From: Promethearchaeota archaeon
GTDB taxonomy: Archaea > Asgardarchaeota > Lokiarchaeia > Sigyniarchaeales > SOKP01
Length of the DNA: 64,000 bases
Direction: 5' to 3'
Assembly (NCBI GenBank): GCA_019057865.1
Contig: JAHLWP010000001.1
Location: 32,001 to 96,000 of the forward strand
The notes beneath the pieces were generated by a model. It had not been told where the DNA came from and made no database searches. It worked only from the letters and a program-made list of their open reading frames with translations. Numbering within the stretch: position 1 is the first letter of the stretch; each line of letters begins with the position of its first letter. This document shows positions 1 to 64,000 of this stretch, piece by piece. The translations under genes were made by a program, and so were the position numbers.

Positions 1-1008
1 ATTTAAAAAACTTGGATCTGATTGGATTTTTAACATTTCTAGAGTAATTGCACATCCTATATCAGAACCTCCTGTAGTAGAAATATGAGCAAAAGGATCA
101 TCTTTAAATACAGCTTTTTCGATAAATGGTTTATAACTACAGGTGGACAAAGGATAAATTCCAGCAGACATTCCTTTTGCTAACACCATAAAATCGGGTA
201 TAATTCTTTCATTAGGATATAAACCTCCATAGATTGCCCATAAATGTCCTGTTCTTCCAAGACCTGTTTGGACCTCATCAATAATCATCATTGCACCGGC
301 GTTATCACAAATTTCCCTAACTTCAGCAAAAAATCCTTTAGGTGCAATTAATATTCCTCCAGTAGCAGGAAGAGTTTCTAATACTACACAGGCTGTGTCT
401 TCAGTTACTGCTTTCCTCATAGCTACTGGATCTCCAAATTCGATTTGCTTAAACTCAGGAAAATTCCACATAAAAGGATCCTTAAAACTTGGATCTCCCG
501 TAAGTAGAGCAAAACCCGTATGCCCATGGTATCCTCCAATAGCTGAAATACACCCTTTTCTTTTAGTATAAGCTCGGGAAAATTTAATAGCTGTATCAAT
601 AGCTTCACCTCCACTCACTCCAAATGTAGTTTTACTAATATCCCCTGGCATTAATTCAGCTAGCTTTTCTCCTAAAAGTGCCCTTTGTTCAGACAATAGA
701 ATATGATCACCTAAATCTAATCCTCCATCTAAAGCATCTTTAAGAAATTGAATAATTTTTGGATTTCCATGTCCTAAGTTAAATACTCCCCCTGAAGTAC
801 GGCAATTATATAATTCTAACGGTGGCTCTCCTGGTTTAAAACCTTCCAATGTTTTCATTATGACCCCTTTCCTTTCCCCGGGAATTACACCTAACCCAAA
901 ACTTTTAAAAAAGCGAACCTTTGGCGCATTCACATACTTGGAATATAATTTTAATAACTCTTTTTGGGGTAATGTACCTATAAATTTCTTCTTAGGATTC
1001 TGATTCAT
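1..1008 (-). CDS. Class-III PLP-dependent aminotransferase (3' end outside window)
   Basis: Manual translation from ATG at 1008 (MNQNPKKK...) contains IIDEVQTGLGRTG, PDFMVLAKGMSAG (PLP lysine) and HISTTGGS; absent from the ORF track because it runs off the window. Confidence 0.9.
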   Translation of the reverse strand, partial: MNQNPKKKFIGTLPQKELLKLYSKYVNAPKVRFFKSFGLGVIPGERKGVIMKTLEGFKPGEPPLELYNCRTSGGVFNLGHGNPKIIQFLKDALDGGLDLGDHILLSEQRALLGEKLAELMPGDISKTTFGVSGGEAIDTAIKFSRAYTKRKGCISAIGGYHGHTGFALLTGDPSFKDPFMWNFPEFKQIEFGDPVAMRKAVTEDTACVVLETLPATGGILIAPKGFFAEVREICDNAGAMMIIDEVQTGLGRTGHLWAIYGGLYPNERIIPDFMVLAKGMSAGIYPLSTCSYKPFIEKAVFKDDPFAHISTTGGSDIGCAITLEMLKIQSDPSFLN

Positions 1009-1142
1009 AATTTTAATAAAAAGTTTAAGAATATTTTAAAATTTTGAATTAACATTTAAAAATCTACAATGTATTAATTTATGTAATATTTTACAAATTC
1101 AATAAGATTGAATGTTTACTTATTAAATGAGATGAAAAAATT

Positions 1143-2651
1143 ATAGAAAAAACTAAAATTATAGATACTGAAAATGGAAAAATTCAAGGATATATAGAAA
1201 AAGGCATTGAAATCTTTAAAGGGATTCCATATGCAGCTCCTCCGATAAATGATCTGCGATTCATGCCTCCAAATCCACCTGAAGTACGGAGTGATATACT
1301 AATAACAACTGAGTTTGGGCCTAATGTTCCTCAACCAGATAATAATGCTTCGTGGTTATTTGGCCCACCTCGAGAAGAGAATGAAGCGAATTGTTTAACG
1401 CTTAATATCTGGACCCCTGGAACAAATAAAGAACGAAGACCTGTAATGTTTTGGATCCATGGGGGAAATTTTAGGTACGGAAGCTCTGCACAAGTTACTT
1501 ATGATGGCATACCTCTAGCTAAAAGAGGTAATATAGTACTTGTTACAATTAATTACCGTTTAGGACCATTAGGATACTTATATATTCCAGGTAAAACCGC
1601 AAACGTAGGAATGCTTGATCAGGTTGCTGCTCTTAAGTGGGTTCATGATAATATTGAAGCATTTGGTGGAGATCCCAATAATGTTACTATTTTTGGAGAA
1701 TCTGCCGGAACTGCTTCTGTTATTACATTACTCACCATGCCTGCTGCAGAAGGTCTATTTCATCGGGCAATAGCTCAAAGTACTCCCTTGTATTATGCAT
1801 CTCATCAAGAGTCTGGTTCAAAAAAGTTCATATCAAAATTGCGTGTTGAACCAGAGGATATAGAGTCCTTACAAAAATTAGATATCAAGAAGATTAATAG
1901 AATACATAGGAAAATGGTTTTAGAAGCTTTAGCAACTTTGGAAACAACGCCCTTTACCCCAGTAGTCGACGGAAAGATACTCCCAGAAGATCCTCTTAAA
2001 ATACTAAATAATGGTTATGCAGGTGATATACCATTGCTTATTGGAACAACTCGAGATGAAATGAAGTTTTATCATGCATTTTTACCAAATCTTCCTGATT
2101 TAGATTCTAAAGGACTTTTTAATCGCACAAATCGAATAATCAAAGACCTAGGTTATAATGAAGATAAAACTAAGAGATTAGTAGAAAATTATAAAGAAGC
2201 GAGAGAAGGAAAGCTATCAACAGATCCTCAAGAAGTCTTAGATGCAATTCTTACTGATGTATGGTTCCGTATTATCACAACTAGAATAGCTGAAGCACAA
2301 AGAAAGTATCAACCTAATACTTATACATATATGTTTACCTGGCCTTCACCTATGATGGATGGTAAATTAGGAGTACCTCATGCAATCGATGTGGCATTTG
2401 TTTTTGGCACACTCTATATCCCTGGTACAGAAAGATATTGCGGTAAAGGAAAAGATGCTGATATTCTTAGTGAAAAAGTAATGGATTCATGGATCTCATT
2501 TGCTCGTACAGGAAACCCAAACAATGACAATATTCCAGAGTGGCCTTCTTATGATGTCAATAACAGAGCAACCATGCTATTCGGTAAAGAAACAAAGGTA
2601 GTTAATGCACCTTTCGATAAAGAACGGGCAGCCTGGGATGACATTATCTAA
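1143..2651 (+). CDS. Type-B carboxylesterase/lipase
   Basis: HGG oxyanion motif and GESAG nucleophile elbow. The conserved N-terminus (GKIQG...FKGIPYAAPP..DLRF) lies upstream of the track ATG at 1263, back to about 1143. Confidence 0.9.
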   Translation: MEKTKIIDTENGKIQGYIEKGIEIFKGIPYAAPPINDLRFMPPNPPEVRSDILITTEFGPNVPQPDNNASWLFGPPREENEANCLTLNIWTPGTNKERRPVMFWIHGGNFRYGSSAQVTYDGIPLAKRGNIVLVTINYRLGPLGYLYIPGKTANVGMLDQVAALKWVHDNIEAFGGDPNNVTIFGESAGTASVITLLTMPAAEGLFHRAIAQSTPLYYASHQESGSKKFISKLRVEPEDIESLQKLDIKKINRIHRKMVLEALATLETTPFTPVVDGKILPEDPLKILNNGYAGDIPLLIGTTRDEMKFYHAFLPNLPDLDSKGLFNRTNRIIKDLGYNEDKTKRLVENYKEAREGKLSTDPQEVLDAILTDVWFRIITTRIAEAQRKYQPNTYTYMFTWPSPMMDGKLGVPHAIDVAFVFGTLYIPGTERYCGKGKDADILSEKVMDSWISFARTGNPNNDNIPEWPSYDVNNRATMLFGKETKVVNAPFDKERAAWDDII

Positions 2652-2745
2652 TTTTATTTTTTTTAGGAATTTTATAATCTATTAATAAAAGAAATTTAAG
2701 GATGTATATCTAACTTTTAAACAATTTATATTAAAATTTCATGAG

Positions 2746-3492
2746 TTGGAAAAAATGGAACAACAATATCAATTTATTAATGTTGAGAAAAAAGGTAAAA
2801 ATTCAATAATTAAGTTTAATCGCCCAGAAAAAAAGAATGCATTAAATGAAGCAATGAGAGCAGAAATAATTAATGCTTTAAATTCTCTTAAGGAAGAGAA
2901 AAGAGTTAAAGCAGTAATTTTTTATGGAGGGGAAGAATTTTTTTCTGCTGGATTTGACAGAGATGAAGTACTAGCCGTAGTTCAAGGAGAAGGGGATTAT
3001 CAGAAATTTATTGATTCCAATCATCTTTTTCATCAGACTATTTTTGAATTTCCTAAGTTACTAGTTGCTGCTGTGAATGGTTATGCTCTCGCAGGAGCTT
3101 TTGATCTTGCTGTTATTTGCCACATTCGGGTTGCTTCAAAAGGAGCTCTTTTTGGACACCCTGAGATAAGATTTGGAGCATGTCCACTCTTCTTTCCATA
3201 TATGACTTTAGTAGGTCGTGGTAAGGCACTTGAAATTACCCTAAATACAGGTACCAAAGAGACGTTTCTCAATGCTGAAGAGGCTTATAGATTAAATATC
3301 GTGAATAGATTAGTTGAGAAAGGAGAAGTATTAAATGAATCGATTAATCTGGCTAACCAAATCACTCAATCACCAGAATTTGTTGTAAAACAATTAATTC
3401 AAGTAAATAACATTTTCTTCGATCAAGTTAAAAAATTTGACACTGAAATAGATAGTATTGTTAAAAGTATGAGCTCGTTATTAGGGCTCTAA
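2746..3492 (+). CDS. Enoyl-CoA hydratase/isomerase (crotonase family)
   Basis: NRPEKKNAL, FSAGFD, AAVNGYALAG and FGHPEIRFG motifs. Confidence 0.9.
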   Translation: MEKMEQQYQFINVEKKGKNSIIKFNRPEKKNALNEAMRAEIINALNSLKEEKRVKAVIFYGGEEFFSAGFDRDEVLAVVQGEGDYQKFIDSNHLFHQTIFEFPKLLVAAVNGYALAGAFDLAVICHIRVASKGALFGHPEIRFGACPLFFPYMTLVGRGKALEITLNTGTKETFLNAEEAYRLNIVNRLVEKGEVLNESINLANQITQSPEFVVKQLIQVNNIFFDQVKKFDTEIDSIVKSMSSLLGL

Positions 3493-3548
3493 TTCTATTT
3501 TTTTGATTTAAAGCAATAAAATATCTTAATAGTAAATTGAGACGCTAA

Positions 3549-3568
3549 AACTATAACCTAAAATAAAA
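3549..3568 (+). repeat. Left copy of 20-bp direct repeat AACTATAACCTAAAATAAAA
   Basis: Identical copy at 4655-4674; both continue into ATTGT(T)AAAA. Confidence 0.85.
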
Positions 3569-3628
3569 GAATTGTTAAAACCGTTAAAGTTAATAATTAA
3601 AAAATAAATAAAGTATAAGAGGATAAAA

Positions 3629-4579
3629 ATGGAACTTAAAGAAATAGCAAAGGATGTATATGCCTGCTTACAGGAGGATGGGGGACTTGGATGGAATAAC
3701 GCTGGGTTCGTGAATCTTGGTGGAGGGTTGGCTATTGATACCTTTTACGATTTGAACCGTACAGAGCAGATGATCGAGCTCTATAAAACGGTATCACCTA
3801 TACCAGCACGACGACTTGTGAACACCCATCACAATGGGGATCATACCTGGGGTAATCAGCTTTTCCAAGACTCTGAGATTATTGCACATCGCCTCTGCGC
3901 TGAAGAAATGGAAAAAGAAAAAAATCAAAATTTTCCTGGGTTATTCCAGAAATGGATACAAAATCCTGAGGCTTTTCCACCAGGAATTAAACAATTTGTA
4001 ATGGCATTAAGTCAGTTTGACTATTCGGGAATTGATCTTACGTTGCCAAATCATTTAATCGAAGATAGGTTTGATCTTGAACTTGATGGATACCATTGCC
4101 AACTTATTTATGTTGGCCCTGCACACACTTCCGGTGATCTAATCGTATATCTCCCTGAACATAAAGTCATCTTTGCTGGCGATATTGTCTTCTGGAAATG
4201 CACACCAATCGGTTGGGAAGGCACGCATGCTAAGTGGATTGAAGCATTAGATCTTGTGTTATCCTTTGAGCCCGAGGTTGTTGTGCCAGGGCATGGTCCT
4301 CTCTGTGGTGTCGATGAAGTCAAGGAGTTGCGTGCTTATTTCGAGTTTGTTTATTCTGAGGCCAAACGGTTTTTTAAAGAGGGACTTGATCCTCTCGAGG
4401 CATCTAAGAAGATCAATCTCGGACCTTATGCTGACTGGACCGAACCAGAGCGATTATTCTTTAATGTTAACAGGGCCTATCGAGAGTTCCGGAATGTAGA
4501 ACCCTGGGATGCACCCTTCAACGCATTAGATCTTTTCCGTAAATGCAATGAATTACGGATTCACTGGGATGGAATCTAA
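3629..4579 (+). CDS. Metallo-beta-lactamase-fold hydrolase (cyclase-like)
   Basis: THHNGDH, PAHT, FAGD and PGHG motifs; visibly more GC-rich than its neighbours. Confidence 0.9.
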   Translation: MELKEIAKDVYACLQEDGGLGWNNAGFVNLGGGLAIDTFYDLNRTEQMIELYKTVSPIPARRLVNTHHNGDHTWGNQLFQDSEIIAHRLCAEEMEKEKNQNFPGLFQKWIQNPEAFPPGIKQFVMALSQFDYSGIDLTLPNHLIEDRFDLELDGYHCQLIYVGPAHTSGDLIVYLPEHKVIFAGDIVFWKCTPIGWEGTHAKWIEALDLVLSFEPEVVVPGHGPLCGVDEVKELRAYFEFVYSEAKRFFKEGLDPLEASKKINLGPYADWTEPERLFFNVNRAYREFRNVEPWDAPFNALDLFRKCNELRIHWDGI

Positions 4580-4654
4580 AGTAGTGAATTACTGATAGAT
4601 TTTAGATCTTGAACTAAAATCTCTTAAAATTCCTACAAAGGATATTATATCACG

Positions 4655-4674
4655 AACTATAACCTAAAATAAAA
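4655..4674 (+). repeat. Right copy of the 20-bp direct repeat flanking the MBL gene
   Basis: Identical to 3549-3568. Confidence 0.85.
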
Positions 4675-4689
4675 ATTGTAAAAAAAAAA

Positions 4690-5577
4690 TCAGAATTCAT
4701 AGCCGCACTTTTTACAAACGTGCTTCTTTGCGTACATTGGGATATGACCAACGTAGCTTAATACTTTGCTTTTATCCTCTACAGTTTTGATTTTATTCCC
4801 TACTGCCCCACACATTGGACAAGTTATACGTTCTTCGGAGGCGAATCCCCCTGCGCCAATATCTGGAGGTTTTAATTCATCTAATTCTGTTTCAACTTCA
4901 CTGAGTCGAGAAGTTTGTGCTTCTATTAATTTTTCTTTTTCACCCACAGACTCGGTGAGTTCCTGTAATTTAGTATCTTTCTGTAAAAGTAAATTATTTG
5001 CTTCAGTTAAATCTGAGTTTAATTTAGTGTTTTGTTCTTTTAATTCTTGATTTTCAGATGATATACGGCTAATATCTTCTTCATTAGCGGTGATCTTACT
5101 GTTAGCTTCATTTACTTGATTTTCTAAACTTGAAATTTTCTCTTTTGTAGCCTCTAGTACAGAGCTGATACTTGAAATCTTTTCTTCGGAAGATGAGGAT
5201 ACTTCTGATAATTCTGCTTCTCTTTCTTGTAAGAAACTTTCAATTTCATTTTTTTTAGTATTATTATCTGCTAACTCTTTTTTTGCAGCTTCTAATTTTG
5301 AACTTACATTGTTAATTGTATTCTCTCTCTCACTTGAAATTGTATTTGTTTGTTCAAGATTATTTTTAGTTTCTTCTAGAGAAGCTTGTGTTTGTTCAAG
5401 TTCTGCAGTGGTGGAACCTAATGTGTCATTAGTTGTAGTTAATTCAATTTTAGTCTCAGATAATTGTTTTTCTAAATCATTTACTTTAGCTCTTAAATCT
5501 AGTAAGACCTTACCCTCAACTTTTTGACTTTTATCGGGATGTTCTTCTGCTCTAGCCCAATCGATTGGCATATACAC
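4690..5577 (-). CDS. Long coiled-coil protein with C-terminal zinc ribbon
   Basis: Heptad-rich E/K/L body; CPMC...CKKC at the C-terminus. Confidence 0.8.
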   Translation of the reverse strand: MYMPIDWARAEEHPDKSQKVEGKVLLDLRAKVNDLEKQLSETKIELTTTNDTLGSTTAELEQTQASLEETKNNLEQTNTISSERENTINNVSSKLEAAKKELADNNTKKNEIESFLQEREAELSEVSSSSEEKISSISSVLEATKEKISSLENQVNEANSKITANEEDISRISSENQELKEQNTKLNSDLTEANNLLLQKDTKLQELTESVGEKEKLIEAQTSRLSEVETELDELKPPDIGAGGFASEERITCPMCGAVGNKIKTVEDKSKVLSYVGHIPMYAKKHVCKKCGYEF

Positions 5578-5718
5578 TCACTATTCTTTTATATTTTAAT
5601 TTTTTTTAATGTTTAATGTTTTTATTAATATATAAATTATAGTGTATTAAGTTTTTAACTATTTTTTACTTTGAGATTTTGAAAACCATTATAGTTTTGA
5701 CCAATTAATATAACCTTA

Positions 5719-6612
5719 GTGAATTATTACCAAAATGTGAAATGTGAAATGGAGAGCAAAAATGAACTACCTTCAGAAGGTGATGTTATATCAACATCCG
5801 GTGTATTTAAAACCCCATTTACATTAATAATTTTAGTACAGTTGTTTATTGGAGGTTTGGTAATAGTAAGTACAAATCTGCTATGGAATCAATCTTATTT
5901 TGCACTTACAGGTCATTATTATTTCTCTTTTGAACCTATTAATGATTGGGTAAGATGGATTTTATTACCACCGAGTATTTATGGAAATATCTTTTTATTT
6001 TGGATCTCGGTAGTGTTATCATCAGCATTAATATATAAAATTTTAAATAAAATCTATCCACCACGAGAAGGTGTTTTTAAAAGAGGAAGTAAGGAGTGGA
6101 AATATACTCATCGAAGGTTTTGGACTGCCTATTTTCCTATTTGGCTCACACGGGCTTTACCATTACCTTGGATGGATATTGCAACCTATAGATTTTTTGG
6201 AGTTCACATTGGTAAGAATGTTGTAGCTTATGAGGGGTATATTGATCCTGAACTTGTAGATATTGGTAATTTTACGATGACTTCAATAAATATCTGTATT
6301 TTTTCACATTTAATTTACCAAGATAAAATAATAATTAAAAGAGTAAAGATTGGAAAAGCTTGTGTAGTAGGCCCTCACACAGTAATAAGTCCTGGCACAG
6401 TTATGCAAGATGGAGCTATCCTTGGAGTTAATAGTTATACAAATATAGGACAGGAATTAGAAGGAAATTTAATTCATGTTGGGACTCCAGTAAGTATGAC
6501 CTTACCAATTCAATCCCTTGAAGAATCTCAAGAAAAGGCTAAAAAAATTAGAGAGGGAACTGGTGATAAACAACTTGATGGAGAAATAGAAAGTAAAAAT
6601 GGAGGCAAATAA
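5719..6612 (+). CDS. Membrane-anchored left-handed beta-helix (hexapeptide) acyltransferase-like protein
   Basis: Two hydrophobic N-terminal segments, PREGVF, G(V/A)xIGKN and hexapeptide repeats. Confidence 0.8.
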   Translation: MNYYQNVKCEMESKNELPSEGDVISTSGVFKTPFTLIILVQLFIGGLVIVSTNLLWNQSYFALTGHYYFSFEPINDWVRWILLPPSIYGNIFLFWISVVLSSALIYKILNKIYPPREGVFKRGSKEWKYTHRRFWTAYFPIWLTRALPLPWMDIATYRFFGVHIGKNVVAYEGYIDPELVDIGNFTMTSINICIFSHLIYQDKIIIKRVKIGKACVVGPHTVISPGTVMQDGAILGVNSYTNIGQELEGNLIHVGTPVSMTLPIQSLEESQEKAKKIREGTGDKQLDGEIESKNGGK

Positions 6613-6618
6613 GAATAA

Positions 6619-6645
6619 ATGTTTCAACCAGCGAGCTTAAAAGGC
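6619..6645 (+). pseudogene. Displaced original 5' end (MFQPASLKG) of the gene now at 10277-11014
   Basis: ATG TTT CAA CCA GCG AGC TTA AAA GGC begins 6 nt after the upstream stop, with GGAGG at 6601-6605; peptide matches MFSPASLKG at 10277. Confidence 0.85.
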
Positions 6646-6647
6646 AT

Positions 6648-9467
6648 TTATAAAGATCTAAAATAATCTCTAAAATGATATATTAGAGATATAGCTTCTT
6701 TCCCCATTTTATTTAAATAATATTTAGTAGGATTACTTTTGGTACCACTTTTGGTATTGATATATCGTGTAATTACATCCTTTCTTCTGTAAAAATAATT
6801 ACTTATGCTTGATGTAGTTATTCCCTTAAACCTTGATAGCTTATATAATGTTACATCATCCTCATTCTTTGAAATCTCATTTATAGCTGTTAAATATCTT
6901 TCAATACTACCTGTTGATTTAAAGCCTTTTTCTAAAGGTTCTTCAACTATAGATTTGTTATTATGAATAAGTTTGAAATTTCGATAGATAGAGTCAAAAT
7001 CCTCTTTAATTCTTCTCACTAGTTTTTTATCTTCATAAATTTCATTTAATAAATGAAGTTTCTTATAGTGGATAACTGAATGACAATTTGAACACAAATA
7101 ACCTCCTTTTTCTCGTTCCAGAATTGCTACGATTTCTGAACAGGAATATTGACCATAAAGATCTGATGCATTAACATTTTTTATGTTATCATCTGCATGA
7201 TTAAAATGAAATGCAGGAAGATGTTTTTTAGTTTGAAACTCCATACAAGTAGGACAATAGTTCCCAAAAAAATGTTCAATAATGAATCTCTTTTTTAAAT
7301 ATTTTATAATATTACCCCTAACTCTCTTTTTATCTATTTTTGTCCAATTTTTAGTTAATGGGAAATTTTCCACAGAGACTTTAATAAGAATGTGAATTAG
7401 TTCTACGGGTAAGGACAAAATTTCTTCCCAAGTAATTAAATAAGAGAAGTAGTTAAAGTAACGATCGTGTAGAATATGGTGATGATTCCTACAGATCAAC
7501 TTTACATCTTCTAATTCCACTATTCTTACAATTTCTTCCAAAACATTTGGATCAGATCGATTCTTAGTAAAAAGATTATATAACGCTCCCGCTGTAAATT
7601 GAGTTTCCTTTTTATCGGAATCGTGATGGAATTCTAAAGCATCAAGTCTAGTAATATCCGTATTTAAAACAAATCGTTCTTTTAGACATTCGGGACATTT
7701 AAGCTTTCCAGTTTTAAAATACTTCCCGTTATAAATATTTTTCATAACGAATACTTTTAACTTATTACCAACGATTTTTTCATAATCTTCATGTCTATAT
7801 TCATTTCCCCCATCAAAAAGCCCTTGAGAATTTGAACGAATTTGGAAAAAATCAGGATATTTTTCTTTAAGATAATCATATATTTCAATTACATTGTAAT
7901 AGAATTTCTTAGGGGTTTGAAGAAAGTTTACATCTTTTTCTTCCAAGAGAAAATCAACTACGTATTTAACTATCAGATGAGCCCGTATTCTTTTATGAAT
8001 CCTGCTTGAATTAATCAAATGTTTGACAACTTCTACCAAATCAGAAAGAAATTTGATAAAAGTATCATAATATTGATCTAATATTGTTCGAAGTACATCA
8101 AAATCATTTTGTGATAAATCTTTGGGAAGATCAATATTCATGATAATATTATCTCTTATTCTATCAACAATTTCTGATGTTAAAACCTCTTTATCCTTGA
8201 CTACGCTAAATATATATGCTGAAATAATATTTCTTATTCTGTTGAATCCAGGATATGAAGAAAATCGAAATTCAATTCTTGGATATAAATGCTCGAAGTA
8301 TTTTTTATAGTAACTAGAGATATCGCTAGGTGATTTTATTTCTACTGAAGCTAGTTTAGCGATCCCTTTTCTAGTGATTTTCGGCATGTTTTTGTTTGAT
8401 AAAGCTACAGTATAAACAATAATTGCAGCAATCTTCTCCGTATTTGCATTTTTTGGGATTGTAAATTCATTACTTTTAGCTCGTGAAATAAAGTTTTCTA
8501 ATATCTCGATTGCTATTGAGTTAATTAGTTCTTTTTGACGCTGTGTGCATTCAATTAAATTAATCAAATTTTTTAGATGATTTGTAACTTTTTGTTTAAA
8601 ATTAGGGATGATGAGAGGTTTTTCATTTCTAAGAATCAATTTATCTATTATTGATTGAACATCTTTAATTATTAATTCTTCACTTAATCCAGCCTCTAAA
8701 AACTCATAATAAGCTGAAAAAAGCTCAAAAGCAGATATGCCTTTTATCACAATTGAGGGTGATTTTCCCAATAATAAGGTACAAGTTCCTGCATGAAGAA
8801 TCTTGTCATAATGCTTTTTGATTGTTAAAAGAGATTCATTAGAGGTTTTGTTCAATTGTTTAATATCATTCAAATGTCCTTTTAACCATTCTTTTAGAAC
8901 AGAGATTAATTTATCAGAAAATGGTGGAAACTCATGAATAGAGAATATTTGTGTTTTTTCTCGGAGTATTTGAAGGAAGTTAGTATATTCATCCGCAATC
9001 TTTTTTAATCCTAACTGCAACATTCTGTAGTTTTTCTTTGTATTTACTTCAGATAATACTAATTTTCTTTGTTTTCTACTTAACATTTTCATATACCCCC
9101 TTGATAATCCATCCATATATTTAGAAATGACTTGAGCACCCCTTCCAATAGAATTAGAATACATCCAACTATTTATAAAAGCCGATGCTTCATTGGGCAC
9201 AAATCCTTTAATTTTATCAATCAAATTTTTAGGGGGAAGGCTAGATTTATCAAAGAGACATGCGTTTACAGCTTGGATGAAATTTCCGATAAATTCATCA
9301 ACAAAAACCAAACTAATATTGTGTTTTGAACATTTTGGATACTTTCGAAATCCGAAGACCCCTAATTTCAGAGGTTTTACCTTTTTTAGATGCGTGCATC
9401 CAAAATAAGGACAAATGGCTATTCTTTCTTCTTTTATTGATTTTCTACTTACTTTACTTTCAATCAT
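6648..9467 (-). CDS. 939-aa protein: N-terminal Zn finger, TFIIB-like helical repeat, two HNH-like nuclease modules, C-terminal winged HTH
   Basis: CPYFGC..CSKH; KIAAIIVY..ITRKGIAKLASV; CPEC...ALEFHH...LICRNHHHILH; CPTC...FHFNH...LCSNCHSVIH; VTLYKLSRFKGITTSSIS. Confidence 0.75.
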   Translation of the reverse strand: MIESKVSRKSIKEERIAICPYFGCTHLKKVKPLKLGVFGFRKYPKCSKHNISLVFVDEFIGNFIQAVNACLFDKSSLPPKNLIDKIKGFVPNEASAFINSWMYSNSIGRGAQVISKYMDGLSRGYMKMLSRKQRKLVLSEVNTKKNYRMLQLGLKKIADEYTNFLQILREKTQIFSIHEFPPFSDKLISVLKEWLKGHLNDIKQLNKTSNESLLTIKKHYDKILHAGTCTLLLGKSPSIVIKGISAFELFSAYYEFLEAGLSEELIIKDVQSIIDKLILRNEKPLIIPNFKQKVTNHLKNLINLIECTQRQKELINSIAIEILENFISRAKSNEFTIPKNANTEKIAAIIVYTVALSNKNMPKITRKGIAKLASVEIKSPSDISSYYKKYFEHLYPRIEFRFSSYPGFNRIRNIISAYIFSVVKDKEVLTSEIVDRIRDNIIMNIDLPKDLSQNDFDVLRTILDQYYDTFIKFLSDLVEVVKHLINSSRIHKRIRAHLIVKYVVDFLLEEKDVNFLQTPKKFYYNVIEIYDYLKEKYPDFFQIRSNSQGLFDGGNEYRHEDYEKIVGNKLKVFVMKNIYNGKYFKTGKLKCPECLKERFVLNTDITRLDALEFHHDSDKKETQFTAGALYNLFTKNRSDPNVLEEIVRIVELEDVKLICRNHHHILHDRYFNYFSYLITWEEILSLPVELIHILIKVSVENFPLTKNWTKIDKKRVRGNIIKYLKKRFIIEHFFGNYCPTCMEFQTKKHLPAFHFNHADDNIKNVNASDLYGQYSCSEIVAILEREKGGYLCSNCHSVIHYKKLHLLNEIYEDKKLVRRIKEDFDSIYRNFKLIHNNKSIVEEPLEKGFKSTGSIERYLTAINEISKNEDDVTLYKLSRFKGITTSSISNYFYRRKDVITRYINTKSGTKSNPTKYYLNKMGKEAISLIYHFRDYFRSL

Positions 9468-10141
9468 TCAGTAATTTTCACCATTCTCTTCTTTTTCTTT
9501 TTTATTTTTTTATCTTCCATTTGTATTAGATTCGAAATTTCTCCTTCTAATTGTAAATAATTCAGTTTTAATTCAAGATAAAAATCTGAAAATGAAGAAA
9601 AAAATACTGATTCACAGCTACATAATAGACCTGCAATCTGAATTATTACATTTAATAAGCGAGGATGCCGATGTATTTCAAGTTCTGAGAGAATATGAAG
9701 AACCCTCCATATTTTTTTACTTAGATTCCTTATCTCTTTCAAATGTTTTTTATCAATTTCGAGTTGTTTGTTTTTAACATTTTCCATTAGTTTTATTATC
9801 ATTTCTGCGATTTTTCCATCAACAATTCCAATCTTTTTTGATAGAGTAGTGTACTGAGAAAATAACGATGTAAGCTCTCTTTCCCATTTTTTAATAGGAT
9901 TTGGTGCTCCAATAGGTTTTGTTCTATTAGATTCAGATCTACTAGATTTTGAGAATCTCATGCGTATAATCTCACATTTAAAATTCAAAAAAGAGCGTAA
10001 TTGCCTTGAAAGTTCATTGATTCGTTCAGATCCCTCCAGAGAGTACCAGTCAAGAAATTCTGAGCTTTCCCCATTTCCTAATAAAAAAAGATTATCAGAA
10101 ATATCATAGATATCTATCAAATCATCAGTATGATTTGTCAT
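9464..10141 (-). CDS. Hypothetical helical protein, translationally coupled to the HNH gene
   Basis: 225-aa ORF with a 4-nt ATGA overlap at 9464-9467. Confidence 0.7.
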   Translation of the reverse strand: MTNHTDDLIDIYDISDNLFLLGNGESSEFLDWYSLEGSERINELSRQLRSFLNFKCEIIRMRFSKSSRSESNRTKPIGAPNPIKKWERELTSLFSQYTTLSKKIGIVDGKIAEMIIKLMENVKNKQLEIDKKHLKEIRNLSKKIWRVLHILSELEIHRHPRLLNVIIQIAGLLCSCESVFFSSFSDFYLELKLNYLQLEGEISNLIQMEDKKIKKKKKRMVKITE

Positions 10142-10230
10142 AAAAATAAATATTTCTCGTTATATTTAAATAAAAAAAAAGCATTCATTTTCTGATTTAT
10201 AATTCCAATAAATTTTTACTTGAGAATCAC

Positions 10231-10238
10231 TTATATAA
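10231..10238 (+). promoter_or_regulatory. Candidate TATA box supplied by the insertion for the restored downstream gene
   Basis: TTATATAA about 30-40 nt upstream of the replacement start codon(s) at 10268/10277. Confidence 0.4.
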
Positions 10239-10276
10239 TCTTTAAAATAATTGTTTCATAATTCCATGTGATTTTA

Positions 10277-11014
10277 ATGTTTTCTCCTGCTAGTTTAAAA
10301 GGTGAATCGCCAGTTCCTATCGATGAAAGAATTCGCAAAAAATATTTTATTCTTTATTTGGTAATCATTATTCTTAGTTTTATTCCTTGTTCATTATTTG
10401 AGTATTTTTATTTCATATCTTTATGGAAAGAACAATTTTACATAATTTTTCTTTTGTTATTGCCTTTTAATATATTTATTTTAATTTATATCCTCCAATT
10501 AAGTGCGATTTTATTTTCATCGTTATTTTTAACATTAATTAAGATTATATACTCACCGAAAGAGGGTGTTTTTAGACGCAACATTGAAGATAAGGATTAT
10601 CTTTACTGGAATTTAAGAAATATTGTGAAAAAATGGCCGTTGTTTATTACAGCTTCAAATCCTTTTCCTTGGCTAAAAAATCGTTTTACATTGAGGTTAT
10701 TTGGAGTGAAAATTGGAAAAAAATGTATATGCGATAATGCCTGGATTTCTTCGGAGTTTGTAACAATTGGTAAAAATGTTATTATTGGTATGAATTCAAC
10801 AGTCATTACTTTCGGGATTGAAAAAGATAATTTTATTCTTAAAAAAATTATTATTGAAGATGATGCACTAATAGGAGCTAAATGTGTGTTATTACCTGGT
10901 ACATTAATTAAAAAGAATGCTAAATTATCAGCACATTCCTATACAAATTATGATGATATTTTAGAAGAAAATTTAATTTATGCTGGTCATCCTGCAAAAT
11001 TAAAGAAAAAATAA
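10277..11014 (+). CDS. Membrane-anchored hexapeptide-repeat acyltransferase-like protein (paralog of 5719-6612)
   Basis: TM segments, PKEGVF, GVKIGK and hexapeptide repeats, AGHPAK. Start placed at ATG 10277 by comparison with the displaced copy at 6619. Confidence 0.8.
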   Translation: MFSPASLKGESPVPIDERIRKKYFILYLVIIILSFIPCSLFEYFYFISLWKEQFYIIFLLLLPFNIFILIYILQLSAILFSSLFLTLIKIIYSPKEGVFRRNIEDKDYLYWNLRNIVKKWPLFITASNPFPWLKNRFTLRLFGVKIGKKCICDNAWISSEFVTIGKNVIIGMNSTVITFGIEKDNFILKKIIIEDDALIGAKCVLLPGTLIKKNAKLSAHSYTNYDDILEENLIYAGHPAKLKKK

Positions 11015-11020
11015 AGGATT

Positions 11021-12616
11021 ATGATAACCGAAAAGAGTTTAACAATGGGAACCTCAGAAAAAGTTAGTAAAAAGAAAAGATTGGTAATTGTTTCAGATAC
11101 TCACATGACTCGTTGGGAAGGAGCGTTTAACCTTCACGCGTATAATGTAGGAATTGAGAAAATTAATAAAATAAAAGATGTGTCTCTTTTCCTTCATTTA
11201 GGTGATATAACTCATACGGGAACTTTATTAGAGTATGAATACGCTATGGAACAATTCAAAAAGTTTAAACCTATTTCAAAAGCTCCACTTATGTTTCTAA
11301 TTGGCAACCACGACAGTCTTAACGTTGGATATTTATTATTCGAAGAAATGATTGGTAGGAGACATTATGAGTATGAAGATGATGAATTATATGTGATTGG
11401 GGTTGATAGCACAAAACCAGATTTACCAGGTGGTATTATCCATCATAATATAAGAGAAGCTGTTAGAAAAAGACTAGAAAAACCAGAAAGGGAAGATAAA
11501 TTTAAAGTAGTGTGTTTTCATCACCAACTCATTCCGATACCCAATACAGGAAAAGAAAGATCAGCTATAGATGATTCAGGAGATATGCTTAAAATGTTAA
11601 TCGATGCTAAAGCAGATTTAGTGCTAAATGGGCATAGACATATTTCAAATCTATATGCTGTTTCCAGTAGTGAAAAAGATTTATATATTTTTAATGCCGG
11701 AACTTTTAGTTGCAATAAAACAAGATATAGAGAACTTTTTACCTATAGTATTATAGATATCTTAGGAAATAAAATCAATTTTAAAATTTTACCTATATTA
11801 GATTCAAATTTTAAGAAAGAGATACATAGGGAGGTTAATTATTATCTCCCTTTAGAAATTGAAATGGATCAAAAACCATTATGCAAATTTATACAATTTT
11901 CAAATTCTTTAATTTCTGCAGACTCAGAAGAGAAATTCACTAATTTAGATAAGGCAATAGATAAGATAAACAAAATAAAAAATATAGATTTAGTTGTACA
12001 TACAGGTAATTTATCTAAAAATAGCTATAAAGAAGAATTTATTATTGCTAAAGAAAAACTAAACAAATTGATTCATCCTCTTTTAGTGGTACCTGGTTTC
12101 ACTGATTCAAAACCTCCCGCATGGGATTATTGGATGAATTATATCGGTTCATTGGATCCTTTATATGAAAATGATAAAATTTATTTTCAGGGAATTAATT
12201 CTACTACTCCGGATTCTAATGAAGGATTTATAGGTCGAAAAAGGCTAAATAGATTCATAGATAAAGTATTAAAACTAAGCCATCAAAAAATATTTGGGGT
12301 GTGTTGTTTTCATAGTTTAATTCCTACACCGCTTTCAGTATGGAGAACAGAGTTAATTGATTCTGGAGATGTTCTCTCTCAATTCGCTCGTACACAAGTA
12401 GATATTGTATTAAATAATACACCAAGTATATCTTTTAATGCAAAGATTGAGAATACAATATTTTCGAATGGAGGAAATCTTGAAGTGGAACGTTTCGATA
12501 ATTCTTTTATTGAAATTGATATTTACAAGAAGGGATTTGTTGTTTTAAAAGAGCATAATTTAAGAACTGGTGAAGTTAAAGTAATTGGTAACTATTACAT
12601 TACAATTTTAATTTAA
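11021..12616 (+). CDS. Tandem calcineurin-like metallophosphoesterase (second domain degenerate)
   Basis: Domain 1 has SDTH, GD, GNHD, HH and GHRH; in domain 2 these read SNSL, GN, GFTD, HS and NTPS. Confidence 0.85.
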   Translation: MITEKSLTMGTSEKVSKKKRLVIVSDTHMTRWEGAFNLHAYNVGIEKINKIKDVSLFLHLGDITHTGTLLEYEYAMEQFKKFKPISKAPLMFLIGNHDSLNVGYLLFEEMIGRRHYEYEDDELYVIGVDSTKPDLPGGIIHHNIREAVRKRLEKPEREDKFKVVCFHHQLIPIPNTGKERSAIDDSGDMLKMLIDAKADLVLNGHRHISNLYAVSSSEKDLYIFNAGTFSCNKTRYRELFTYSIIDILGNKINFKILPILDSNFKKEIHREVNYYLPLEIEMDQKPLCKFIQFSNSLISADSEEKFTNLDKAIDKINKIKNIDLVVHTGNLSKNSYKEEFIIAKEKLNKLIHPLLVVPGFTDSKPPAWDYWMNYIGSLDPLYENDKIYFQGINSTTPDSNEGFIGRKRLNRFIDKVLKLSHQKIFGVCCFHSLIPTPLSVWRTELIDSGDVLSQFARTQVDIVLNNTPSISFNAKIENTIFSNGGNLEVERFDNSFIEIDIYKKGFVVLKEHNLRTGEVKVIGNYYITILI

Positions 12617-12667
12617 TCTAAAAATAATTTTAATTTTTAACATCATATTATCAATTTTGATAGAGAC

Positions 12668-13903
12668 ATGAAGAATCCTATTTACTTAAAACAATTTAAT
12701 TTGATTCTTATCAGATACAACGAGATTTGGTTAAAATCTCAAAAAGTAAAAATTCGAATGTTAAGAATCTTAATGAACAATATTAAAAATATGTTAAAAC
12801 GTGAGGGAATATCATTTCATAAATATCAGCTAAGTAAAGATTCAGCAAGAATATTCTTTTTTTTAAAAAATAAAGATATATGTAATGCTATAGAAGTTTT
12901 AAAGAACGCTTTTGGAATATATTCACTAAGTCCAACTTTAAGAACTTCAAGCGAACTCAAAAATATAACTAAAAAAACTATTGAAGTATGTGAGGAAGTA
13001 TTGAAAAAAGGGGATACTTTTGCTCTTAGAGTTAAACGATCAGGAAAACATGAATTTTCTTCCCAAGATGTCGCTGTAAAAGTAGGAAAAGCAATATTAG
13101 ATAATTTTTCGAATTTAAATTTAAAGGTTAATCTATCAAATCCTAAAAAGAAGATTTTTATAGAAGTCAGAGATGAATTTGCTTACATTTTTACCCAGAT
13201 AATCAAAAGTAAATGGGGAGGTTTACCTATTGAAACAAATAAGAAAATCTTAATAATGGATGTTGGAAGAATTAATGATATTATTGCTGGATTTTTATTG
13301 ATGAGAAGAGGATGTGAAATTTACCCTATATTATTTAACCTAACTGAAAATAACGATGTTTTTGAAAAAAGAATATTAAATTGGAAGGAATTAATACATT
13401 TTACTCCTTATTTTAAATTCACGATAAGAAAAATTAATTTAGTTGAGATAATTCAAAACATCTTGCATGAACTTAGTGAGGAGAAATATATCTGTGCTAT
13501 CTGTCGGCTTATTAGGTTTGATATTATCTCAAAAATATTAAAAGATTCAAATATAAATGTTTTCGACAAAATTAGGGCAATTTCTGATGGAGTAAGTTTA
13601 AATAATTCAACACTATGTACCGATGATATTGATTTAGAATCACTCTCATTCAATTTTTTATTTTCTGAATATCCAATCTTTACATCATTAATAGGTTCAG
13701 ATTTAGAAAAAATTCAACATTTCCAAAATAACATATCAAAGAAACTATTAAAAGTCGATTACTGTCAATTTAAACCTAAAAATCAAGAATTTAATAGTCA
13801 AATTTTAGAAAAATTATATAGATCTTTAAAACTTGAGGATATAATAAAGGATAGTATAGAAAGTATGGAAGAATATGATATTTTACTAAATGAAACTCTC
13901 TAA
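12668..13903 (+). CDS. thiI: ThiI-like THUMP-domain protein with degenerate PP-loop
   Basis: IRYNEIWLKS N-terminus, THUMP (TFALRVKRSGKH), GGLP, LMRRG and CAICR; the PP-loop position reads DVGRINDI instead of SGGxDS. Confidence 0.75.
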   Translation: MKNPIYLKQFNLILIRYNEIWLKSQKVKIRMLRILMNNIKNMLKREGISFHKYQLSKDSARIFFFLKNKDICNAIEVLKNAFGIYSLSPTLRTSSELKNITKKTIEVCEEVLKKGDTFALRVKRSGKHEFSSQDVAVKVGKAILDNFSNLNLKVNLSNPKKKIFIEVRDEFAYIFTQIIKSKWGGLPIETNKKILIMDVGRINDIIAGFLLMRRGCEIYPILFNLTENNDVFEKRILNWKELIHFTPYFKFTIRKINLVEIIQNILHELSEEKYICAICRLIRFDIISKILKDSNINVFDKIRAISDGVSLNNSTLCTDDIDLESLSFNFLFSEYPIFTSLIGSDLEKIQHFQNNISKKLLKVDYCQFKPKNQEFNSQILEKLYRSLKLEDIIKDSIESMEEYDILLNETL

Positions 13904-14046
13904 AAAGAAACTTAACATATTAATTTATTTTATGGTTTATAAAAATGAAACTTAAAAGAAAGGAATCTTTCTAGAAAACTCAGAAATAGAGATTATTTGG
14001 TTTTAACATTAACAAGATTATGTAATTCTCAATTATAATAAAAGGA

Positions 14047-14334
14047 ATGATTATGGCAAAAGTAAAATTGAACCTATTAAATATCTTTCAATTAAAACTT
14101 AATAAAAAATTTATTGAATATGAGGGAAACACTGTTGGGGATATAATCTCTAAATTTATAGATGAGAATAAAGAAAAACTTGATGAAAATTTAATAATTA
14201 AAAACAAAAAAAAGCTAAATCCACAAATGCTAATTTTAGTGAATGGACGGAATATTAAATACTTAAATAATTATAAAACCAAACTTAGTAATGGAGATGA
14301 GCTATACCTATCATTTCCTTTGGCAGGGGGCTAA
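14047..14334 (+). CDS. MoaD/ThiS/SAMP-family ubiquitin-like sulfur carrier
   Basis: ILVNGRNI...L.NGDEL...PLAGG with C-terminal diglycine. Confidence 0.9.
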   Translation: MIMAKVKLNLLNIFQLKLNKKFIEYEGNTVGDIISKFIDENKEKLDENLIIKNKKKLNPQMLILVNGRNIKYLNNYKTKLSNGDELYLSFPLAGG

Positions 14335-14477
14335 CTTAATTAAATGTTGAGTATATTACCTCAAGACAAAAATAGTCTTATAATTTCTTACGAAATGTAA
14401 TGATTTATTAATATCTTTAATTATTGAATTATTATTGGATAAACTTTTTTAGGTAATACAACATAAATAATTTCAGA

Positions 14478-14532
14478 AATCAATATGTACGCAAGTATTA
14501 TAACCGCAATTACAAAAAGGGGTCGGATTTGA
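14478..14532 (+). repeat. Partial duplicate of the GTPase 5' end forming a 15-codon upstream ORF
   Basis: 14478-14492 equals 14532-14546, and 14492-14519 equals 14588-14615; ATG 14485 to TGA 14530-14532 encodes MYASIITAITKRGRI. Confidence 0.8.
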
Positions 14533-14538
14533 ATCAAT

Positions 14539-15477
14539 ATGTACGCTAGGAAGGTAGTTTTTTTAGGACTCGACTTTGCAGGTAAAACAAGTATTATAAC
14601 CGCAATTACAAAAAGATTTGGTTTTGAAGAAGAGGTAGCAAGATTAAAACCAACTCGAAGAGTTGCTAGGGATACTTTTAGATTTTTAGGATTAGAATTT
14701 TATAGAATGGATTTTGGGGGTCAAGCCCAATACAGAGAAGATTATTTAAAAAATCCAGCAAAATATTTAAGCGGAACAGATTTGATTTTTTATGTTATTG
14801 ATGCCCAAGATTATAACAGATATATAGAAACCATAGATTATCTAGACCAACTTCTGCTTTTTTTTAAAGAGGAACAAGATTATCCTCCTATATGTGTGTT
14901 ATTCCATAAAATGGACCCTCAATTCGTCAAAGATAGAGTCATTAATCGAAAAATTCTTACGTTAAAGCAAGCACTTACGAGATATTCACATGATTTTGAT
15001 ATTTTTTTCTTTGAAACGACTATATTTGACATCAAATCGATAATGACAGCGTTTTCAAGTGGCCTATCAATGGTATTTGAAAAGATGGAAATAGTTTCAA
15101 ATTTATTTTCAGAGATAAGTAGGAATTACAACTCAATTTTAATTGCATTATTTGATGCAAAAGGGATAACAATTGGAGAATATTATAAGCCTCATCTACA
15201 ATTAAAAGAAAAAATAAAAATCTATGAAATTTATATTAAGTTACAAAAGCAGATTGTAGCAGAAAATAGAACTTTACTTGAATTTTCTGATAAATTTGAT
15301 AGTGGAATTAAATTTTCTGGCGTAATTGAAGTTCTTAATTTTGGCAATTTATATTTTTATTTATTATTTATAATACAAGAGGATGAAACTGATTTGGAAA
15401 AAACAGTTGATATTTTAAATAAAATTGAGTCGGCTAAACCCCAAATGGAGAATTTGATTTTACAGATTATCCAATAA
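14539..15477 (+). CDS. Rag/Gtr-like small GTPase with C-terminal roadblock-like domain
   Basis: GLDFAGKT, DFGGQ and HKMD motifs; C-terminal alpha/beta extension (LIALFDAKGITIG). Confidence 0.8.
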   Translation: MYARKVVFLGLDFAGKTSIITAITKRFGFEEEVARLKPTRRVARDTFRFLGLEFYRMDFGGQAQYREDYLKNPAKYLSGTDLIFYVIDAQDYNRYIETIDYLDQLLLFFKEEQDYPPICVLFHKMDPQFVKDRVINRKILTLKQALTRYSHDFDIFFFETTIFDIKSIMTAFSSGLSMVFEKMEIVSNLFSEISRNYNSILIALFDAKGITIGEYYKPHLQLKEKIKIYEIYIKLQKQIVAENRTLLEFSDKFDSGIKFSGVIEVLNFGNLYFYLLFIIQEDETDLEKTVDILNKIESAKPQMENLILQIIQ

Positions 15478-16482
15478 AATCCTGATTATTTTCAATAAAT
15501 AAGTAGCGTATTTTCCACATAAACTAAGAATAGATTTCAATTGATCAGAATTCTCTTTTTTAAGCAACTCATTTAATTTAAATTTATCTTCTACAGCATC
15601 ATATAATTTTGTTAAAAATCCAGCAGCGTAACAATCTCCAGCTCCTGTTCGATCTACTATTTCTGAGACTTCAACACCAGGAAAGTGAAGATTAAAGAAA
15701 TCAGTTATTATATAAGAACCCTTACTTCCTGCTGTATAAACCCGGATTTTTGCATATGGTTTGAATTTTTCATCAACTTCTATTACTGATGAATGGTTAT
15801 TTTTTAAAATAATATATGCATCTTTCAAATTAAGAAAAAAAAGATCATATCTTTTCCTTATTAATTGAGTTAATTGTTGTAAAGTTTGAACTTTTTGAGT
15901 TTCAATATTATATGCTGTGATTAAATCTAATTGAGAAGCTCTTTCAAATATTTCTATAAACTTTTTAGCAATAGGAGTAGAAAAAATTATTTTCCCATTC
16001 TCAAATATAACATCATCTACTTTTTTTCCCTCAAAACTCATTTTATTTTTCAAGTTTGGAGCCAAATGGATTTTAGTAGTAAAACTAGACTTTATTATAG
16101 TGCTAACTGGAGTGATTTCATCTATTTGAAAAACAGCATCAGTATTAATACCTAATGCTTTTAATTCATCATACATCCATTCACTTCCTCTCCCAATGAT
16201 TGAAATTAGTTTTGTTGGAATTCCCAATCTAGTGAGAAATTCACTTGAATTATTACCATTACCTCCACGTTTAAAATAACAATGGCCAATGATTTTTTTA
16301 GGTGTTTCTGAAAATCCACTTTTGATAACTTTCTCAAATATCTTGCGATTTAAATCATCAGGATTATACTTAATAAATTGACTTAATCGAGATACGATTT
16401 TTTCAACTAATTGCTCGTAAAAATCGCTTTCATAATTAAGATCTAGATGCAGTTCACCTAGAACTAGTATTTCTTTTAACAT
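15460..16482 (-). CDS. PfkB/ribokinase-family sugar kinase
   Basis: GGNGNN and DRTGAGDCYAAGFL signatures. Confidence 0.85.
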   Translation of the reverse strand: MLKEILVLGELHLDLNYESDFYEQLVEKIVSRLSQFIKYNPDDLNRKIFEKVIKSGFSETPKKIIGHCYFKRGGNGNNSSEFLTRLGIPTKLISIIGRGSEWMYDELKALGINTDAVFQIDEITPVSTIIKSSFTTKIHLAPNLKNKMSFEGKKVDDVIFENGKIIFSTPIAKKFIEIFERASQLDLITAYNIETQKVQTLQQLTQLIRKRYDLFFLNLKDAYIILKNNHSSVIEVDEKFKPYAKIRVYTAGSKGSYIITDFFNLHFPGVEVSEIVDRTGAGDCYAAGFLTKLYDAVEDKFKLNELLKKENSDQLKSILSLCGKYATYLLKIIRILLDNL

Positions 16483-16513
16483 GATAGTTCCCCCTAGTAA
16501 AATAAATCTTTAA

Positions 16514-16617
16514 CGCAGATGGAGGGAATCGAACCCCCGAGCGCTTTCGCGCACCGGCTCTCTATGTCAGCAAAAAAACTCTCGAGGCCGGCGTCTTACC
16601 AGCTAGGCTACATCTGC
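16514..16617 (-). tRNA. tRNA-Ser(CGA) with 21-nt intron at canonical position 37/38 (16560-16580)
   Basis: Acceptor GCAGATG/CATCTGC, anticodon stem CCGGC/GCCGG with loop CT-CGA-G|A, long variable arm, T-loop TTCGATT, discriminator G, no encoded CCA. Confidence 0.93.
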
Positions 16618-16704
16618 TTAAATGTGAAATTATATAAAACTACTATTAATTTTAAAATGGAATAGATATAAATTTCTTTCCATTTTAAGGTTAAGAGAAA
16701 CTAG

Positions 16705-17007
16705 TTATTTTGATACCGGAACATAGATTTTTAATTTTAAAGAGGGGTCTAGTAATTTAATTAATCCTTCTTCTTCATATTGTTTAAATAATAATTTTAC
16801 TGTTGAGACTCTTATATCATATTTTAATGCGATATCTGTTGCTAGAATGCTTTTCCTTTTTAATATTTCTTCTTTTAGATCTTTCTCAAGCTTTCTCGGA
16901 ATGAATGCATCTCTCTCAACAACATTTATCTGTTTGGTTCTTCCATATTTTCTTCTTAGATTTAATGTTCCTTTTCTTACTATTAGTTTTTCTTCTTTCT
17001 CAGACAA
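16705..17007 (-). CDS. rps25e: Small-subunit ribosomal protein eS25
   Basis: Basic 100-aa winged-helix protein with eS25 pattern (IALKYDIRVSTVK...EEEGLIK...IY). Confidence 0.8.
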   Translation of the reverse strand: MSEKEEKLIVRKGTLNLRRKYGRTKQINVVERDAFIPRKLEKDLKEEILKRKSILATDIALKYDIRVSTVKLLFKQYEEEGLIKLLDPSLKLKIYVPVSK

Positions 17008-17159
17008 ATAAAATCACAAAATTTTCTCGAAGATGAGTATTCGAATAATTTGAAATAAAAAATATTTAAAATCTAATAAAATTTTTGATTTAATATTGAA
17101 TTATAAATAAGATAGATATTGCTAACCATAATATAATGAGTTTTTAAGCTACAAGGAAA

Positions 17160-17795
17160 TTGAATGAAGATTTTAATTTTAATGTAAAGAAAGAGAGACC
17201 AGAAGAGATTTACCAGAATATTTTTGATTACTATACGGAACAAACAATTCTTCAATATGCTACTTCAAAAAGTATGAAAAAAATACAAGAAAAGATAACA
17301 TTAAGAGCTCTCGAAATCTTAGATCATACAAAAAAAAATTATATAATTTTAGATGCAGGAAGTGGACCAGGTTTTACATCCATTTTTTTAAAAACACTTG
17401 GTTATAAGAATGTTGTTGCTCTTGATTTGATCTCTGATTTCCTAAAGATTTTTGATCTGAAAGATGTGAATCCAATATTAGCAGATATGTGCTTTCTTCC
17501 ATTTCGATCTCATATTTTTGATGCTGTCATTTCAATTTCAGCTTTACAATGGATATATAGAGATATTAATAATAAAAGTATGGATTTGAAGTTAATAAAT
17601 ATGATAAACTCTTTTTATAATGCTCTAAAACCTAAATGTAAGGCAGTAATTCAATTTTATCCTAAGAATAAAACAATTATGGAAAATATAGGGAAAATAA
17701 TTGTAAAGAACACCGATTTTGATGGAAATTTCATAATAGACAATCCAAATAATCCTAAAAAGAGAAAAATTTTTTTATTACTGAAGAAAAATTAA
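17160..17795 (+). CDS. Bud23/WBSCR22-like SSU rRNA m7G methyltransferase
   Basis: RPEE, IQEKITLRALEIL, ILDAGSG, PFR..FDAVISISALQW and QFYPKN are collinear with the corresponding motifs of yeast Bud23. Confidence 0.85.
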   Translation: MNEDFNFNVKKERPEEIYQNIFDYYTEQTILQYATSKSMKKIQEKITLRALEILDHTKKNYIILDAGSGPGFTSIFLKTLGYKNVVALDLISDFLKIFDLKDVNPILADMCFLPFRSHIFDAVISISALQWIYRDINNKSMDLKLINMINSFYNALKPKCKAVIQFYPKNKTIMENIGKIIVKNTDFDGNFIIDNPNNPKKRKIFLLLKKN

Positions 17796-18046
17796 TAAAT
17801 TTTAGAAACAAGATGATATAACTTTAAGTTCTCTATTTTAAAGATATGATAAAATCTAGTTGTTTTATTTTCTTAATTGCTTAATATTTTTTATCTAATA
17901 GTAAAGATTTTTATTTACAAGATTTATTATTTTTATACATTTTTCAAAAATTAATAAAAACATATATACTAGAAATAGGATCTTAATGTTAACAAATTCT
18001 ATTTTTTCGTATATAAAAAAAATTTGTTATAAAAAAGGTAATAAAT

Positions 18047-21000
18047 ATGAATACAAATTTTCATAAAAATACAAAATGCTTAATTTCAGTTATTCTTTTG
18101 TCGATGCTCGTAGTAAGCTCTTTGTCTACAATATTTCCAACGACTTCTAACGAAATGAACTCTGATTCTGATTTAGGAACTGATCCATTAAACCCAATTG
18201 ATGATAATTTGGAAATTTCTGATACTTATCAAGTTGGTGATGAATATGAATTGGATGAGTGGTGGAATACAACTTATAGATACCGAATTGGCATTGAAAT
18301 GGAAGAACTTGATGGTATAGATAGGTACGAACCTGTGGAACTTATCTTGGAATTTGAAGAAAATACGTATTATGAAGGTACTGAAAGAATTGTTGCATAC
18401 TATGGATATAATAATTGGAGCGATCCTATACCTGTTCAGGTTTGGAATGTTAATAAATATAGTGGTACTGATTTTATTCAAAATTGTTCAGCTACCTTTA
18501 TCGCGAGTGTTTCAGCAAATAGCAATCAAACTTACTTCTTTTACTATAATGAAAATGATGATAATATAGAAACTGTAGATATTTATGATACAGGTTTTGA
18601 AAGTGATTTTATCGGTGGAACGACTTTAACTGTTAATGTTGCAGGAGATTCCGGCTCTGATTATTCGTTAATACTTCAAGAAGGTTTTGGTGTAAAAGTC
18701 TTAAAAAAAGATGGTATTGATCTAAATTATCATCAGGCTGAATCATTAGCTCCAGAAAAACAATTAACACATCCAAATTTAGTATTTCTAGCTCATATGG
18801 ATGAAAATATGGGGAATATGGTTTATGATTCAACGGGTAATGTACCTTTAGGTGGTTTTGTCGATGGTGCTACCTGGACTTCTGGAATTGTAAGATATGG
18901 ATTACTTTTTGATGGTTCAAATGATTATGTTGATTTTGGGGCTGAGTTGGAATCCTCGGGTGATCCCTTTCATGGAGCAACTACACAATGGACTATGACA
19001 GCTTGGATTAAACCCGATGATTTAAGTGATTCTACTGCAACTAATCATGGCACCCAGAACTGTTTCATGGCTAAAGCAAGTGATCCTAGGAATGATAACT
19101 TTGAAATAGGTGTAAATACTAACGGCAAAATTCATGTATATCTTGATATGGATGGTAGAGATAGTCAATTAAATTTTGATCTTACTGGAACAGTTGAAGT
19201 AGATAAATGGAATTTTGTTGCATTAAAAGTAGATTTAGCTAAATCCAATTATAAAGTAGGAGTTAAAGTTAACGACGCTTCTTTTCAATATACAACCAAT
19301 TGGGATTCTGGTAATGATATGGATGAAGCATATGGCAGCACTTTTTCAATTGGATCATCAGAACATATAGATAATTATTTTGAGGGTAGTATTGATGAAG
19401 TTGCTTTTTATGATATTCCCCTTTCTGATGAAGATATTGAAAATTATAAATATCTATCTGAACCTTCTGTAATCGATCAAATAATTCAACTTGTAAAGGG
19501 GGATGTGTTTTCTCGATATCAAGTTGATTGGACTGAGACTTTTGATATGCATGTATCAGATATTTGTACTTTTTATTGGGATTATAATCTGTGGAGTATT
19601 GAACGTAGTATATATTTTGATGGTCCATACTACGCAAATGAATCTGCGATGATTCCATTGAATACACATTATAATTATACACTTATTGATGATCATGATT
19701 TATGCAGATACATCTATGATGGTAATATTGATATTGATATAACAGATCCTGATTTTACTGCGGAAGATTATACAGTTGTTTATAATTATCCGGATTTATC
19801 CAAGGATGCAATTGGAATTTTTGTAGAGAATTATACTTTGACCAACTCACTCCAAATGAGTATGACTTATTTTAATGGTACTACCAAGTATTATGATAAT
19901 TCAATAGATTTTACTCCAGGAGTGAATAATGATCTTGATAATAGTGGTGGAACTGCTATTAATACATTGGTTGTACAATTTTGGGAATTTGTTGATACTG
20001 TTCCCTATATTGGTGATAATGAATTAAGTTGGTATTTCAATAATATTAGTTCTTCACTTAAAAATCCTGTTAATATTTATATTTACGAGGAAGATAGTAG
20101 ATTCTATAATATCGAAGTATATGTTGAAGATTCCGATGGTAGACCTGTTCCTGAAGCAACAATTACTATTTGGAACAACACTGCTAGTGCTACTGAATAC
20201 CAATGGAACCAAGACACCGATACAATTGGATGGACTACTTTCAAGCGATTTATTAATGGAACATATGTTGTAAACGCATCCTATGTCAGATATGGGCAAA
20301 CTCTAACTATTACTACCTCTCAAACTGTCGTAAATCTCGGAGATATCGTTGATGAAAAAGGCGTCTATACTATAAATTTCTTAAACGTTGATCTAACATC
20401 TATCGTTTTAAATTGTTCAAGATATGATGAATTATTTGATTGGCAAGGACCATTATCAGGTGCTAAATTAAACTTTACATTTGATGATGGAACTGGACCA
20501 GTAGTACTTAATGGTTATGAAACAACTAATGCAACAGGTGCAGCTGTATTTCGCTGGAAGGATACAACTTCTGGTAATATATCTGTTTCAATTTTTTGGT
20601 ATGTCGACTGGATGGATGACATTTATACAGCGGATGATAATTTACCAGGTGATATTACTATAATTAATTTAAATTTTACCGAATCCGCATGGCATGAAGT
20701 TAGTATCATTGAAGGAAGAGAATTTCAAACTCATTTAAGAGTTTATGATGAAGGTGTACAATTAAAACAGTTGGGACAAATAATATATCTTTGGGTTAAT
20801 TTTTCTTATACCGAAAATAACACTAATCCAAAGGGGATGGAGGAGCCACTTACAATTACAATGGATCTAAAAGATGCTACACGAGTAATCAATCAAAATA
20901 CATTAGTTTTTAGCTCTGGAACTGGAGCAGGTAATTATAGCATTACATTTGATACTTCTCAACCAATAGAAATGGGTGGAGAGTCATGGCTTTCAAGTGT

Positions 21001-22357
21001 TTCATATACAGTTTTGATAACTGCAACAAAACCTGGTTTTGATACTGCTTTTAATTCGACAGAGATTACACTCTTAGATATACCTACCCGATTGAGCGCT
21101 AATGAAAGTAAATCCTACGCAAACTGGCTAGAACAACTCACTTTTGACGTTCATTTAGAATATGATGATTCTGGAATTTGGAGTGATTTAGATAATGCCC
21201 AGATTACATATTATGTATTTCAAGCTCCTGAGATCTTCGGAACTTTAACATGGTACGGTTCTGGTGGTTTATACAGGTTAGAAATGGACAGTACTGATTT
21301 TCCTGGAACGGGTGATTATGATTTAATTATAACAGCAATCCTACAAAATTATGAACCAAAAACAATTAACCATGAAATTGCAGTTCTTGAAATCAGAACA
21401 CTTTTGAATAGCTCGATATCAGTTTTTCAAAGCGTACAAGTCTATTTTAGTGAATCAGAGACTTTTTACTTTAATTATACTGAAGCTGCAACTGGTTTGG
21501 GATTATCTGGTGCTGAAATAGCTAAATTTGATTGGGAAAAGCAAGATGACCAAGGTAATCGTATAGGCGGAGGTTATGATGTTCCTCTGGTAAATGTAAT
21601 TGAAGGAATATATGCTCTCGATTTTGATACAGAGACTTTAGATATTGCGACTTATATATTTGATATTATAATTAAAAAAAATAATTACGAAGATAGAAGA
21701 GCAACCCTTTATCTTTATATTACAAATAGAGATTTTACCCCAATAGAAAAAAGAAAATACGAAGTTGTTTCTGGAAAATCATTAACAATCACACTAAACA
21801 TTACAGACTTTAAAACTCATGAACAATTAGATATCAATACTGCTTATGTATCATTTAGGGGTCAAACTTTCAACTTTACTGGAAGTGGAGGAATTTATAC
21901 ATCTACAATCACGAATATTCCTGATGCATTTATTATGCCAGAGACATTTCTTGGAACAATTACAATTATGAGAGAAAATTATACAACATTAGAAATCCAA
22001 ATTACAGTTGAGGTTCTTATGGTAGAGATTTTTCCAGGTATGCCACTATTCTATTTCTTAATGATTGTTGTCGCTGTGGGTGCTGTTGCTGGTAGTTTAG
22101 TTACTTATCGATATGTACAGCAACGCAGAATTCCTAAATTTGTTAAGAAAGCCAGAGAGATGAGAAGTAACATTAAAGGAAGAAAATCAATTTCGGATTC
22201 ACTTTTGTACCCTTCAAAAGAAGATTATATAATAAAGAGATTAGGAGATAAATGGGAAATGTTAGGATTGTCATTAGAAGATATACTAGGAATAGAAAGT
22301 AAGAAACGAAAAAATATGTCAGAAATTACTGAAGAATTTGAAGGAGGTGGTTTATAA
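18047..22357 (+). CDS. Large cell-surface protein: signal/anchor, LamG domain, Ig-like repeats, C-terminal TM and cytoplasmic tail
   Basis: Hydrophobic N-terminus; WWNTTYRYRI; LLFDGSNDYV...WIKP...FEGSIDEVAFY (LamG); TM near residue 1335; basic tail. Confidence 0.8.
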   Translation: MNTNFHKNTKCLISVILLSMLVVSSLSTIFPTTSNEMNSDSDLGTDPLNPIDDNLEISDTYQVGDEYELDEWWNTTYRYRIGIEMEELDGIDRYEPVELILEFEENTYYEGTERIVAYYGYNNWSDPIPVQVWNVNKYSGTDFIQNCSATFIASVSANSNQTYFFYYNENDDNIETVDIYDTGFESDFIGGTTLTVNVAGDSGSDYSLILQEGFGVKVLKKDGIDLNYHQAESLAPEKQLTHPNLVFLAHMDENMGNMVYDSTGNVPLGGFVDGATWTSGIVRYGLLFDGSNDYVDFGAELESSGDPFHGATTQWTMTAWIKPDDLSDSTATNHGTQNCFMAKASDPRNDNFEIGVNTNGKIHVYLDMDGRDSQLNFDLTGTVEVDKWNFVALKVDLAKSNYKVGVKVNDASFQYTTNWDSGNDMDEAYGSTFSIGSSEHIDNYFEGSIDEVAFYDIPLSDEDIENYKYLSEPSVIDQIIQLVKGDVFSRYQVDWTETFDMHVSDICTFYWDYNLWSIERSIYFDGPYYANESAMIPLNTHYNYTLIDDHDLCRYIYDGNIDIDITDPDFTAEDYTVVYNYPDLSKDAIGIFVENYTLTNSLQMSMTYFNGTTKYYDNSIDFTPGVNNDLDNSGGTAINTLVVQFWEFVDTVPYIGDNELSWYFNNISSSLKNPVNIYIYEEDSRFYNIEVYVEDSDGRPVPEATITIWNNTASATEYQWNQDTDTIGWTTFKRFINGTYVVNASYVRYGQTLTITTSQTVVNLGDIVDEKGVYTINFLNVDLTSIVLNCSRYDELFDWQGPLSGAKLNFTFDDGTGPVVLNGYETTNATGAAVFRWKDTTSGNISVSIFWYVDWMDDIYTADDNLPGDITIINLNFTESAWHEVSIIEGREFQTHLRVYDEGVQLKQLGQIIYLWVNFSYTENNTNPKGMEEPLTITMDLKDATRVINQNTLVFSSGTGAGNYSITFDTSQPIEMGGESWLSSVSYTVLITATKPGFDTAFNSTEITLLDIPTRLSANESKSYANWLEQLTFDVHLEYDDSGIWSDLDNAQITYYVFQAPEIFGTLTWYGSGGLYRLEMDSTDFPGTGDYDLIITAILQNYEPKTINHEIAVLEIRTLLNSSISVFQSVQVYFSESETFYFNYTEAATGLGLSGAEIAKFDWEKQDDQGNRIGGGYDVPLVNVIEGIYALDFDTETLDIATYIFDIIIKKNNYEDRRATLYLYITNRDFTPIEKRKYEVVSGKSLTITLNITDFKTHEQLDINTAYVSFRGQTFNFTGSGGIYTSTITNIPDAFIMPETFLGTITIMRENYTTLEIQITVEVLMVEIFPGMPLFYFLMIVVAVGAVAGSLVTYRYVQQRRIPKFVKKAREMRSNIKGRKSISDSLLYPSKEDYIIKRLGDKWEMLGLSLEDILGIESKKRKNMSEITEEFEGGGL

Positions 22358-23460
22358 TGCCAATTGGATTAGTAGTTATGAGATGGGATGAAAGAGTTGG
22401 TACTGAAATATTGGCAAAATATCCACCAGAAATAAATGTGACTGATAAAACACTTATGCAAGTATACAGCACACATGAATATAGCGGAGAGTCAGGGATG
22501 ATCAGTTTAATGATTGGCTCATTAAATATCGCATCATACTATACTGGCCCTGAAAGGGGCTTTTACATTTTATTACTTTTGAATATAGATGATGATCCTG
22601 ATGCTTATGAAGGCGGATTAGCTGATACTTCTAGGATGATTTTACAAAATCTTGAGGATGATTCATATTTACAATTGATTCCTTCACTTTTTCGAAGGCT
22701 ATCTGTTTATCCTACACTTAATAACGAGCAACGATTAGCTATGACATACCAAGACGAAATTAAACGTATGATTGTTAATCGTCTTAGAGATGAAGGCGTG
22801 GTTTCGAAATCTGAACTAATGGTTTGGTTAAAAGATAGGTATAAACAAGGTTTTGTTGATCTAGAAGGAGTTTTAATCGAATTAATTAAACGGGAAATCA
22901 TTAAAGAAGCTTCAGTAAAAGGAATGCCATCTGAATTAATATTTCTTACCAATGATATTTTGATGATGCGAGTTCCACCGGTTAAACTTCTCACTGATCC
23001 TGCGGATCGAGGATTACCTTCTCAACTTGTTAGCGATTACAGAACAGAATCTAAAAAATATTTCCAAAACTACCACCCAACAGAAGAAGACAATCTCAGA
23101 ATCATTGACATCATAATAAACCCACAGGTTTATGAAACATTACGTTTATTAAGAACTGCAATTGTTACTAAAAACGATCTAGAGAAACTCAAAAAGAAAG
23201 GCGTTGATGATGTTGATGAAATATTAAAGATGTTATGGGACAATCAAATGATCCAAGTCTTCCAAGATGAACGCAATAATGAATATTATGCTCTTGTAAC
23301 TGATTTCTATTTAGACCTTATATTTCCGAAATATCTTCTTAATATCATAAAAACAGAGTACGAACAAAAATCAAAAGCAGATCAAGTATTAATTGAATAC
23401 CTAACCGTTCTTGAAAATGCTTATACGAATTTAAAAGCAGCTATGAAATCGAAAGAGTAA
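22357..23460 (+). CDS. Longin/uDENN-like domain protein (Asgard type)
   Basis: N-terminal GLVVMRWDERVGTEILAKYP pattern; TAATG overlap with the upstream gene. Confidence 0.6.
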   Translation: MPIGLVVMRWDERVGTEILAKYPPEINVTDKTLMQVYSTHEYSGESGMISLMIGSLNIASYYTGPERGFYILLLLNIDDDPDAYEGGLADTSRMILQNLEDDSYLQLIPSLFRRLSVYPTLNNEQRLAMTYQDEIKRMIVNRLRDEGVVSKSELMVWLKDRYKQGFVDLEGVLIELIKREIIKEASVKGMPSELIFLTNDILMMRVPPVKLLTDPADRGLPSQLVSDYRTESKKYFQNYHPTEEDNLRIIDIIINPQVYETLRLLRTAIVTKNDLEKLKKKGVDDVDEILKMLWDNQMIQVFQDERNNEYYALVTDFYLDLIFPKYLLNIIKTEYEQKSKADQVLIEYLTVLENAYTNLKAAMKSKE

Positions 23461-23476
23461 ATTTTTAATAATTAAG

Positions 23477-23489
23477 TTTTTTTTTTTTT
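23477..23489 (+). terminator. Oligo-T terminator candidate
   Basis: Long T run just after the stop at 23460. Confidence 0.45.
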
Positions 23490-23582
23490 CTTATCCTATA
23501 GTTTCTTGTTTTAATCAAAACATTTTTCTACTTTTCGAGATTCTTTGACTTGATTAAAATTAAAAATATAGTGTGAAAAATT

Positions 23583-24902
23583 TTGGACTCAACAGAACAA
23601 TATTGGGAAACTCCCGAAGCAATGATGGATGGTATTGACTTAGAAAAATATATTATTGCATCATACATTATCAAACGTCCTCGTGGAATGAATGTTAATT
23701 ATTTGGCTCGTTTCGCTGCTATTGAACAATCAACTGGAACTTGGATAAGAGTACCAGCAGAAACTGCAGAAGTACGAAAACATCATGTCGCAAGAGTGCT
23801 TGGAGTTTATGAGTTGCCACATTATGAATACGTATTGCCGCCGAAGGATCAGTTAAAAGAGAGAATATATTTTGTGCAAATCGGATTTCCAATTGTAAAT
23901 ATTAAGGGAATGGGTATACCCATGCTATTCACGACTGTGATTGGTAATATTAGTATCACACATGGTTTAAAACTAGTAGATTTAGCATTTCCTAAAGCAT
24001 GGTTAGAAGATTTTAAAGGCCCTAAGTTCGGGATTGATGGAATTAGAAAACTTATGAATATACCTGAACGACCTCTATTAAATAATATGGTTAAACCTTG
24101 TACCGGTCACACTTGCGATGTCGCAGCTGATTTAGTATATAAAGCTGCAGTCGGTGGTTGTGATGTTGTAAAAGATGATGAGTTAATTTCTAATCCTTCC
24201 TTTAATACATTAGAAGAAAGAATTACAAAAGTCATGGAAGCTGTCGATAGAGCTGATTCTGAGAAAGGTGAGAAAACATTATATACTATCAATATCACTA
24301 CGAAATTCCCAGAGATGTTTGAAAAAGCTGACAAAATGATAGAATTAGGAGCAAATGCGTTAATGATAAATTATATAGCCACAGGTTATGAAGCTCTAAG
24401 ACAAATTGCTGAAGACCCTTCGATTAAAGTGCCAATCCTCGGTCATATGGATTTCGGTGGTTGTATGTTTGGTGGTGAATGGACAGGGATGACGAGCATG
24501 TTAACTTTTGGCAAATTACCGCGAATCTGTGGTGCTGATACAGTTGTAATTCCGGCTCCATATGGAAAAGCAGAAATCTTAGAAGAAAGATATGAACAAA
24601 ACCTAAAAGCACTTCGATATCCATTACAACATATTAAACCAACACTACCTATGCCTTCAGGGGGTATCACACCAGGGATGGTGGAGAAGACCATGAAGGA
24701 AGCTGGTAAAGATATTCTTATTGGTAGTGGTGGAGGTATTCATAGCCATCCTGATGGACCAATAGCAGGAGCAAAAGCCTTTAGGCAAGCAATTAATGCT
24801 GTCATGCAAGGAAAGAATGTAAGAGAAGTAGCTAAGGAGAAAAAAGAATTGGGAATAGCTCTTGGTGTTTGGGGTGGTGGAAAAACCCAATTAATAGAAT
24901 AA
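23583..24902 (+). CDS. RuBisCO-like protein (form IV)
   Basis: EQSTGTW, GPKFG, KP, KDDE, SGG and GGGIHSHPDG present; the His327-equivalent is missing (GADTVVIP). Confidence 0.85.
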   Translation: MDSTEQYWETPEAMMDGIDLEKYIIASYIIKRPRGMNVNYLARFAAIEQSTGTWIRVPAETAEVRKHHVARVLGVYELPHYEYVLPPKDQLKERIYFVQIGFPIVNIKGMGIPMLFTTVIGNISITHGLKLVDLAFPKAWLEDFKGPKFGIDGIRKLMNIPERPLLNNMVKPCTGHTCDVAADLVYKAAVGGCDVVKDDELISNPSFNTLEERITKVMEAVDRADSEKGEKTLYTINITTKFPEMFEKADKMIELGANALMINYIATGYEALRQIAEDPSIKVPILGHMDFGGCMFGGEWTGMTSMLTFGKLPRICGADTVVIPAPYGKAEILEERYEQNLKALRYPLQHIKPTLPMPSGGITPGMVEKTMKEAGKDILIGSGGGIHSHPDGPIAGAKAFRQAINAVMQGKNVREVAKEKKELGIALGVWGGGKTQLIE

Positions 24903-24914
24903 ATTACTTTTTTT

Positions 24915-25883
24915 TCATTTTATTTTGATGTAAGAATCATTTAGAATAACTCTTATTTTTGGATTAAACTCATTAATTTTGACATTTTTAGCTAGTTCAT
25001 TACCTCTTAAATCTAAATATTCTAGAGATAGTAAGGTCTTTAGATGATTAATATTCTCTAAATCAGTAATCTTATTATTTGTTAGTATTATAATCTTTAA
25101 ATTTAATAATTGGATCAACTCTTTAATGTTGGTAATTTGATTATTTGAAAGATCTATTTTCTCTAAATTGTTTAAATTGAGCAAGCCGTTGATATCAGAA
25201 AGTTTTTTTATATTATTTTTCCATCCCCATGGGGTCCCTTTAACTTCAAATTCCATATAATCTGATAAATCTAATTCCTTTATTAAAGCAGTTTGGGGAT
25301 CCAATTCATAATATACATTTGGAAACTGTTCTATTAAATGACGAATAGTTAAGTAATTAATCAAGATTTCACTTAATTCTTTATGAGTTAAATCCTCATA
25401 TTTTCTTTCTCTAAATAATCCTTTTAGAGTTTTTTTAAATCTTTTATTTTGAATGTTTTTATCCTTATTCAGATATTTTGTTTTTCTAATTTTTTTCAAT
25501 TGTTCAATTAAAATTGCTTTAGCTTCTTTGTCATTAATTTTTTCTAATGTCTTGATTATTGTTACCAAGCATTCATAATTCGATTCATGTTTAATCGCCC
25601 ATTTTAAAGGGACTAGTGCTTTTTCATTACTAAATTTCTTTTCTATAACTTTTGCTGCAGCATTTCTAATGTTTCCATTTGAATCAGAAATTAAAGCATT
25701 TTCCAAGATAATAAATGTTTTACCATTAAAAATTCCTATTTTTTCTAGGCTTTCAATGGATTTTACTCTATCATTTTCATTTTCACTATTTTCAATTAAT
25801 GAAATAAGGAGATCAAATGCTGTATGTTTATCTAAGTTATTATTCTCAAATTCTTCGCAAATTTTTTCTGGGGTTAAAATCAT
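24915..25883 (-). CDS. HEAT-repeat plus leucine-rich-repeat protein
   Basis: MxLTP start, LISDSxxxIRNAAA, PLKWA, and LxxLDLxxN repeats. Confidence 0.85.
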   Translation of the reverse strand: MILTPEKICEEFENNNLDKHTAFDLLISLIENSENENDRVKSIESLEKIGIFNGKTFIILENALISDSNGNIRNAAAKVIEKKFSNEKALVPLKWAIKHESNYECLVTIIKTLEKINDKEAKAILIEQLKKIRKTKYLNKDKNIQNKRFKKTLKGLFRERKYEDLTHKELSEILINYLTIRHLIEQFPNVYYELDPQTALIKELDLSDYMEFEVKGTPWGWKNNIKKLSDINGLLNLNNLEKIDLSNNQITNIKELIQLLNLKIIILTNNKITDLENINHLKTLLSLEYLDLRGNELAKNVKINEFNPKIRVILNDSYIKIK

Positions 25884-25903
25884 GTTAATTTTTATAACTT
25901 ATT

Positions 25904-28381
25904 TTAAATAATTTTGATTTCTAAAGAGATTTTATTCTTAAATTTGACAAATAATTTCCAGATATCATTTACTGGATCAATGATGGAATATTTAAAATTA
26001 TATTTTTCAATTTTTTTATTTTTTGGAAGTTTAAGAATAAGAAATCCTTCTCTAATCCCTATTAACTCAATTTCAATATTTAGTTCATTATATTCTTTAT
26101 ATTCATAACTTTTTACTTCACAACATCCTTGAGTAATATGTAAATTTGTAGAGAGTAAGATTGGTAAATCTTTTTCTCCATTTACTGGAATTAAATTAAG
26201 GTGTTTACATGCATGAGGATTAATTCTTGCTATTTTTATAGTATCATGAGTTTTATATTCCCCTAAGAATTTACTGTCCCAAAAATCATAAATATAGAAT
26301 TTTTTTAGATCATCAGAAAGATTTGGAATAATCTCAGATATTTTTAATTCTTTTGATATTGAATTATCTTCCCAATTGATAATTGCAATTAAATATCTTT
26401 TTCCTATAATTTCATTGGTTTCAAGCATATAGACAGAAGGCAATACTGAAGTGAATGCATCAATTAATATAGGATCATATTCATTTGAGTTATAGGGAGG
26501 CATTAATAATGTCGCATCATTGATTTCATCATCAGTTAGTTTAGTCATATCATCTGAAATTAAGATCTGACCTCCTGATAATCCAAATACTGTTATTTGT
26601 AGTTTTATTTCATCATTAGTTAATTTTGTATCAGTTCTTCTAATCATCAAGCAATCAGGATCATTTATCCAAAAATATTTATGCATAAAAGAACGATAGA
26701 GGATATTAAGTAAGGCTTCCATTAAGGCTGGTTGAGGTATCCCTCCTCCAATCTCATATTTCTCAAAATAATTAGCTATCCATTGAGGTGCGGTATCTTC
26801 ACTTATTCTCATGGCATCTACTAATCCAACACATGGTCCAAGTGGAGCACCACAGCCTAGAAGAAAGGAATCATCAGTAATAGCTTCTCTTATTGTCTTT
26901 AGGCCATTATAGTATAATTGGGCTCTCGTTAACGTTTTATCTTTATAATCTGCTCCAAAAGGAACAGCAGCATGAAGAAAATCGATTTTAAAAAATTCTA
27001 TCAAAGGATTTTCAGATTCAGAGTAATTTCTTTTAAATGCAAATACAAGGTCTTTAAAAAATTCATTTAAATACTCAAGTACTTCTTGATTAGATAGATC
27101 CAATCCATATTCTGAAGCCCCCCAATTAAAACATACTCTTAATAACTTATTTGACTTTTTAAGAAACCAATCTCGATGATTTGTAAATAAAGCAGATTTT
27201 TTCACCGCAAAAAAGGGTGCTGTCCATATGCCACCCTTAAATCCAGATTTCTTTATTTGATCAAATAACCATTCTAGACCTTTTTGAAATTTATTGTTTA
27301 TATGACTATAATCTCCTATTTTGGTAAAATATCCATCATCTAATTGGATAAAATCAATAGGCAAACTCTCTCTATTTTCTTTGAAAAAATTTAAATTTTT
27401 AATCATATCTTCTAGGGTAATATTAGTAAAATAATAATACCAACTACACCATCCAGTAGGTATTTTATCTATTCTTTTTTCTTTTATAAATGCTTTAACA
27501 GTTTTAGCATAATCAATCAATCCATAATACCCAAGATTATTTGATTTAAAACAAATAAATAGTTCTTCAGAAGAATTAATTGAGGATTCATTCAATTTAA
27601 TTCCATCCATACACCCGAAAGCAGTGAATAATTTAATATCTTCAGAAGTTTCATAATCCAATATTAATCTAGTGAATTGATCTTTGAATGAAATAAACCC
27701 TAAAATTAGAGTATTTTTAGACTGTAAATCTGTAACAGCTGTGCAATATTCACTATAAAACCTTCCCTCAATTTTATAGTCCTGATTATCATACATTAAA
27801 TTAAATACTTCTGTAGATGGCCCTTTATTATCTTTTTCATTTCCAAAAAAAATTCTACAAGGGCTCCAACTCTGAAATCCATTCTTAAACCATGTTATAT
27901 TATTTAGATTTGTGGGAGAGTCATCCCCAGATAACCATAACTTACTATTTTTAATAGTTAAAGGTGCTAAACTATGTACTGCTAAAGGATTTTTAGCTTT
28001 ATCATTAATATCTATTAATCTTATTAGAATAAAATGCTTATTATCATAAATTTTAAACTGGATTTTGTAGAATACTTCTTGTTCTTTATTATTAAATGAT
28101 TTAAAAATAATCTTCATGCCTGTTCCTATTGAATCCTCAATTTTTTCAACTTTACTATTAAAAGTATATTTTGTAGAACTATATTCTATTAAATCATTCA
28201 TATCAACCTTATAAAAATTCAATGATGAATAGCAACCTTTAAGGGAACACTTACTTTCATTATCTAAATCAAAATAGATAACATATTTTCCTCGATCCTG
28301 TCCGTTCTTATAAAATTTAAAACCAATAATTCCATTATGAACTTCAACTATATCATAATTGTTTTGAATTATATTTAACAA
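25904..28381 (-). CDS. Alpha-galactosidase-like glycoside hydrolase (GH36)
   Basis: GWCSWY, IQLDDGY, FKIDF, LGCGAP, MRISED and NDPD motifs. Confidence 0.9.
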   Translation of the reverse strand: MLNIIQNNYDIVEVHNGIIGFKFYKNGQDRGKYVIYFDLDNESKCSLKGCYSSLNFYKVDMNDLIEYSSTKYTFNSKVEKIEDSIGTGMKIIFKSFNNKEQEVFYKIQFKIYDNKHFILIRLIDINDKAKNPLAVHSLAPLTIKNSKLWLSGDDSPTNLNNITWFKNGFQSWSPCRIFFGNEKDNKGPSTEVFNLMYDNQDYKIEGRFYSEYCTAVTDLQSKNTLILGFISFKDQFTRLILDYETSEDIKLFTAFGCMDGIKLNESSINSSEELFICFKSNNLGYYGLIDYAKTVKAFIKEKRIDKIPTGWCSWYYYFTNITLEDMIKNLNFFKENRESLPIDFIQLDDGYFTKIGDYSHINNKFQKGLEWLFDQIKKSGFKGGIWTAPFFAVKKSALFTNHRDWFLKKSNKLLRVCFNWGASEYGLDLSNQEVLEYLNEFFKDLVFAFKRNYSESENPLIEFFKIDFLHAAVPFGADYKDKTLTRAQLYYNGLKTIREAITDDSFLLGCGAPLGPCVGLVDAMRISEDTAPQWIANYFEKYEIGGGIPQPALMEALLNILYRSFMHKYFWINDPDCLMIRRTDTKLTNDEIKLQITVFGLSGGQILISDDMTKLTDDEINDATLLMPPYNSNEYDPILIDAFTSVLPSVYMLETNEIIGKRYLIAIINWEDNSISKELKISEIIPNLSDDLKKFYIYDFWDSKFLGEYKTHDTIKIARINPHACKHLNLIPVNGEKDLPILLSTNLHITQGCCEVKSYEYKEYNELNIEIELIGIREGFLILKLPKNKKIEKYNFKYSIIDPVNDIWKLFVKFKNKISLEIKII

Positions 28382-28542
28382 AATTATCTCCCCCCATATA
28401 ATCCATCAAGTTATATAATAATAGTCTTAAATTATTATCTTAATAAATTATTTCTTGTTTTACTTAATACTCAATAGAGTCTGAATTAAATATTTAATAA
28501 ATTAAAAGTAGCATAGGAGGATAGTTTAATTCTTCATTCAAT

Positions 28543-29766
28543 CTAATTGTCAAAACTAAAAGGAGGAAATTTTCTTCTTTTATTAAAATCTTCTTTTAAT
28601 TTGGTCTTTAATTCATTAAATGGTTGAAGATTTCCTGAAAAGGATATCTCTGTTAATGGATTTATGTTTGCATCCAATAATTCCTCAACTTTTTCAATTT
28701 TTCCTAAATTACCTTCAGAGAGTAGATTTAAATAGTAATCATTCTGATATTTTCTGAAGGTAAGAAATCGGTATTTTTGAAAGCCTAATTTGACAGCAAT
28801 CCATCGAGGTATAGCACCAGTATTTCCTTGAGTATTGGCAGCAATAGCTTCAATTTTTGCCGTAAGCATAGATTCTTTCATTTCTAAATCTTCATTAGGA
28901 TCTTCATATTCTCCCGGGAATTCAATATTTAGCTCATCTCCGCTTAATAAAAGGGAAATTACACCAATGGACATGGAAGATAAGCCAAGATAATCAATTC
29001 TGATATTATCTTCTACATAACCAAGGTCCTCATCTCCAAATATTTCCTGCAATTTAAGATATTCTTCTAAAATAAATTTTGTCCTTCGTTTAAAATCCTT
29101 TTCAAGTTCAAATTTCTCAAATTTATCTAATTTTTCAACGTTTCTTCCTCCCACTAATTCTTTAAAATGGTTTGACATATGTTCTAAAATCCACTTACCC
29201 TTTTTATCAGGAAATTTCCCATAAACTAAATATATGATGTTATGTCTTTCATAAAATTGACATTTCTCTTTTTCATCCTTTTCTTCAGATATAAGAAGCA
29301 TTTTATCAAGATCTCCCCCTAAAATGCTAGTAGCTATATAATCTAAATTATTTGTCAATTCTAAAAGATAAATATAGTTTTGATTACTACAATAAAGTGG
29401 GGTTCTCTCAACTGAAGTAATACCGAGTAGTTTTATATATTCACCTTTAGTTAATTCAATTTTATTACTCTCTAAATTAATACCTAAAACTTTTTTTGGT
29501 TTAACTTTTACCTTACCTTTAAGTTTTGTAGATAGTGTATCAGTTTTAGTTTCGAATTGTTTAGGTTCAGTTTTTAACTGGACATCTTCTGAAATATAAT
29601 CATATAATTCAGCAAGAAACTTACCACATTTCGGACACATTGAATCCTTAGGATAAGGTTTTACAAGTTTATATCTACAGTACTGACATATAATCTCATC
29701 TTTTCTCTTATTTGGAGGAAATAATGCCTTTGGAATAAGTACCAACTCGCCGAAAAAATTAATCAA
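28543..29766 (-). CDS. Zn-ribbon plus probable longin-like domain protein
   Basis: CQYC...CPKC N-terminus; the longin-like call for the alpha/beta body is inference. Confidence 0.55.
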   Translation of the reverse strand: MINFFGELVLIPKALFPPNKRKDEIICQYCRYKLVKPYPKDSMCPKCGKFLAELYDYISEDVQLKTEPKQFETKTDTLSTKLKGKVKVKPKKVLGINLESNKIELTKGEYIKLLGITSVERTPLYCSNQNYIYLLELTNNLDYIATSILGGDLDKMLLISEEKDEKEKCQFYERHNIIYLVYGKFPDKKGKWILEHMSNHFKELVGGRNVEKLDKFEKFELEKDFKRRTKFILEEYLKLQEIFGDEDLGYVEDNIRIDYLGLSSMSIGVISLLLSGDELNIEFPGEYEDPNEDLEMKESMLTAKIEAIAANTQGNTGAIPRWIAVKLGFQKYRFLTFRKYQNDYYLNLLSEGNLGKIEKVEELLDANINPLTEISFSGNLQPFNELKTKLKEDFNKRRKFPPFSFDN

Positions 29767-29811
29767 TTTAAATTTAAGTAGGTAAAGTTTTAAATTTTTT
29801 GATTTTTAGGA

Positions 29812-30897
29812 TTATAAATACTTTTTTGTTATTTCATTAAAAGCCTTTAAAAATTTATCATTATCTTCTTTTTTACCAATTGTCATTCTAATATAGTTAT
29901 AAAGTCCTGGTTTACTAAAATGTCTTATAAGTATTTTCATCTCTTTTAGATCCCATATAAACTTTAATGTTTTAGACTCATCCTCAAATTTTATAAATAT
30001 AAAATTAGCATCTGAAGGTAGTACAGAAATTCCAGGATATTTATTTAGTTCCTCAGTTAATCTCTCTCTTTCTTCTATAATCTTTTCATTTTGTTCATAT
30101 ATTTTATTTCTATGCTTAATACATGATAATGCTGCAACTTGTCCTAAATAATTTGTATTATAAGGTAATTTAACTCTATTCATTTCTTTAATGATATTAG
30201 GATCTGCTAAAGCATATCCAATTCTTAAAGATGCAAGTGAGAAACTTTTTGAAAAGGTACGATTAACTATTAAATTTTTAACTTTTTTTAACAATGGTAA
30301 GCATGTTTCATCTGAGAAATCAGCATAGGCTTCATCTACAACAACGATACCTGGAAAACTCCCACAGAGTTTTAATATTGTCGCATTACCAAATGATTTA
30401 CCATTAGGATTGTTAGGTGAATTAATAAATAATAATTTTCCTTTTGCTGAAAAAGCAGATTCTGGTATTGAAAAATCATTATTTAATTTTATTTCATTAA
30501 TTTTTGCATTATAAAGCGTAGCTAATACCTTATATAACCCATATGTTGGATAAAAAATAACAATTTCATCACCAGGGTCAAGAAATACCTTAAAAATAAC
30601 ATCTAAAATCTCATCAGAACCATTACCAATAAAAATTGAATTTCTATTTGTTAAAGTATCTTTATCACTTAATAACACAGATAAAACCATCTTTCGAAGT
30701 TCAAATGATGTTGGATCGGGATAAAGTCTGATATTTTCATTTATAGATTTTTTAATATCATCTAAAATTTCCGGAAGAGGTGGATAGGGGTTTTCATTTG
30801 TATTTAATATAACCCAACCGTCATCAGTGGGTTGGTCTTCGGTTTCATAAGCAGAATAATTCTTAAGATTCGTTCTTACTAATTCATTTAAATCCAT
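29812..30897 (-). CDS. hisC: Histidinol-phosphate aminotransferase
   Basis: LNTNENPY, YPDP, GNGSDE, SPNNP, VDEAY, RTFSK..LASLRIGY and ANFI motifs. Confidence 0.92.
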   Translation of the reverse strand: MDLNELVRTNLKNYSAYETEDQPTDDGWVILNTNENPYPPLPEILDDIKKSINENIRLYPDPTSFELRKMVLSVLLSDKDTLTNRNSIFIGNGSDEILDVIFKVFLDPGDEIVIFYPTYGLYKVLATLYNAKINEIKLNNDFSIPESAFSAKGKLLFINSPNNPNGKSFGNATILKLCGSFPGIVVVDEAYADFSDETCLPLLKKVKNLIVNRTFSKSFSLASLRIGYALADPNIIKEMNRVKLPYNTNYLGQVAALSCIKHRNKIYEQNEKIIEERERLTEELNKYPGISVLPSDANFIFIKFEDESKTLKFIWDLKEMKILIRHFSKPGLYNYIRMTIGKKEDNDKFLKAFNEITKKYL

Positions 30898-31009
30898 ATT
30901 TATTACCCTTTGAAAATTTTGATTTCTTTTGAGAATATCTTAATAATTCAATAATTTATGCAAGAGAATAATATAATTTAATTTTTGTCTTTTGTTCTCT
31001 CTTAATCTT

Positions 31010-31975
31010 TCATTCAAAATATTCTTCTATTTTGTCATCCATGTTTAATATCAGAGCAATAGTTTGAGAAAGTTCATTATCAGAAATGTTGTCTTTATTA
31101 GATAATTTTCTCGCAAGTTCTTGATATTTTTTTTTTATTAAGGGAGATGATAAATTAGTGAGTTTTTGAGTAAAAGAATAAAGATTTAAATAAGCTTCAT
31201 TATAATCTCCTTCTTTTAGAGATTTATTTCCTAATTGATTTACTGCTTCTGTTAATAGTGTTTTAACTTTATTTAAGAAAAAATTTAACTTGATTTTTGT
31301 GTCTTCTATTTTTTTTCTTAAAATTTTCGCTTCATTCCTATACTTGATGGATCCATCATTATCTTTAACATTTTCAGAAATTTCAATTAATTTTTCAATT
31401 ATAGTTAATTTTTGAAAATAATTATTTACCCTTTTTAATCTGGAAATTAAATAGGCTCTCTCTTTGATCAAATTTAGTTTTGACTGTTCAGATGCTTCTC
31501 TTTTTTGTGAGGAGATCGACTTTAAAATTTTTTTAATACTAAAATCTTTGATTGATCCCGAACCAGATTCTCCTAGTAATTGTTTTTTTGAATGAATTAG
31601 ATCGGTTAACGGCTGATCTAAAATTAAAAACTCATTTACATCAGCACGCCATTCAATAAATAATTCTTTATGGTTTAGAATGATCTTAATAATCTTTGGA
31701 AAAAGTCTTTTTAGGAGTTTGTAATCTTCTTTGTTGGCAATTATTACTAAGTCTGAATTTGTCTCTGGAACTAATAATGTAAATATAATATAATCTCCTA
31801 ATTCAATCGTTCTTAATTCTTTTGAGCCCTCAAGTAAAATTTCTGAAATATATGATTTTATTGCAGAAAAGAAAGCACCGAACATTTCCATCTTTCCATC
31901 ACTAACATCTTGAAAGGTTTTATTATAAAGAACTAGCCCAGACTCTCTTTGATAAAGAATTAAGGAATAAATCAC
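31010..31975 (-). CDS. Longin-domain protein with helical C-terminus
   Basis: IYSLILY..SGLVLY..F...MFGAFFSAIKSYISE....ELRTIE longin pattern. Confidence 0.75.
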   Translation of the reverse strand: MIYSLILYQRESGLVLYNKTFQDVSDGKMEMFGAFFSAIKSYISEILLEGSKELRTIELGDYIIFTLLVPETNSDLVIIANKEDYKLLKRLFPKIIKIILNHKELFIEWRADVNEFLILDQPLTDLIHSKKQLLGESGSGSIKDFSIKKILKSISSQKREASEQSKLNLIKERAYLISRLKRVNNYFQKLTIIEKLIEISENVKDNDGSIKYRNEAKILRKKIEDTKIKLNFFLNKVKTLLTEAVNQLGNKSLKEGDYNEAYLNLYSFTQKLTNLSSPLIKKKYQELARKLSNKDNISDNELSQTIALILNMDDKIEEYFE

Positions 31976-32243
31976 GCTTAGATTTAAATGAAAATATAAA
32001 TAAAAATTTTTTTAAATTAGTTTTTGTTTTATATACGACAAAAGAATTGAATTTTAAGATTTCTTTCGCTTCTAAATTAGATTAGTAAAAACTTAGAAAA
32101 ATTGAAAAAAAAAACATTTTAAAATTTATATTTCTTAATTATGATTGAAAATTCGCTTAATGAAAACTCAATTTTTAAATTTATTAAAACTATTAATTTT
32201 ATATTAAGATAGTAACAACTAAAATACCTATAATTAAAGAGAG

Positions 32244-33095
32244 GTGTTCGCGGCGCCAAGTTTTGGGCTAATGTTCAACGTAGAGGAGGGAGGGGTAAGC
32301 ACTCCTATTGAATGGTCAAAAGAAAGTCTTACAGATGATCGTTCTGTTATAGTTTTAGACGAATCAAGTCAAGCGATTTGGTTATGGCATGGAGCAAAAC
32401 AAGGATTAGTAGCACGCCGAACTGCTTTAAGACAAGCTGAATCACTTAAGGGTCATGGTTATACAATGGGAAAAATCATTCTTGGACGAGACATAAAAAA
32501 TATATATGAAATCGATCAAAGGAAAATTGGTAGGGATCCAGATACAGACAAATTAAATACAGAATTTCAGAATGTATTTAATAGAAAATACAGGGAATTG
32601 GATAATTTTGTTGTATCTTTTGATATGAAAGAAGTGATAATGCCTGCTCTAAAACCAGCAGTAAAAGAAGAAATTAAACCAAAAGCTGTCCCAAAACCTA
32701 AACCTGAGCCTATTATCGCACCAGCAGTTTCAAAGCCCACTACTCCAGAGAGAAAAATTCAAGTGGCTTCCGAGTATGCTGCAGAAGAGGCAATGCCTTC
32801 TATAAAACCAAAAGAAAAATTAGAACCTACTGAGTTAGTTTCAAAAATGCAACTTGTAACTGATGCCAAAGTCGCATTTGTAATTAGTGGAATAATTGAT
32901 CATTTTGCTGATGTTTGGATTTCAAAAAAAGAGGATGGTAGTTTCGCAGTTGAGGAGATGAATGGACCTATTTGTAATTTTGCCATAAGAGAAGGAGGTA
33001 AAATTAATTTCAAGTCTGGTAGTTTTTCTGGAATTGATCTAAAAGTAAAAACCGCAATTCAAAGGAAATTTATAGAACTTACAAAACTATTATAA
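32244..33095 (+). CDS. Single gelsolin-domain protein with Pro-rich linker and extra C-terminal domain
   Basis: SLTDDRSVIVLD....IWLWHG......RRTALRQA gelsolin-repeat pattern; PKPKPEP linker. Confidence 0.7.
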   Translation: MFAAPSFGLMFNVEEGGVSTPIEWSKESLTDDRSVIVLDESSQAIWLWHGAKQGLVARRTALRQAESLKGHGYTMGKIILGRDIKNIYEIDQRKIGRDPDTDKLNTEFQNVFNRKYRELDNFVVSFDMKEVIMPALKPAVKEEIKPKAVPKPKPEPIIAPAVSKPTTPERKIQVASEYAAEEAMPSIKPKEKLEPTELVSKMQLVTDAKVAFVISGIIDHFADVWISKKEDGSFAVEEMNGPICNFAIREGGKINFKSGSFSGIDLKVKTAIQRKFIELTKLL

Positions 33096-33192
33096 TTTTT
33101 TTATTATTATTTTTTTTATATAGGATTTAATACCAGTTTTTATTCTTAATTCCAATTATTTAACTATAAAATAAATCTAAAATGAATTAAAT

Positions 33193-34950
33193 ATGAAATT
33201 CAATAGGCTAGCCCAGTTATTTTCAAAATTAGAAGGTACAACAAAAAGACTTGAAATGATAGATATTCTATCAGATTTTTTCAATGAAATTAAGGAAAAG
33301 AAAGATTTTGAAGATTTAGACAAAATTATATATCTATTACAAGGACAATTGGCTCCAAATATAAAGCAGTTTCCTAAAATAGGGCTTGCAGAAAAGATGA
33401 TTAACGAAGCAGTTTCATTGCATTCAGGTATAGATAAGAAAAAAGTTAAAGAAATTTTAATTAAGAAAGGAGATGTTGGAGCTACAGCCGAATTTATTTT
33501 ATCTAAAAAGAGGACACAAAAGTCTTTATTTGATTTTGAAAGTGAAAGTACAGACTTAAAGTCTTCTTTAGAGATTTCTGAACTATATTCATCTTTAAAA
33601 AAGATTGCATTAACTGAAGGTGCCGGTTCGCATGATATAAAACTAGGAATATTAAGAGGATTAATGAGAAAATGTTCTCCATTAGAAACTAAATATTTAT
33701 TGCGAATTATCACGTCTACATTGAGAGTGGGGGTTCAATCACCTACAATAATCGAAGGTTTAGCACTTGCTTTTACAAATCTGAAAGAAAATAAAGATTT
33801 CATTGAAAGAGCTTACACATTACATCCAGATCTAGGTGAGATCTCAAAAATATTGGCAGAGAAAGGTTTAGAAGAAGTAAAAAAGATTAATATAGAATAC
33901 GGAACGCCTATTCTTAGTATGCTTGCCTCACGGGAAATCTATACTGAATTCATTAATAGATTAGGAGTCCCGTTTGTTGCTGAACACAAATTGGATGGAG
34001 AGAGACTTCAAATCCATAAAACTGGTATGAATGTAATATTATTTTCCCGACGCTTATTAGATATTTCAGAACAATATCCTGATGTCTCTGAAGTCATTAG
34101 AGAAAATATTAAAACTGAAAATGTAATAATCGAAGGAGAAGTTGTAGCAATGGATATTTTTTATGAAAAAATGCTCCCTTTTCAAGTTTTAAGCCAAAGA
34201 AGACGAAAGTATGATATTGAAAATATCGCTAAAGAAGTTCCAGTATGTTTATTTATATTTGATCTTTTAAAATTTGGTGATGAATCATATGTTGATAAAC
34301 CTCTTCCAGAACGTAGGAAAAAACTTGAAGAAATTGTTGAAGAAAGAGATGAATTAAGGCTAGTTGAATCTATACTGATAAATTCAACTGATGAATTACT
34401 CGAATTCTTTAATAAAGCTAGAGAAGAAGGAACAGAAGGAATAATGGCAAAATCAATTAAGGAAGATTCCATTTATCAAGCAGGAAATCGTGGTTATAAA
34501 TGGCTTAAGTTAAAAAGTTTAGAAGGAGGGAAATTAAAAGATACTATTGATCTAGTCCTAATTGGTGCTTTTTATGGTAAGGGTCGAAGAACAGGGGTAT
34601 ATGGAACTTATATTGGTGCAGTTTATAACCCTGAGCATGATACTTTTATAGCTTTTACTCGTTTCTTTTCAGGAATAACTGATGAGTTATCTAAATTTTT
34701 AACAAGAGATATGGAAAAATACAAGGTTGAAAAAAAACCAAAAAATGTCATTTGTGAAGATAAACCTGATGTATGGTTAAAACCAGAAGTAGTAATGGAG
34801 ATAACTGGTGATGAGATAACGATTAGTGATAAATTTGCTACTTTAGGGTATTCTATGAGATTTCCAGTTTTTGAAAGAATGCGTCCTGAGAAAGGTCCAA
34901 AAGATATAACTACCGTGAATGAGATCAAAGAATTATATGAAACGCAATAA
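33193..34950 (+). CDS. lig: ATP-dependent DNA ligase
   Basis: EHKLDGER, IEGE, FDLL, EGIMAK, WLKLK and RFP motifs. Confidence 0.97.
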   Translation: MKFNRLAQLFSKLEGTTKRLEMIDILSDFFNEIKEKKDFEDLDKIIYLLQGQLAPNIKQFPKIGLAEKMINEAVSLHSGIDKKKVKEILIKKGDVGATAEFILSKKRTQKSLFDFESESTDLKSSLEISELYSSLKKIALTEGAGSHDIKLGILRGLMRKCSPLETKYLLRIITSTLRVGVQSPTIIEGLALAFTNLKENKDFIERAYTLHPDLGEISKILAEKGLEEVKKINIEYGTPILSMLASREIYTEFINRLGVPFVAEHKLDGERLQIHKTGMNVILFSRRLLDISEQYPDVSEVIRENIKTENVIIEGEVVAMDIFYEKMLPFQVLSQRRRKYDIENIAKEVPVCLFIFDLLKFGDESYVDKPLPERRKKLEEIVEERDELRLVESILINSTDELLEFFNKAREEGTEGIMAKSIKEDSIYQAGNRGYKWLKLKSLEGGKLKDTIDLVLIGAFYGKGRRTGVYGTYIGAVYNPEHDTFIAFTRFFSGITDELSKFLTRDMEKYKVEKKPKNVICEDKPDVWLKPEVVMEITGDEITISDKFATLGYSMRFPVFERMRPEKGPKDITTVNEIKELYETQ

Positions 34951-34975
34951 TTTCATTATCATAATATTGAAATTT

Positions 34976-36322
34976 TTAAAAATAGATTTTAGCCCCTTTT
35001 TCTTCAAGTTTATTTAATAATATTAAGGATTTAGTTAGATTATTTTCTGATAAATACAATTCTTTTAATTTAGTGAGATATTTAAGTGATTCTGGTAAAT
35101 TATTCAATCTATTTCTAGATAAATATAAATATTGTAGAGAAGTGAGATTTCCAATTTTATCTGGAATGCTATTTAATTTATTATCACTTAAGTTCAATAC
35201 TTTTAAAGATTTTAGGGAAGTAATTTCCTCAGGAATAGCTGTTAATTCATTTTTTTCTAAATCTAATACCTTAAGAGCAGTAAGTTTTCCTATTGAACTT
35301 GGAAGGTCTCTTATTTCATTCCAACTTAAGTTAAGGTCCTCTAATGATTTGAGACAACTTAATGTTTCTGGAAGATAATGCAATTTATTATCATGTAAAT
35401 TAAATTTTCTAAGTGAAGATAGATTACCAATAGTATCTGGCAATGCTTCTATCTGATTAAGTCTTAAGTTTATTCTTTCTAATTTAGAGAGAGAACCAAT
35501 ATTTTTAGGGAGCGTCCTAAGTTCATTTTTCCAGAGTAAAAACTCCTTTAGAGAAATAAGTGATCCTATTGCTTCTGGTAACATTTTAATATTATTTACA
35601 TTTAGATTTAAACTTTCAAGTGAAGTTAAATTACCAATCCATTCTGGAAGAGCTGTTAATTGATTATATCTAAAGATTAAGGTTTTTAATGATGAAAGAT
35701 ATTTAATAGGTTCTGGAATTTCAGTTAAACCTTTAAAAATGAAATCAAGTTCGATAAATTTACAATTTTCTATTTTAAATTTAAGCCGCCAGTAGGTTTT
35801 TTTTAATAATGACAATGTAAAATAGTTGATTAAAATTTCAGCTAACTCTTTACTAGTGAAATTTTCTATTGAGTTTACTTTAGATAATTGTTCAAGGCTA
35901 ATTCTAAATTCTCTTTCTCTAATTTTTTTAACTTCACTAAGTAATATTTGCTGATTATTTTCTACCATATTTTTTATGATTTTTATTAGAGTTGTATGGA
36001 TTATGTTTAAACAAGAAGGGGATTCTTCATGAATGAGTGCCCATTTCATTGGTTCTAATGCTCTATCGATATATAGATTTTTCAATATCAATGCAGCTGA
36101 ATTTCGTACTTTTTCGCTAGAATCAGAAATTAATAAATTTTCTAAGAATCTAAAAGATTTGTTATCATCAATTTTAATTTTTTCGAGCCCTTGTATACTC
36201 TCAACTCTTAATTTATCACTTTCACTGTTGTCTATTAAAGAAATTAATAATTTGGCAGCAGAGTGCTTATCTAAATTATTTTTTAGATATTCTTTGTGAA
36301 TTTTTGAGGGAGTTAATTCCAT
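34976..36322 (-). CDS. HEAT-repeat plus LRR protein
   Basis: Same N-terminal module as 24915-25883; about ten 23-aa LRRs (LPexIGxLxxL). Confidence 0.9.
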   Translation of the reverse strand: MELTPSKIHKEYLKNNLDKHSAAKLLISLIDNSESDKLRVESIQGLEKIKIDDNKSFRFLENLLISDSSEKVRNSAALILKNLYIDRALEPMKWALIHEESPSCLNIIHTTLIKIIKNMVENNQQILLSEVKKIREREFRISLEQLSKVNSIENFTSKELAEILINYFTLSLLKKTYWRLKFKIENCKFIELDFIFKGLTEIPEPIKYLSSLKTLIFRYNQLTALPEWIGNLTSLESLNLNVNNIKMLPEAIGSLISLKEFLLWKNELRTLPKNIGSLSKLERINLRLNQIEALPDTIGNLSSLRKFNLHDNKLHYLPETLSCLKSLEDLNLSWNEIRDLPSSIGKLTALKVLDLEKNELTAIPEEITSLKSLKVLNLSDNKLNSIPDKIGNLTSLQYLYLSRNRLNNLPESLKYLTKLKELYLSENNLTKSLILLNKLEEKGAKIYF

Positions 36323-36394
36323 TTTGAATTGAAAAATGAATAATTTTTTTTTATAAAATCATTTTAAGTATACTTAGAACTTTATCTATATACC

Positions 36395-38296
36395 TCAGAG
36401 ATACATCTCTAAAGACAGTTCTTTAATTTTTTCTTGCATAGGGATTCCTCTTATTTTATCCCATCCACGCTCATCATAGTAATCATCAAGTAATTGATTT
36501 GCAACTTCAGGTGTTATTATTGTTTCACCAAAAAAATCTTGGAATTTAAGGATATTTTCTCCAAATTTTAAAGGTTTAAACCATTCTTCTGGGAATTTAT
36601 CATCTTTTCGTGAAAATCCTTCTTTAATATTCATAATTTTTAATAAATTCCATGTTCTTTCAGCAGCTATTCTCAAATCATCTAATTGCATATTAAATCC
36701 AGTTACTGCATTATAAATATCGGTAACTAATTCTAAACCATAAAATCGATTCATCTGGGCTCTTGCACATAATCCTAAAGAGGTTAATACCGTGTACCAA
36801 TCTTCGGAATATCTTGTTAATCTTCCTACATTTACCACCATTTTTTTTAAGGGAGGAGTAAATAACCTTCCTATAGCAGAGTTAGGAACTCCCATTCGAT
36901 CAAAATGCATTTTAAATTTTCCTATTGACCCTCCAGCACCAAGATAGGTTGGAGAGCCCCCAGATGCAACATGAGCTCCTTTAGGGTTCACAACTTGTTC
37001 AAATTCCATAGTTCCAAGACGTAAAAGGCGAGGTTCGAAAATAATATCCAAGCCTTTTACAGTTAACATTTCGTTTTCAACTGATTTATATGTTTCAGCT
37101 AATCTTTTCCACCCATCAGCTAAGATATTTCCAAATCCTTTTCTATATACTATCATTTCTATTAATTGAACTAACGTTCGGTAATCGCTTTTCCACTCTA
37201 TTCCCGTATTCTCTTTTGTTAATATTCCTTTCTCATATAAATGAGTGCAAAACTTTAAGAGAGAGGTTATTGTTAATGAGTCTAATCCATATCTACTCAC
37301 TAAATCAAATGACTTTATAGCTTCATCATAAGTATTTAAATCATCAAGTGTGAACATTAAAAAAGGATTAATAACTGATGACGTATAATTTATCAAACCT
37401 TTAAAATTGCCTTCTTGGAGTTCAAGAATATCTTTATCACCCATAGGACATGAAGGGCATGCTATACGACGTTTCTTTAATTTTTTAAGATAAATTCTCT
37501 CACTACATTGTCTTGCCTTTTTATGCTGCCCTGAAGCCTTTAAGATCATTCCAACGGGCAAACTTCTTAACATTCCTAATTCATGCCATGATTCTCTTTG
37601 AGGATATTTCCTAATTCGTTCAAAAAGTTTTCTATATAATTGATTAAATTCTTTAGGATTTGCTATAGAAATCCCCCTACTTCCCTTCGTAACTATTGCT
37701 TTTAAATTTTTAGAACCCATAACTGCTCCAAGACCACCTCTACCAAAAGTAGATGTTTTATCAATTAAAGCCAAAGAACCATAAACTAAATTTTCACCTG
37801 CTTGGCCAATTGCTATAACTCCAGATTCAGAGTACTTCTTTTGCAAAAAATTAGTAGATTCTACGATATCTTTTCCCCAAATGTCACTCGCATCAATAAG
37901 TTCTATATGTTCGTTTAATATCACTAAATATACAAGGTCTTCAGCTTTACCAGAGATAATTATATGATCAAATCCAGAATGTTTTAAATTAAATCCAAAA
38001 CTCATACTTCCGCATGAATAGGCGATTGCCCCTGTTGTTGGGAACTTAGTTGAAGCAACTGTTCTGGAGGCACCTGGAGTGATTGTCCCAACTAAGGGAC
38101 CTGCTCCAATTATTATTACATTTTCAGACGATAATGGATCAATTTTGGGTTTAATTAAATCAGCTACGAGTTTAGTATTTATTCCAAGTCCTCCAATAAA
38201 TTGTTTAATATCATCAACATTTTGTTTAATAATAGATATTTTATCTACAGTTAAATCTATCTTAAGAATATTACCAGTATACCCTTTCCAGTCCAT
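36395..38296 (-). CDS. Tungsten-type aldehyde:ferredoxin oxidoreductase family protein
   Basis: GYTGNILKIDL, IGQAGENL, GRGGLGAVMGSKNLK, CPSCP and YYDERGWD motifs. Confidence 0.92.
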   Translation of the reverse strand: MDWKGYTGNILKIDLTVDKISIIKQNVDDIKQFIGGLGINTKLVADLIKPKIDPLSSENVIIIGAGPLVGTITPGASRTVASTKFPTTGAIAYSCGSMSFGFNLKHSGFDHIIISGKAEDLVYLVILNEHIELIDASDIWGKDIVESTNFLQKKYSESGVIAIGQAGENLVYGSLALIDKTSTFGRGGLGAVMGSKNLKAIVTKGSRGISIANPKEFNQLYRKLFERIRKYPQRESWHELGMLRSLPVGMILKASGQHKKARQCSERIYLKKLKKRRIACPSCPMGDKDILELQEGNFKGLINYTSSVINPFLMFTLDDLNTYDEAIKSFDLVSRYGLDSLTITSLLKFCTHLYEKGILTKENTGIEWKSDYRTLVQLIEMIVYRKGFGNILADGWKRLAETYKSVENEMLTVKGLDIIFEPRLLRLGTMEFEQVVNPKGAHVASGGSPTYLGAGGSIGKFKMHFDRMGVPNSAIGRLFTPPLKKMVVNVGRLTRYSEDWYTVLTSLGLCARAQMNRFYGLELVTDIYNAVTGFNMQLDDLRIAAERTWNLLKIMNIKEGFSRKDDKFPEEWFKPLKFGENILKFQDFFGETIITPEVANQLLDDYYDERGWDKIRGIPMQEKIKELSLEMYL

Positions 38297-38541
38297 TAAT
38301 CAACAACCTCCTTATATTCCAATGCACCATAAAGACAATGTTGAGCACACTGCCCACAGTGAAGGCAACTTTCTAAAAAAGAAATTTTTGGAGATAATCC
38401 ATATTTATTTTCAATTATTATATTTGCTTCATAAGGATTAAATTGCTTTTTATTTATATAAGAGCACCATAATTGGCAAATAATACAATCTGTACACCTA
38501 TCCTCATTTACTATAATCTCAACATATTTTTTTTTTACCAA
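38296..38541 (-). CDS. 4Fe-4S ferredoxin (AOR partner)
   Basis: CTDCIICQLWC and CLHCGQCAQHC; overlaps the AOR start. Confidence 0.85.
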   Translation of the reverse strand: MVKKKYVEIIVNEDRCTDCIICQLWCSYINKKQFNPYEANIIIENKYGLSPKISFLESCLHCGQCAQHCLYGALEYKEVVD

Positions 38542-38666
38542 GATGATTCAAATCTTAAAAGGTATTAAGGATTTTATATATTAATTGAAAAAATTGAAAT
38601 AATGAATTATAATTAAATTTTTATGCTTATAAAATTTTATTTTAGCCAATATTTAAGTAAATTAAA

Positions 38667-40157
38667 TTAAATTTTGATTATTAGCCCCCTTTTTCTCTCT
38701 AATCGTCTCAGTGGCTCTGGAATATTTTTAATTTTATTAAAATTTAAATCTAATATTCTAAGTGAAGGGAGTAAGGCAATTGATTCAGTTAATTGTTCAA
38801 GTTGATTTCCCCATAGATTTAATTCTTCTAATGAGGATAATTCTCCAATCCATTCAGGAAGAAAAGTGAAATTGTTCCAACTTAAATTAAGTTTTTTAAG
38901 AGTTTTTAAATTCTGAAATGATTCTGGCAAGCTAGAGAGTTGATTATTCCGTAAAATCAAATTTTCTAATGAAGTCAAGTTCCCTATCGAATCTGGTAGT
39001 TTAGTAATATCATTATCATATAAATGTAAGCTTTTCAGAGATTGAAATGAAGAAATCCAATTAGGAAGTTTCTTTATATTATTTCCACTCATACCTAATT
39101 TTTCTAATAAAGCAAGAGCTTTTATGCTGGTTGGAATTTCAAAAAAGTTATTCCAACCTAAATCAAGTTCGTTAATTGAATCGTTCAACCTAAATTCAAT
39201 TGAATTTAATTTATTTCCATGTAGATCTAAATTCTTAAGTGTTTTAAGAGATGTTATTGATTTAGGGATTTCATTCAGCATATTATTTCTCAAATTTAAT
39301 GTTTGGAGTAGTGATAAATTACATAAAGAATCAGGAAGAAGCCTTAATCTATTTGATTTTAAATTTAATTTTTTTAAGGATTTTAATTTGTTTATAGATT
39401 CTGGAAGTCTAATTAATTTATTATAACTTAAATCTAAAGATATAATTGAATCTGATTCATTTGAGATTTCTGATAGTTTTATTAAATGATTAAACCTTAG
39501 ATCAAGAACCTTAAGTTGCTTAAGAGAAAGTATAGAGTCAAAAAAATTTGTTAAAAAAATACCTTGTGGATCCACATTAGTTAAATCTAATTTAGTAATA
39601 TACCCCAAATTGTTAAATTCAAACTTTATATAACCAAACTTAATTTTTAAAAATGAGATGAAGTAATAATTAATTAATAGTTCTGCAAGATCTTTATGAG
39701 AAAAACTCTCAATCTTTTTTCTTTCAAAAACATCTTTTAAATTATATTTATATTTTTGATTATACAGGTTGTGTAATTTCTCAACTAAAATTGATTTAGA
39801 TTTCTTGTTATTAATTTCAGATAAAGTAGAAATTATTGTTATTAGACACATTAATGATGTTTCATTTTCAAGAGCCCATTTCATCGGTTCTAATGCTCTT
39901 TCTAGAAAAAGAGTTTTTATCAGAGATGCCGCTAAATTTCTTATATTTTCATTTGAATCAGAAATTAACAGATTCTCCAAAAGTTTATAAACTTTATCAT
40001 CCTTCGCCTGAATTTTTTCTAAAATCTTAATGCTCTCTAATCTGGTATCAACATTATCCGTATTATCAATTAAGGTAATTAATATTTCAAGTGCTGAATT
40101 ATAATCTAAATCTTTATTCTTTAAATCCTCATATATTGCTTTTGGAGTTAAAGGCAT
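38667..40157 (-). CDS. HEAT-repeat plus LRR protein
   Basis: MPLTP start, LISDS..IRN, EPMKWAL and a long LRR array. Confidence 0.9.
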   Translation of the reverse strand: MPLTPKAIYEDLKNKDLDYNSALEILITLIDNTDNVDTRLESIKILEKIQAKDDKVYKLLENLLISDSNENIRNLAASLIKTLFLERALEPMKWALENETSLMCLITIISTLSEINNKKSKSILVEKLHNLYNQKYKYNLKDVFERKKIESFSHKDLAELLINYYFISFLKIKFGYIKFEFNNLGYITKLDLTNVDPQGIFLTNFFDSILSLKQLKVLDLRFNHLIKLSEISNESDSIISLDLSYNKLIRLPESINKLKSLKKLNLKSNRLRLLPDSLCNLSLLQTLNLRNNMLNEIPKSITSLKTLKNLDLHGNKLNSIEFRLNDSINELDLGWNNFFEIPTSIKALALLEKLGMSGNNIKKLPNWISSFQSLKSLHLYDNDITKLPDSIGNLTSLENLILRNNQLSSLPESFQNLKTLKKLNLSWNNFTFLPEWIGELSSLEELNLWGNQLEQLTESIALLPSLRILDLNFNKIKNIPEPLRRLERKRGLIIKI

Positions 40158-40205
40158 TTTTTCTAATTTGTAGGTTAGACTAAATTCAAAAATGTAATAA
40201 GAAAA

Positions 40206-41744
40206 TTAAATTCTTTCAATCATCATTCCACCTAATACTATTGGACCACCAGTAGAATTATAAATTTTTTCTGCTCTTTTTAATTTAGATTGATTTTCTG
40301 AATAAATCCTAAAGACTAAATCACCATCTTTTATTCTTGCACCTTGTTTTTTTATAACTTCTATTCCAGAACTTTTTGAAAAGGGACACCCTGCAGCCTT
40401 AGCAATCTGATTAATTAATGCATTATTTATACCAGTTATATGTCCTCCCTTAGTGGCATGAAACTCCTTTATATACGGACCTAACTTGATTTCTTCAGGT
40501 TTTATATTAGGGTCCCCTCCTTGAACTCCTATAATTTTTTTCATTGTATCATAAGCCTTACCAGATTGTAATATTTCTTTAGCCAATTTTTGTCCTATTC
40601 CCTTTTGAGCTTTACCCCCCATTTCAAGAAGAATTCCTGCTAAATCAGTTGCTTTTTCTATTAAAGAATTAGGTCCGGCGGAATAGTCCATTAACAGTGT
40701 AAGCGCCTCCTTAGCTTCTAATGCAGGTCCAACAGCATGGCCAATTGGTTGATGAGCTAGAGTTAACGCGCATTCTGCTTCTACCCCAACATTCTTAGCT
40801 ATTTCTTTGAAAATATAAGCGAAATTTTTTCCGTCATTTGGGGTAGGAAATTTAGTCCCTGGACCAACAGGGATATCTAAAACTAATTTTTTTACTCCCA
40901 TACTTATTTTTTTAGCAAGAATAGATGGAATCATTAAACCTACAGGATCCATATGCAGGGGTCGTTCAATTTCTATTAAGATATTATCTGCAGGAGCTAT
41001 ATCGAGGGCTCCTCCCCAGACTACACAGGCTTTTTCTTCAGATATAATTTTCTTTACTTCTTCTGAATCAAAGATAACCGGGGCTAAAACTTCCATTGAA
41101 TCTGCAGTTCCAGATGGTGATGTTATTGCTCTTGTAGATGTTTTAGGGATTATTAAACCCGCAGTTGCCACTACTGGTACTATAATAAGAGACACTTTAT
41201 TACCTGGAACCCCTCCTGTTGAATGCTTGTCATATACATCTGGACCAAAATCAAATGTTTCTCCACTTCTTGCTTCTGCTAGGGTAAGAGCGGTCATTTC
41301 TTCGTTATCCATCCCCAGAATATTTACACTTGTTATAAAAGCTGCTAGATCAATTCGAGAAAGAAGTCCAGTAGCTGCATCACTAATAATCTTGTTGAGT
41401 TCTTCACTATTTAGTTTATTACCTTTAATTTTCTTTTGAATAAACCTAAAGGAATCTGGTAATTCTGCAGGTTTTATCGATAATACCATATTATCTTTAA
41501 TCTCTCTTTTCTCTTTTAAAATATCCAATGAAATACCAATCTCTCCTGGACTCACAATGGAATTGGAATAATCTATTTGCAGTATACCAATCCAGTATCT
41601 TTCTTCTAATGATTTTGATCCTATATTTTTAACTATTAGGCGATCTCCGGCTTTTTGCCCAAGAACTTGAGCATCCTTTACATTAATAATAATATCCTTC
41701 TTATTTCCTGTTTCATAATTGATTTTTTTTACCTTTAGCTTCAT
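40206..41744 (-). CDS. deoA: AMP phosphorylase (thymidine phosphorylase family with N-terminal extension)
   Basis: DKHSTGGVPGNK, PKTSTRAITSPSGTAD and GPALEA motifs. Confidence 0.92.
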   Translation of the reverse strand: MKLKVKKINYETGNKKDIIINVKDAQVLGQKAGDRLIVKNIGSKSLEERYWIGILQIDYSNSIVSPGEIGISLDILKEKREIKDNMVLSIKPAELPDSFRFIQKKIKGNKLNSEELNKIISDAATGLLSRIDLAAFITSVNILGMDNEEMTALTLAEARSGETFDFGPDVYDKHSTGGVPGNKVSLIIVPVVATAGLIIPKTSTRAITSPSGTADSMEVLAPVIFDSEEVKKIISEEKACVVWGGALDIAPADNILIEIERPLHMDPVGLMIPSILAKKISMGVKKLVLDIPVGPGTKFPTPNDGKNFAYIFKEIAKNVGVEAECALTLAHQPIGHAVGPALEAKEALTLLMDYSAGPNSLIEKATDLAGILLEMGGKAQKGIGQKLAKEILQSGKAYDTMKKIIGVQGGDPNIKPEEIKLGPYIKEFHATKGGHITGINNALINQIAKAAGCPFSKSSGIEVIKKQGARIKDGDLVFRIYSENQSKLKRAEKIYNSTGGPIVLGGMMIERI

Positions 41745-41900
41745 AATTTTAAATTTTATTTAATTATGTATTATTTAGAAAATTTAACTAAATAAATTTA
41801 TTTATGAGCTTAGTATTTCTATTGCCTATTTTATTATATTAGAGGTTAGAAGGTTTTAATTCAAGAAAAAATGAATAATTAAAAATAAAAAAAAAGGTAA

Positions 41901-44201
41901 TTAAGCTGGAGAAATCTTATCTTCTGCGGCTCTTATGATTTCGAGATAGTAATCAGTATAATATTTGTTTACAATTGTTCGATATCTAGAAAGAAAATCT
42001 GTGATTTCTCGCATCAATGATATAATTTTATTAGGTTCAATTAAAGTTTCAAGTCTTTCTCTGAATTCAGTGAGTTTTGCTCTTACTCCTCGTATAACTT
42101 GTTCTTCTACATCAATAGGAAAGTATTTAGTTACAATTATTTCGGCTTCTTTAAAGAGAGTTGTTTCTCCTTTCCAAGATTTTAGATGTGTACCAAAGCG
42201 ATCTTCAAATGCCTCTGAAAACTTTCGAATACGTTTATGTATTATTGGTAGATCCTTTTCTCCTAATAATGCTGTTGTAGTATAATTTCCATGAAAGAGT
42301 AGTACTTTTTTATCTTCTTGATCTACAGTACGAAGCGCTTTTTTACTACCTGTAGCTTCTCGTACAAAATTAGTAAGTGCTGCAATCATTCCAGATATAA
42401 GAGCAGGATCTTGAATTTCAATTCCAAAAGAATACTCATACAGACTTAAACCGTCTTTTGTTAAAATAAATAAATTTCTCAATGACTTCTGCCAATTTCT
42501 TTGCATGATATATCTGCGGGACACAAAGGCAACAGGAATAGCAGCAAGAGCTATACCTGTTATTAATGCTACATAAAATAATATATCAACTGGTTCTTCT
42601 ATTACAAATGTTGTTGAAAAGTAGGCGATTTCTTCACCATTTGTCCAGAAAATGGTAACTTCATAAGATCCTTTCTTAAATCCTGAACCTAATTTAATCT
42701 CTGAACTACTCATGGTTCCGTTAATTGCAGTCAAACCAGTTTCATTATGAAGTATTTGACCTGAAGAGGATCTTATAATAATCTGTCCAGTTCCTCCCGT
42801 CATTGGTTCATTAAGAGAATTAAATATTTCTGCATCAAGTCTAATTGTCTGGCCTGTTTCAAAAGTGATTTTATCTATAAAATCTCCTCCTTTTTTAAGT
42901 TTAGTACTTATAGTATGACAGTAGTTGGGGGAATGGAAGATTCCCGTATAAGTACCTCGTTCTAAAGGTGGTCCAAAAAGTGTAGTAATTCCATAGTAAG
43001 AATGATTATAAAGATTTATTGGACCAAAAAAGATTTGTTCTACCTCATATCCATAAGGATTATAGAATCCCATAAAATCCCAATCCCTCTCAAATAAAAA
43101 GAAATAACCAAAAGTGAGAATTTCGTATGGATATTCAATAGTCCATTCTATTTTATTTTCATCAACATAGTAAGTTCCAGTTGCATTAATAAGATGAATG
43201 TAAAAAGCTTCAATATAAACTTGGCAAGACTCGATTGTCTGGTTAGTAACTACTGTAATATTAAAATCGGTGGTTACTGGTGCATCGAGAGCGATAGAAT
43301 AATATGCTTCATATCCCATAAATCCCCATGAGCTTGGTTGATAAATTGGATCAATAATTTCATCGTTAATTATATACTTAAGGCCTATATCCGCTGGATT
43401 AACTAATGTTGAATAAGTAAATTTACATAACATATCAACAGTGTCATCATTAGGGATAGGTAACAAATTTACCCCATCAAAACTTCTGGTAATACCTTTA
43501 TTAAAAGTTGAATTTTTATATTGTTCTGCTTTCCAAAAATCGTTAGGGAAAGGAATAGAAGCTTCTCCCGATATAATAATAAAGAGAAAATTATATTTTT
43601 TACCCGGCTCAAAAATATTAGGATGGGGATCGAAAGAAACCCATTCTTGTCTATCCCATTTATGATCTTCTTGATACATCCAATCAATTTCTTCGGTGAA
43701 ATCCTCATTAAAAATTTGAAGGAGCATGTAATACCAATCAAATGGTTCTACTATTAAACTATAATTTAAATAAATTGATATTTCATCTATCGCAATTAAA
43801 TCATCCACCGTAAACTCTTGTGTATATGCTATTGCTGGTGCTAGGCTTATTTGATTAGATATATTGTCTGCTATAATAAATTCCCCCAAATATGATTCAT
43901 TTATAAGATTATCTGTCCAGATTTCCAAATTATTTATTTTATATTCAACACCATTAAAAGATGCATTGTGACGGACGATATTAGTGCTAGATTTTTGATC
44001 CGACCAAAAAGAAAAAGAAGAATTGCGTTCATAATATAGTATTGAGATATCTCCATCATAATCTCCTGTAAATGTATCACCATTTGCAAGATGCAAGCCA
44101 TTTGATGTTTTTAATTGTTCATTTGTAGTATTATATCCTAGATATATAATCGAAAATATAACTAAACAACTAATAACTAAAACTTTTGAGTTTTTAGACA
44201 T
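41901..44201 (-). CDS. Single-pass membrane protein: large ectodomain, TM, cytoplasmic longin domain
   Basis: Signal peptide; TM ILFYVALITGIALAAIPVAFV; then LFILTKDGLSLY...LISGMIAALTNFVRE...LRTVDQED. Confidence 0.75.
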   Translation of the reverse strand: MSKNSKVLVISCLVIFSIIYLGYNTTNEQLKTSNGLHLANGDTFTGDYDGDISILYYERNSSFSFWSDQKSSTNIVRHNASFNGVEYKINNLEIWTDNLINESYLGEFIIADNISNQISLAPAIAYTQEFTVDDLIAIDEISIYLNYSLIVEPFDWYYMLLQIFNEDFTEEIDWMYQEDHKWDRQEWVSFDPHPNIFEPGKKYNFLFIIISGEASIPFPNDFWKAEQYKNSTFNKGITRSFDGVNLLPIPNDDTVDMLCKFTYSTLVNPADIGLKYIINDEIIDPIYQPSSWGFMGYEAYYSIALDAPVTTDFNITVVTNQTIESCQVYIEAFYIHLINATGTYYVDENKIEWTIEYPYEILTFGYFFLFERDWDFMGFYNPYGYEVEQIFFGPINLYNHSYYGITTLFGPPLERGTYTGIFHSPNYCHTISTKLKKGGDFIDKITFETGQTIRLDAEIFNSLNEPMTGGTGQIIIRSSSGQILHNETGLTAINGTMSSSEIKLGSGFKKGSYEVTIFWTNGEEIAYFSTTFVIEEPVDILFYVALITGIALAAIPVAFVSRRYIMQRNWQKSLRNLFILTKDGLSLYEYSFGIEIQDPALISGMIAALTNFVREATGSKKALRTVDQEDKKVLLFHGNYTTTALLGEKDLPIIHKRIRKFSEAFEDRFGTHLKSWKGETTLFKEAEIIVTKYFPIDVEEQVIRGVRAKLTEFRERLETLIEPNKIISLMREITDFLSRYRTIVNKYYTDYYLEIIRAAEDKISPA

Positions 44202-44550
44202 AATTTAAACCCCATGTAGTACAAAAATTTAATTTAATTATAAAATTAATAAAAATTTCTATATATATAACTAACTTTTAACAAGAATATGTATTCTTTA
44301 TTCTCGTAAGATTCTAACTCTATATTACAAATTTAAATATAGTTTTATAAAACGATCTGGTAAATTTTTGAATTAAAAAATCTTTAAAACACAAATCTTC
44401 GTTCAAATTGTAAAGTCATCAATTATGGTAAATTTTTAAGTATGTAGTTAATATTGTACTGTACCAATTTTATTGGTTTTCAATAATAATCCTAGAATTT
44501 GAAAAAGTGAACTAAGATCCCTTACTTTTTAAGTATTAGAAAGATGGAAC

Positions 44551-45855
44551 TTATAATTTTATTGAAAACGGGAATTCTTTGGTTTCTGTTATTTGGTTTG
44601 AATCGGGATCTTTAAAAGTGGTGTCAATTTTAATGGTATAATCTCCGGCTTCTAAAGGTTTAAGATTAATTTCCCACTTTATATCTTCGTTTGGCTTAAG
44701 AGAATATATTTGTTTCTTTAATGTTCCTCTCATTACTTTCATTTCATCTGGAAAGTCAACTTCCACATTAAGATCTAAGGCCTCTCCTTCACTTTTATTC
44801 TCTAGTAAAATTTCTAATGGAAAAGTTTTGTCAATGAGGGGTGGTCTTAAATTTTTTATTGATACGTCTAATGAGGGAGGAGGAGATATTAGATTTGGGG
44901 TTAAATGTTGAGATGTTGTGTGATAAAAAATCAATTTACCATCCAATTCTGAAGTTAATATAATTGGTCCTATGAAGGGCTTTTCTAATTGAAAATGAGG
45001 CTTAATTTTGAATATCAATTTATTAATTTGTCCTGGTTTTAATATAATGGGCAATTCTGGTTTCTCTTGAGTAGTAAAATTATCAGAAATCTTTATTCCT
45101 ATTTTTGTGATTATTAATTCATTTATTTGATAATTGTAGAATACATAGTCTGAGATTTCTAATAGAGGTTTAGTATTAATTTCTAAAGTCAAAGTTATCA
45201 ATTCATTTGTGGTATATACCTCTTTATCTAGACTTAAATTTGTTTTTAATGAGTTGTAAGTGTTTACCAAAACTAATGCCTTTTTCGCAAGTATTTTTTC
45301 AGGCTCTCGAAAATTAAATTTCTGAAAATCATGCTCTATCTTTTCTAAATACTTAATTTTTTTATCATTTATTGCGATAGTTAAATCTTTGACTAGTCTT
45401 ATTAAACTATTTTCTTTAAAATACCTGTCATCAACATAATTTTTAAATTTTTTAACTAAATTCAAACCCTCTTCCTGTCTTCCTTTAATAAGTAAACATA
45501 AATATGATAAACATGAAAATAATAAGAAATTATAATATCGATCGTTAGAATTTTTTAAATTTGGTACATAATCTAATGCTGTTTTATAGAAATCAAATGC
45601 TTCAATAAAATTATTATTAAAAAGAGATGTCCCCCCGGCATTTCTTAAGGAATCTATACTTTGAAAGAATTTTTCAATTTCTAAATAAGATTTTGCTGCA
45701 TTTAAAAAACATACTTTTGCCGTTTCATAATCCCCTAAATTTACATAAGAATTTCCCAAAGATGTAAAAATTTTTGCAGCTTTTTTATACTGCATTGCAT
45801 TATATAATCGATTAGCTCGATTTAACAATTTTTCAATGTCTTTTCCCATTTTCAA
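44551..45855 (-). CDS. TPR/SNAP-like helical protein with C-terminal Ig-like domains
   Basis: TPR-like helices (YKKAAKIF..LGNSY..LGDYETA); C-terminal LENKSEGEA.DL.V...L.P.E..W..KP..AGDY.I strand pattern. Confidence 0.65.
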   Translation of the reverse strand: MKMGKDIEKLLNRANRLYNAMQYKKAAKIFTSLGNSYVNLGDYETAKVCFLNAAKSYLEIEKFFQSIDSLRNAGGTSLFNNNFIEAFDFYKTALDYVPNLKNSNDRYYNFLLFSCLSYLCLLIKGRQEEGLNLVKKFKNYVDDRYFKENSLIRLVKDLTIAINDKKIKYLEKIEHDFQKFNFREPEKILAKKALVLVNTYNSLKTNLSLDKEVYTTNELITLTLEINTKPLLEISDYVFYNYQINELIITKIGIKISDNFTTQEKPELPIILKPGQINKLIFKIKPHFQLEKPFIGPIILTSELDGKLIFYHTTSQHLTPNLISPPPSLDVSIKNLRPPLIDKTFPLEILLENKSEGEALDLNVEVDFPDEMKVMRGTLKKQIYSLKPNEDIKWEINLKPLEAGDYTIKIDTTFKDPDSNQITETKEFPFSIKL

Positions 45856-45886
45856 CTCACTTTAATAAAGAATTAATTATTATTTT

Positions 45887-45955
45887 ATGTGTTAATGGTG
45901 CAACCATTTCTTCAACTGAGTTCTCATTTTTCTAACTCAGAATCATTAGACACAT
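45887..45955 (-). promoter_or_regulatory. SECIS element (eukaryote-like AUGA/GA core) in the 3' UTR of hdrA-vhuD
   Basis: ATGTGT-CTA-ATGA-TT-CTGAGTT-[AGAAAAATGAG]-AACTCAG-TT-GA-AGAA-ATGGT(TGC)ACCAT-TA-ACACAT, starting 8 nt after the vhuD TAG. Confidence 0.85.
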
Positions 45956-45963
45956 TTTTCATT

Positions 45964-46443
45964 CTATTCGGTTTTTTTCTTTTTTTGTCCATTTGAATCC
46001 TTATTTTTTTCTAATAATAAAGATTCCTTTATAGGGTTGCTGCCTAAATTCTCAATGATCTCTGAAATTCTAATCATTTCTTCTTGAAATATCTGACCCT
46101 CTGCAGAGCTGCAATGAAACATTACGATTCTATCTGGTGATAGTCCAGTAGTCTTTAAAATTTCTTTAGCATAATTTACATTTCTTTCTGCTATAAGATT
46201 TCCAGTCTCATAGTCACATTCTCCTTCATATCATCCAGCCACTATAACACCATCAGCACCCTTTCCAATCGCTCGCATCAATAAACTTGGAGTTACTCGA
46301 CCTGTGCAATTTATTCTTACCGGTCTTATTGTTGCAGGATATTGAGCTCGAATTGTCCCTGCCATGTCAGCCCCTCCATATCCTCATTTCCAACAGAGAA
46401 AAGCTAATATTTTTTTATCTCTACTTTCTGTTATTTTTATCAC
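45964..46443 (-). CDS. vhuD: Selenocysteine-containing MvhD/VhuD hydrogenase delta subunit (2 Sec)
   Basis: Not in the ORF track. Manual translation gives ...AFLCWK-U-GYGGADMAG...INCTGRV...GADGVIVAG-U-YEGECDY...; TGA at 46384-46386 and 46231-46233 falls on conserved Cys positions; TAG stop at 45964. Confidence 0.93.
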
Positions 46444-46447
46444 CTCT

Positions 46448-48430
46448 TTATATTTCCTCTAATATTGCATCAATTTGCTTTTCATATTGAGGTTCTCGAT
46501 AATATCTTAAAGTTATTGCTTCTGAAGGGCAATTAGCTAAACAAGATCCACAACCTCTGCATAATATCTCGTTTACTTCCGCTCCATCATCCATTAACTG
46601 TATTGCGTCATAAGGACAATTTAACTCACACAGGCCACACTTCGCGCATTTTTCTTTATCAACTGTAGCACGTATTAATCTTATTCTATAAATTTCTTTC
46701 CCCATTAATCTTGAAAGTGATGATGCCGCCGCTCTACCTTGAACAATTGACTCAGCTATAGATTTAGGGCCTTGAGATACTCCTGCAAGCACAATACCTG
46801 GAATTTTTGTATCTATAGGATTTAATCTTGAATGAAACTCTTTAAAAAATCCATCTTGGCTGGTTTCAAGTTTTAGGATCTTCTGAAGCTTATCGTTACC
46901 TTTTGTTGGAACCATTGATGCTGATAAAACTACTAAATCATATTCGAGTTCTTTTATTCCTAATGATTCTCTAAGAGTATTTTGGATAATGACCTTAATA
47001 TTATGAGTATCAGGATCTTCTTTTAACTTAGAAATATTAGTTCTGATGTATCGAATACCTTCCTTTCGTGATGCAGTAAAATATTCTTCATAACCTTTAC
47101 CAGCAGCTCTTATATCCATATAAGCTACATCAATCTGAGTATCAGGATAATGTTGTTTAATTAATTTCGAGTTCTTAATTGCTATCATACAACAAACACC
47201 TGAACTACAATATGTATTTTTGTTTAAATCTCTTGAACCTACACATTGAATAAATAAAACATTTTTCGGTATTTTACCGTCAGAGGGTCTTACAAGATGC
47301 CCAAGTGTGGGTCCATTAGGAGCTAAAATTCTTTCTAGTTTCAATTCTGTAATTACATTTGGATATATATTATATCCAAGGTAGCCTGTTTCGGGTTCGT
47401 ATTCATCCCACCCTGTTGCTACAAGAACCGATCCTACTTTTAAAGTAACAAGTTCATCTTGTTGATCAAAATTAATTGCATCTAATTCACAGGCTTTCTG
47501 GCATAATCCACATTTAATACATTGGTTCATATCTATTTGAGCTATAGAAGGGACTGCTTGAGCAAAGGAAACATAGATAGCCTTTCTTGGGTTTAATCCT
47601 TCATTGAATTCATCATAACCATAAACAGGGCAAGGTTCGATACATGCTCCACACCCATTACATTCGTTTGTAACATATCGTGCTTTTTTCCTGATTGTTA
47701 CATCAAAGTTTCCCACAAATCCAGATATATCCTCCATTTCACTATAAGTATAAAGATTCAACCCAGGAGTTCTTGTCGCTTGAAGCATGACTGGTCCTAG
47801 AATTCATATACTACAATCATCAGTAGGAAATGTTCGGTCTAACAATGCCATTTTTCCACCTATAGTGGGACTCTTCTCAACTAGATGGACTTCAAATCCT
47901 TGTTCTGCTAAGTCAATAGCAGCAGTTAAACCAGCGACACCCCCACCAATTATTAATGCTTTTTGAGTTATATCTACTTCTTTAATTAAAATTTTCTCTA
48001 AAACAGCAGCTCTAGCGACTCCGGATCTAATGGCATCTTCTGCTACTTTTTGGGCACCAGGTTTATCATCTCGATGTACAAAACTAGCATGTTCTCTAAT
48101 ATTTACAAATTCTAAGTATGAAGGATCTAATCCCATCGACTCTAAAACGCTTTGAAACACAGGTTCATGAGTTATAGGGGTGCATGATGCTACAATTAAT
48201 CTATTTGCATTACTTTCATTCATATTTTCTTTTATAAATTCAGCTCCAGGCTCTGTACAGAGACTAATATAATCAGAAGCTCCAACTACATTAGGTAATG
48301 CTTTTGAAAATTCAACTAGTGCTCTGCAATCAATTATTTCAGCAATATTAATACCTCACTGACAGACAGCAACATAAATTTTCGGTATTTCTCCGATATC
48401 TTTAATTTCTTCGTGTTTGGTTTCTACCAT
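46448..48430 (-). CDS. hdrA: Selenocysteine-containing heterodisulfide reductase subunit A (2 Sec, 660 aa)
   Basis: Track fragments 47804-48223 and 46448-47788 are one frame. TGA at 48356-48358 (VAVCQ-U-GINIA) and 47804-47806 (TFPTDDCSI-U-ILGP) replace conserved Cys; GGGVAG FAD motif and ferredoxin motifs present. Confidence 0.95.
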
Positions 48431-48613
48431 TGCATATCATTCCATTATGTAATTTTTGTTTGTCCTCCAAAAATTCGTATTTTTTTTAATTATAAATCTA
48501 AATATTATATTTTAATTAAATAAATTTAAATCAAAAATGTTTGTATATAAAAATAAGCTTAAAAATTATTTTAAAAATAAGCTTAAAACTTTAAAATTAA
48601 TTTTATTGGAAAA

Positions 48614-49042
48614 ATGATGCTAATGATATTCCAAGATGAACCTCCCTTAATTGAGGAATATATACCACTCATTGCGATAGCAGTATTATTAGTTGCTGAT
48701 ATTTTTATTCTAAAGATTGGTTTAATGATGACTAAAGCACAATCAAAACGAAATTTAAAATGGGTTGCTATAAGTTTTTTAATTCAATTTGGAGTCATTT
48801 TCTTTATTAGTTTACCAACATTTTTAATGGGTATGACTGGAGCATACGATGAAGGTCCAGATCCAGGTATTATTATCCCAATTATATTACTCTCATTATT
48901 TATAGACATAAATATAATTAATGTATTACATAAAATTGGCATTAAACGATCAGTAATTGTTGCATTCTTAATTTTGGTTCCAATTATTTTAGCAATGGTC
49001 ATTTTAGGGGATTTCATGTCACCTGCACCAAATGGTGCTTAA
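48614..49042 (+). CDS. Small multi-pass membrane protein
   Basis: Four hydrophobic segments. Confidence 0.75.
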   Translation: MMLMIFQDEPPLIEEYIPLIAIAVLLVADIFILKIGLMMTKAQSKRNLKWVAISFLIQFGVIFFISLPTFLMGMTGAYDEGPDPGIIIPIILLSLFIDINIINVLHKIGIKRSVIVAFLILVPIILAMVILGDFMSPAPNGA

Positions 49043-49048
49043 AGATTT

Positions 49049-49972
49049 CTAAAATCCAATTTCTTTATTGATAGTCTTGTTCATATAAACAATTTCATCT
49101 CTAGCAGCTTTACTAAATCTTTCTGGAGCACATTTTCTATCTTTATTATATGCAAACATCACTCCACGAGAAGAATTAACAATCCCTCCTAAACCATTTT
49201 TTTTAAATCCATATTTTATATCGATTGCCTGAGCACCCTGTGCTCCATAGCCAGGGATTAATATAAAAGAATTTTCCACTATTTCTCTAATTCTTTTTAG
49301 CTCATTTGGATAAGTAGCACCAACTACAACCCCTAAATTATGAAAATCAGAACGCTTTCTTTCAAGGTTTAATCCCCAATTATATACTAACCTTGCCATT
49401 TTGATATAATTTCTTTCTAATTTAATAGATTCAATTTCAATTTCTGTCTGTGAATTTGGAATGTTTTCAATCTTAGCAGAAAACAAATCTTGAAAATTAT
49501 GACTGCTTGGATTTGAAGTTTTTACAATAATAAATAGTCCTTTTTCTTTATAATCCAAAAATGGTTTAACTCCATCGATTCCAAAATATGCATTTATAGT
49601 ACATGCATCTGCTTTATAGATATTGTATGTAGCATCTGCATAAGCTTTTGAGGTTGTTCCAATATCATTACGTTTTGAATCTAATATTACTAATAAATCA
49701 TTTTTATGAGCAAATTTAATAGTTTCCTTTAAAGCATTTAAAGCTTCATATTTTTCATAAAAAGCAATCTGTGGTTTAATTACTGGAATTAAATCATAAG
49801 TATTTTCAATTAATTCTTTATTAAATTCTAAAATAATTTTATCAGGGTGTTTATATTCTTCAATTAAATATTTGGGTATTTCTCCTTCGTTATCCATTCT
49901 GGGATCGAGTCCCATAGAAACAACGCTTCTCTTTTCCTTTATTAATTGAATTAATTGTTCAATAAAATGCAT
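49049..49972 (-). CDS. pyrF: Orotidine-5'-phosphate decarboxylase
   Basis: GLDP, KPQIAFY, DSKRNDIGTT, VKTSNP, VVGAT, PGYGAQG and NSSR motifs. Confidence 0.95.
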   Translation of the reverse strand: MHFIEQLIQLIKEKRSVVSMGLDPRMDNEGEIPKYLIEEYKHPDKIILEFNKELIENTYDLIPVIKPQIAFYEKYEALNALKETIKFAHKNDLLVILDSKRNDIGTTSKAYADATYNIYKADACTINAYFGIDGVKPFLDYKEKGLFIIVKTSNPSSHNFQDLFSAKIENIPNSQTEIEIESIKLERNYIKMARLVYNWGLNLERKRSDFHNLGVVVGATYPNELKRIREIVENSFILIPGYGAQGAQAIDIKYGFKKNGLGGIVNSSRGVMFAYNKDRKCAPERFSKAARDEIVYMNKTINKEIGF

Positions 49973-50356
49973 AATGAGAATAGATTCATGAGTATTTTAA
50001 ATAATCTTGGCAATGCATTTAATAATTATTGATAAATGAATGACAAAATTTTAGAAATTTTTGACAATGATATTAAATTATTCAATCTCGTAAAATTTTT
50101 CGTCTAAATATAAATAGGAAGTGGTTTCTAAAAAAATTAGCGATGGGAGTTGACTTTTTTAATAATTATTGGGAATGAATCTAATAATATTTAGGAATCA
50201 TTTGATTTTTTCAGTTATACAGTCTTTTATTTCCTCCACGATCCAACTGTATCGAGCAGGATTCGAAATGCCCTTAATAAGTTTTTCGACTTTTTCTTTT
50301 GGATAATTGATTAATAAATAATCATATAAAATCTGTAATCCTTCTCTCACTTTATT

Positions 50357-51082
50357 TCACAATATTTTCATTTCAGTTTTATTTTTGTATTCTTGATTCA
50401 AATTTTTAATAAATTCTTGCAACTCATTATTGAACATGGTTCTTTTTTCAGGAGCAATACAATTTATAAAGGAAAGAATGTGAATGATTCCTGATACTTC
50501 TTTATCGCAAGTATGACCAAAGCGAGGGGCTCTACATTCATGACATACTGTTAAAGCATAATCCTGAAAATTTTTTTTACTTAACTTTTTATTTAACATG
50601 AAATTTGCTCCCACAGCTGAGGAGCCGCATGGGGATGATCTTAAAACCGTTACATTTAAAATTTTCGTCTCCTTGTCTAAATTTAATTCAAAAAGAGGTT
50701 TTCCAAAATATTTTGCGAAAGTATCAATCTCTGGAATTCCTGTATTCGGTTCTAAAGAACACATGGTTCGAGGACCAACTACTTTAGGATTAATATTTCT
50801 AGCTTGCTTTAATAAGCCAAGACCAGGTGTTATGCCTAAGATTAATGGTTTTTGGAGTCCAGCTAGTTCCAAAATGATATCTGGATGCCGAACATATGAT
50901 AAATAAAGCTCGCACTCCGGTATATCAAGATAAATATCATCATCTAACATAACTGTTGGAGGGATATCTGGAACTAATATCCATTCTACATCAAAATGCT
51001 TTTTAGTGTTTTCAAAAGCTCTTTCACCATATTTTCCATCAGATACAATACCAATCTTAATTTTGCTTTTATCCTTTTCCAT
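50357..51082 (-). CDS. DUF166-like Cys-rich protein
   Basis: GKYGERA, HPD, MCSL, FGKP, VLRSSPCG and CHECRA motifs. Confidence 0.7.
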   Translation of the reverse strand: MEKDKSKIKIGIVSDGKYGERAFENTKKHFDVEWILVPDIPPTVMLDDDIYLDIPECELYLSYVRHPDIILELAGLQKPLILGITPGLGLLKQARNINPKVVGPRTMCSLEPNTGIPEIDTFAKYFGKPLFELNLDKETKILNVTVLRSSPCGSSAVGANFMLNKKLSKKNFQDYALTVCHECRAPRFGHTCDKEVSGIIHILSFINCIAPEKRTMFNNELQEFIKNLNQEYKNKTEMKIL

Positions 51083-51122
51083 TTAAATACTTTATGATAT
51101 TTTAATTTTTATCAATTCATTA

Positions 51123-51542
51123 TTATTTACTTTGAAATAATTCATCCACTTTTTTCGCTATTTCTTCAGCAATTATTTCAGCAAGTTTCATACCATCCTT
51201 TCCTAAATCTTCGCGGGATTTTGGCTTTAGTTCTGGATGTGTTCCGGCAATCTCTTGAATATATATGGTTGCTGCAGGCTTACCACTATATTTATCAACA
51301 GCAATTTTAGCACATTCCTCTTCACATCCTTCTATTGTTATCGTTGGATTATTTTTTGCAAAGTCCCTCTCCTGTTGCCCACCATGCCTTTCTAACCCAC
51401 CTGCCATAAATAAGGGTTGACATAAAATAATCGTATTATTTGGTCGTAATTTTTCAACAACTATTCTCGCAGCTGCGCGACTTAAAGTGCCTCCAACTAA
51501 TTTTTCACCACTACAAGCAATAATTCCAACCTTTTTTTTCAT
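51123..51542 (-). CDS. DGC-domain (putative zinc-binding) protein
   Basis: IIACSG...C...IEGCEEECA. Confidence 0.85.
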   Translation of the reverse strand: MKKKVGIIACSGEKLVGGTLSRAAARIVVEKLRPNNTIILCQPLFMAGGLERHGGQQERDFAKNNPTITIEGCEEECAKIAVDKYSGKPAATIYIQEIAGTHPELKPKSREDLGKDGMKLAEIIAEEIAKKVDELFQSK

Positions 51543-51965
51543 TTAATCGTCCCTCTCCATGTTTTTTTCTAATAATTTATCAACTTCAGCAGCCACCTTT
51601 TCTGCTAATTTTATCGACAATTGCTTAGTATTTTCTCCAACCGGAATAATTGAAGGTTCTGGTTTTAAATCCCTATTTTCCTTTACAATATCAGTAGTCA
51701 AAAAATGAGCATCCACTTTTCCAACAGCTTCCATTAAATCATTATAAGAACATTTTAGGGGGCATCCATCTAAGGCGATTACTTTATTTTCCTTTATTGC
51801 CTCAATGACTTCCTTTTTACCTTTTACTATTAAAGGTAAGCATTCTAAATTGGTCTTATCCTTCGCTAATTCGTTAACGACTATATATGCTGTTTTTCTG
51901 CCAATGCTTCCAAAAACTTTTCCAATTCCGCTACACGGAATAATATAAACTTTCTTTTCACTCAT
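51543..51965 (-). CDS. DGC-domain protein
   Basis: IIPCSG...CLP...LDGCPLKC. Confidence 0.85.
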   Translation of the reverse strand: MSEKKVYIIPCSGIGKVFGSIGRKTAYIVVNELAKDKTNLECLPLIVKGKKEVIEAIKENKVIALDGCPLKCSYNDLMEAVGKVDAHFLTTDIVKENRDLKPEPSIIPVGENTKQLSIKLAEKVAAEVDKLLEKNMERDD

Positions 51966-51966
51966 C

Positions 51967-52851
51967 TTAATCCTCTTTTTCTTTATCTAATAATTCCTTT
52001 TCCTTTAATATTTTTTCTTTCATATATTCAAAATATTCTGGACCATCCATAAGTAATTCTTTATCCTCCTCAAAATCTTTTAACTCTAATTCTGCAAACC
52101 ATCCTTGTTGATAACAATCTTGATTCATCCATTCAGGATGTTCTTCTAACGCTTTATTGACAGCAATAATTTTTCCTGAACCAGGAGATATTAATTGCAA
52201 TACTGTTTTAACAGATTCAAAAGAACCAACATCATCGAATTGTTCAATTTCTTGACCAATTTCGGGTAATTCTACAAACATTATATCACTTGACTGATTT
52301 TGCAGATAATCTGTAATACCAATTAGAGCTCTATCACCATCTGGTTTGATCCAACAATCATTTTCATTGAAGAAATATCCCTCTTTAGGAACTTGAAAAT
52401 AGAATTTATCCACAGTAATATCAAAAAAATCCATCCTTTCTGTCTTAGCTACGATAACAATATCTTCTTTTTCGCTTACTTTTAGTTCCTCTAAAAACCC
52501 CTTAGCAATCATTTCAGCTAATTTCTTGGCATTTTCACTCAATTTTAAACTCGTCCCAGGTTTTATTTTTAACTTTTTTAACATATCGGGGATAAATATT
52601 CGTTTGTAAATTTTTTGATTTCGCTCTTCGATTAATTTTGTAGCACATCTTGTCATACAACCATCTATTACAATAGTTCTAGATTCTCTTAAATTAGATT
52701 CATATTTCTCATCGCCCGTATTCAGCAAAACTGGACAAATTAAATTCAAAGCAGGTTTTTTTTCAATTAGATTAAGTGCTACTACTCTCGCAATTACCCC
52801 TAGTGATTTATCTAGACCGTTGCAAGGTAAAACACATAACTGTTTATCCAT
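51967..52851 (-). CDS. DGC domain fused to glycine-cleavage H (lipoyl-carrier) domain
   Basis: N-terminal LPCNG...CP...IDGCMTRCA; C-terminal IGITDYLQ...FVELP..G......FESVKT...ISP.SG...VN..L...P...N.D.Y..GW with the lipoyl Lys in ESVK. Confidence 0.88.
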   Translation of the reverse strand: MDKQLCVLPCNGLDKSLGVIARVVALNLIEKKPALNLICPVLLNTGDEKYESNLRESRTIVIDGCMTRCATKLIEERNQKIYKRIFIPDMLKKLKIKPGTSLKLSENAKKLAEMIAKGFLEELKVSEKEDIVIVAKTERMDFFDITVDKFYFQVPKEGYFFNENDCWIKPDGDRALIGITDYLQNQSSDIMFVELPEIGQEIEQFDDVGSFESVKTVLQLISPGSGKIIAVNKALEEHPEWMNQDCYQQGWFAELELKDFEEDKELLMDGPEYFEYMKEKILKEKELLDKEKED

Positions 52852-52863
52852 TATGCATCACAT

Positions 52864-53175
52864 CTACTTATTTTCACTTCTAAGCTTCTTTATTAGATTA
52901 GTCGTTTCCCGCTTATCTGGGAATGATAAAGCATCAGGAGCGCAAGTTTTAGCGCACGCACGACAAAATACTACACAATTATATGGATTTTTAACAATTA
53001 ATTTTTTTTTCTCGTCATTAGTACGGGCATAAACATTATGTGGACAAAATTTATCACATTCCATGCAAAAATCACATTTCTCGTAATTAATTGTTGGCCA
53101 CCATGGGATTTGCTTTCTTGGAATTCCCATAAATGTTTCTTTTTCAGCATCATAACTCTTACTCATTTTTAACAT
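52864..53175 (-). CDS. 2x[4Fe-4S] ferredoxin-like protein
   Basis: CDFCMECDKFCP and CVVFCRACAKTC. Confidence 0.9.
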   Translation of the reverse strand: MLKMSKSYDAEKETFMGIPRKQIPWWPTINYEKCDFCMECDKFCPHNVYARTNDEKKKLIVKNPYNCVVFCRACAKTCAPDALSFPDKRETTNLIKKLRSENK

Positions 53176-53545
53176 CCTCCTCTAATTTTTCCAAAGTCTT
53201 TTCAACTAAATTAACAGCTTCATCTGTAGTCATTTCGCGAATATCCAAGGGAATTAAATCTGTTTTTTCATCTAATCCTGCTTTTTTAAAAGCGTCTCTA
53301 AATAACTTATATTGCATGTTTGGAGCACATCCAGCCACCATATATTTTCGACCAGTGCGTAAATAATCATCTAAAAATCTATCGCCATCTTCTTCACACA
53401 ATTGAGGATGAATAAATCCATATTCTACAGGAAGTTCAATTCTTACACGATTAATAAAATCCCATATATCCATTGTGGCAAATCCAGGGCATTTTCCAGT
53501 ACAAACACACATAATGAATCCAATTTCTTTTTTTGTATTGTTCAA
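53159..53545 (-). CDS. Stand-alone HdrA N-terminal-like domain protein
   Basis: FIMCVC...QLC...VAGCAP....LFRDA...AGLD...LDIRE parallels the N-terminus of HdrA at 48430 (VCQU...SLC...VASCTP...VNIRE). Confidence 0.75.
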   Translation of the reverse strand: MNNTKKEIGFIMCVCTGKCPGFATMDIWDFINRVRIELPVEYGFIHPQLCEEDGDRFLDDYLRTGRKYMVAGCAPNMQYKLFRDAFKKAGLDEKTDLIPLDIREMTTDEAVNLVEKTLEKLEEDVKNE

Positions 53546-53665
53546 TTTATTAGCACCACCTATTAATCTCGAATTTGTTATCTTAATTTTAATAAAATTT
53601 AATTATTATTAACACAAGATTTAAATATAAAATTCGTTTATAAGTATATGTATTATTACGCATAA

Positions 53666-54001
53666 ATGCATAAAACAGATATGAAACTTGAAAATTTAAG
53701 ATTGGATTTATTAAGAGCTCTTTCCGATGAAACTAGATTAAAACTTTTAGAGTTTCTAAGGCATGGAAATGAGATTTGTGTTTGCGACATTGAAAAAGTG
53801 TTTGATAAAACTCAATCTACATTATCTAGACATTTAAAAACTCTTACTGAAGCAGACATCCTTGAAAGTAGAAGGGAAGGGAATAAAAAATTGTTTAAAG
53901 TAAAAGATACCCAAATTTTCAAGTTATTGGCAATAGTAGATAATTTAATTAAAAGAAATGAAAAATTTAAAAAAATTGTAGAACTCCAGCAAAAAATATA
54001 A
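53666..54001 (+). CDS. arsR: ArsR/SmtB transcriptional regulator
   Basis: ALSDETRL, EICVCDI and QSTLSRHL motifs. Confidence 0.88.
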   Translation: MHKTDMKLENLRLDLLRALSDETRLKLLEFLRHGNEICVCDIEKVFDKTQSTLSRHLKTLTEADILESRREGNKKLFKVKDTQIFKLLAIVDNLIKRNEKFKKIVELQQKI

Positions 54002-54016
54002 AATGAAGGTGTTAAA

Positions 54017-54310
54017 ATGGTTCAACAAGAGAGTGAACTTCAAAAAGAAAATAAACTTAAAGTAGAAATTTATGTGCCTTTAAATGTATGCGCTTGCCAA
54101 TGGGAAAGATTTATGAATCTCGTTTTTCAGGTAATTACACCTTATAATAAGTATATAACATTCGATACAAAGAATTTAGATTCTGAAGAAGCAAGAAAAT
54201 TGAATTTGCATGGTAATAGTGTAGTTATTGATGGAAATGAAATCGTTACGACATCATTTGCTCTGAAGAAAAAGCTACCAGAAATATTGAAGTCAAAAGG
54301 TTTGATTTAA
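54017..54310 (+). CDS. Small thioredoxin-fold-like protein with CxC
   Basis: KVEIYVP..VCAC...EEARKL.....VVIDG. Confidence 0.6.
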   Translation: MVQQESELQKENKLKVEIYVPLNVCACQWERFMNLVFQVITPYNKYITFDTKNLDSEEARKLNLHGNSVVIDGNEIVTTSFALKKKLPEILKSKGLI

Positions 54311-54311
54311 T

Positions 54312-54788
54312 TTGAGTAAAAAAGATATCCACGCAGAAAACATTGTCTTAATACCATGTTCAGGTTCAGAATATCATGGTGAATTAGCACGACAGGTAGC
54401 AATACGATTGGCGGAGAAAAGTAAAATAGCTTCTATTAGCTCATTGACATGCTCCACTATTTTTCTTAAAAATGTATTATTAGAAAAAGAACAATTAGTT
54501 GAAATTACCAAAAATCATCTCAAACATTCCTTTATTATTATTATTAACGGATGTAACACAGCCTGTGTAAGTGTAATTTATAAACATCTTGATATTGTAC
54601 CAGATTTGATTATTTCCGTCCAAGCTATCATCCCTAAGCAACGTATGAATTTAAATGATCTAAATACTTTTAAGAATCTACCTAAATTAAGCGAAATTAA
54701 AGAGGAGGATATAAGAAAGGTACTTGAGTATATTCTTCAAGAAATACAGAAACAAGGGCTTAATATTGATAAATTCGATGAAAATTAA
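54312..54788 (+). CDS. DGC-domain protein
   Basis: LIPCSG...GELARQ...C...INGCNTAC. Confidence 0.8.
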   Translation: MSKKDIHAENIVLIPCSGSEYHGELARQVAIRLAEKSKIASISSLTCSTIFLKNVLLEKEQLVEITKNHLKHSFIIIINGCNTACVSVIYKHLDIVPDLIISVQAIIPKQRMNLNDLNTFKNLPKLSEIKEEDIRKVLEYILQEIQKQGLNIDKFDEN

Positions 54789-54869
54789 TATTTGATTTTA
54801 AAAATTTTTATCTTAACAAGAAGTAATTATAACGTAATTAATAAAAAACTAAAAACTGCTATAAGAAAT

Positions 54870-55208
54870 TTACTTTCGTCGAAAATATTTGGAAATATAA
54901 TTTACAAAATTACTCCCAAAATCATAATCTTTAAAATCTGTAGTTGAGCAAGTTGATTTAGATTCTTTATCAAAAAATATCCTACTGAAACCTAGACGAT
55001 CATAATGTGCTCTTCGTTCTGGGTCACATAAGGTTTCATATGCTTCATGAATCTCTATAAACTTTTCTTTTGCTTTTAGATCTTTTTTATTCTTATCAGG
55101 ATGATATTTTTTTGCCAACCGTCGATATGCTAATTTGATCTGGATTTTGGAAGCATCTCGGCCTAAACCAAGTAACTCATAATAATCTCGGTTTTTGAAT
55201 GAATTCAT
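54870..55208 (-). CDS. J-domain-only protein
   Basis: DYYELLG...[12 protein letters not shown]...AYETL.DP..R..YD; no DnaJ zinc finger or C-terminal domain. Confidence 0.85.
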
Positions 55209-55332
55209 TTTAAAATAGAATTTATTTGATGATTCTAGACAAGTAAAATATACTAATTCTAAATTTAAACCTTGTTTTAAAATTATTTATATTATTAAAT
55301 GCTAGGAATTATAGATTTTAATAAAAATTTTT

Positions 55333-56244
55333 TCATAAACCCGGATCATATGTGTTAAAGGGATTTCCATAGAGTATAAGACTGATTTTTTTCTTATATT
55401 TATCACATTTACTTATATCTGGTATGTTATTTAGGGTTAAATCAAGAGATTTCAAATTTACAAAATTATCTAAATCATTTATCTCAGAAATTAAATTTTT
55501 TGATAAATTAATAGTTTCTACTGATTGAAGCTGAATTAAACCTTTGAATTCTTTAATCTTATTGTGCATAAGGTTTAGGTTTTTTAATTTTTTTTGATTA
55601 GTTAAACCTTCTATTTTCTCAGTTTTATTAAATCCTAAATTTATTGAATTTAACTCAATAAGATCTTCAAGATTTTTAATTTTTGTTATTTTGTTATGAG
55701 ATAGGTTTAAATTCCGCAATTTTAATAAACCATTTAGCCCATTAATTTCAGAGATATCATTAAAGCTTAGATTTAAATCCTCTAAATGTTTTAGCAAATC
55801 TAATCCTTCAATATTTTTAATGTTCTTTATTTTGTAATTTGTAAGTGCTAACTTTTTTATTTTTCCCTCCTGTATTATAACAGTTTTATTCTCTTTATTT
55901 AGATTTGGAAAAATTATTATTAAATTATTTAAAACTTTATAATTCAAGAATCTTTCAATCAAATCATCAAGATTATGATTATAAAATATAAACTTTGCTA
56001 GTTTTGATTGATATCTTTTATACTTACTCATATAATGCTTGATTTCATTGATTAAAAAAAGATTAAGGAATGTTTCATTATAATCTTTTATTATTTCTAT
56101 ATATTTTATAACACAGTTTAGAGAATTATCAATTTGTAATGCCCATTTAATCGGGTGTAGTGCTTTTAATGACTTATACCTCTTATTTTCATCATTACTA
56201 TTCTCGATTATATAGATTAAAGATTTATTTTGAATTTCTTTCAT
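55333..56244 (-). CDS. LRR protein (SDS22-like repeats) with shortened HEAT module
   Basis: LxxLNLSxNxIxxIxxL repeats and KALHPIKWAL. Confidence 0.8.
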   Translation of the reverse strand: MKEIQNKSLIYIIENSNDENKRYKSLKALHPIKWALQIDNSLNCVIKYIEIIKDYNETFLNLFLINEIKHYMSKYKRYQSKLAKFIFYNHNLDDLIERFLNYKVLNNLIIIFPNLNKENKTVIIQEGKIKKLALTNYKIKNIKNIEGLDLLKHLEDLNLSFNDISEINGLNGLLKLRNLNLSHNKITKIKNLEDLIELNSINLGFNKTEKIEGLTNQKKLKNLNLMHNKIKEFKGLIQLQSVETINLSKNLISEINDLDNFVNLKSLDLTLNNIPDISKCDKYKKKISLILYGNPFNTYDPGL

Positions 56245-56288
56245 CTAATCATAATAATTTATGGATTTTAAAAATTGTAAAATATTTT

Positions 56289-56370
56289 GGAATATATAGG
56301 ACGCAATCCTATTGTCAATCTTTTACTAGTATTTTTTTAAAAGATTTCATTCAATTTTTTTACATATTCC
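56289..56370 (-). promoter_or_regulatory. Second SECIS element
   Basis: GGAATAT...ATGA-AATCTTTTA-[AAAAAATACTAG]-TAAAAGATT-GA-CA-ATAGGAT(TGC)GTCCTAT-ATATTCC; same architecture as 45887-45955. Confidence 0.75.
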
Positions 56371-56845
56371 TTTTTAATTTAAAATAATGGGCAAATATCT
56401 CATTATCTTTCCCATATCTTTTTCGAATGGTTGCTTTAAACCGTCCTATATCCAATCTATTTCTCACTTTTTCTCATCAACATCCCGAATCTGGTTGTAT
56501 ATCGATAATGCTATTTGGATATAGATTAAAATCTATATCTTCTCTTAATGGCATAAAATTCCTTGGGTTTCCCTCTTCATCTGGACCATATGGCATTAAT
56601 CCAATATCATCATAAATTTCATTTTGTTTAGGGTTCCACACGAGTTGCAGATAGTTATGGATATAATCCTTAAATATTGGGAAAATCGAATCTTGGGGGT
56701 GTTCAAAAATATATTTATCAACCATGGCTAAAGCTTGTACAAATGTGGCATTATCATCTACCTCAACAGTAAATTCCTTTCCTTTTGATAATCCCGTTAG
56801 TGGTATACTTATCTTAAACGTAATTTTCTTAATTTTTGTTATCAC
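56360..56845 (-). CDS. MoaD/ubiquitin-like protein, candidate selenoprotein (..PDSGC-U-U-EKVR..; ends at 56477 if UGA is a stop)
   Basis: Beta-grasp-like pattern (KITFKI...EFTVEVDDNATF..AL...L.PNSIIDIQPDSGC). Tandem TGA TGA at 56474-56479; frame open for 37 further codons to TAA at 56360; SECIS immediately downstream. Likely start near GAGGTG at 56845. Confidence 0.6.
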
Positions 56846-56911
56846 CTCTAATTTTATATTAAAATATACAATAAAATAAAGATATAAAAAATTCATGAAT
56901 TAATTCTATTA

Positions 56912-57976
56912 TTATTTGTATTTACTGTTTGTCTCTTGATATCCTTTCCAGAAACCATGTCTACCTAAATATCTCCCTAAATAAACCAAGGATAACATTA
57001 CAGGAATTTCCCAGAATAACCCCATTGTAGTCCCTAAAGCGGCAATCGAACCTACACCATACATCGTTACAGCAACGGCAATCGCAATTTCGAAATGACT
57101 TGAAGACCCTATAAGTACCGTTATAATTGCTTGGCTATATTTCACTTTTAATACTTTAGTAACTATTATATTATACCCCACAACAATTGCAAATCCGACT
57201 AATAGGGGTACCGTAATTAAAAGCAATAAATCGGGGTTATCTATAAGCACTTGACCATTCAAGGAAAATAACACCATTAATGTCATTAATAAGGCAACTA
57301 TGGCTATAGTGGAAACAACCGGTCGGTATTTATTATGGAACCAATCTTCACCTTTGGATTTCACTAACGTTTTTTTACTAATTACGCCAAATAAGAGCGG
57401 AAGTCCGATAAATACTCCTAATGAAATCAATAACATGATTGGATCTAAAGGAATTTTCTTTTCTAAAGTAATATTTGCTATACTTACCAGAAGTGTCATT
57501 ACAGGTATATACAAAATAATTATTGTTATTGTATTTAAGCTGGTTGTAATAACATTTTGTTCTTGGTTTCCTTTTGCTAACCACCCCCATACCAAAACCA
57601 TTGCAGTACAAGGGCTACTACTTAGCAAGATAACTGCAAGTATAAGTTGCTGATTTCCTCCTAAAAATAAAAGTGCCATTCCGAGCCCTACAAATGGCGC
57701 GACAATCCAATTCGAAAAAAGTGTCAGTATGATAGGTTTTGGATTTTTTCCAAGCTTTTTTAACTCTGAGGCTTGAAGATTTAACATTGCCGGATACATC
57801 ATAAGAAATAAACAAACACCAATTGGTATAGAAATTCCGGCAATTTGCCAAGAATCAATTACTTCACTTATGCCTGGGACATACTGAGAGATAAGGATTC
57901 CGATAATAATGCATAACGCTATCCAAACTGGTAGCAATTTATCAAATACTCCAAGTTTTTTTTCTTCGTCACTCAT
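56912..57976 (-). CDS. acr3: Acr3-family arsenite efflux permease
   Basis: MMYP, NW...P, PCTAMV..W and SHFEIAIAVA motifs; about 10 TM segments. Confidence 0.93.
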   Translation of the reverse strand: MSDEEKKLGVFDKLLPVWIALCIIIGILISQYVPGISEVIDSWQIAGISIPIGVCLFLMMYPAMLNLQASELKKLGKNPKPIILTLFSNWIVAPFVGLGMALLFLGGNQQLILAVILLSSSPCTAMVLVWGWLAKGNQEQNVITTSLNTITIIILYIPVMTLLVSIANITLEKKIPLDPIMLLISLGVFIGLPLLFGVISKKTLVKSKGEDWFHNKYRPVVSTIAIVALLMTLMVLFSLNGQVLIDNPDLLLLITVPLLVGFAIVVGYNIIVTKVLKVKYSQAIITVLIGSSSHFEIAIAVAVTMYGVGSIAALGTTMGLFWEIPVMLSLVYLGRYLGRHGFWKGYQETNSKYK

Positions 57977-58126
57977 CGTTTTTCATGATTAATTTTTTCC
58001 GATTTTTATTATAAATTTAAAATGATTATTTAAATTTAAATACTTCGATTTATTTTGACTAAATTCAATTTAAATACATTTTTATAGATTTGTTCATTAT
58101 AAATATTTAATACGATATGTAAAATT

Positions 58127-58549
58127 TTGAAAGTGATACAAATTAAAAGTGAAAGAAAAGCTGAAATAATTAATAGTCTGAAACTATGTTTTGATCTTCA
58201 AGATCAAGATATAGAACCTTATTTTAATACCTTAAGAGAAATTGGTATTAAATTAAATAAAAATAAAAGTTTAATAGATCTTACGAAATTCTCCAATGTT
58301 TTAGGAAATGAAACCCGTTTTAAAATTGTACAGTTGTTAAATGATAAAGATTATTGTGTATGTGAATTGGAAGCAATAATAGATAAAGCGCAATCCTCAA
58401 TTTCTCATCATTTAAAAATACTTGAACGCATGAAAATAATAAGAGGTATAAAAAGAGGTTATTTTACTCATTATGAATTAATTAAAGAACAATTTCAGAA
58501 ATATGTACAGAATTTTGAGAAATATTTTGAATTATTTAATTTTTCATAA
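58127..58549 (+). CDS. arsR: ArsR/SmtB regulator
   Basis: LGNETRF, DYCVCEL and QSSISHHL motifs. Confidence 0.85.
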   Translation: MKVIQIKSERKAEIINSLKLCFDLQDQDIEPYFNTLREIGIKLNKNKSLIDLTKFSNVLGNETRFKIVQLLNDKDYCVCELEAIIDKAQSSISHHLKILERMKIIRGIKRGYFTHYELIKEQFQKYVQNFEKYFELFNFS

Positions 58550-58713
58550 CAATTGATATCTAAAAAATACAATATACAAAAAATGAAAAAAGTTATTAGC
58601 ATAGATGAATGAAGAGATTTGGTAAAATAAAATAATAGATTGCACATATAAATAGAATATTTTTATGTAATCTATACTTTTAACCATTTAAAAAACAATT
58701 TTGATATTTTAAT

Positions 58714-59079
58714 ATGCATCTAAAGAATAAAGAAAAAATAGAAAGGTTAATTAAATTTTTTGGAATAGATAGAGATATTAATGAATATCTTGAAGATTTA
58801 GAAAGAAAAAAAGATGAGATCTTATCTAAAAGTAATTTTAATGAAAAAGTTAATTATTTTTATGCACTAGGAAATAGCGTAAGATTTTTAATTTATAACT
58901 TAATAGGAAAAAAAGAAATGTGTGTATGTGAGTTGACAGCAATTTTAAATGTATCTCAATCCACAATATCTCATCATATAAATAAATTAAAACAAGCAGG
59001 ATTAGTTTTTGGTGTTAAGAAAGGAAAATTCACCTATTATGAAATATATAAAAATATAGAGAAAAAATACCTAATTTGA
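58714..59079 (+). CDS. arsR: ArsR/SmtB regulator
   Basis: ALGNSVR, EMCVCEL and SQSTISHH motifs. Confidence 0.85.
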   Translation: MHLKNKEKIERLIKFFGIDRDINEYLEDLERKKDEILSKSNFNEKVNYFYALGNSVRFLIYNLIGKKEMCVCELTAILNVSQSTISHHINKLKQAGLVFGVKKGKFTYYEIYKNIEKKYLI

Positions 59080-59166
59080 GAACTAATTTTAGAAAGAAAT
59101 CTAAAACTTTTTTTGGAGAAAAACAAAATTATGATCAAATTTTTCTTTAATTTTAATAGAAATTTC

Positions 59167-60004
59167 TCATTCAATACAACAGCTTATAACAGATATATCT
59201 CGTTTAAAGGATTGAGCTGTAAGTTTAATCGCTTCTGACAATGTAGGAAAAACATGTATTGTGTTAATAACATCATCAAGTGTCATATGATTTTTAATAA
59301 TCATAACACCTTCATGAATTAGATCAGCCGCATTACGAGATAAAATATGAATACCTAATATTTTTTCAGTTTTCCTATTAATAACAATTTTTAATACTCC
59401 TCTATCATCATTAATGATTTTTGCTTTAGGGACAAAACTAATTGGATAGTATTGCATCTGCAAACAAATCCCTTTTGATTTACTGTAAGTTCAGTTAAAC
59501 CTATACTCCCAACTTGAGGGTCGGTAAAAATCGCGTGGGGAACCACTTTGTAATCCATTCTAATCTTTTCATTTGATAAAGTATTATTTGCAGCAATCAT
59601 ACCTTCTCTAGCAGCAATGGTTTCTAACATTGGTTCGCCTATTACATCCCCAGCAGTCCATATATTATCCATAACATTCATAAATTCGTCGACAATGATT
59701 TCTCCTTTCTTTCCTAAAGTTATTCCAATCCAAGATTTTTAGTATTTGCTCTCCTTCCCGTTGCAATTAAGAGTTGTTCTGCTTTAAAAGATAATTCATT
59801 ATTATTAAAAATTACATTTAATTTTATTTCAGAACCTTCTTTTTCAATTTTATTTATTTTAGCATTGGTGTATATTTCGAACCTCTCATCTTGCAGATAT
59901 TCTTTCAGATAATGAGATATTTCAGGTTCTTCATTTGGTACTATGTTATCTAATATTTCAAAAAGATATACCTTTGTACCAAATCGAGAAAACAATTGAG
60001 TAAA
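59167..60004 (-). pseudogene. merA: 5'-truncated, twice-frameshifted mercuric reductase (MerA)-like gene
   Basis: Three frames join as FTQLFSRFG...ATGRRANT | GITLG..GEIIVDEFM...AGDV...VPHAIFTDPQV | FVPKA...HVFPTLSE...SCCIE (MerA C-terminal Cys pair); frameshifts near 59725 and 59440. Confidence 0.85.
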
Positions 60005-60015
60005 GATATTCCTTT

Positions 60016-61365
60016 TTATTCTCCAAATTGTTCTATAATATTATAAATTTCTTCAATAAGATAAGTTAATTTAATAGTTTTTTGATCTTCAGTCTTCATA
60101 TTTCTAATTGTAACTTCATTTTTTTCCACTTCTTGAGGTCCCACGATTAATGTGATCAATACTCCAAGCTCGTTTGCTCTGCTTAATTGATTTTTTAAAT
60201 TTTTGAATCTGTAATCAATTAGACATGGAATTTCCTCATTACGCACAACTTCAGCTATTTTAAAGGAGTATATGAATACTTCTTCATTAATAGATGCAAT
60301 ATAAATTGTATCAGTATAATCTTTCTCTCTAACTTCTTCTGGAATTAAGTTATATGTTTTCAAGAATAAAGATAACATTAAAATACCCATCCCAAATCCA
60401 GTACCAGTTATTTTTTCATCTGAAAATAGTGATAATAAATCATCATATCGACCTCCTCCGAAAATACTTCTTATATTTTCCTTTCCTGTATCGAATACTT
60501 CATAGATAATTCCTGTATAGTAATCTAAACCTCTCACAGTACCAGAAGAAAAAGTACAATAATCTGAAATTTCTACTTCAGATAGTAATCTTTCAAAATC
60601 AATTAGTTCAAGATAACCTATAGAGTCATAAAATTCTTTAGGTATATTATCAAATTTCTCTAATAATTCGTTTACACTTTTCGAATCTTTTATTTTGAAT
60701 ATACCTTGTATAATCACTTCGTTCTTAAATGTATCAATTACATATTTCTCAAACTCATTCTCTTCCATTTTGTCTGATTTATCTAATACCTTGTAAACAA
60801 TTGGTATTTTATCTTCACTTATTTTAAGTATAAATTTAGAAAGTGAATCCATGAATCGTCGACTATTATAATAAATTTGAAATTGCTCTGATGTGGCTCC
60901 AAATTCAGTAAATATATCTACAATTATATTAAATATTTCAAGATCAGCGTAAAGGCTCTTTTCGCCAAGAATATCGAAATTGGGTTGTTTAAAGGACCTT
61001 TTCCTGCCTTTTTGAGGTCTTTCATAACGATAACAAGTTGGAACTGAAAACCATCTTATTGGTTTTTTTAGCTCTTGACTTTTTTTCGCTACCATTCGTG
61101 CCAAGGATGGTGTAAGCTCTGGAATCAGTATTAGTCTCTCTCCTTTTTTCTTTTCAACAATAAAAGATTGTTCGTTAACTAGTTCATCAGAAGATTTAGC
61201 AGCAAAAATTTCAATCGGTTCTAATAGTGGAGTTTCAAATTCTTCATAGCAATATCTCTCGGCCACATCTCTTATTGTTTCAATTATCCAATTAACTTCA
61301 CGTAAGTCAGACGGATAATAGTCTTCCATTCCACGAATTGGCTGTGTACTGAACTTTTTGGACAT
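60016..61365 (-). CDS. hisS: Histidyl-tRNA synthetase
   Basis: RGMED, PELTP, YRYERPQKGR, RGLDYYTG and GGGRYD motifs. Confidence 0.97.
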   Translation of the reverse strand: MSKKFSTQPIRGMEDYYPSDLREVNWIIETIRDVAERYCYEEFETPLLEPIEIFAAKSSDELVNEQSFIVEKKKGERLILIPELTPSLARMVAKKSQELKKPIRWFSVPTCYRYERPQKGRKRSFKQPNFDILGEKSLYADLEIFNIIVDIFTEFGATSEQFQIYYNSRRFMDSLSKFILKISEDKIPIVYKVLDKSDKMEENEFEKYVIDTFKNEVIIQGIFKIKDSKSVNELLEKFDNIPKEFYDSIGYLELIDFERLLSEVEISDYCTFSSGTVRGLDYYTGIIYEVFDTGKENIRSIFGGGRYDDLLSLFSDEKITGTGFGMGILMLSLFLKTYNLIPEEVREKDYTDTIYIASINEEVFIYSFKIAEVVRNEEIPCLIDYRFKNLKNQLSRANELGVLITLIVGPQEVEKNEVTIRNMKTEDQKTIKLTYLIEEIYNIIEQFGE

Positions 61366-61542
61366 CCAATCACTTAAACTAAGATTGTTTAGAATTAAAT
61401 TTAAAAAAGAACCTTCTCAAATATTTTTTTCGATTTATCAGTAATATTTTTCTTATTTTTTATATGTAATTTACTAAGCTTTTAATTATTATAAATAAAA
61501 TTTTTAAATAAATGAATAAATTACTGTTTAGGAGATATTATA

Positions 61543-62190
61543 ATGTCCCAAGAGGAAACCTATACAGAAATATGCTATGCTATTGTTAATTTAGATGAGG
61601 AAAAAGCTATAAATCTAGCCAAAAAGGCAGTTAATGAAGAGATAGATTTACTTAAAGTCATTGAGAATGGATATGCAGCTGGGATTCGACGAGTAGGAGA
61701 GTTATGGGAAGAAGGAGAATTTTTCTTACCAGAATTAATGAAGGGAGCACAGATTATGCAAAATTGCATGGACATCATTATTCCCCATCTCCAGAAGGGT
61801 TCAGAAAGAGTAAATCTTGGAACTGTGGTAATCGCAACGATTGAAGGTGATATCCATTCAATTGGGAAAACTATTGTTGCTACAATGTTAAGAGCTTATG
61901 GTTTTGAAGTTTTTGATTTAGGGGCAGATGTTTCAGCTGAAAAAATTATTGATATTGCGATTGAAAAGAATGCAGATATTATTGGTGTTTCAGCGCTCTT
62001 AACAACAACGATGATTGGTCAGAAAAAAATTATTGATCTTTTAAAGGAAAAAAATTTAACAGATAAGTTCAAGGTAATTTTTGGTGGCGCTCCAGTAACA
62101 ACTACATGGGTAGAAGAATGTAACGCTGACGGATTTGCTGACAATGCTATTGAAGCTGTCAAATTAGTTAAATCTCTTTTAAATAAATAA
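61543..62190 (+). CDS. Corrinoid (B12-binding) methyltransferase protein
   Basis: FFLPEL cap, GDIHSIGK, SALLTTT and GGAP motifs. Confidence 0.93.
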   Translation: MSQEETYTEICYAIVNLDEEKAINLAKKAVNEEIDLLKVIENGYAAGIRRVGELWEEGEFFLPELMKGAQIMQNCMDIIIPHLQKGSERVNLGTVVIATIEGDIHSIGKTIVATMLRAYGFEVFDLGADVSAEKIIDIAIEKNADIIGVSALLTTTMIGQKKIIDLLKEKNLTDKFKVIFGGAPVTTTWVEECNADGFADNAIEAVKLVKSLLNK

Positions 62191-62220
62191 AAATTGAAGT
62201 TTTTAGAGAGTTAGATAAAA

Positions 62221-63099
62221 TTGTTATTTAATGAATGGTTAAAAGACAATTCTAAAATTATTCTATTTAATGGTGCTATGGGTACTGAATTAATTAAAAG
62301 AGGACTAACGCCTGGAAAAATCCCAGATTTAATGAACATCGAAAATCCTGATATGATTAATGATGTTCATAGATCCTATTATAAGGCAGGCTCTGATATG
62401 TGCCAAACGAATACTTTTGGTTCAACACCAATGAATTTGAAGCGATATAATCTAGAAGAGCGAATTGAAGAAATCGTTAAAAATGCATTAGAAAATATAA
62501 AAAAAGCATGCCCTGAAGGTCATTTAATTGTTGCAGATATTGGTCCTACTGGTGAATTTAGACCACCTGTAGGAAGTGCTACTCCTGAACAGTGGTATTC
62601 TAGTTTTTCTACTCAAGCAAAATTGTTAGAGAAAGGAGTTGATCTTTGGCATATTGAAACAATTTCCGATATTGAAGAGATGATAACAGCGATTGAAGCA
62701 ATTAGAGGTGTATCTCAAAAACCAATAATCGCTTCAATGACATATACAAAGACAAAAAGAGGATTTTTTACAATAATGGGTGATTCTTTGGAAAAATGCA
62801 TTCAATTATTAGAAAATGAAAAAATAGATGTGATTGGAGCGAATTGCACCAATGGTTCTAAAGAAATGGTTGAATTATTTAAAATTGCTGTTAATCTAAC
62901 TAATAAGCCGTTTTCAGTAAAACCTAATGCTGGACAACCAAGAATAAAGGGGGCAAGAACATACTATGAACAACTAATTGAGGATTTTGCCAAAGATATT
63001 TATGAAATGATACAGAACGGTGCTAAAATAGTAGGAGGATGTTGTGGGACATCTCCTCAAACAATTAAAGAACTTCGAAAAATTATTGATTCAATTTGA
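62221..63099 (+). CDS. Homocysteine S-methyltransferase domain protein
   Basis: GAMGTEL, TNTFG, GANC, PNAG and GGCCGT motifs. Confidence 0.92.
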   Translation: MLFNEWLKDNSKIILFNGAMGTELIKRGLTPGKIPDLMNIENPDMINDVHRSYYKAGSDMCQTNTFGSTPMNLKRYNLEERIEEIVKNALENIKKACPEGHLIVADIGPTGEFRPPVGSATPEQWYSSFSTQAKLLEKGVDLWHIETISDIEEMITAIEAIRGVSQKPIIASMTYTKTKRGFFTIMGDSLEKCIQLLENEKIDVIGANCTNGSKEMVELFKIAVNLTNKPFSVKPNAGQPRIKGARTYYEQLIEDFAKDIYEMIQNGAKIVGGCCGTSPQTIKELRKIIDSI

Positions 63100-63128
63100 A
63101 ATTAACCTGAGGAGGAGAAAATTTTATA

Positions 63129-64000
63129 ATGCCGATTATTAGACCAAAAATTAATCTATTAGATAATGAACATAAGAAATCAATTTTTACTGAAGCTAAA
63201 TTGATATTAGAGACTCAAGGTGTATTCCTTGAAAATCGAGAGGCAAAGGAGTTATTTAACCAGCATGAAATTGATTTTAAAGGTTCACGCTATTTTATTC
63301 CGCATGATTTAGTAGATAAATGTTTAGCCTCTGTACCTAGAGAAATAAGTTTATACGATAGAGAAGGGAATGAGCATATTCAATTAAAGAATGATCAAGT
63401 TCATTTTGATCCAGGTTCTGCTGCGATATTTATTCTTGATGAGAATACTGGAAAAATTAGAGAAGCCTTGTCGAGAGATTTTGTTCGCTTTTCAAAAGTG
63501 GTTGAGCATTTAAAATTTATTGAAGCTCAAAGTACGGCTTTAATTTATAAAGATGTTCCTAATGTAGCTCAGGACTGGCATCGATTATATATAGCTTTAT
63601 CTAATTGTTATAAACCGGTAGTAACCGGAACATTTCGTAAAGAAAGCTTTTCAATCATGCGGGAAATACTATTAGCCTGCAGACTATCTGAAGATGATTT
63701 AGCAAAAAAACCACTAGCTATCTTTGATGCATGCCCAAGTCCTCCTTTGAAGTGGTCTGATCTTACAACTCAATCTTTAATTGATGCAGCTAAAAGTATG
63801 ATACCATCTGAGTTTGTCTCGATGCCCTTAGCAGGTGCGAGCGCACCCATAACATTAATAGGATCCATCACACAACATTGTGCGGAATGTCTTGCTGGTG
63901 TTGTAATTGCTCAATTAACAAAGTATGGTGCACCCTTAGTATGGGGAGGTTCTCCGGCTGTATTTGATATGAAACAAGGAACAACTCCAATGGGTGCAAT
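63129..64000 (+). CDS. MttB-family (trimethylamine/quaternary amine) methyltransferase, 3' end outside window
   Basis: Manual translation from ATG 63129: MPIIRPKINLL...L.SVP....LYDR.G...CPSPPLKW...MPLAGASAPITL.G......AE.LAG..IAQL...GAP...GG. Confidence 0.85.
   Translation, partial: MPIIRPKINLLDNEHKKSIFTEAKLILETQGVFLENREAKELFNQHEIDFKGSRYFIPHDLVDKCLASVPREISLYDREGNEHIQLKNDQVHFDPGSAAIFILDENTGKIREALSRDFVRFSKVVEHLKFIEAQSTALIYKDVPNVAQDWHRLYIALSNCYKPVVTGTFRKESFSIMREILLACRLSEDDLAKKPLAIFDACPSPPLKWSDLTTQSLIDAAKSMIPSEFVSMPLAGASAPITLIGSITQHCAECLAGVVIAQLTKYGAPLVWGGSPAVFDMKQGTTPMGA

Follow-up and report, generated by a model that had tools for sequence, protein, structure and literature searches.

How does foreign DNA come to lie between two adjacent housekeeping genes, with a start of the second gene on either side of it, and how does that gene remain intact? 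The question is raised by a Loki-type Asgard archaeon, in a stretch of 64,000 nucleotides (the window, to which all coordinates refer). Here about 3.7 kb of foreign DNA (6646-10315) has entered acyltransferase gene Z at codon 9-10. The preferred answer, with a probability of roughly 0.8, is a free-standing homing-endonuclease element that spreads by replacing the end of a gene; cleavage itself is inferred. The features of the locus are as follows.

5719..6612, plus strand: gene Y, the upstream acyltransferase (hexapeptide repeat, membrane N-terminus), native host DNA
6619..6645, plus strand: displaced native 5' end of Z (the stub), nine codons, MFQPASLKG
6648..9467, minus strand: 939-aa nuclease (P0001), with invariant HNH motifs and PHROG HNH matches
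9464..10141, minus strand: 225-aa partner protein (P0002), of no known family
10142..10276, no strand assigned: leader brought by the element, lying between Z and the divergent partner gene, without similarity to the native Y-Z spacer
10277..10315, plus strand: altered replacement (the patch) of the first 13 codons of Z (MFSPASLKGESPVP), with Q3S, D10E, T13V and synonymous changes
10277..11014, plus strand: restored intact gene Z, a chimera of element patch and native remainder

Native locus, stub and altered start

The empty allele is found in 27 genomes of the same genus, where Z starts MFQPASLKGDSPTP and its product MFQP(A/V)SLKGDSPTP. Y lies directly before Z in all six of the loci mapped in full, a count limited to those loci and not extended to all 27 congeners. 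On sequence comparison, the insert and its leader have no counterpart in the empty allele, and a scar of E10 or V13 is absent from all 27. Native DNA flanks the element up to 6645 and from about 10316 onward. Gene Y, for example, has 92-94% nucleotide identity to its G012/G030 orthologues over its full length (its Pfam Hexapep match is below cut-off). The stub (ATG TTT CAA CCA GCG AGC TTA AAA GGC) is in the native position, 6 nt past the Y stop, and its frame stays open to a stop at 6664-6666. Its peptide is the Z start of the 27 congeners, one of which has V for A at codon 5. From this comparison Y and the stub are inferred to form the left homology arm.

The right copy of the gene start (10277-10303) reads ATG TTT TCT CCT GCT AGT TTA AAA GGT. 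No direct repeat in the region ranks above the one that it forms with the stub (27 nt, 78% identical, spacing 3658), and the identical stretch common to both junctions is 8 nt. In a six-frame translation of the 4.26-Mb genome, PASLKG occurs at two sites only, the stub and the restored start. No convincing terminal inverted repeat, no tRNA and no Rfam ribozyme were found at the insert region, and no Rfam intron model matched in 5500-11200.

The altered patch exceeds the duplicate by four codons (D10E, T13V), which moves the end of the foreign DNA from 10303 to about 10315. Compared with G030, there are 9 differences in the 39 nt of the patch and none in the next 21 nt. The first 45 nt of Z are 80% identical to the empty allele, and later segments mostly 89-100% (overall 94%). 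The restored gene is an open frame of 245 aa for a hexapeptide acyltransferase (Pfam Hexapep_2, 2e-10), with 92-94% amino-acid identity to the G012/G030 orthologues. At 10231-10238 the leader upstream of it holds a TATA-like TTATATAA, which precedes the start codon by 39-46 nt. In element copies with nucleases only 75-83% identical, the leader can still be recognised as similar for the greater part of its length. It is taken as a promoter for Z brought by the element, a function that is inferred; with this promoter and the altered first 13 codons, the element itself probably keeps Z working.

A first-pass annotation, made from the sequence alone, had read the locus as an insertion that repairs its target with a recoded 5' end. 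Both junction sequences and their peptides, MFQPASLKG and MFSPASLKG, held exactly, as did the claim that a TATA-like box comes from the insert. The claim that third positions differ held in part, codon 3 being wholly replaced (CAA to TCT, Q to S). Recoding likewise held in part: it cannot all be called synonymous, as three residues of an otherwise invariant peptide are changed in the patch. Two coordinates failed, namely the insert end, put at 10303 where the patch reaches about 10315, and the HNH stop, put 3 nt from the left junction where the stop (6648-6650) is 2 nt from the last stub base. The empty allele that it had predicted was found with MFQPASLKG joined to DSPTP and not to ESPVP, which belongs to the element-bearing gene.

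The nuclease and its partner

The nuclease consists of a constant N-terminal Zn-ribbon/helical module (residues 1-275), a TFB-cyclin-like repeat (~280-400), two Zn-HNH units (~585-665 and ~735-800) and a C-terminal DtxR/MarR-like winged helix (~850-939). The motifs CxxC...HH...CxxHH and CxxC...H...CxNCH are invariant in 23 homologues. The residues concerned are C591, C594, H614, H615, C659, H662 and H663 in unit 1, and C738, C741, H757, C792, N794, C795 and H796 in unit 2. In the structural model, strand-strand-helix elements occur at 611-614/656-667 and 753-757/788-799. PHROG HNH families were matched by 14 of the 23 homologues (best E 5e-12) and by P0001 itself (E 1.8e-6). No Pfam HNH model was matched by P0001, and its HNH assignment rests on motifs and PHROG profiles; by these it meets the criteria of the HNH (beta-beta-alpha-metal) superfamily, with cleavage inferred. 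Pfam Intein and LAGLIDADG models gave no match to P0001.

For neither P0001 nor P0002 was there a significant match in Pfam or NCBIfam, or a match in PADLOC, PDB sequences or the ESM Atlas. The Pfam searches thus detected no family of recombinases or transposases in the insert. The annotated absence of recombinase, transposase and terminal inverted repeat from the insert held in the Pfam and repeat searches. A Foldseek search of the full model against the PDB returned only spurious helical-repeat matches, and residues 560-939 folded without an alignment were unusable (pLDDT 34).

The partner stop overlaps the nuclease start by 4 nt. A matching partner gene lies directly upstream of each examined gene for a nuclease with the N-module, apart from that for a 1919-aa protein (L114), where a 202-aa ORF in the partner position gave no match. 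No partner match was found beside nucleases without the constant N-module. In relatives this module is joined to LAGLIDADG_3 (8 of 61), HNH_3 (5) or GIY-YIG (5) domains; the nuclease domains of the family belong to homing classes. The roles of partner and module are inferred only.

Relatives at Z and at other genes

The occupied allele has been detected in the window, L135, L120-L125 and L137, so that empty and occupied alleles both exist. An independent metagenome contig (L135) carries the same insert with its own stub variant. Between it and the window, the element has 15 mismatches in 3668 nt (0.41%) and the flanks 39 in 1466 (2.66%; Fisher p=3e-11), a divergence about 6-fold lower in the element. 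Leader and patch are identical, and the stub differs at 3 nt. Because of these three differences the stub must come from the recipient; the patch is donor-derived. The discordance of element and flank divergence is likely the signature of horizontal spread via double-strand-break repair. Possibly the low element divergence partly reflects inter-strain recombination and not nuclease-driven homing.

Relatives of the element occupy the Z site elsewhere, in distant hosts, with nucleases 59-83% identical. One copy (75% nuclease identity) has the same site and the same altered start, in a host with no more than 61-76% identity in the flanking genes. L137 has an HNH-only nuclease of 656 aa and a 10-codon stub. 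The switch from patch to native sequence falls after codon 13 in the window and L120, and in L124 and L137 near codon 9, variation that fits conversion tracts and not a fixed attachment core. The left junction also varies: the stub is decayed in L120, where ~95 nt accompany it, and absent from L125, and the left flank of L124 is a different one. Decayed relics consisting of the stub, ~220 nt and the altered start are present in L130, L132 and L133. In L131, L134, L136 and L138 the altered start directly follows Y with no element. Element, relics and element-free altered starts are probably stages of one homing life cycle visible at this site.

The design recurs at other genes. Three of the four two-gene copies in the source genome are flanked by diverged partial duplicates of the host gene end, as are several copies in other genomes, which the first-pass annotation had proposed as a check. 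C60 has a 65-codon 5' duplicate (65% amino-acid identity, native stub) and, exactly at the junction, a 29-nt tRNA-type (bulge-helix-bulge) intron. At C87 the duplicate is of 194 codons at the 3' end (75% identity), the displaced fragment is native, and the fucose-isomerase-like target gene is a mosaic; G064, at the same site, has a 187-codon duplicate. Duplicates of 67, 44 and 14 codons accompany G024, L127 and G019. C58 and its G012 orthologue, L111, L118, L129, C83 and C65 showed no flanking duplicate, and decay or another mode of insertion is possible there. Replacement in the family also extends to 3' gene ends (44 to 194 codons) and, in one case, to a 5' segment of 65 codons, and the earlier idea of homing into gene starts held only in part. 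That of a two-gene selfish Asgard element is supported by the homologues of both genes, the nuclease domains and the alleles; its nuclease identity is borne out by a protein family tied to homing-endonuclease domains, and the comparative tests all favour it.

Proposed cycle, rival readings and known systems

In the proposed cycle the double-HNH 939-aa protein, probably with its 225-aa partner, would cut the conserved Z start near codon 9-10 in chromosomes without the element. The break would be repaired via homologous recombination on an element-bearing copy, the left broken end (Y plus Z codons 1-9) pairing with Y and the stub, and the right one with Z downstream of the patch. Nuclease, partner, leader/promoter and altered 13-codon start would be copied in between. 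The altered start would presumably no longer be cut, and the recipient would have a functional Z, its old nine codons left as a stub, and an immune allele. That the protein cuts the native site and spares the altered one is inferred only. The comparative marks of a gene-end-replacing lifestyle, namely both alleles, a diverged end with the old end displaced, and discordant evolution, are all met; allele-specific cleavage is the inferred part.

Several other origins were rejected. The criteria for integrase-mediated integration are unmet (no recombinase detected, only 8 nt shared, patch beyond the core different from the host), and a fixed attachment core does not agree with switch points that vary among copies. 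A DNA transposon, insertion sequence or casposon was excluded, with no terminal inverted repeat and no transposase detected. The flanking repeat is unlike a target-site duplication, being only 78% identical and keeping the peptide (8 of 9 residues). An intron- or intein-borne nuclease was set aside as there is no Rfam intron and the nuclease gene is on the opposite strand, outside the Z frame; a tRNA target, as there is no tRNA at the locus. The remnant of a deleted tandem paralogue was a serious candidate, given that the N-termini of five related acyltransferase paralogues are loosely similar; the stub is, however, the orthologous native start in its native position.

An integrative island with its recombinase encoded elsewhere, a short core (TTAAAAGG) and a replacement gene end would account for the layout, a full gene on one side and a diverged partial copy on the other with 8-nt identity at both junctions. 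It is nonetheless very unlikely. No integrase was detected in the element, whose proteins lack a Pfam match, and the altered patch runs four codons past the supposed core, where host sequence would be expected. The switch point is not the same among copies, related nucleases occupy the same site with or without accessory genes, and the family is joined to three homing-nuclease classes. Also very unlikely is a former homing element, now immobile or domesticated, with a host function for the nuclease (e.g., regulation) and the duplication as a fossil. The TFB-cyclin-like and wHTH folds could serve regulation, and four two-gene copies are kept with intact frames; yet the element was shared very recently between diverged strains, its catalytic HNH residues are invariant, and relics elsewhere decay and are not retained.

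Less remote, though still unlikely, is a defence or toxin-like nuclease cassette that entered once by homology-facilitated illegitimate recombination and was passed on vertically or by ordinary inter-strain recombination, its own nuclease having no role. The build of the cassette, in which the N-module stays constant, the C-terminal nuclease varies and a small gene is coupled, does recall polymorphic nuclease systems, and from the window to L120 element and host have diverged to a similar degree. Against this, PADLOC gave no match, the element is some 6-fold less diverged than its flanks in the L135 comparison, and none of the 27 empty alleles has the E10 or V13 scar that repeated loss would tend to leave. 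Moreover, at four target genes, Z (L137), fucose-isomerase-like (G064), lipoamide-dehydrogenase-like (G012, G024) and iolM-like (L129), same-site elements share the most similar nuclease part even without N-module or partner.

The homing reading can be extended to a bolder one, in which partner and 275-aa N-module are a portable 'homing chassis' specific to Loki-type Asgard archaea. The chassis would accept at least three unrelated nuclease classes (HNH, LAGLIDADG, GIY-YIG), continually rewrite housekeeping gene ends and, at some sites (C60, the iolM-like gene), protect itself by a 29-nt bulge-helix-bulge intron at the cut site. As one joint claim this remains tentative, with the odds against it. 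If true, homing nucleases would be an engine spreading tRNA-type introns into Asgard protein-coding genes; the C60 paralogue already links homing nucleases to such micro-introns.

Gene-end-replacing homing has been documented in yeast and in fungal mitochondria, and no comparable cycle in archaea was found in the literature searched. With the homing reading, comparative data from an archaeal chromosome trace nearly the whole cycle, from the sensitive allele through invasion, recent spread and decay to a resistant allele without element. On the same reading, selfish nucleases that exchange gene ends make chimeras of conserved Asgard housekeeping genes as these evolve, which matters for the gene phylogenies used in work on eukaryote origins. 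The nuclease family defined here has no Pfam or NCBIfam description. Its constant accessory module, partner and interchangeable homing-nuclease domains make up natural, long-site and presumably rare-cutting enzymes.

Among known systems, aloposons are unrelated because they have giant genes and tRNA targets. Phage 21 and e14 integrate into icd with a substitute 3' end. There, too, a protein-coding target is restored by a diverged copy of the gene end; those phages rely on an integrase and an identical core, neither of which was found in the Asgard element. T4-like phages contain free-standing homing endonucleases of the HNH, GIY-YIG and other classes (mobE, seg genes; PMC2790892). As in the Asgard case, the nuclease gene lies between other genes and spreads by co-conversion, along with flanking markers to which the donor owes its resistance; the phages usually show no displaced duplicate of the gene end. 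At C60 the presumed target is interrupted by a mini-intron, which recalls the collaborative homing of a free-standing nuclease with an intron, but it is of the 29-nt bulge-helix-bulge type and not of group I. Mobile ORFs of fungal mitochondria reportedly create gene hybrids, as at atp6 of Allomyces macrogynus (Paquin et al. 1994). In these the endonuclease gene also arrives with a foreign adjacent gene end and the old end is left as a pseudogene; unlike the Asgard element they are organellar, use LAGLIDADG or GIY-YIG enzymes and replace 3' ends.

The closest analogue is provided by the WHO elements at FBA1 in Torulaspora and Lachancea yeasts (Coughlan et al. 2020, PMC7282813). In both, the gene for a free-standing endonuclease homes into a housekeeping gene that is conserved, and swaps one of its ends for a version that is resistant (by inference in the Asgard element). 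The old end is left as a displaced fragment, which shows where the cut fell and acts as a homology arm. The target is chimeric with discordant divergence, and elements and fragments decay to relics. WHO proteins, in contrast, are intein-derived LAGLIDADG-zinc-finger fusions acting in the meiosis of diploid yeast, whereas the Asgard element combines a double HNH, a TFB-like repeat and a wHTH with a separate partner protein; in the window copy, no more than 13 codons at a 5' end are replaced, and an inferred promoter comes with them. Homology to WHO at the protein level was neither found nor expected; the family criteria (Hint/intein, LAGLIDADG) are unmet. The Asgard element most likely works like WHO without being a member of that family.

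Locus layout and the native start of gene Z

Two acyltransferase genes, Y and Z, are separated by an element of two genes, and the parts of the locus are as follows.

Features of the acyltransferase locus
5719-6612, plus strand: acyltransferase gene Y
6648-9467, minus strand: gene of a 939-aa protein (P0001), between Y and Z
9464-10141, minus strand: gene of a 225-aa protein (the partner), between Y and Z
10231-10238: TTATATAA, TATA-like, in the leader upstream of the Z start; its promoter function is inferred
10277-11014, plus strand: acyltransferase gene Z

A stub of nine codons, ATG TTT CAA CCA GCG AGC TTA AAA GGC, is found 6 bases past the Y stop; its frame stays open for six further codons up to a stop, overlapping the 3' end of the gene for the 939-aa protein. 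The 5' end of Z reads ATG TTT TCT CCT GCT AGT TTA AAA GGT. No direct repeat in the region ranks above this pair of 27-mers (78% identity, spacing 3658), and PASLKG occurs at only these two places in a six-frame translation of the genome. Both junction sequences reported by the first-pass annotation held and read as it described, and its remark that neither a recombinase nor a terminal inverted repeat is visible was upheld by Pfam and repeat searches. No recombinase family was detected, both insert proteins lacking a Pfam match, and no terminal inverted repeat, tRNA or Rfam ribozyme was found in the region. Its distance of 3 nt between the stop of the nuclease gene and the left junction failed narrowly: only 2 nt separate the stop codon from the end of the nine-codon stub.

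The acyltransferase family has 18 matches in the genome, often in tandem, and a loosely similar starting peptide is seen in five related paralogues. A remnant of a deleted paralogue was the first suspicion for the stub; it was ruled out by synteny. The anchor was a single-copy phosphoesterase gene downstream of Z, with orthologues in 47 of 53 congeners. Six loci were mapped in full, and in each of them Z comes immediately after Y, without an insert. The start MFQP(A/V)SLKGDSPTP(I/V)DE is found in 27 Z orthologues; the remainder of the protein, unlike its start, shows only about 70% conservation within the genus. Because congeners share both the Y-Z adjacency and the MFQP start, the left stub is the native Z start in its native place. 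The working Z carries the substitutions Q3S, D10E and T13V, and compared with genome G030 it has 9 differences in the first 39 nt and 0 in the next 21. Up to 6645, and once more from about 10316 onward, the flanks are 92-95% identical to genomes G012 and G030, and nothing in the empty allele corresponds to the 135-nt leader ahead of Z. With native-like flanks on both sides, a leader absent from the empty allele and a divergent patch (the first 13 codons of Z), the foreign segment extends from 6646 to about 10315.

Other features of the window were also noted. The metallo-beta-lactamase-fold gene upstream of the locus (3549-4674) has no match above 45% identity in the loci of six relatives, although these stretches may not reach its position; the coiled-coil gene adjoining Y, unlike it, is conserved in relatives' loci. 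At 14478-14615 a near-identical copy of the start of a small GTPase gene lies directly upstream of that gene; the copy is fused to a 28-nt internal stretch and lacks the 42 nt coding for the P-loop. This is probably a phenomenon different from the Z stub, since the copy is identical at the DNA level and not altered.

The predicted nuclease and its partner

Searches with P0001 gave no significant hit in Pfam or NCBIfam and none in PADLOC or among PDB sequences. Its homologues all come from metagenomes, none informatively named, and the few with an organism label are Promethearchaeota. Two invariant Cys/His units of the HNH type are present in an alignment of 23 homologues, 14 of which match PHROG HNH families (best E 5e-12). 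P0001 is likely to be an HNH-type nuclease, on motif and PHROG profile only and with no biochemical evidence. In its AlphaFold model (mean pLDDT 82) a TFB/TFIIB-cyclin-like repeat is predicted at about 280-400 (5iy6_M, Z value 12.0; 1ais_B, 11.5; rmsd 2.1 Å over 95-99 residues) and a MarR/DtxR-like winged helix at about 850-939 (Z value about 10), the latter backed by a weak profile match to SloR. These Z values are within a range that helical folds can reach by chance.

The first 275 residues, the N-module, form a narrow family (98 clusters among 1.84 billion representatives) and sit at the protein N-terminus in nearly all cases. Among 61 diverse members, the part beyond the module matches LAGLIDADG_3 (8), HNH_3 (5), GIY-YIG (5) and intein splicing domains (2), as well as many PHROG families of homing endonucleases. 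The partner gene lies directly upstream of module-bearing nucleases and overlaps the nuclease start in all those examined, the exception being locus L114, where a 1919-aa protein has in the partner position a 202-aa ORF with no match to the partner. No partner match was found beside nucleases without the N-module.

Copies at the same site and at other genes

The locus structure recurs in L135, an independent metagenome contig. Its element differs at 15 of 3668 positions, 0 of them in the leader or patch, versus 39 of 1466 in the flanks (Fisher p=3e-11 for flanks against element). Its stub has three differences from the window, two of which (GCA, AGT) are the G012/G030 versions. As the stub differs, leader and patch are identical, and the element has diverged far less than the flanks, the stub is in all likelihood each recipient's own, and element and patch share an ancestry far more recent than the divergence of the host genes. 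Loci L120-L123 are occupied at this site too and share the MFSPASLKGESPVP start; their nuclease is 75% identical and their leader similar, with host flanking genes only 61-76% identical. The altered part is shorter in L124 and L137 (MFSPASLKC, followed by native DSPTP), so the switch from patch to native sequence varies between copies, like the ends of conversion tracts. L137 has a sole nuclease of 656 aa, equivalent to residues 289-939, with no partner gene and a 10-codon stub. In L130, L132 and L133 the stub is followed by a remnant of about 220 nt (nuclease 3' end and leader) and the altered start; in L131, L134, L136 and L138 the altered start comes directly after Y, with no element. Occupied, decayed and element-free altered sites together are likely to represent the stages expected of a homing cycle, a reading that rests on comparative data without read-level data.

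Two stub-like remnants occur in tandem in L120 (about 7964-8079, minus strand in the locus), a decayed (L)FQPVSLKS stub and a shorter AGTTTAAAGGAG piece right next to the stop of the nuclease gene. They might record two successive invasions of one site.

The source genome, G000, contains four copies with both genes; at three more places only the nuclease part is matched. The element on contig C60 sits between two versions of the first 65 codons of an iolM-like zinc dehydrogenase gene (65% aa identity); the version left upstream as a stub ends at AGATGTGG and, together with its promoter, matches G012/G030. On contig C87 it follows a fucose-isomerase-like gene with the last 194 codons duplicated (75% identity), where the displaced fragment and downstream flank are native-like and the 3' part that is expressed is of foreign origin. 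In G012, which has no element there, the orthologue is 100% identical to this foreign part over about 400 nt and then native; this stretch appears to be a scar of loss or conversion, and it suggests loss by recombination between the repeats.

Elements and duplicates at other target genes
C87, 35472-40908 (L082 2472-7908): fucose-isomerase-like locus of G000; related loci G012:C35 (L116) and G064:C40 (L115)
G064: 187-codon duplicate, same site as C87
G024: 67-codon duplicate, lipoamide-dehydrogenase-like gene
L127: 44-codon duplicate, helicase
G019: 14-codon duplicate

No flanking duplicate was found at C58 and its G012 orthologue, L111, L118, L129, C83 or C65. Elements with the same target have the most similar nuclease parts, even without N-module and partner, and target choice is therefore likely, by inference from sequence comparison, to be located in the C-terminal part of the nuclease.

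The fucose-isomerase-like gene appears as a hot spot, with its last about 190 codons replaced and the native 3' fragment displaced in G000 and G064; in G012 a native-like 5' stub lies 2.3 kb upstream of the gene, which has a G064-like start. Different HNH-type nucleases are found convergently downstream of the lipoamide-dehydrogenase-like gene in G012:C59 (L118, 6054-13690) and G024:C11 (L119, 5723-9716). The G024 duplicate comprises the last 67 codons of that gene and lies beyond the nuclease (85% aa identity).

The restored C60 gene has a further feature, placed precisely at the point that corresponds to the end of the stub. Here the 5' segment brought by the element meets the native rest of the gene, within the CGICGSDVH zinc-ligand motif.

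Insert in the restored C60 gene
G000 C60 about 11290-11320 (L083 about 5290-5320), minus strand: 29-nt insert; also at L129 about 9330-9360

It can be drawn as a canonical bulge-helix-bulge (4-bp GUGG/CCAU helix, two AAU bulges, 9-bp inner stem); the minimum-free-energy fold recovers the inner stem of 9 bp and the AAU bulge on the 5' side, together with an outer helix of 5 bp, but lacks the second bulge. Removal of the 29 nt in silico restores the native frame and the motif. An insert of 29 nt is retained in L129 (P0017), where a distinct copy of the element occupies this target gene; its loop differs, and a U-A in the stem has become U-G. The insert appears to be a tRNA-type mRNA intron that splits a homing site, an inference from sequence with no transcript evidence.

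Integration or homing

The element could in principle have been inserted by an integrase. This is very unlikely: no recombinase was detected in the insert, the altered patch runs past the only shared 8-mer, and the switch points differ between copies. Under the homing reading, the nuclease would cut the sensitive allele, although cleavage is inferred without biochemical evidence. The cut is placed, also by inference, at Z codons 9-10, because stubs end there in the window and in L137. The displaced fragment would then serve as pairing partner for one broken end, and the part of the gene past the resistant segment for the other, and repair would copy the nuclease gene and the resistant gene end together.

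No published archaeal case of such gene-end-replacing homing was found in the full-text literature searched. A model of this kind has been proposed for the WHO elements of yeast (PMC7282813), with a cut, pairing with the displaced fragment and co-copying of the resistant gene end, and the data from the window locus fit it.

Follow-up and report, generated by a model that had tools for sequence, protein, structure and literature searches.

The recognition of archaeal selenocysteine (Sec) insertion (SECIS) elements is an open question, and the elements of Asgard archaea are cited as a link between archaeal and eukaryotic Sec decoding. Two such elements lie on the 64,000-nucleotide stretch of an Asgard (Promethearchaeota) genome analyzed here (the window). 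A first-pass annotation of the window reported that each carries an extra hairpin on its 3' side (here called P3). The question here is whether P3 belongs to the element and, if so, what role it may have.

Two SECIS elements and the genes they follow

In the text of the two published descriptions, lokiSECIS elements have an AUGA, a 9-bp stem followed by GA or AA, and an 11-nt loop running from adenines to G, and they lie just after Sec genes (PMC4989117, PMC11227280). Both elements of the window show these features. AUGA stands directly 5' of the main stem in elements 1 and 2, as it does in 65 of 66 aligned elements (GUGA in the other). Their stems and loops fall within the expected sizes (stem of about 9 bp, range 7 to 15; loop of about 11 nt, range 8 to 20), and the loops, AGAAAAAUGAG and AAAAAAUACUAG, begin with adenines and end with G, usually as AG. 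The stem is followed by GA in both (GA in 55 and AA in 11 of the 66 elements), and each element is located just downstream of a gene with an in-frame Sec UGA codon. Across the 66 elements the upper (NC) helix was 93% paired; among 11 elements of the source genome, the final G and three A columns of the apical loop were invariant. On these features the first-pass annotation was right to call both elements SECIS. We regard them as genuine Loki-type SECIS with a putative function in Sec insertion, corresponding, as far as the published text describes them, to lokiSECIS (PMC4989117) and to the Asgard eSECIS-like elements of type I/II (PMC11227280), here of type I. Neither element matched any Rfam family, SECIS families included, at the gathering score or at E values up to 10.

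The sequences and MFE folds bear out the earlier description of a shared lower helix, AUGA, upper helix, A-rich loop, UGA, and side hairpin (Table 1). The upper helix of element 1 comprises 7 Watson-Crick pairs and two U.U pairs, followed by UUGA; element 2 has a lower helix GGAAUAU/AUAUUCC leading into AUGA, an upper helix of 9 bp, and UUGA on the 3' side. A three-way junction was both the MFE and the centroid fold of each element, with energies of -14.4 kcal/mol (z, -1.8) for element 1 and -16.5 kcal/mol (z, -3.5) for element 2. The strings AUGGU-UGC-ACCAU (45895-45907) and AUAGGAU-UGC-GUCCUAU (56296-56312) each occur once, on the minus strand, and neither was matched in 100 shuffles.

Table 1. 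Coordinates of the two elements, their parts, and the genes they putatively serve (positions in the window)
Feature	Position	Strand	Evidence
vhuD/mvhD, two in-frame UGA (Sec) codons; served by element 1	45964..46443	minus	ORF with TGA=U; Pfam FlpD PF02662, E 3e-41
hdrA with in-frame UGA codons, upstream of vhuD; element 1 in common	46448..48445	minus	ORF with TGA=U
Small gene downstream of acr3, tandem UGA-UGA (56479-56474), conserved 37-codon continuation; served by element 2	56363..56896	minus	Translation
SECIS element 1, complete three-way junction	45887..45955	minus	Sequence, MFE fold; R1 39.9 bits; R2 44.4 bits, full length
Element 1, 5' strand of the P1 lower helix, AUGUGU	45950..45955	minus	Pairs with ACACAU 45887-45892
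Element 1, 3' strand of the P1 lower helix, ACACAU	45887..45892	minus	Sequence, MFE fold
Element 1, predicted kink-turn, 5' side: C-stem UCU (45950-45948), bulge A-A-U, G-A of AUGA (45946-45943)	45943..45950	minus	
Element 1, upper (NC) helix UUCUGAGUU/AACUCAGUU and 11-nt apical loop AGAAAAAUGAG (45933-45923)	45914..45942	minus	Sequence, MFE fold
Element 1, 3' core G-A (45913-45912) and C-stem 3' strand AGA (45911-45909)	45909..45913	minus	Sequence; C-stem covariation
Element 1, P3 side hairpin AAUGGU-UGC-ACCAUU	45894..45908	minus	String match, MFE fold, P3 covariation
SECIS element 2, complete three-way junction	56289..56370	minus	Sequence, MFE fold; R1 44.1 bits; R2 56.5 bits
Element 2, predicted kink-turn, 5' side: C-stem UUG (56354-56352), bulge A-A-U, G-A of AUGA (56350-56347)	56347..56354	minus	
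Element 2, upper helix AAUCUUUUA/UAAAAGAUU and 12-nt loop AAAAAAUACUAG	56317..56346	minus	Sequence, MFE fold
Element 2, P3 side hairpin AUAGGAU-UGC-GUCCUAU, U.G closing pair	56296..56312	minus	String match, MFE fold

The architecture is strictly tied to UGA-containing genes, every element lying 2 to 34 nt past the end of such a gene or overlapping it. Element 1 begins 9 nt after the stop codon of VhuD, Sec-containing orthologues of which occur across the phylum. No SECIS of its own was found for hdrA; the use of one SECIS by an HdrA-VhuD pair is already described in the text of an earlier report (PMC4989117). The 5' lower-helix strand of element 2 overlaps the final codons and TAA stop of the small gene upstream. 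This gene had no match among Pfam families, and its paralogue on another contig (C57) is 49% identical in an alignment that runs through the UGA-UGA and past it.

A conserved side arm at a three-way junction

The element consists of P1, a C-stem and kink-turn arm, and P3, arranged around a three-way junction that is both conserved and covarying. From 5' to 3' the order is P1, a C-stem of 2 to 3 bp, a 3-nt bulge (R-A-U), tandem G.A/A.G pairs, the NC helix, the C-stem return, P3, and the P1 return. The tandem pairs are formed by the GA of AUGA opposite the 3' GA or AA, and the NC helix generally has 8 to 9 bp and an 11-nt A-rich loop with a terminal G. The bases between the 3' GA and P3 make up the C-stem's 3' strand, and we rejected the reading of them as a linker: they pair and covary with the three bases preceding N-AUGA (UCU with AGA at 45909-45911 in element 1; UUG with CAA at 56312-56314 in element 2).

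The three C-stem pairs form in 66, 57, and 38 of the 66 elements, respectively, with compensatory changes. The pair between columns 17 and 58, present throughout, is GC in 52 elements, AU in 7, UA in 3, CG in 2, and UG in 2, and the pair between columns 16 and 59 (57 of 66) shows 24 double changes, in alignments that were not fitted to any structure but come from related genomes, so that events are over-counted. In such alignments P3 was 85.7% paired, with changes on both sides in all five pairs (e.g., AU 12/CG 8 and GC 12/CG 7), and the 3' strand of P1, which lies downstream of P3, covaries with its 5' strand. For the whole structure, 82% of cells were paired, compared with 40 to 53% with slid partners, and none of 500 shuffles reached as high a value. 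In several elements the third C-stem pair and an outer P3 pair compete for one base.

No element varies in the G and A of AUGA, the core on the 3' side reads G/A-A, and a Watson-Crick C-stem stands opposite the NC helix. The bulge is always 3 nt long, in columns free of length change (AAU in 46, GAU in 17, UAU in 2, and AGU in 1 of the 66 elements), and a U.U occupies the position next to the tandem G.A in 18 of 66. In kink-turns of the box C/D type, which are bound by L7Ae, a C-stem is combined with a bulge of 3 nt whose last bases are R-U and with sheared G.A pairs in tandem, next to which a U.U is frequent. The C-stem, bulge, and tandem G.A together thus identify a standard (canonical) kink-turn of the box C/D kind, with the kink in three dimensions being a prediction.

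P3 was found at all 15 SECIS loci of the source genome (13 type-I elements and 2 type-II selD elements) and also in other families, so the label of a "subtype" given to it earlier did not hold. Nine genomes of the family were scanned with a core-only model (R1) that is blind to the 3' flank and the hairpin, giving hits from six genera. A hairpin that had 4 bp or more, included two or more G-C pairs, and started no more than 6 nt from the GA was present in 65 of 67 R1 hits, compared with 6.7% of random genomic GA/AA sites, 12% of shuffled flanks, and 1 of 67 of the elements' own 5' flanks; in the 2 exceptions P3 has 3 bp only. "GC" in the hairpin loop was seen in 54 of 67 hits versus 0.7 to 1.4% of controls. 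With a full-junction model that includes P3 (R2), full-length matches (58 to 83 bits; 3 to 13 per genome) were obtained in 34 of 34 sampled family genomes. Outside the family, where detection was protein-anchored only, P3 followed 25 of 28 Sec-VhuD genes and 3 of 4 SelD genes (19 genomes from eight other families of the phylum). These counts and the covariation confirm that the extra hairpin of the first-pass annotation is real and conserved and that the fold is a three-way junction. The outcomes that the annotation had named against itself did not occur: other Asgard SECIS carry the hairpin, the hairpin covaries, and its loop is conserved.

P3 has 4 to 7 bp, is G+C-rich within an RNA of about 29% G+C, and joins the C-stem and P1 via 0 to 3 unpaired bases. 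Its loop has 3 to 7 nt in the family, where it follows U-G-C-R (U, 77%; G, 95%; C, 73%, with U in 23%; purine, 76%), and up to 10 nt in other families, where the G-C-R ending is kept. Loops outside this motif are few (GGCG, AUGUC, CGGUC). The proposed U-[UGC]-R loop is accurate for elements 1 and 2, but its fixed triloop is a special case of a general N-G-C-R motif.

Comparison with known SECIS elements and kink-turns

Published lokiSECIS models, as given in the text, end at the core, upper stem, and apical loop, with an "internal loop" and a "lower stem" without highly conserved bases below (PMC4989117, PMC11227280). P3, the G-C-R loop, the covarying C-stem, and the three-way junction are absent from the text of both reports and of a 2026 review (PMC13188914); the "few additional conserved features" mentioned by Mariotti et al. 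2016 (Fig. 4C, supplement S4; PMC4989117) may include part of this architecture. Relative to the literature text to 2026, these four features are new.

The elements resemble eukaryotic SECIS (RF00031 and related) in the AUGA...GA core, tandem G.A, apical adenines, 3' UTR location, and type I/II apical forms, whereas the upper helix is longer in eukaryotes. Eukaryotic SECIS are built from helix I and helix II with an internal loop between them and are not known to have a third arm. In place of two helices and a plain internal loop, the 3' side here holds a C-stem strand and a covarying hairpin. In 66 of 66 elements, the nucleotide that follows GA is paired with the one four positions upstream of AUGA; it does not form the fourth non-Watson-Crick quartet pair with the U of AUGA.

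The 5' strand R-A-U-G-A-U and the 3' strand U-G-A are similar to box C (RUGAUGA) and box D (CUGA); unlike a box C/D kink-turn, however, the Asgard element is not a guide RNA, its C-stem of 2 to 3 bp opens into a three-way junction, and L7Ae binding is putative. Kink-turns at three-way junctions are found in the TPP riboswitch (the k-junction) and in the U4 5' stem-loop within the U4/U6 junction. In U4, the RNA and the L7Ae-family protein on it are read as a composite by a second protein. The third helix of the k-junction starts at the kink itself, whereas in the Asgard element a short C-stem separates kink and junction. Neither RNA is related to the Asgard element in sequence, and the Asgard fold is a prediction from sequence.

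Methanogen SECIS resemble these elements in that archaeal selenoprotein genes such as vhuD and hdrA carry them in the 3' UTR, and in a kink-turn-like internal motif (PMC11881835). They are single hairpins with a GAA_A bulge and G-C clamps, without a side arm and, vhuD excepted, without an AUGA/GA core (PMC11881835). The methanogen motif (an asymmetric GAA_A bulge below consecutive G-C pairs) was present in neither element 1 nor element 2.

Candidate roles of the side hairpin

The text of the published surveys reports that SBP2 is absent from Asgard genomes and that no SECIS binder is known (PMC4989117, PMC11227280). Judging from conservation alone, we favor recognition of P3 by a trans-acting factor, and we consider it on balance probable that P3 belongs to the Asgard element as an integral, conserved third arm and is a site of such recognition. 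With the composite reading of U4 as a model, an L7Ae-family protein (L7Ae or L30e) would bind the kink-turn, and the three-way junction would fix P3 next to it. The nearly invariant G-C-R of the loop would then be read sequence-specifically by a Sec-specific factor, either archaeal EFSec/SelB or an adaptor. In this way the Asgard system would gain the specificity that eukaryotes obtain from SBP2, and SECIS kink-turns would be set apart from the many other L7Ae sites of the cell. The inactivity of a lokiarchaeal SECIS in Methanococcus maripaludis (PMC11881835) fits lineage-specific recognition; the third arm and the kink-turn may bear on that failure, and the construct may or may not have included P3. 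The P3 loop, P3 helix, and C-stem offer concrete mutants and baits for the missing SECIS-binding factor.

A contact with another RNA, or one within the same molecule, would account for the conserved loop just as well. There is a smaller, still appreciable chance that P3 is purely architectural, stacking in the junction to hold the short C-stem and kink, with a loop that may dock intramolecularly and no trans factor. A C-stem of just 2 to 3 bp would be unstable alone, P3 is the G+C-rich part of the RNA, and it sits close against both neighboring helices. Many lineages have GCAA or GCGA at the end of the loop, which is formally GNRA, and GNRA loops often make tertiary contacts. A buttress, however, needs no loop G conserved at 95%, elements 1 and 2 read UGCAC and UGCGU rather than GNRA, and no column of the element covaries with the P3 loop except the loop's own neighbor.

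It is unlikely that the loop pairs with an RNA of the decoding machinery (rRNA or tRNA-Sec), tethering the SECIS to the ribosome. Its conserved core is exposed, but at 3 to 4 nt it has too few bases to specify a partner by sequence, and in the 23% with U in place of C, a G-C pair would be weakened. Less probable still is a terminator-like 3'-end or stability hairpin that follows selenoprotein genes by coincidence. P3 is small and G+C-rich and often has U-rich sequence after it (consensus GG-UUU), which speaks for this reading, but it is nested in P1, whose downstream strand covaries with the upstream one; its distance to the kink-turn is fixed; it keeps a loop motif that terminators do not need; and such hairpins occur at only 6.7% of random genomic sites. 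A chance resemblance between elements 1 and 2, to which their differing stem sequences and the modest z of element 1 might point, is already refuted by 65 of 67 elements with P3 against 7 to 12% expected, its recurrence in eight other families, and the compensatory changes in the stems.

Recognition of P3 by a trans-acting factor can be extended, tentatively, to a larger proposal that we regard as possible but doubtful. The kink-turn and P3 would form the whole recognition platform of SBP2-independent Sec recoding, with an L7Ae-family protein on the kink-turn and G-C-R docking EFSec or an adaptor, and eukaryotic SECIS would descend from a three-armed ancestor, with P3 and the C-stem lost after specificity had passed to SBP2. 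If this were true, the Asgard SECIS would represent an ancestral, more elaborate state and not a "short eukaryotic SECIS." The conserved third arm and canonical kink-turn, as predicted here, change the structural model of the archaeal-eukaryotic link.

The first-pass annotation also expected the structure to give a sensitive search pattern. In whole-genome scans the family-trained model did not reach other classes; within the family the expectation held, an untrained element rising from 27.9 to 41.4 bits. There, the P3 arm and kink-turn add 13 to 30 bits to covariance-model searches, which helps to find small or unannotated selenoprotein genes.

The two elements of the window and the genes they serve

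A conserved, covarying three-way junction on a canonical kink-turn, strictly tied to UGA-containing genes, was revealed in the Asgard (Loki-type) SECIS elements. The first-pass annotation had claimed that both elements of the window share a 3' side hairpin with a UGC triloop and had read them as a three-way-junction subtype and a search pattern. The observation was confirmed and generalized, and the first reading was supported only in part. Each of the two hairpin strings occurs once, on the minus strand (45895-45907 and 56296-56312), and the proposed junction is what minimum-free-energy and centroid predictions give for each element; in it, the hairpin (P3) forms a third arm next to the upper helix and the lower helix (P1).

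Coordinates of SECIS elements and associated features (positions are those of the window unless a contig or fetched locus is named)
Feature	Position	Strand	Remark
SECIS element 1	45955-45887	-	Starts 9 nt past the TAG of the FlpD/MvhD gene
Early UGA of the hdrA frame	48437-48439	-	
SECIS element 2	56370-56289	-	Overlaps the final codons of the small gene 3' of the ACR3-type transporter gene
Small tandem UGA-UGA gene	56363-56896	-	Downstream of the ACR3-type arsenite transporter gene
UGA-UGA paralogue	L007:2480-3094	+	On another contig
Four-UGA Cys-rich gene with its SECIS, first copy	C61:2072-2155	-	P3 loop unusual, GGCG
Four-UGA Cys-rich gene with its SECIS, second copy	C81:3773-3856	-	P3 loop unusual, GGCG
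Full three-way-junction SECIS	C66:81241-81325	+	R2, 41.4 bits
Weak SECIS-like match	C55:19329-19426	-	R1, 28.2 bits; R2, 27.6 bits
Rfam tRNA call	16514-16617	-	104 nt, 43.5 bits

The gene upstream of element 1 has 159 codons with two in-frame UGAs and matches Pfam FlpD/MvhD (E value of 3e-41); hdrA, also with in-frame UGAs, lies directly upstream of it. These genes are an HdrA-VhuD pair with a single common SECIS, an arrangement that an earlier study already describes for Lokiarchaeota (PMC4989117). With TGA read as U, the hdrA frame begins M-E-U; this further UGA, three codons in, may be another Sec site, or the true start may be the next Met downstream.

The small gene of element 2 reads ...DSGC-UGA-UGA, followed by 37 further sense codons. 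The alignment with its paralogue, at 49% identity, runs without a break over the UGA-UGA and on into the extension, which points to decoding of the UGAs and to element 2 as a working signal. In this small protein family, for which no Pfam match was found, the tandem UGA-UGA (probably Sec-Sec) comes after ...SGC or ...HAD, and a conserved C-terminal extension lies beyond. Closely similar P3 stems (AUAGGA...UCCUAU) recur in SECIS elements of further genomes of the window's own taxonomic family (hereafter, the family), which suggests orthologues of the UGA-UGA gene there. Elsewhere in the window, Rfam called a tRNA that is probably an intron-containing archaeal tRNA; ARAGORN found no tRNA anywhere in the window.

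A conserved third arm on a kink-turn core

When the complete genome (4.26 Mb, 29% G+C) was scanned with a crude pattern, a dozen Loki-type SECIS elements were recovered, and in every one a P3-like small G+C-rich hairpin lies a few bases past the GA. These elements sit 3' of four HdrA-VhuD pairs, a Prx-like gene, and a VhuU-like gene; others are found 3' of two UGA-UGA paralogues, a duplicated four-UGA mini-gene, and short membrane peptides. The genome has two near-identical copies, on contigs C61 and C81, of a Cys-rich gene (73 codons, four in-frame UGAs) together with its SECIS.

Because circularity was to be avoided, a covariance model (R1) was limited to the core, i.e., AUGA, upper helix, apical loop, and GA, with no flank information. 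R1 recovered the pattern-scan elements plus one extra on contig C66, and it had matches in 24 of 24 sampled genomes of the genus. Flanks were evaluated for 67 R1 matches from nine genomes and six genera. Of these, 65 had a hairpin with ≥4 bp and ≥2 G-C pairs that started no more than 6 nt from the GA, compared with 6.7% of 20,000 random genomic GA/AA sites, 12% of shuffled flanks, and 1 of 67 of the elements' own 5' flanks. The P3 loop contained GC in 54 of the 67 elements versus 0.7 to 1.4% in controls. Both selD genes of the genome have type-II SECIS elements, missed by R1 and by the whole-junction covariance model (R2), with arms CCGU-UGCGA-ACGG and CCAC-GCGCGAU-GUGG and closing helices CGAUG/CAUCG and UGAUG/CAUCA, respectively.

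In A3, a plain MAFFT alignment covering 66 elements, which was fitted to no structure and aligns on the loop motif, the loop columns were U (77%), G (95%), C (73%, with U in 23%), and purine (76%). The three bases past the GA pair with the three bases preceding N-AUGA, which identifies the supposed linker as the predicted C-stem of a kink-turn. Its inner pair forms in all 66 elements (GC 52, AU 7, UA 3, CG 2, and UG 2), its middle pair in 57 (with 24 two-sided changes), and its outer pair in 38. The kink-turn bulge always has three bases (AAU in 46 and GAU in 17 of the 66 elements), and at the position past the tandem G.A pairs, U.U (18) and A-U (19) are frequent. We take this layout to be that of a standard kink-turn of the box C/D kind.

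Covariation of P3, a check proposed in the first-pass annotation, was found alongside the 95% conservation of the loop G. In A7, a gapless subset of 21 MAFFT-aligned elements, P3 was 85.7% paired and all five of its pairs showed two-sided changes (e.g., AU 12/CG 8, GC 8/CG 6/UA 4, and GC 12/CG 7), counts that come from related genomes and thus overstate the number of events. The whole structure was 82% paired in these elements versus 40 to 53% with slid partners, and none of 500 shuffles reached 82%. Because the lengths of the loop and of the linker/junction vary, P3 and P1 were poorly registered in a model-fitted alignment (A5; 68% paired), as was P3 in another gapless MAFFT subset (A6; 61%). 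Although weaker for P3 and P1, both alignments still exceeded all controls; the gapless subsets A6 and A7 are more informative than A5.

The arm outside the family and the reach of the search models

Outside the family, R1 had matches in 0 of 16 genomes at an E value of ≤0.01, and sampling was therefore anchored on proteins instead. Sec-containing VhuD, with two in-frame TGAs, was present in 134 of 134 sampled genomes of the family and extends to further families, orders, and classes of the phylum. In the DNA 3' of 28 out-of-family Sec-VhuD genes, 25 loci showed a SECIS-like core, a hairpin 1 to 5 nt past the GA (5' strand C-rich, 3' strand G-rich), and then the P1 return strand. Asgard SECIS elements generally lacking the hairpin, the contrary outcome named beforehand, were thus encountered neither within the family (65/67 with it) nor outside (25/28). 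The same arm was detected at SelD genes from three further classes, and the protein-anchored total was 19 genomes in eight families other than that of the window. The crude scan gave no clear element at loci L037 and L056 (partial or continuing gene), L096 (on a short contig), and L093 (the selD locus in genome G168); these were not scored as arm-less, and none is clearly without the arm.

The out-of-family P3 loops are bigger, up to 10 nt, and end in N-G-C-R (e.g., uccUGCGAgga, cccuCAAAGCAAgggg, ccccCUAAAUGCGAgggg, and cccuuAAACGCAaaggg). A GNRA tetraloop suits many of them (GCAA and GCGA) and was rejected as a general identity of the loop, since both window elements and, in the stable register, most family members depart from it. 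Mimicry of an anticodon loop (U33-UGC-R37) was rejected since the majority of loops have fewer than 7 nt. Pairing of the P3 loop with either the apical loop or the junction strand on the 5' side was rejected because no covarying partner was found.

Variant cores with P3 and P1 retained were observed behind five out-of-family Sec-VhuD genes: UUGA replaces AUGA at L045 (G168), the core is AGGA...GGA at L041 and L042 (genomes G165 and G163), the 3' side has UA rather than GA at L097 (genome G159), and a recognizable AUGA/GA is absent at L053 (G168).

As a sensitive search pattern, the whole junction performed well within the family and failed to reach other classes in whole-genome scans. All 34 genomes sampled from the family had full-length R2 matches, and the C66 element, which lay outside its training set, rose from 27.9 bits with R1 to 41.4 bits with R2. 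When restricted to Sec-VhuD loci, R2 found elements in several other families too. Whole-genome scans across the phylum at an E value of ≤1e-4 gave matches only in the family and in one f2 genome; R2 is tuned to the family, and its blanks elsewhere are no sign of absence, because protein-anchored loci there have the arm. A broader seed alignment than that of R2 is needed to reach other classes. No same-strand upstream gene with an in-frame UGA was found within 1.8 kb of the C66 element, which may belong to a tiny selenoprotein gene that is not annotated. The weak match on contig C55 combines an AUGA core with an 8-bp helix and a longer, atypical 3' part.

Published models and a possible role for the arm

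In their text, Mariotti et al. 2016 give AUGA, a 9-bp stem, an 11-nt loop, GA, and "a few additional conserved features," of which they name only the terminal loop G there (PMC4989117). The model of Huang et al. 2024 comprises the core together with the upper stem and its apical loop (PMC11227280), and a May 2026 review repeats it (PMC13188914). In the text searched, the terms lokiSECIS and eSECIS-like were found only in these three sources, and no publication joining SECIS, Asgard, and three-way junction was found; published figures or supplements may already depict P3 in part. No Rfam 15 family matched element 1 or 2 at any threshold tried. The three-armed form is a new structure for a known Asgard SECIS and is of relevance to researchers of recoding and RNA structure.

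We infer that the kink-turn and P3 together form a recognition site for an L7Ae-family protein and a Sec-specific factor. The L7Ae-family protein would bind the kink-turn, the junction would hold P3 beside it, and the Sec-specific factor would read the nearly invariant G-C-R loop that P3 presents, such that loop recognition would stand in for the specificity given by SBP2 in eukaryotes. Such a function fits the absence of SBP2 from Asgard genomes, as reported in two studies (PMC4989117 and PMC11227280), and the failure of a Loki SECIS in Methanococcus (PMC11881835). The main rival, a purely architectural role for P3, is made less likely by the conservation of the loop. Since P3 lies inside the covarying P1, a terminator-like role is unlikely.

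Follow-up and report, generated by a model that had tools for sequence, protein, structure and literature searches.

Downstream of the arsenite efflux gene acr3, in the stretch of 64,000 nucleotides analysed here (the window), lies a small gene that public records annotate as a hypothetical protein of 120-122 aa. The frame up to TGA TGA (56479-56474) reads ...PDSGC, with TGT as the Cys codon (56482-56480, minus strand), and is followed past TGA TGA by 37 sense codons at 56473-56363 of the same strand, EKVRNRLDIGRFKATIRKRYGKDNEIFAHYFKLKRNM, and then by TAA. The question that this locus raises is whether the protein ends at Cys or whether both TGAs are decoded as selenocysteine (Sec), and what such a protein would do beside an arsenite pump. 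A first-pass annotation, made from the letters alone, had proposed a selenoprotein here, and its coordinates and description of the site (PDSGC, TGA TGA, 37 open codons, TAA) proved exact. The features concerned are the following.

56912-57976, minus strand: acr3, arsenite efflux transporter, directly upstream on the same strand (TIGR00832 match)
56360-56845, minus strand: predicted selenoprotein coding sequence, 161 codons including two Sec, GTG start at 56845, TAA stop at 56362-56360
56480-56845, minus strand: predicted beta-grasp core, residues 1-122, ending QPDSGC (AlphaFold model, structural matches)
56474-56479, minus strand: two in-frame UGA codons, residues 123-124, putative Sec-Sec (TGA TGA conservation)
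56363-56473, minus strand: 37-codon C-terminal extension, predicted helical and packed on the core (protein-level conservation, model)

The most plausible start appears to be the GTG at 56845; homologs begin at the equivalent M/V-I-x-K-I-K-K-I-T-F, and the alternative upstream ATG at 56896 adds a 17-aa leader that is not conserved. The acr3 product matched TIGR00832 with 293 bits (cut-off 282.8) over positions 1-326 of 327 and is encoded by a single uninterrupted ORF of 354 aa. Since there is no UGA inside it, acr3 itself needs no SECIS, as the first-pass annotation had pointed out.

Conservation of the TGA pair and of the frame behind it

Among 5.8 billion proteins searched, 73 were related; they stem almost entirely from Promethearchaeota MAGs or sediment metagenomes, and no Pfam domain was found in any of them. 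The complete relatives all end in ...D-x-G-C at the annotated stop. Four third-party gene calls, made with a code in which TGA is Trp, run on as GC-WW-EKVKNRLDIGxFK...RKKYGK.NE.FAHYFK; these calls by others yield the same conserved tail and were counted in favour of recoding. From species-representative genomes 61 loci were taken, among which 57 copies of the type present in the window (type 1) were readable. TGA TGA followed the Cys codon in all 57, and the frame then entered a common conserved tail. About 70 members including paralogs, from 58 species-level loci, read TGA TGA or TGA GGN TGA TGA at this place and never TAA or TAG. Because 30 of the 43 long ORFs in the window (30% GC) end in TAA, a plain stop would be expected to be TAA often, and the constancy of TGA-TGA argues against an ordinary stop. 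Moreover, the adjoining Gly and Cys codons show synonymous changes, and TGATGA shows none.

The tail evolves in a way that points to translation. Pairwise mismatch at codon positions 1, 2 and 3 was 0.26, 0.18 and 0.46 in the tail and 0.31, 0.19 and 0.51 in the last 31 codons of the core, a third-position excess that indicates coding-type, core-like evolution. All loci share the tail consensus EKVKNRLDIGxFK..RKKYGK.NE.FAHYF, and the Glu-Lys directly past the predicted Sec-Sec changes only synonymously (GAA/GAG, AAA/AAG), which argues for continuous translation across the UGAs. The constant UGAs, never replaced by TAA or TAG after SGC, and an extension kept as protein are what the first-pass annotation had expected of homologs. 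Three codons past Sec-Sec, the Val codon (56465-56467 in the window) is GTG in 45 of 56 loci, although the genomes are AT-rich, and GTA, GTT, GTC, ATA, ATT or TTT in the remaining eleven; this bias could come from an influence of codon context on Sec decoding or from translation that now and then starts internally. RNAalifold predicted no pairs for a local, SRE-like RNA structure at the UGA codons. In one locus (L023, ~4390) a third in-frame TGA occupies the position of a conserved tail Gly (DIUNFK), which could reflect an error in sequencing or one more Sec.

Homologs with Cys in place of Sec are the usual hallmark for validating selenoproteins. The first-pass annotation had counted on such homologs, and in this it was not borne out: none had Cys at the Sec positions among the 73 close relatives or the 44 relatives from a profile search (about 120 in total). 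Translation of the small gene after acr3 very probably continues past both TGAs, and we consider with high confidence that the gene encodes a real Sec-decoded protein.

The 3' element and the selenocysteine machinery

Past the TAA the window carries a hairpin with the parts of a Sec insertion element.

56299-56364, minus strand: Loki-type (eukaryote-like, kink-turn) SECIS in the 3' UTR (covariance model, covariation, descriptor)
56347-56350, minus strand: AUGA of the SECIS
56338-56346 and 56317-56325, minus strand: the two sides of its upper stem, with the apical loop at 56326-56337
56315-56316, minus strand: GA past the stem
56296-56312, minus strand: auxiliary 3' hairpin AUAGGA-UUGCG-UCCUAU directly past the SECIS (RNAalifold)

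The AUGA (56350) begins 9 nt past TAA and is followed by a 9-bp stem and an A-rich loop of 12 nt that ends in AG. A covariance model gave this element 78.4 bits, the window copy having been part of the training set. About 50 loci carry the conserved element, 112-147 nt past the Cys codon. In the upper stem, both partners have changed in 10 of 13 pairs across 50 loci, and the covariation score was reached by none of 500 column shuffles and by no slid register; the stem has nine paired columns, with 95% of cells paired. AUGA stands directly 5' of the stem in 49 of the 50 loci (UUGA in L045), and the apical loop is 11 nt long in 46 loci, while four, the one in the window among them, have a loop of 12 nt. 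Loop columns A31-A33 and G39 are invariant, as is A50 on the 3' side of the stem, which is preceded by G in 43 loci and by A in 7, giving GA or AA.

The lokiSECIS, as published, has AUGA before a 9-bp stem, an 11-nt loop with adenines at its start and an invariant G, usually after A, as its last base, and GA or AA past the stem, and lies near the end of the coding sequence (PMC4989117). The family element shows every lokiSECIS feature given there (PMC4989117). A descriptor built solely from these published features was scanned over both strands of the window, and it returned two sites only, at 45946, directly after vhuD, and at 56350, after the gene studied here, where Markov-random sequence gave 0.03 sites per window. 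The hdrA-vhuD genes of the window are bona fide Sec genes, with in-frame UGAs at the canonical places. Both the descriptor and the covariation bear out the first-pass reading of a hairpin with the architecture of the vhuD SECIS, and the downstream SECIS looked for in homologs is there in about 50 loci, covarying and lokiSECIS-like. Rfam, which is without a Loki-type model, reported no SECIS family in the window at gathering thresholds.

The auxiliary hairpin (AGGA-UUGCN-UCCU) was predicted by RNAalifold on 42 loci with five pairs, of which the outer two covary (AU/UA/GU/GC). The vhuD SECIS is also trailed by a hairpin (45896-45912, minus strand), and both window hairpins have a UUGC-type loop; the accessible text of the lokiSECIS papers does not describe a short hairpin in this position. 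In 15 of 54 loci there is no earlier TAA or TAG and the ORF finally stops at the UGA that lies in frame within the AUGA core of the SECIS (L002:4493-4495, L034, L041 and L053, and also L065 on contig C57 of the window's own genome), so that termination would fall within the kink-turn motif.

Genes for SepSecS (488 bits) and EFSec (245 bits) are present in the genome; each scores above its curated cut-off, and they lie no more than 5 kb apart. Between them lies a match to tRNA-Sec, which stays below threshold (34.6-37.9 bits), and ARAGORN found no tRNA-Sec at the SepSecS locus. Elsewhere in the window, a 104-nt stretch at 16514-16617 (minus strand) gave an Rfam tRNA match of 43.5 bits that ARAGORN did not report, and is probably an intron-containing archaeal tRNA.

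Predicted fold, paralogs and distribution

The read-through product was modelled with AlphaFold2 from an alignment of 47 sequences in which Sec was written as Cys, with a pLDDT of 87.3 and a pTM of 0.85. Residues 1-122 form a beta-grasp in the predicted model, and the tail is modelled as helices 124-128, 133-144 and 152-155, a block with pLDDT 93-95. The best matches of an exhaustive structural comparison were the transcobalamin beta domain, CysO, SAMP1, HVO_2177 and MoaD proteins (Z 5.4-6.8), with VIA Z values for the core of 6.8 for CysO, 6.6 for SAMP1 and 5.4-5.8 for MoaD. Foldseek gave SAMP1 a TM of 0.63 (TMt), and the language-model neighbours of the 122-aa core in the Atlas include ThiS/MoaD clusters. 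These scores, which come from a predicted structure, support a beta-grasp fold and not family membership, homology being unproven at the moderate Z of 5.4-6.8; the ubiquitin-like MoaD/SAMP pattern noticed beforehand is upheld at the level of the fold by the VIA and Foldseek values. Sequence profiles were silent: Pfam had no family for the core at E <= 0.1, PF02597 (ThiS) and ArsD included, and none for the read-through protein at E <= 0.01; NCBIfam had none for the core, and searching PDB sequences with profiles A3 and A5 gave no match. A search for longer fused forms of the family found none, which is weak evidence.

D119, C122, U123, K137, F151, H153 and Y154 are invariant, and U124 is nearly so, with L049 as the exception. 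The tail, which matches the core in conservation and is confidently packed in the model, appears to be an integral part of the globule rather than a disordered segment or a cleavable propeptide. For the same reasons, cleavage in the manner of a ubiquitin precursor, which the first-pass annotation had considered, is unlikely.

The members fall into three types. Type 1 (57 copies) reads ...PD-x-G-C-U-U-EKVKNRL; type 2 (9 copies) reads ...(A/V)-H-A-D-U-U-AD-x-MKERL, in which Asp replaces Cys and a His stands three residues before the first Sec; and type 3 (4 copies) reads ...S-S-A-U-G-U-U, with three Sec. The genome of the window has the type-1 copy described here and, on another contig, a type-2 copy behind a ferredoxin gene and a CxC Trx-fold gene. 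In three loci (L001:4462-5003, L003:4453-4994 and L005:4474-5026) type 1 and type 2 stand in tandem with a single SECIS past the second gene, so that four UGAs in two cistrons appear to be served by one element. The 44 relatives mentioned above came from a profile search of 1.84 billion representatives. More distant relatives (P0097, loci L068-L070) still read PD-x-G-C and then UU, and three distant relatives without Sec read G-C-[IV]-[TS]. Having Ile or Val and Thr or Ser at the UU positions, the latter indicate that a ligand role at these positions is not universal in the superfamily. A distant homolog without Sec (..PDATC-VS-.., L067:1274-2216) lies immediately upstream of a NifU_N scaffold gene, and the superfamily at large may have a part in handling Fe-S or sulfur.

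When 301 genomes of the phylum were surveyed in six frames, the gene was located in 67, all full-length matches containing two or three in-frame TGA. Within the GTDB family to which the window belongs, 59 of 68 surveyed genomes have the gene, and so do 4 of 7, 1 of 1 and 1 of 1 genomes of sister families of the order and class; in the approximately 220 other genomes surveyed it was essentially not found. The family is restricted to Lokiarchaeia.

Genomic context, candidate function and alternatives

The gene belongs to a conserved operon with the layout arsR / acr3 - methyltransferase+CdhD+Trx fusion - 4Fe-4S ferredoxin - CxC Trx-fold - selenoprotein - LMW-PTP ArsC - YdjM. Of the 58 loci, 31 have Acr3 within about 4 kb, 17 have ArsR, 23 a 4Fe-4S ferredoxin whose tail is rich in Cys, 28 a membrane protein like YdjM and 12 an LMW-PTP ArsC; five loci (L016, L037, L040, L044 and L045) are without any ars neighbour. 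The most constant neighbour is a protein of about 95 aa with C-x-C-x-W, present in 42 of the 58 loci, mostly immediately upstream and on the same strand. The motif is invariant in this family, which has no Pfam match and is represented in the window at 54017-54310 (plus strand), and some of its proteins have an N-terminal extension with vicinal Cys pairs. The CxC protein was modelled with a thioredoxin fold, its CxC lying at the N-terminal end of helix 1, and a fold search with it returned generic thioredoxins, with no ArsD among the best 50 matches. The same domain recurs as the Trx-like domain of a 552-aa fusion that many loci have between acr3 and the ferredoxin gene, in which it is joined to a SAM methyltransferase and a CdhD-like segment; we read this fusion as ArsM-like. 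In a closed genome, the gene of a distant family member comes right after one for a CDF cation-efflux protein. Acr3 and CDF are unrelated efflux pumps, and the association of the family with both suggests that a substrate is handed on.

We propose, with a probability of about 0.7, that the gene represents an uncatalogued Lokiarchaeial family of genuine Cys-Sec-Sec selenoproteins whose site binds and relays As(III) or a related metalloid. According to this proposal, the ribosome would decode both adjacent UGAs as Sec, guided by the Loki-type SECIS in the 3' UTR past the true TAA. The product, of about 161 residues, would have a beta-grasp domain whose last strand ends in Asp-x-Gly-Cys, then Sec-Sec, and then a conserved tail, helical and some 35 residues long, which folds back on the domain. 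The Cys-Sec-Sec triad would supply three soft chalcogen ligands (Sec-x-Sec-Sec or His/Asp-Sec-Sec in the paralogs), capture As(III) or a related soft metalloid and hand it on to Acr3 and/or to the ArsM-like methyltransferase of the operon, with the CxC thioredoxin-fold protein and the ferredoxin as possible partners in exchange or reduction. A ligand site is favoured by the variation of the third ligand (Cys, Sec, His/Asp) beside a constant Sec-Sec, a pattern typical of a metal site, and the conserved ars-operon context strengthens the chelation or reduction of As(III) or Hg(II) that the first-pass annotation had suggested. A role of some kind in the handling of arsenic or soft metals seems likely from this context, and ligand binding with hand-off as the specific chemistry is put forward more tentatively.

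In the main alternative, the Cys-Sec-Sec protein is real but its site would be a redox centre, a selenol shuttle. A Cys-Sec selenenylsulfide or a Sec-Sec diselenide, turned over with the ferredoxin and the CxC thioredoxin-fold protein as partners, would reduce arsenate, alongside ArsC or in its place, or would feed the disulfide cascade of the ArsM-like enzyme. Thioredoxin reductase has a similar string in its redox tail, Gly-Cys-Sec-Gly, and the constant neighbours are an invariant C-x-C Trx-fold protein and a 4Fe-4S ferredoxin, which together with ArsC fit redox chemistry as well as binding; the presence of LMW-PTP ArsC in only 12 of 58 loci also leaves room for another reductase. However, the replacement of Cys by Asp, with a His, in type 2 and the U-G-U-U of type 3 make the third ligand variable and the site more metal-like, and the association with Acr3 and CDF pumps suggests hand-off, so that we regard a redox centre as rather unlikely. 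A carrier of the ubiquitin-like type in selenium or sulfur trafficking, bearing a perselenide or persulfide on its C-U-U tail and linked to ars genes only secondarily, would agree with the closest folds being the sulfur carriers CysO, SAMP1 and MoaD and with the NifU_N gene beside a distant homolog that lacks Sec. This role is improbable, as the protein has no free Gly-Gly C-terminus, no E1-like gene is found among the recurrent neighbours, and arsenic resistance is the dominant, conserved context.

The interpretation that dispenses with Sec altogether takes the TGAs as tandem ordinary stops, the 122-aa protein as complete, the downstream frame as a micro-ORF that starts at GTG by termination-reinitiation, and the hairpin as a terminator or other 3' element. 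The public annotation of a 120-122-aa protein agrees with it, and the GTG three codons past the UGAs in 45 of 56 loci could hint at re-initiation; yet eleven loci have other codons there, and the Glu-Lys ahead of the GTG is conserved as amino acids through synonymous changes. In addition, the frame is identical in all loci and TAA or TAG never occurs, the hairpin shows all lokiSECIS features and is of the type common to vhuD, the tail is confidently packed against the core in the AlphaFold model, and the tandem paralogs use one SECIS in the way of hdrA-vhuD. We rejected tandem stops with a micro-ORF on codon variation, frame, SECIS and packed tail, and consider them highly improbable.

The proposed Cys-Sec-Sec metalloid-binding protein resembles several known systems in part. 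The recoding is the same as in the lokiSECIS genes HdrA-VhuD, VhuU and PrxL, which combine in-frame UGA with a 3'-UTR element (PMC4989117, PMC11227280), and in hdrA-vhuD one SECIS likewise serves several UGAs in two cistrons, as in the tandem loci; the new family differs in being another protein, with directly adjacent Sec and no Cys counterpart. With MoaD, ThiS, CysO, SAMP and Urm1 it shares the beta-grasp and reactive residues on a tail past the last strand, but it has neither a Pfam ThiS match nor an E1-like neighbour. In MoaD, ThiS and SAMP carriers a free C-terminal Gly-Gly serves adenylation and thiocarboxylation; the family has instead Gly-Cys-Sec-Sec and 37 residues predicted to fold back. 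ArsD, of thioredoxin fold, binds As(III) through three ligands, Cys12-Cys13 and Cys18, and hands it over to the pump, with ArsA as partner. As a small ars-operon protein with vicinal chalcogen residues it offers a working analogy, whereas the present family is a beta-grasp protein with Sec beside Acr3, has no Pfam ArsD match and is not homologous to it. Thioredoxin reductase has Gly-Cys-Sec on a flexible segment, where adjacent chalcogens can form a ring; in the family the motif is internal, followed by a second Sec and part of a non-flavoprotein of 161 residues. A precedent for Sec as metal ligand is found in bacterial proteins of arsenic and mercury resistance loci, namely the 'CU' double selenoprotein MbdU, SaoB/SaoC and UXX-star, for which Sec has been proposed to bind soft metals or metalloids (PMC13188914); these are bacterial, carry the SECIS within the ORF and belong to unrelated folds and families.

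The Asgard selenoproteins named in published surveys are SelD, FrhA/VhuU, HdrA, FrhD/VhuD, and Prx-like, AhpF-N-like and DsbA-like proteins (PMC4989117, PMC9723677, PMC11227280, PMC13188914), seven families that were all reached through homology to known selenoproteins or their Cys forms. The present family does not appear in the lists of Mariotti 2016, Sun 2021, Huang 2024 and a 2026 review, and a full-text literature search for a selenoprotein with Acr3 or a beta-grasp returned nothing relevant. Given this absence and its annotation as hypothetical, we rate it as a new selenoprotein family with unusual features that uses a known recoding system. Without a Cys counterpart it is invisible to homology-based selenoproteome surveys, and this, together with its annotation as a truncated hypothetical protein, explains why it was missed. 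If confirmed, it would be the first lineage-specific archaeal selenoprotein family, would link selenium use to arsenic detoxification in anoxic sediments and would represent a new use of the ubiquitin-like fold, with Cys-Sec-Sec in place of Gly-Gly on the reactive tail. A single eukaryote-like 3'-UTR SECIS would then drive processive decoding of directly adjacent UGAs, as many as three in one gene and four in a pair of cistrons, which would make the family useful for the study of Sec-insertion processivity.

Gene callers systematically truncate the genes of this family. Another irregular reading frame in the window lies at 59167-59681 (minus strand), where ORFs in different frames overlap (59167-59463 and 59391-59681); the first of them ends in ...SVISCCIE and looks like the frameshifted C-terminus of a MerA-like pyridine-nucleotide disulfide oxidoreductase.
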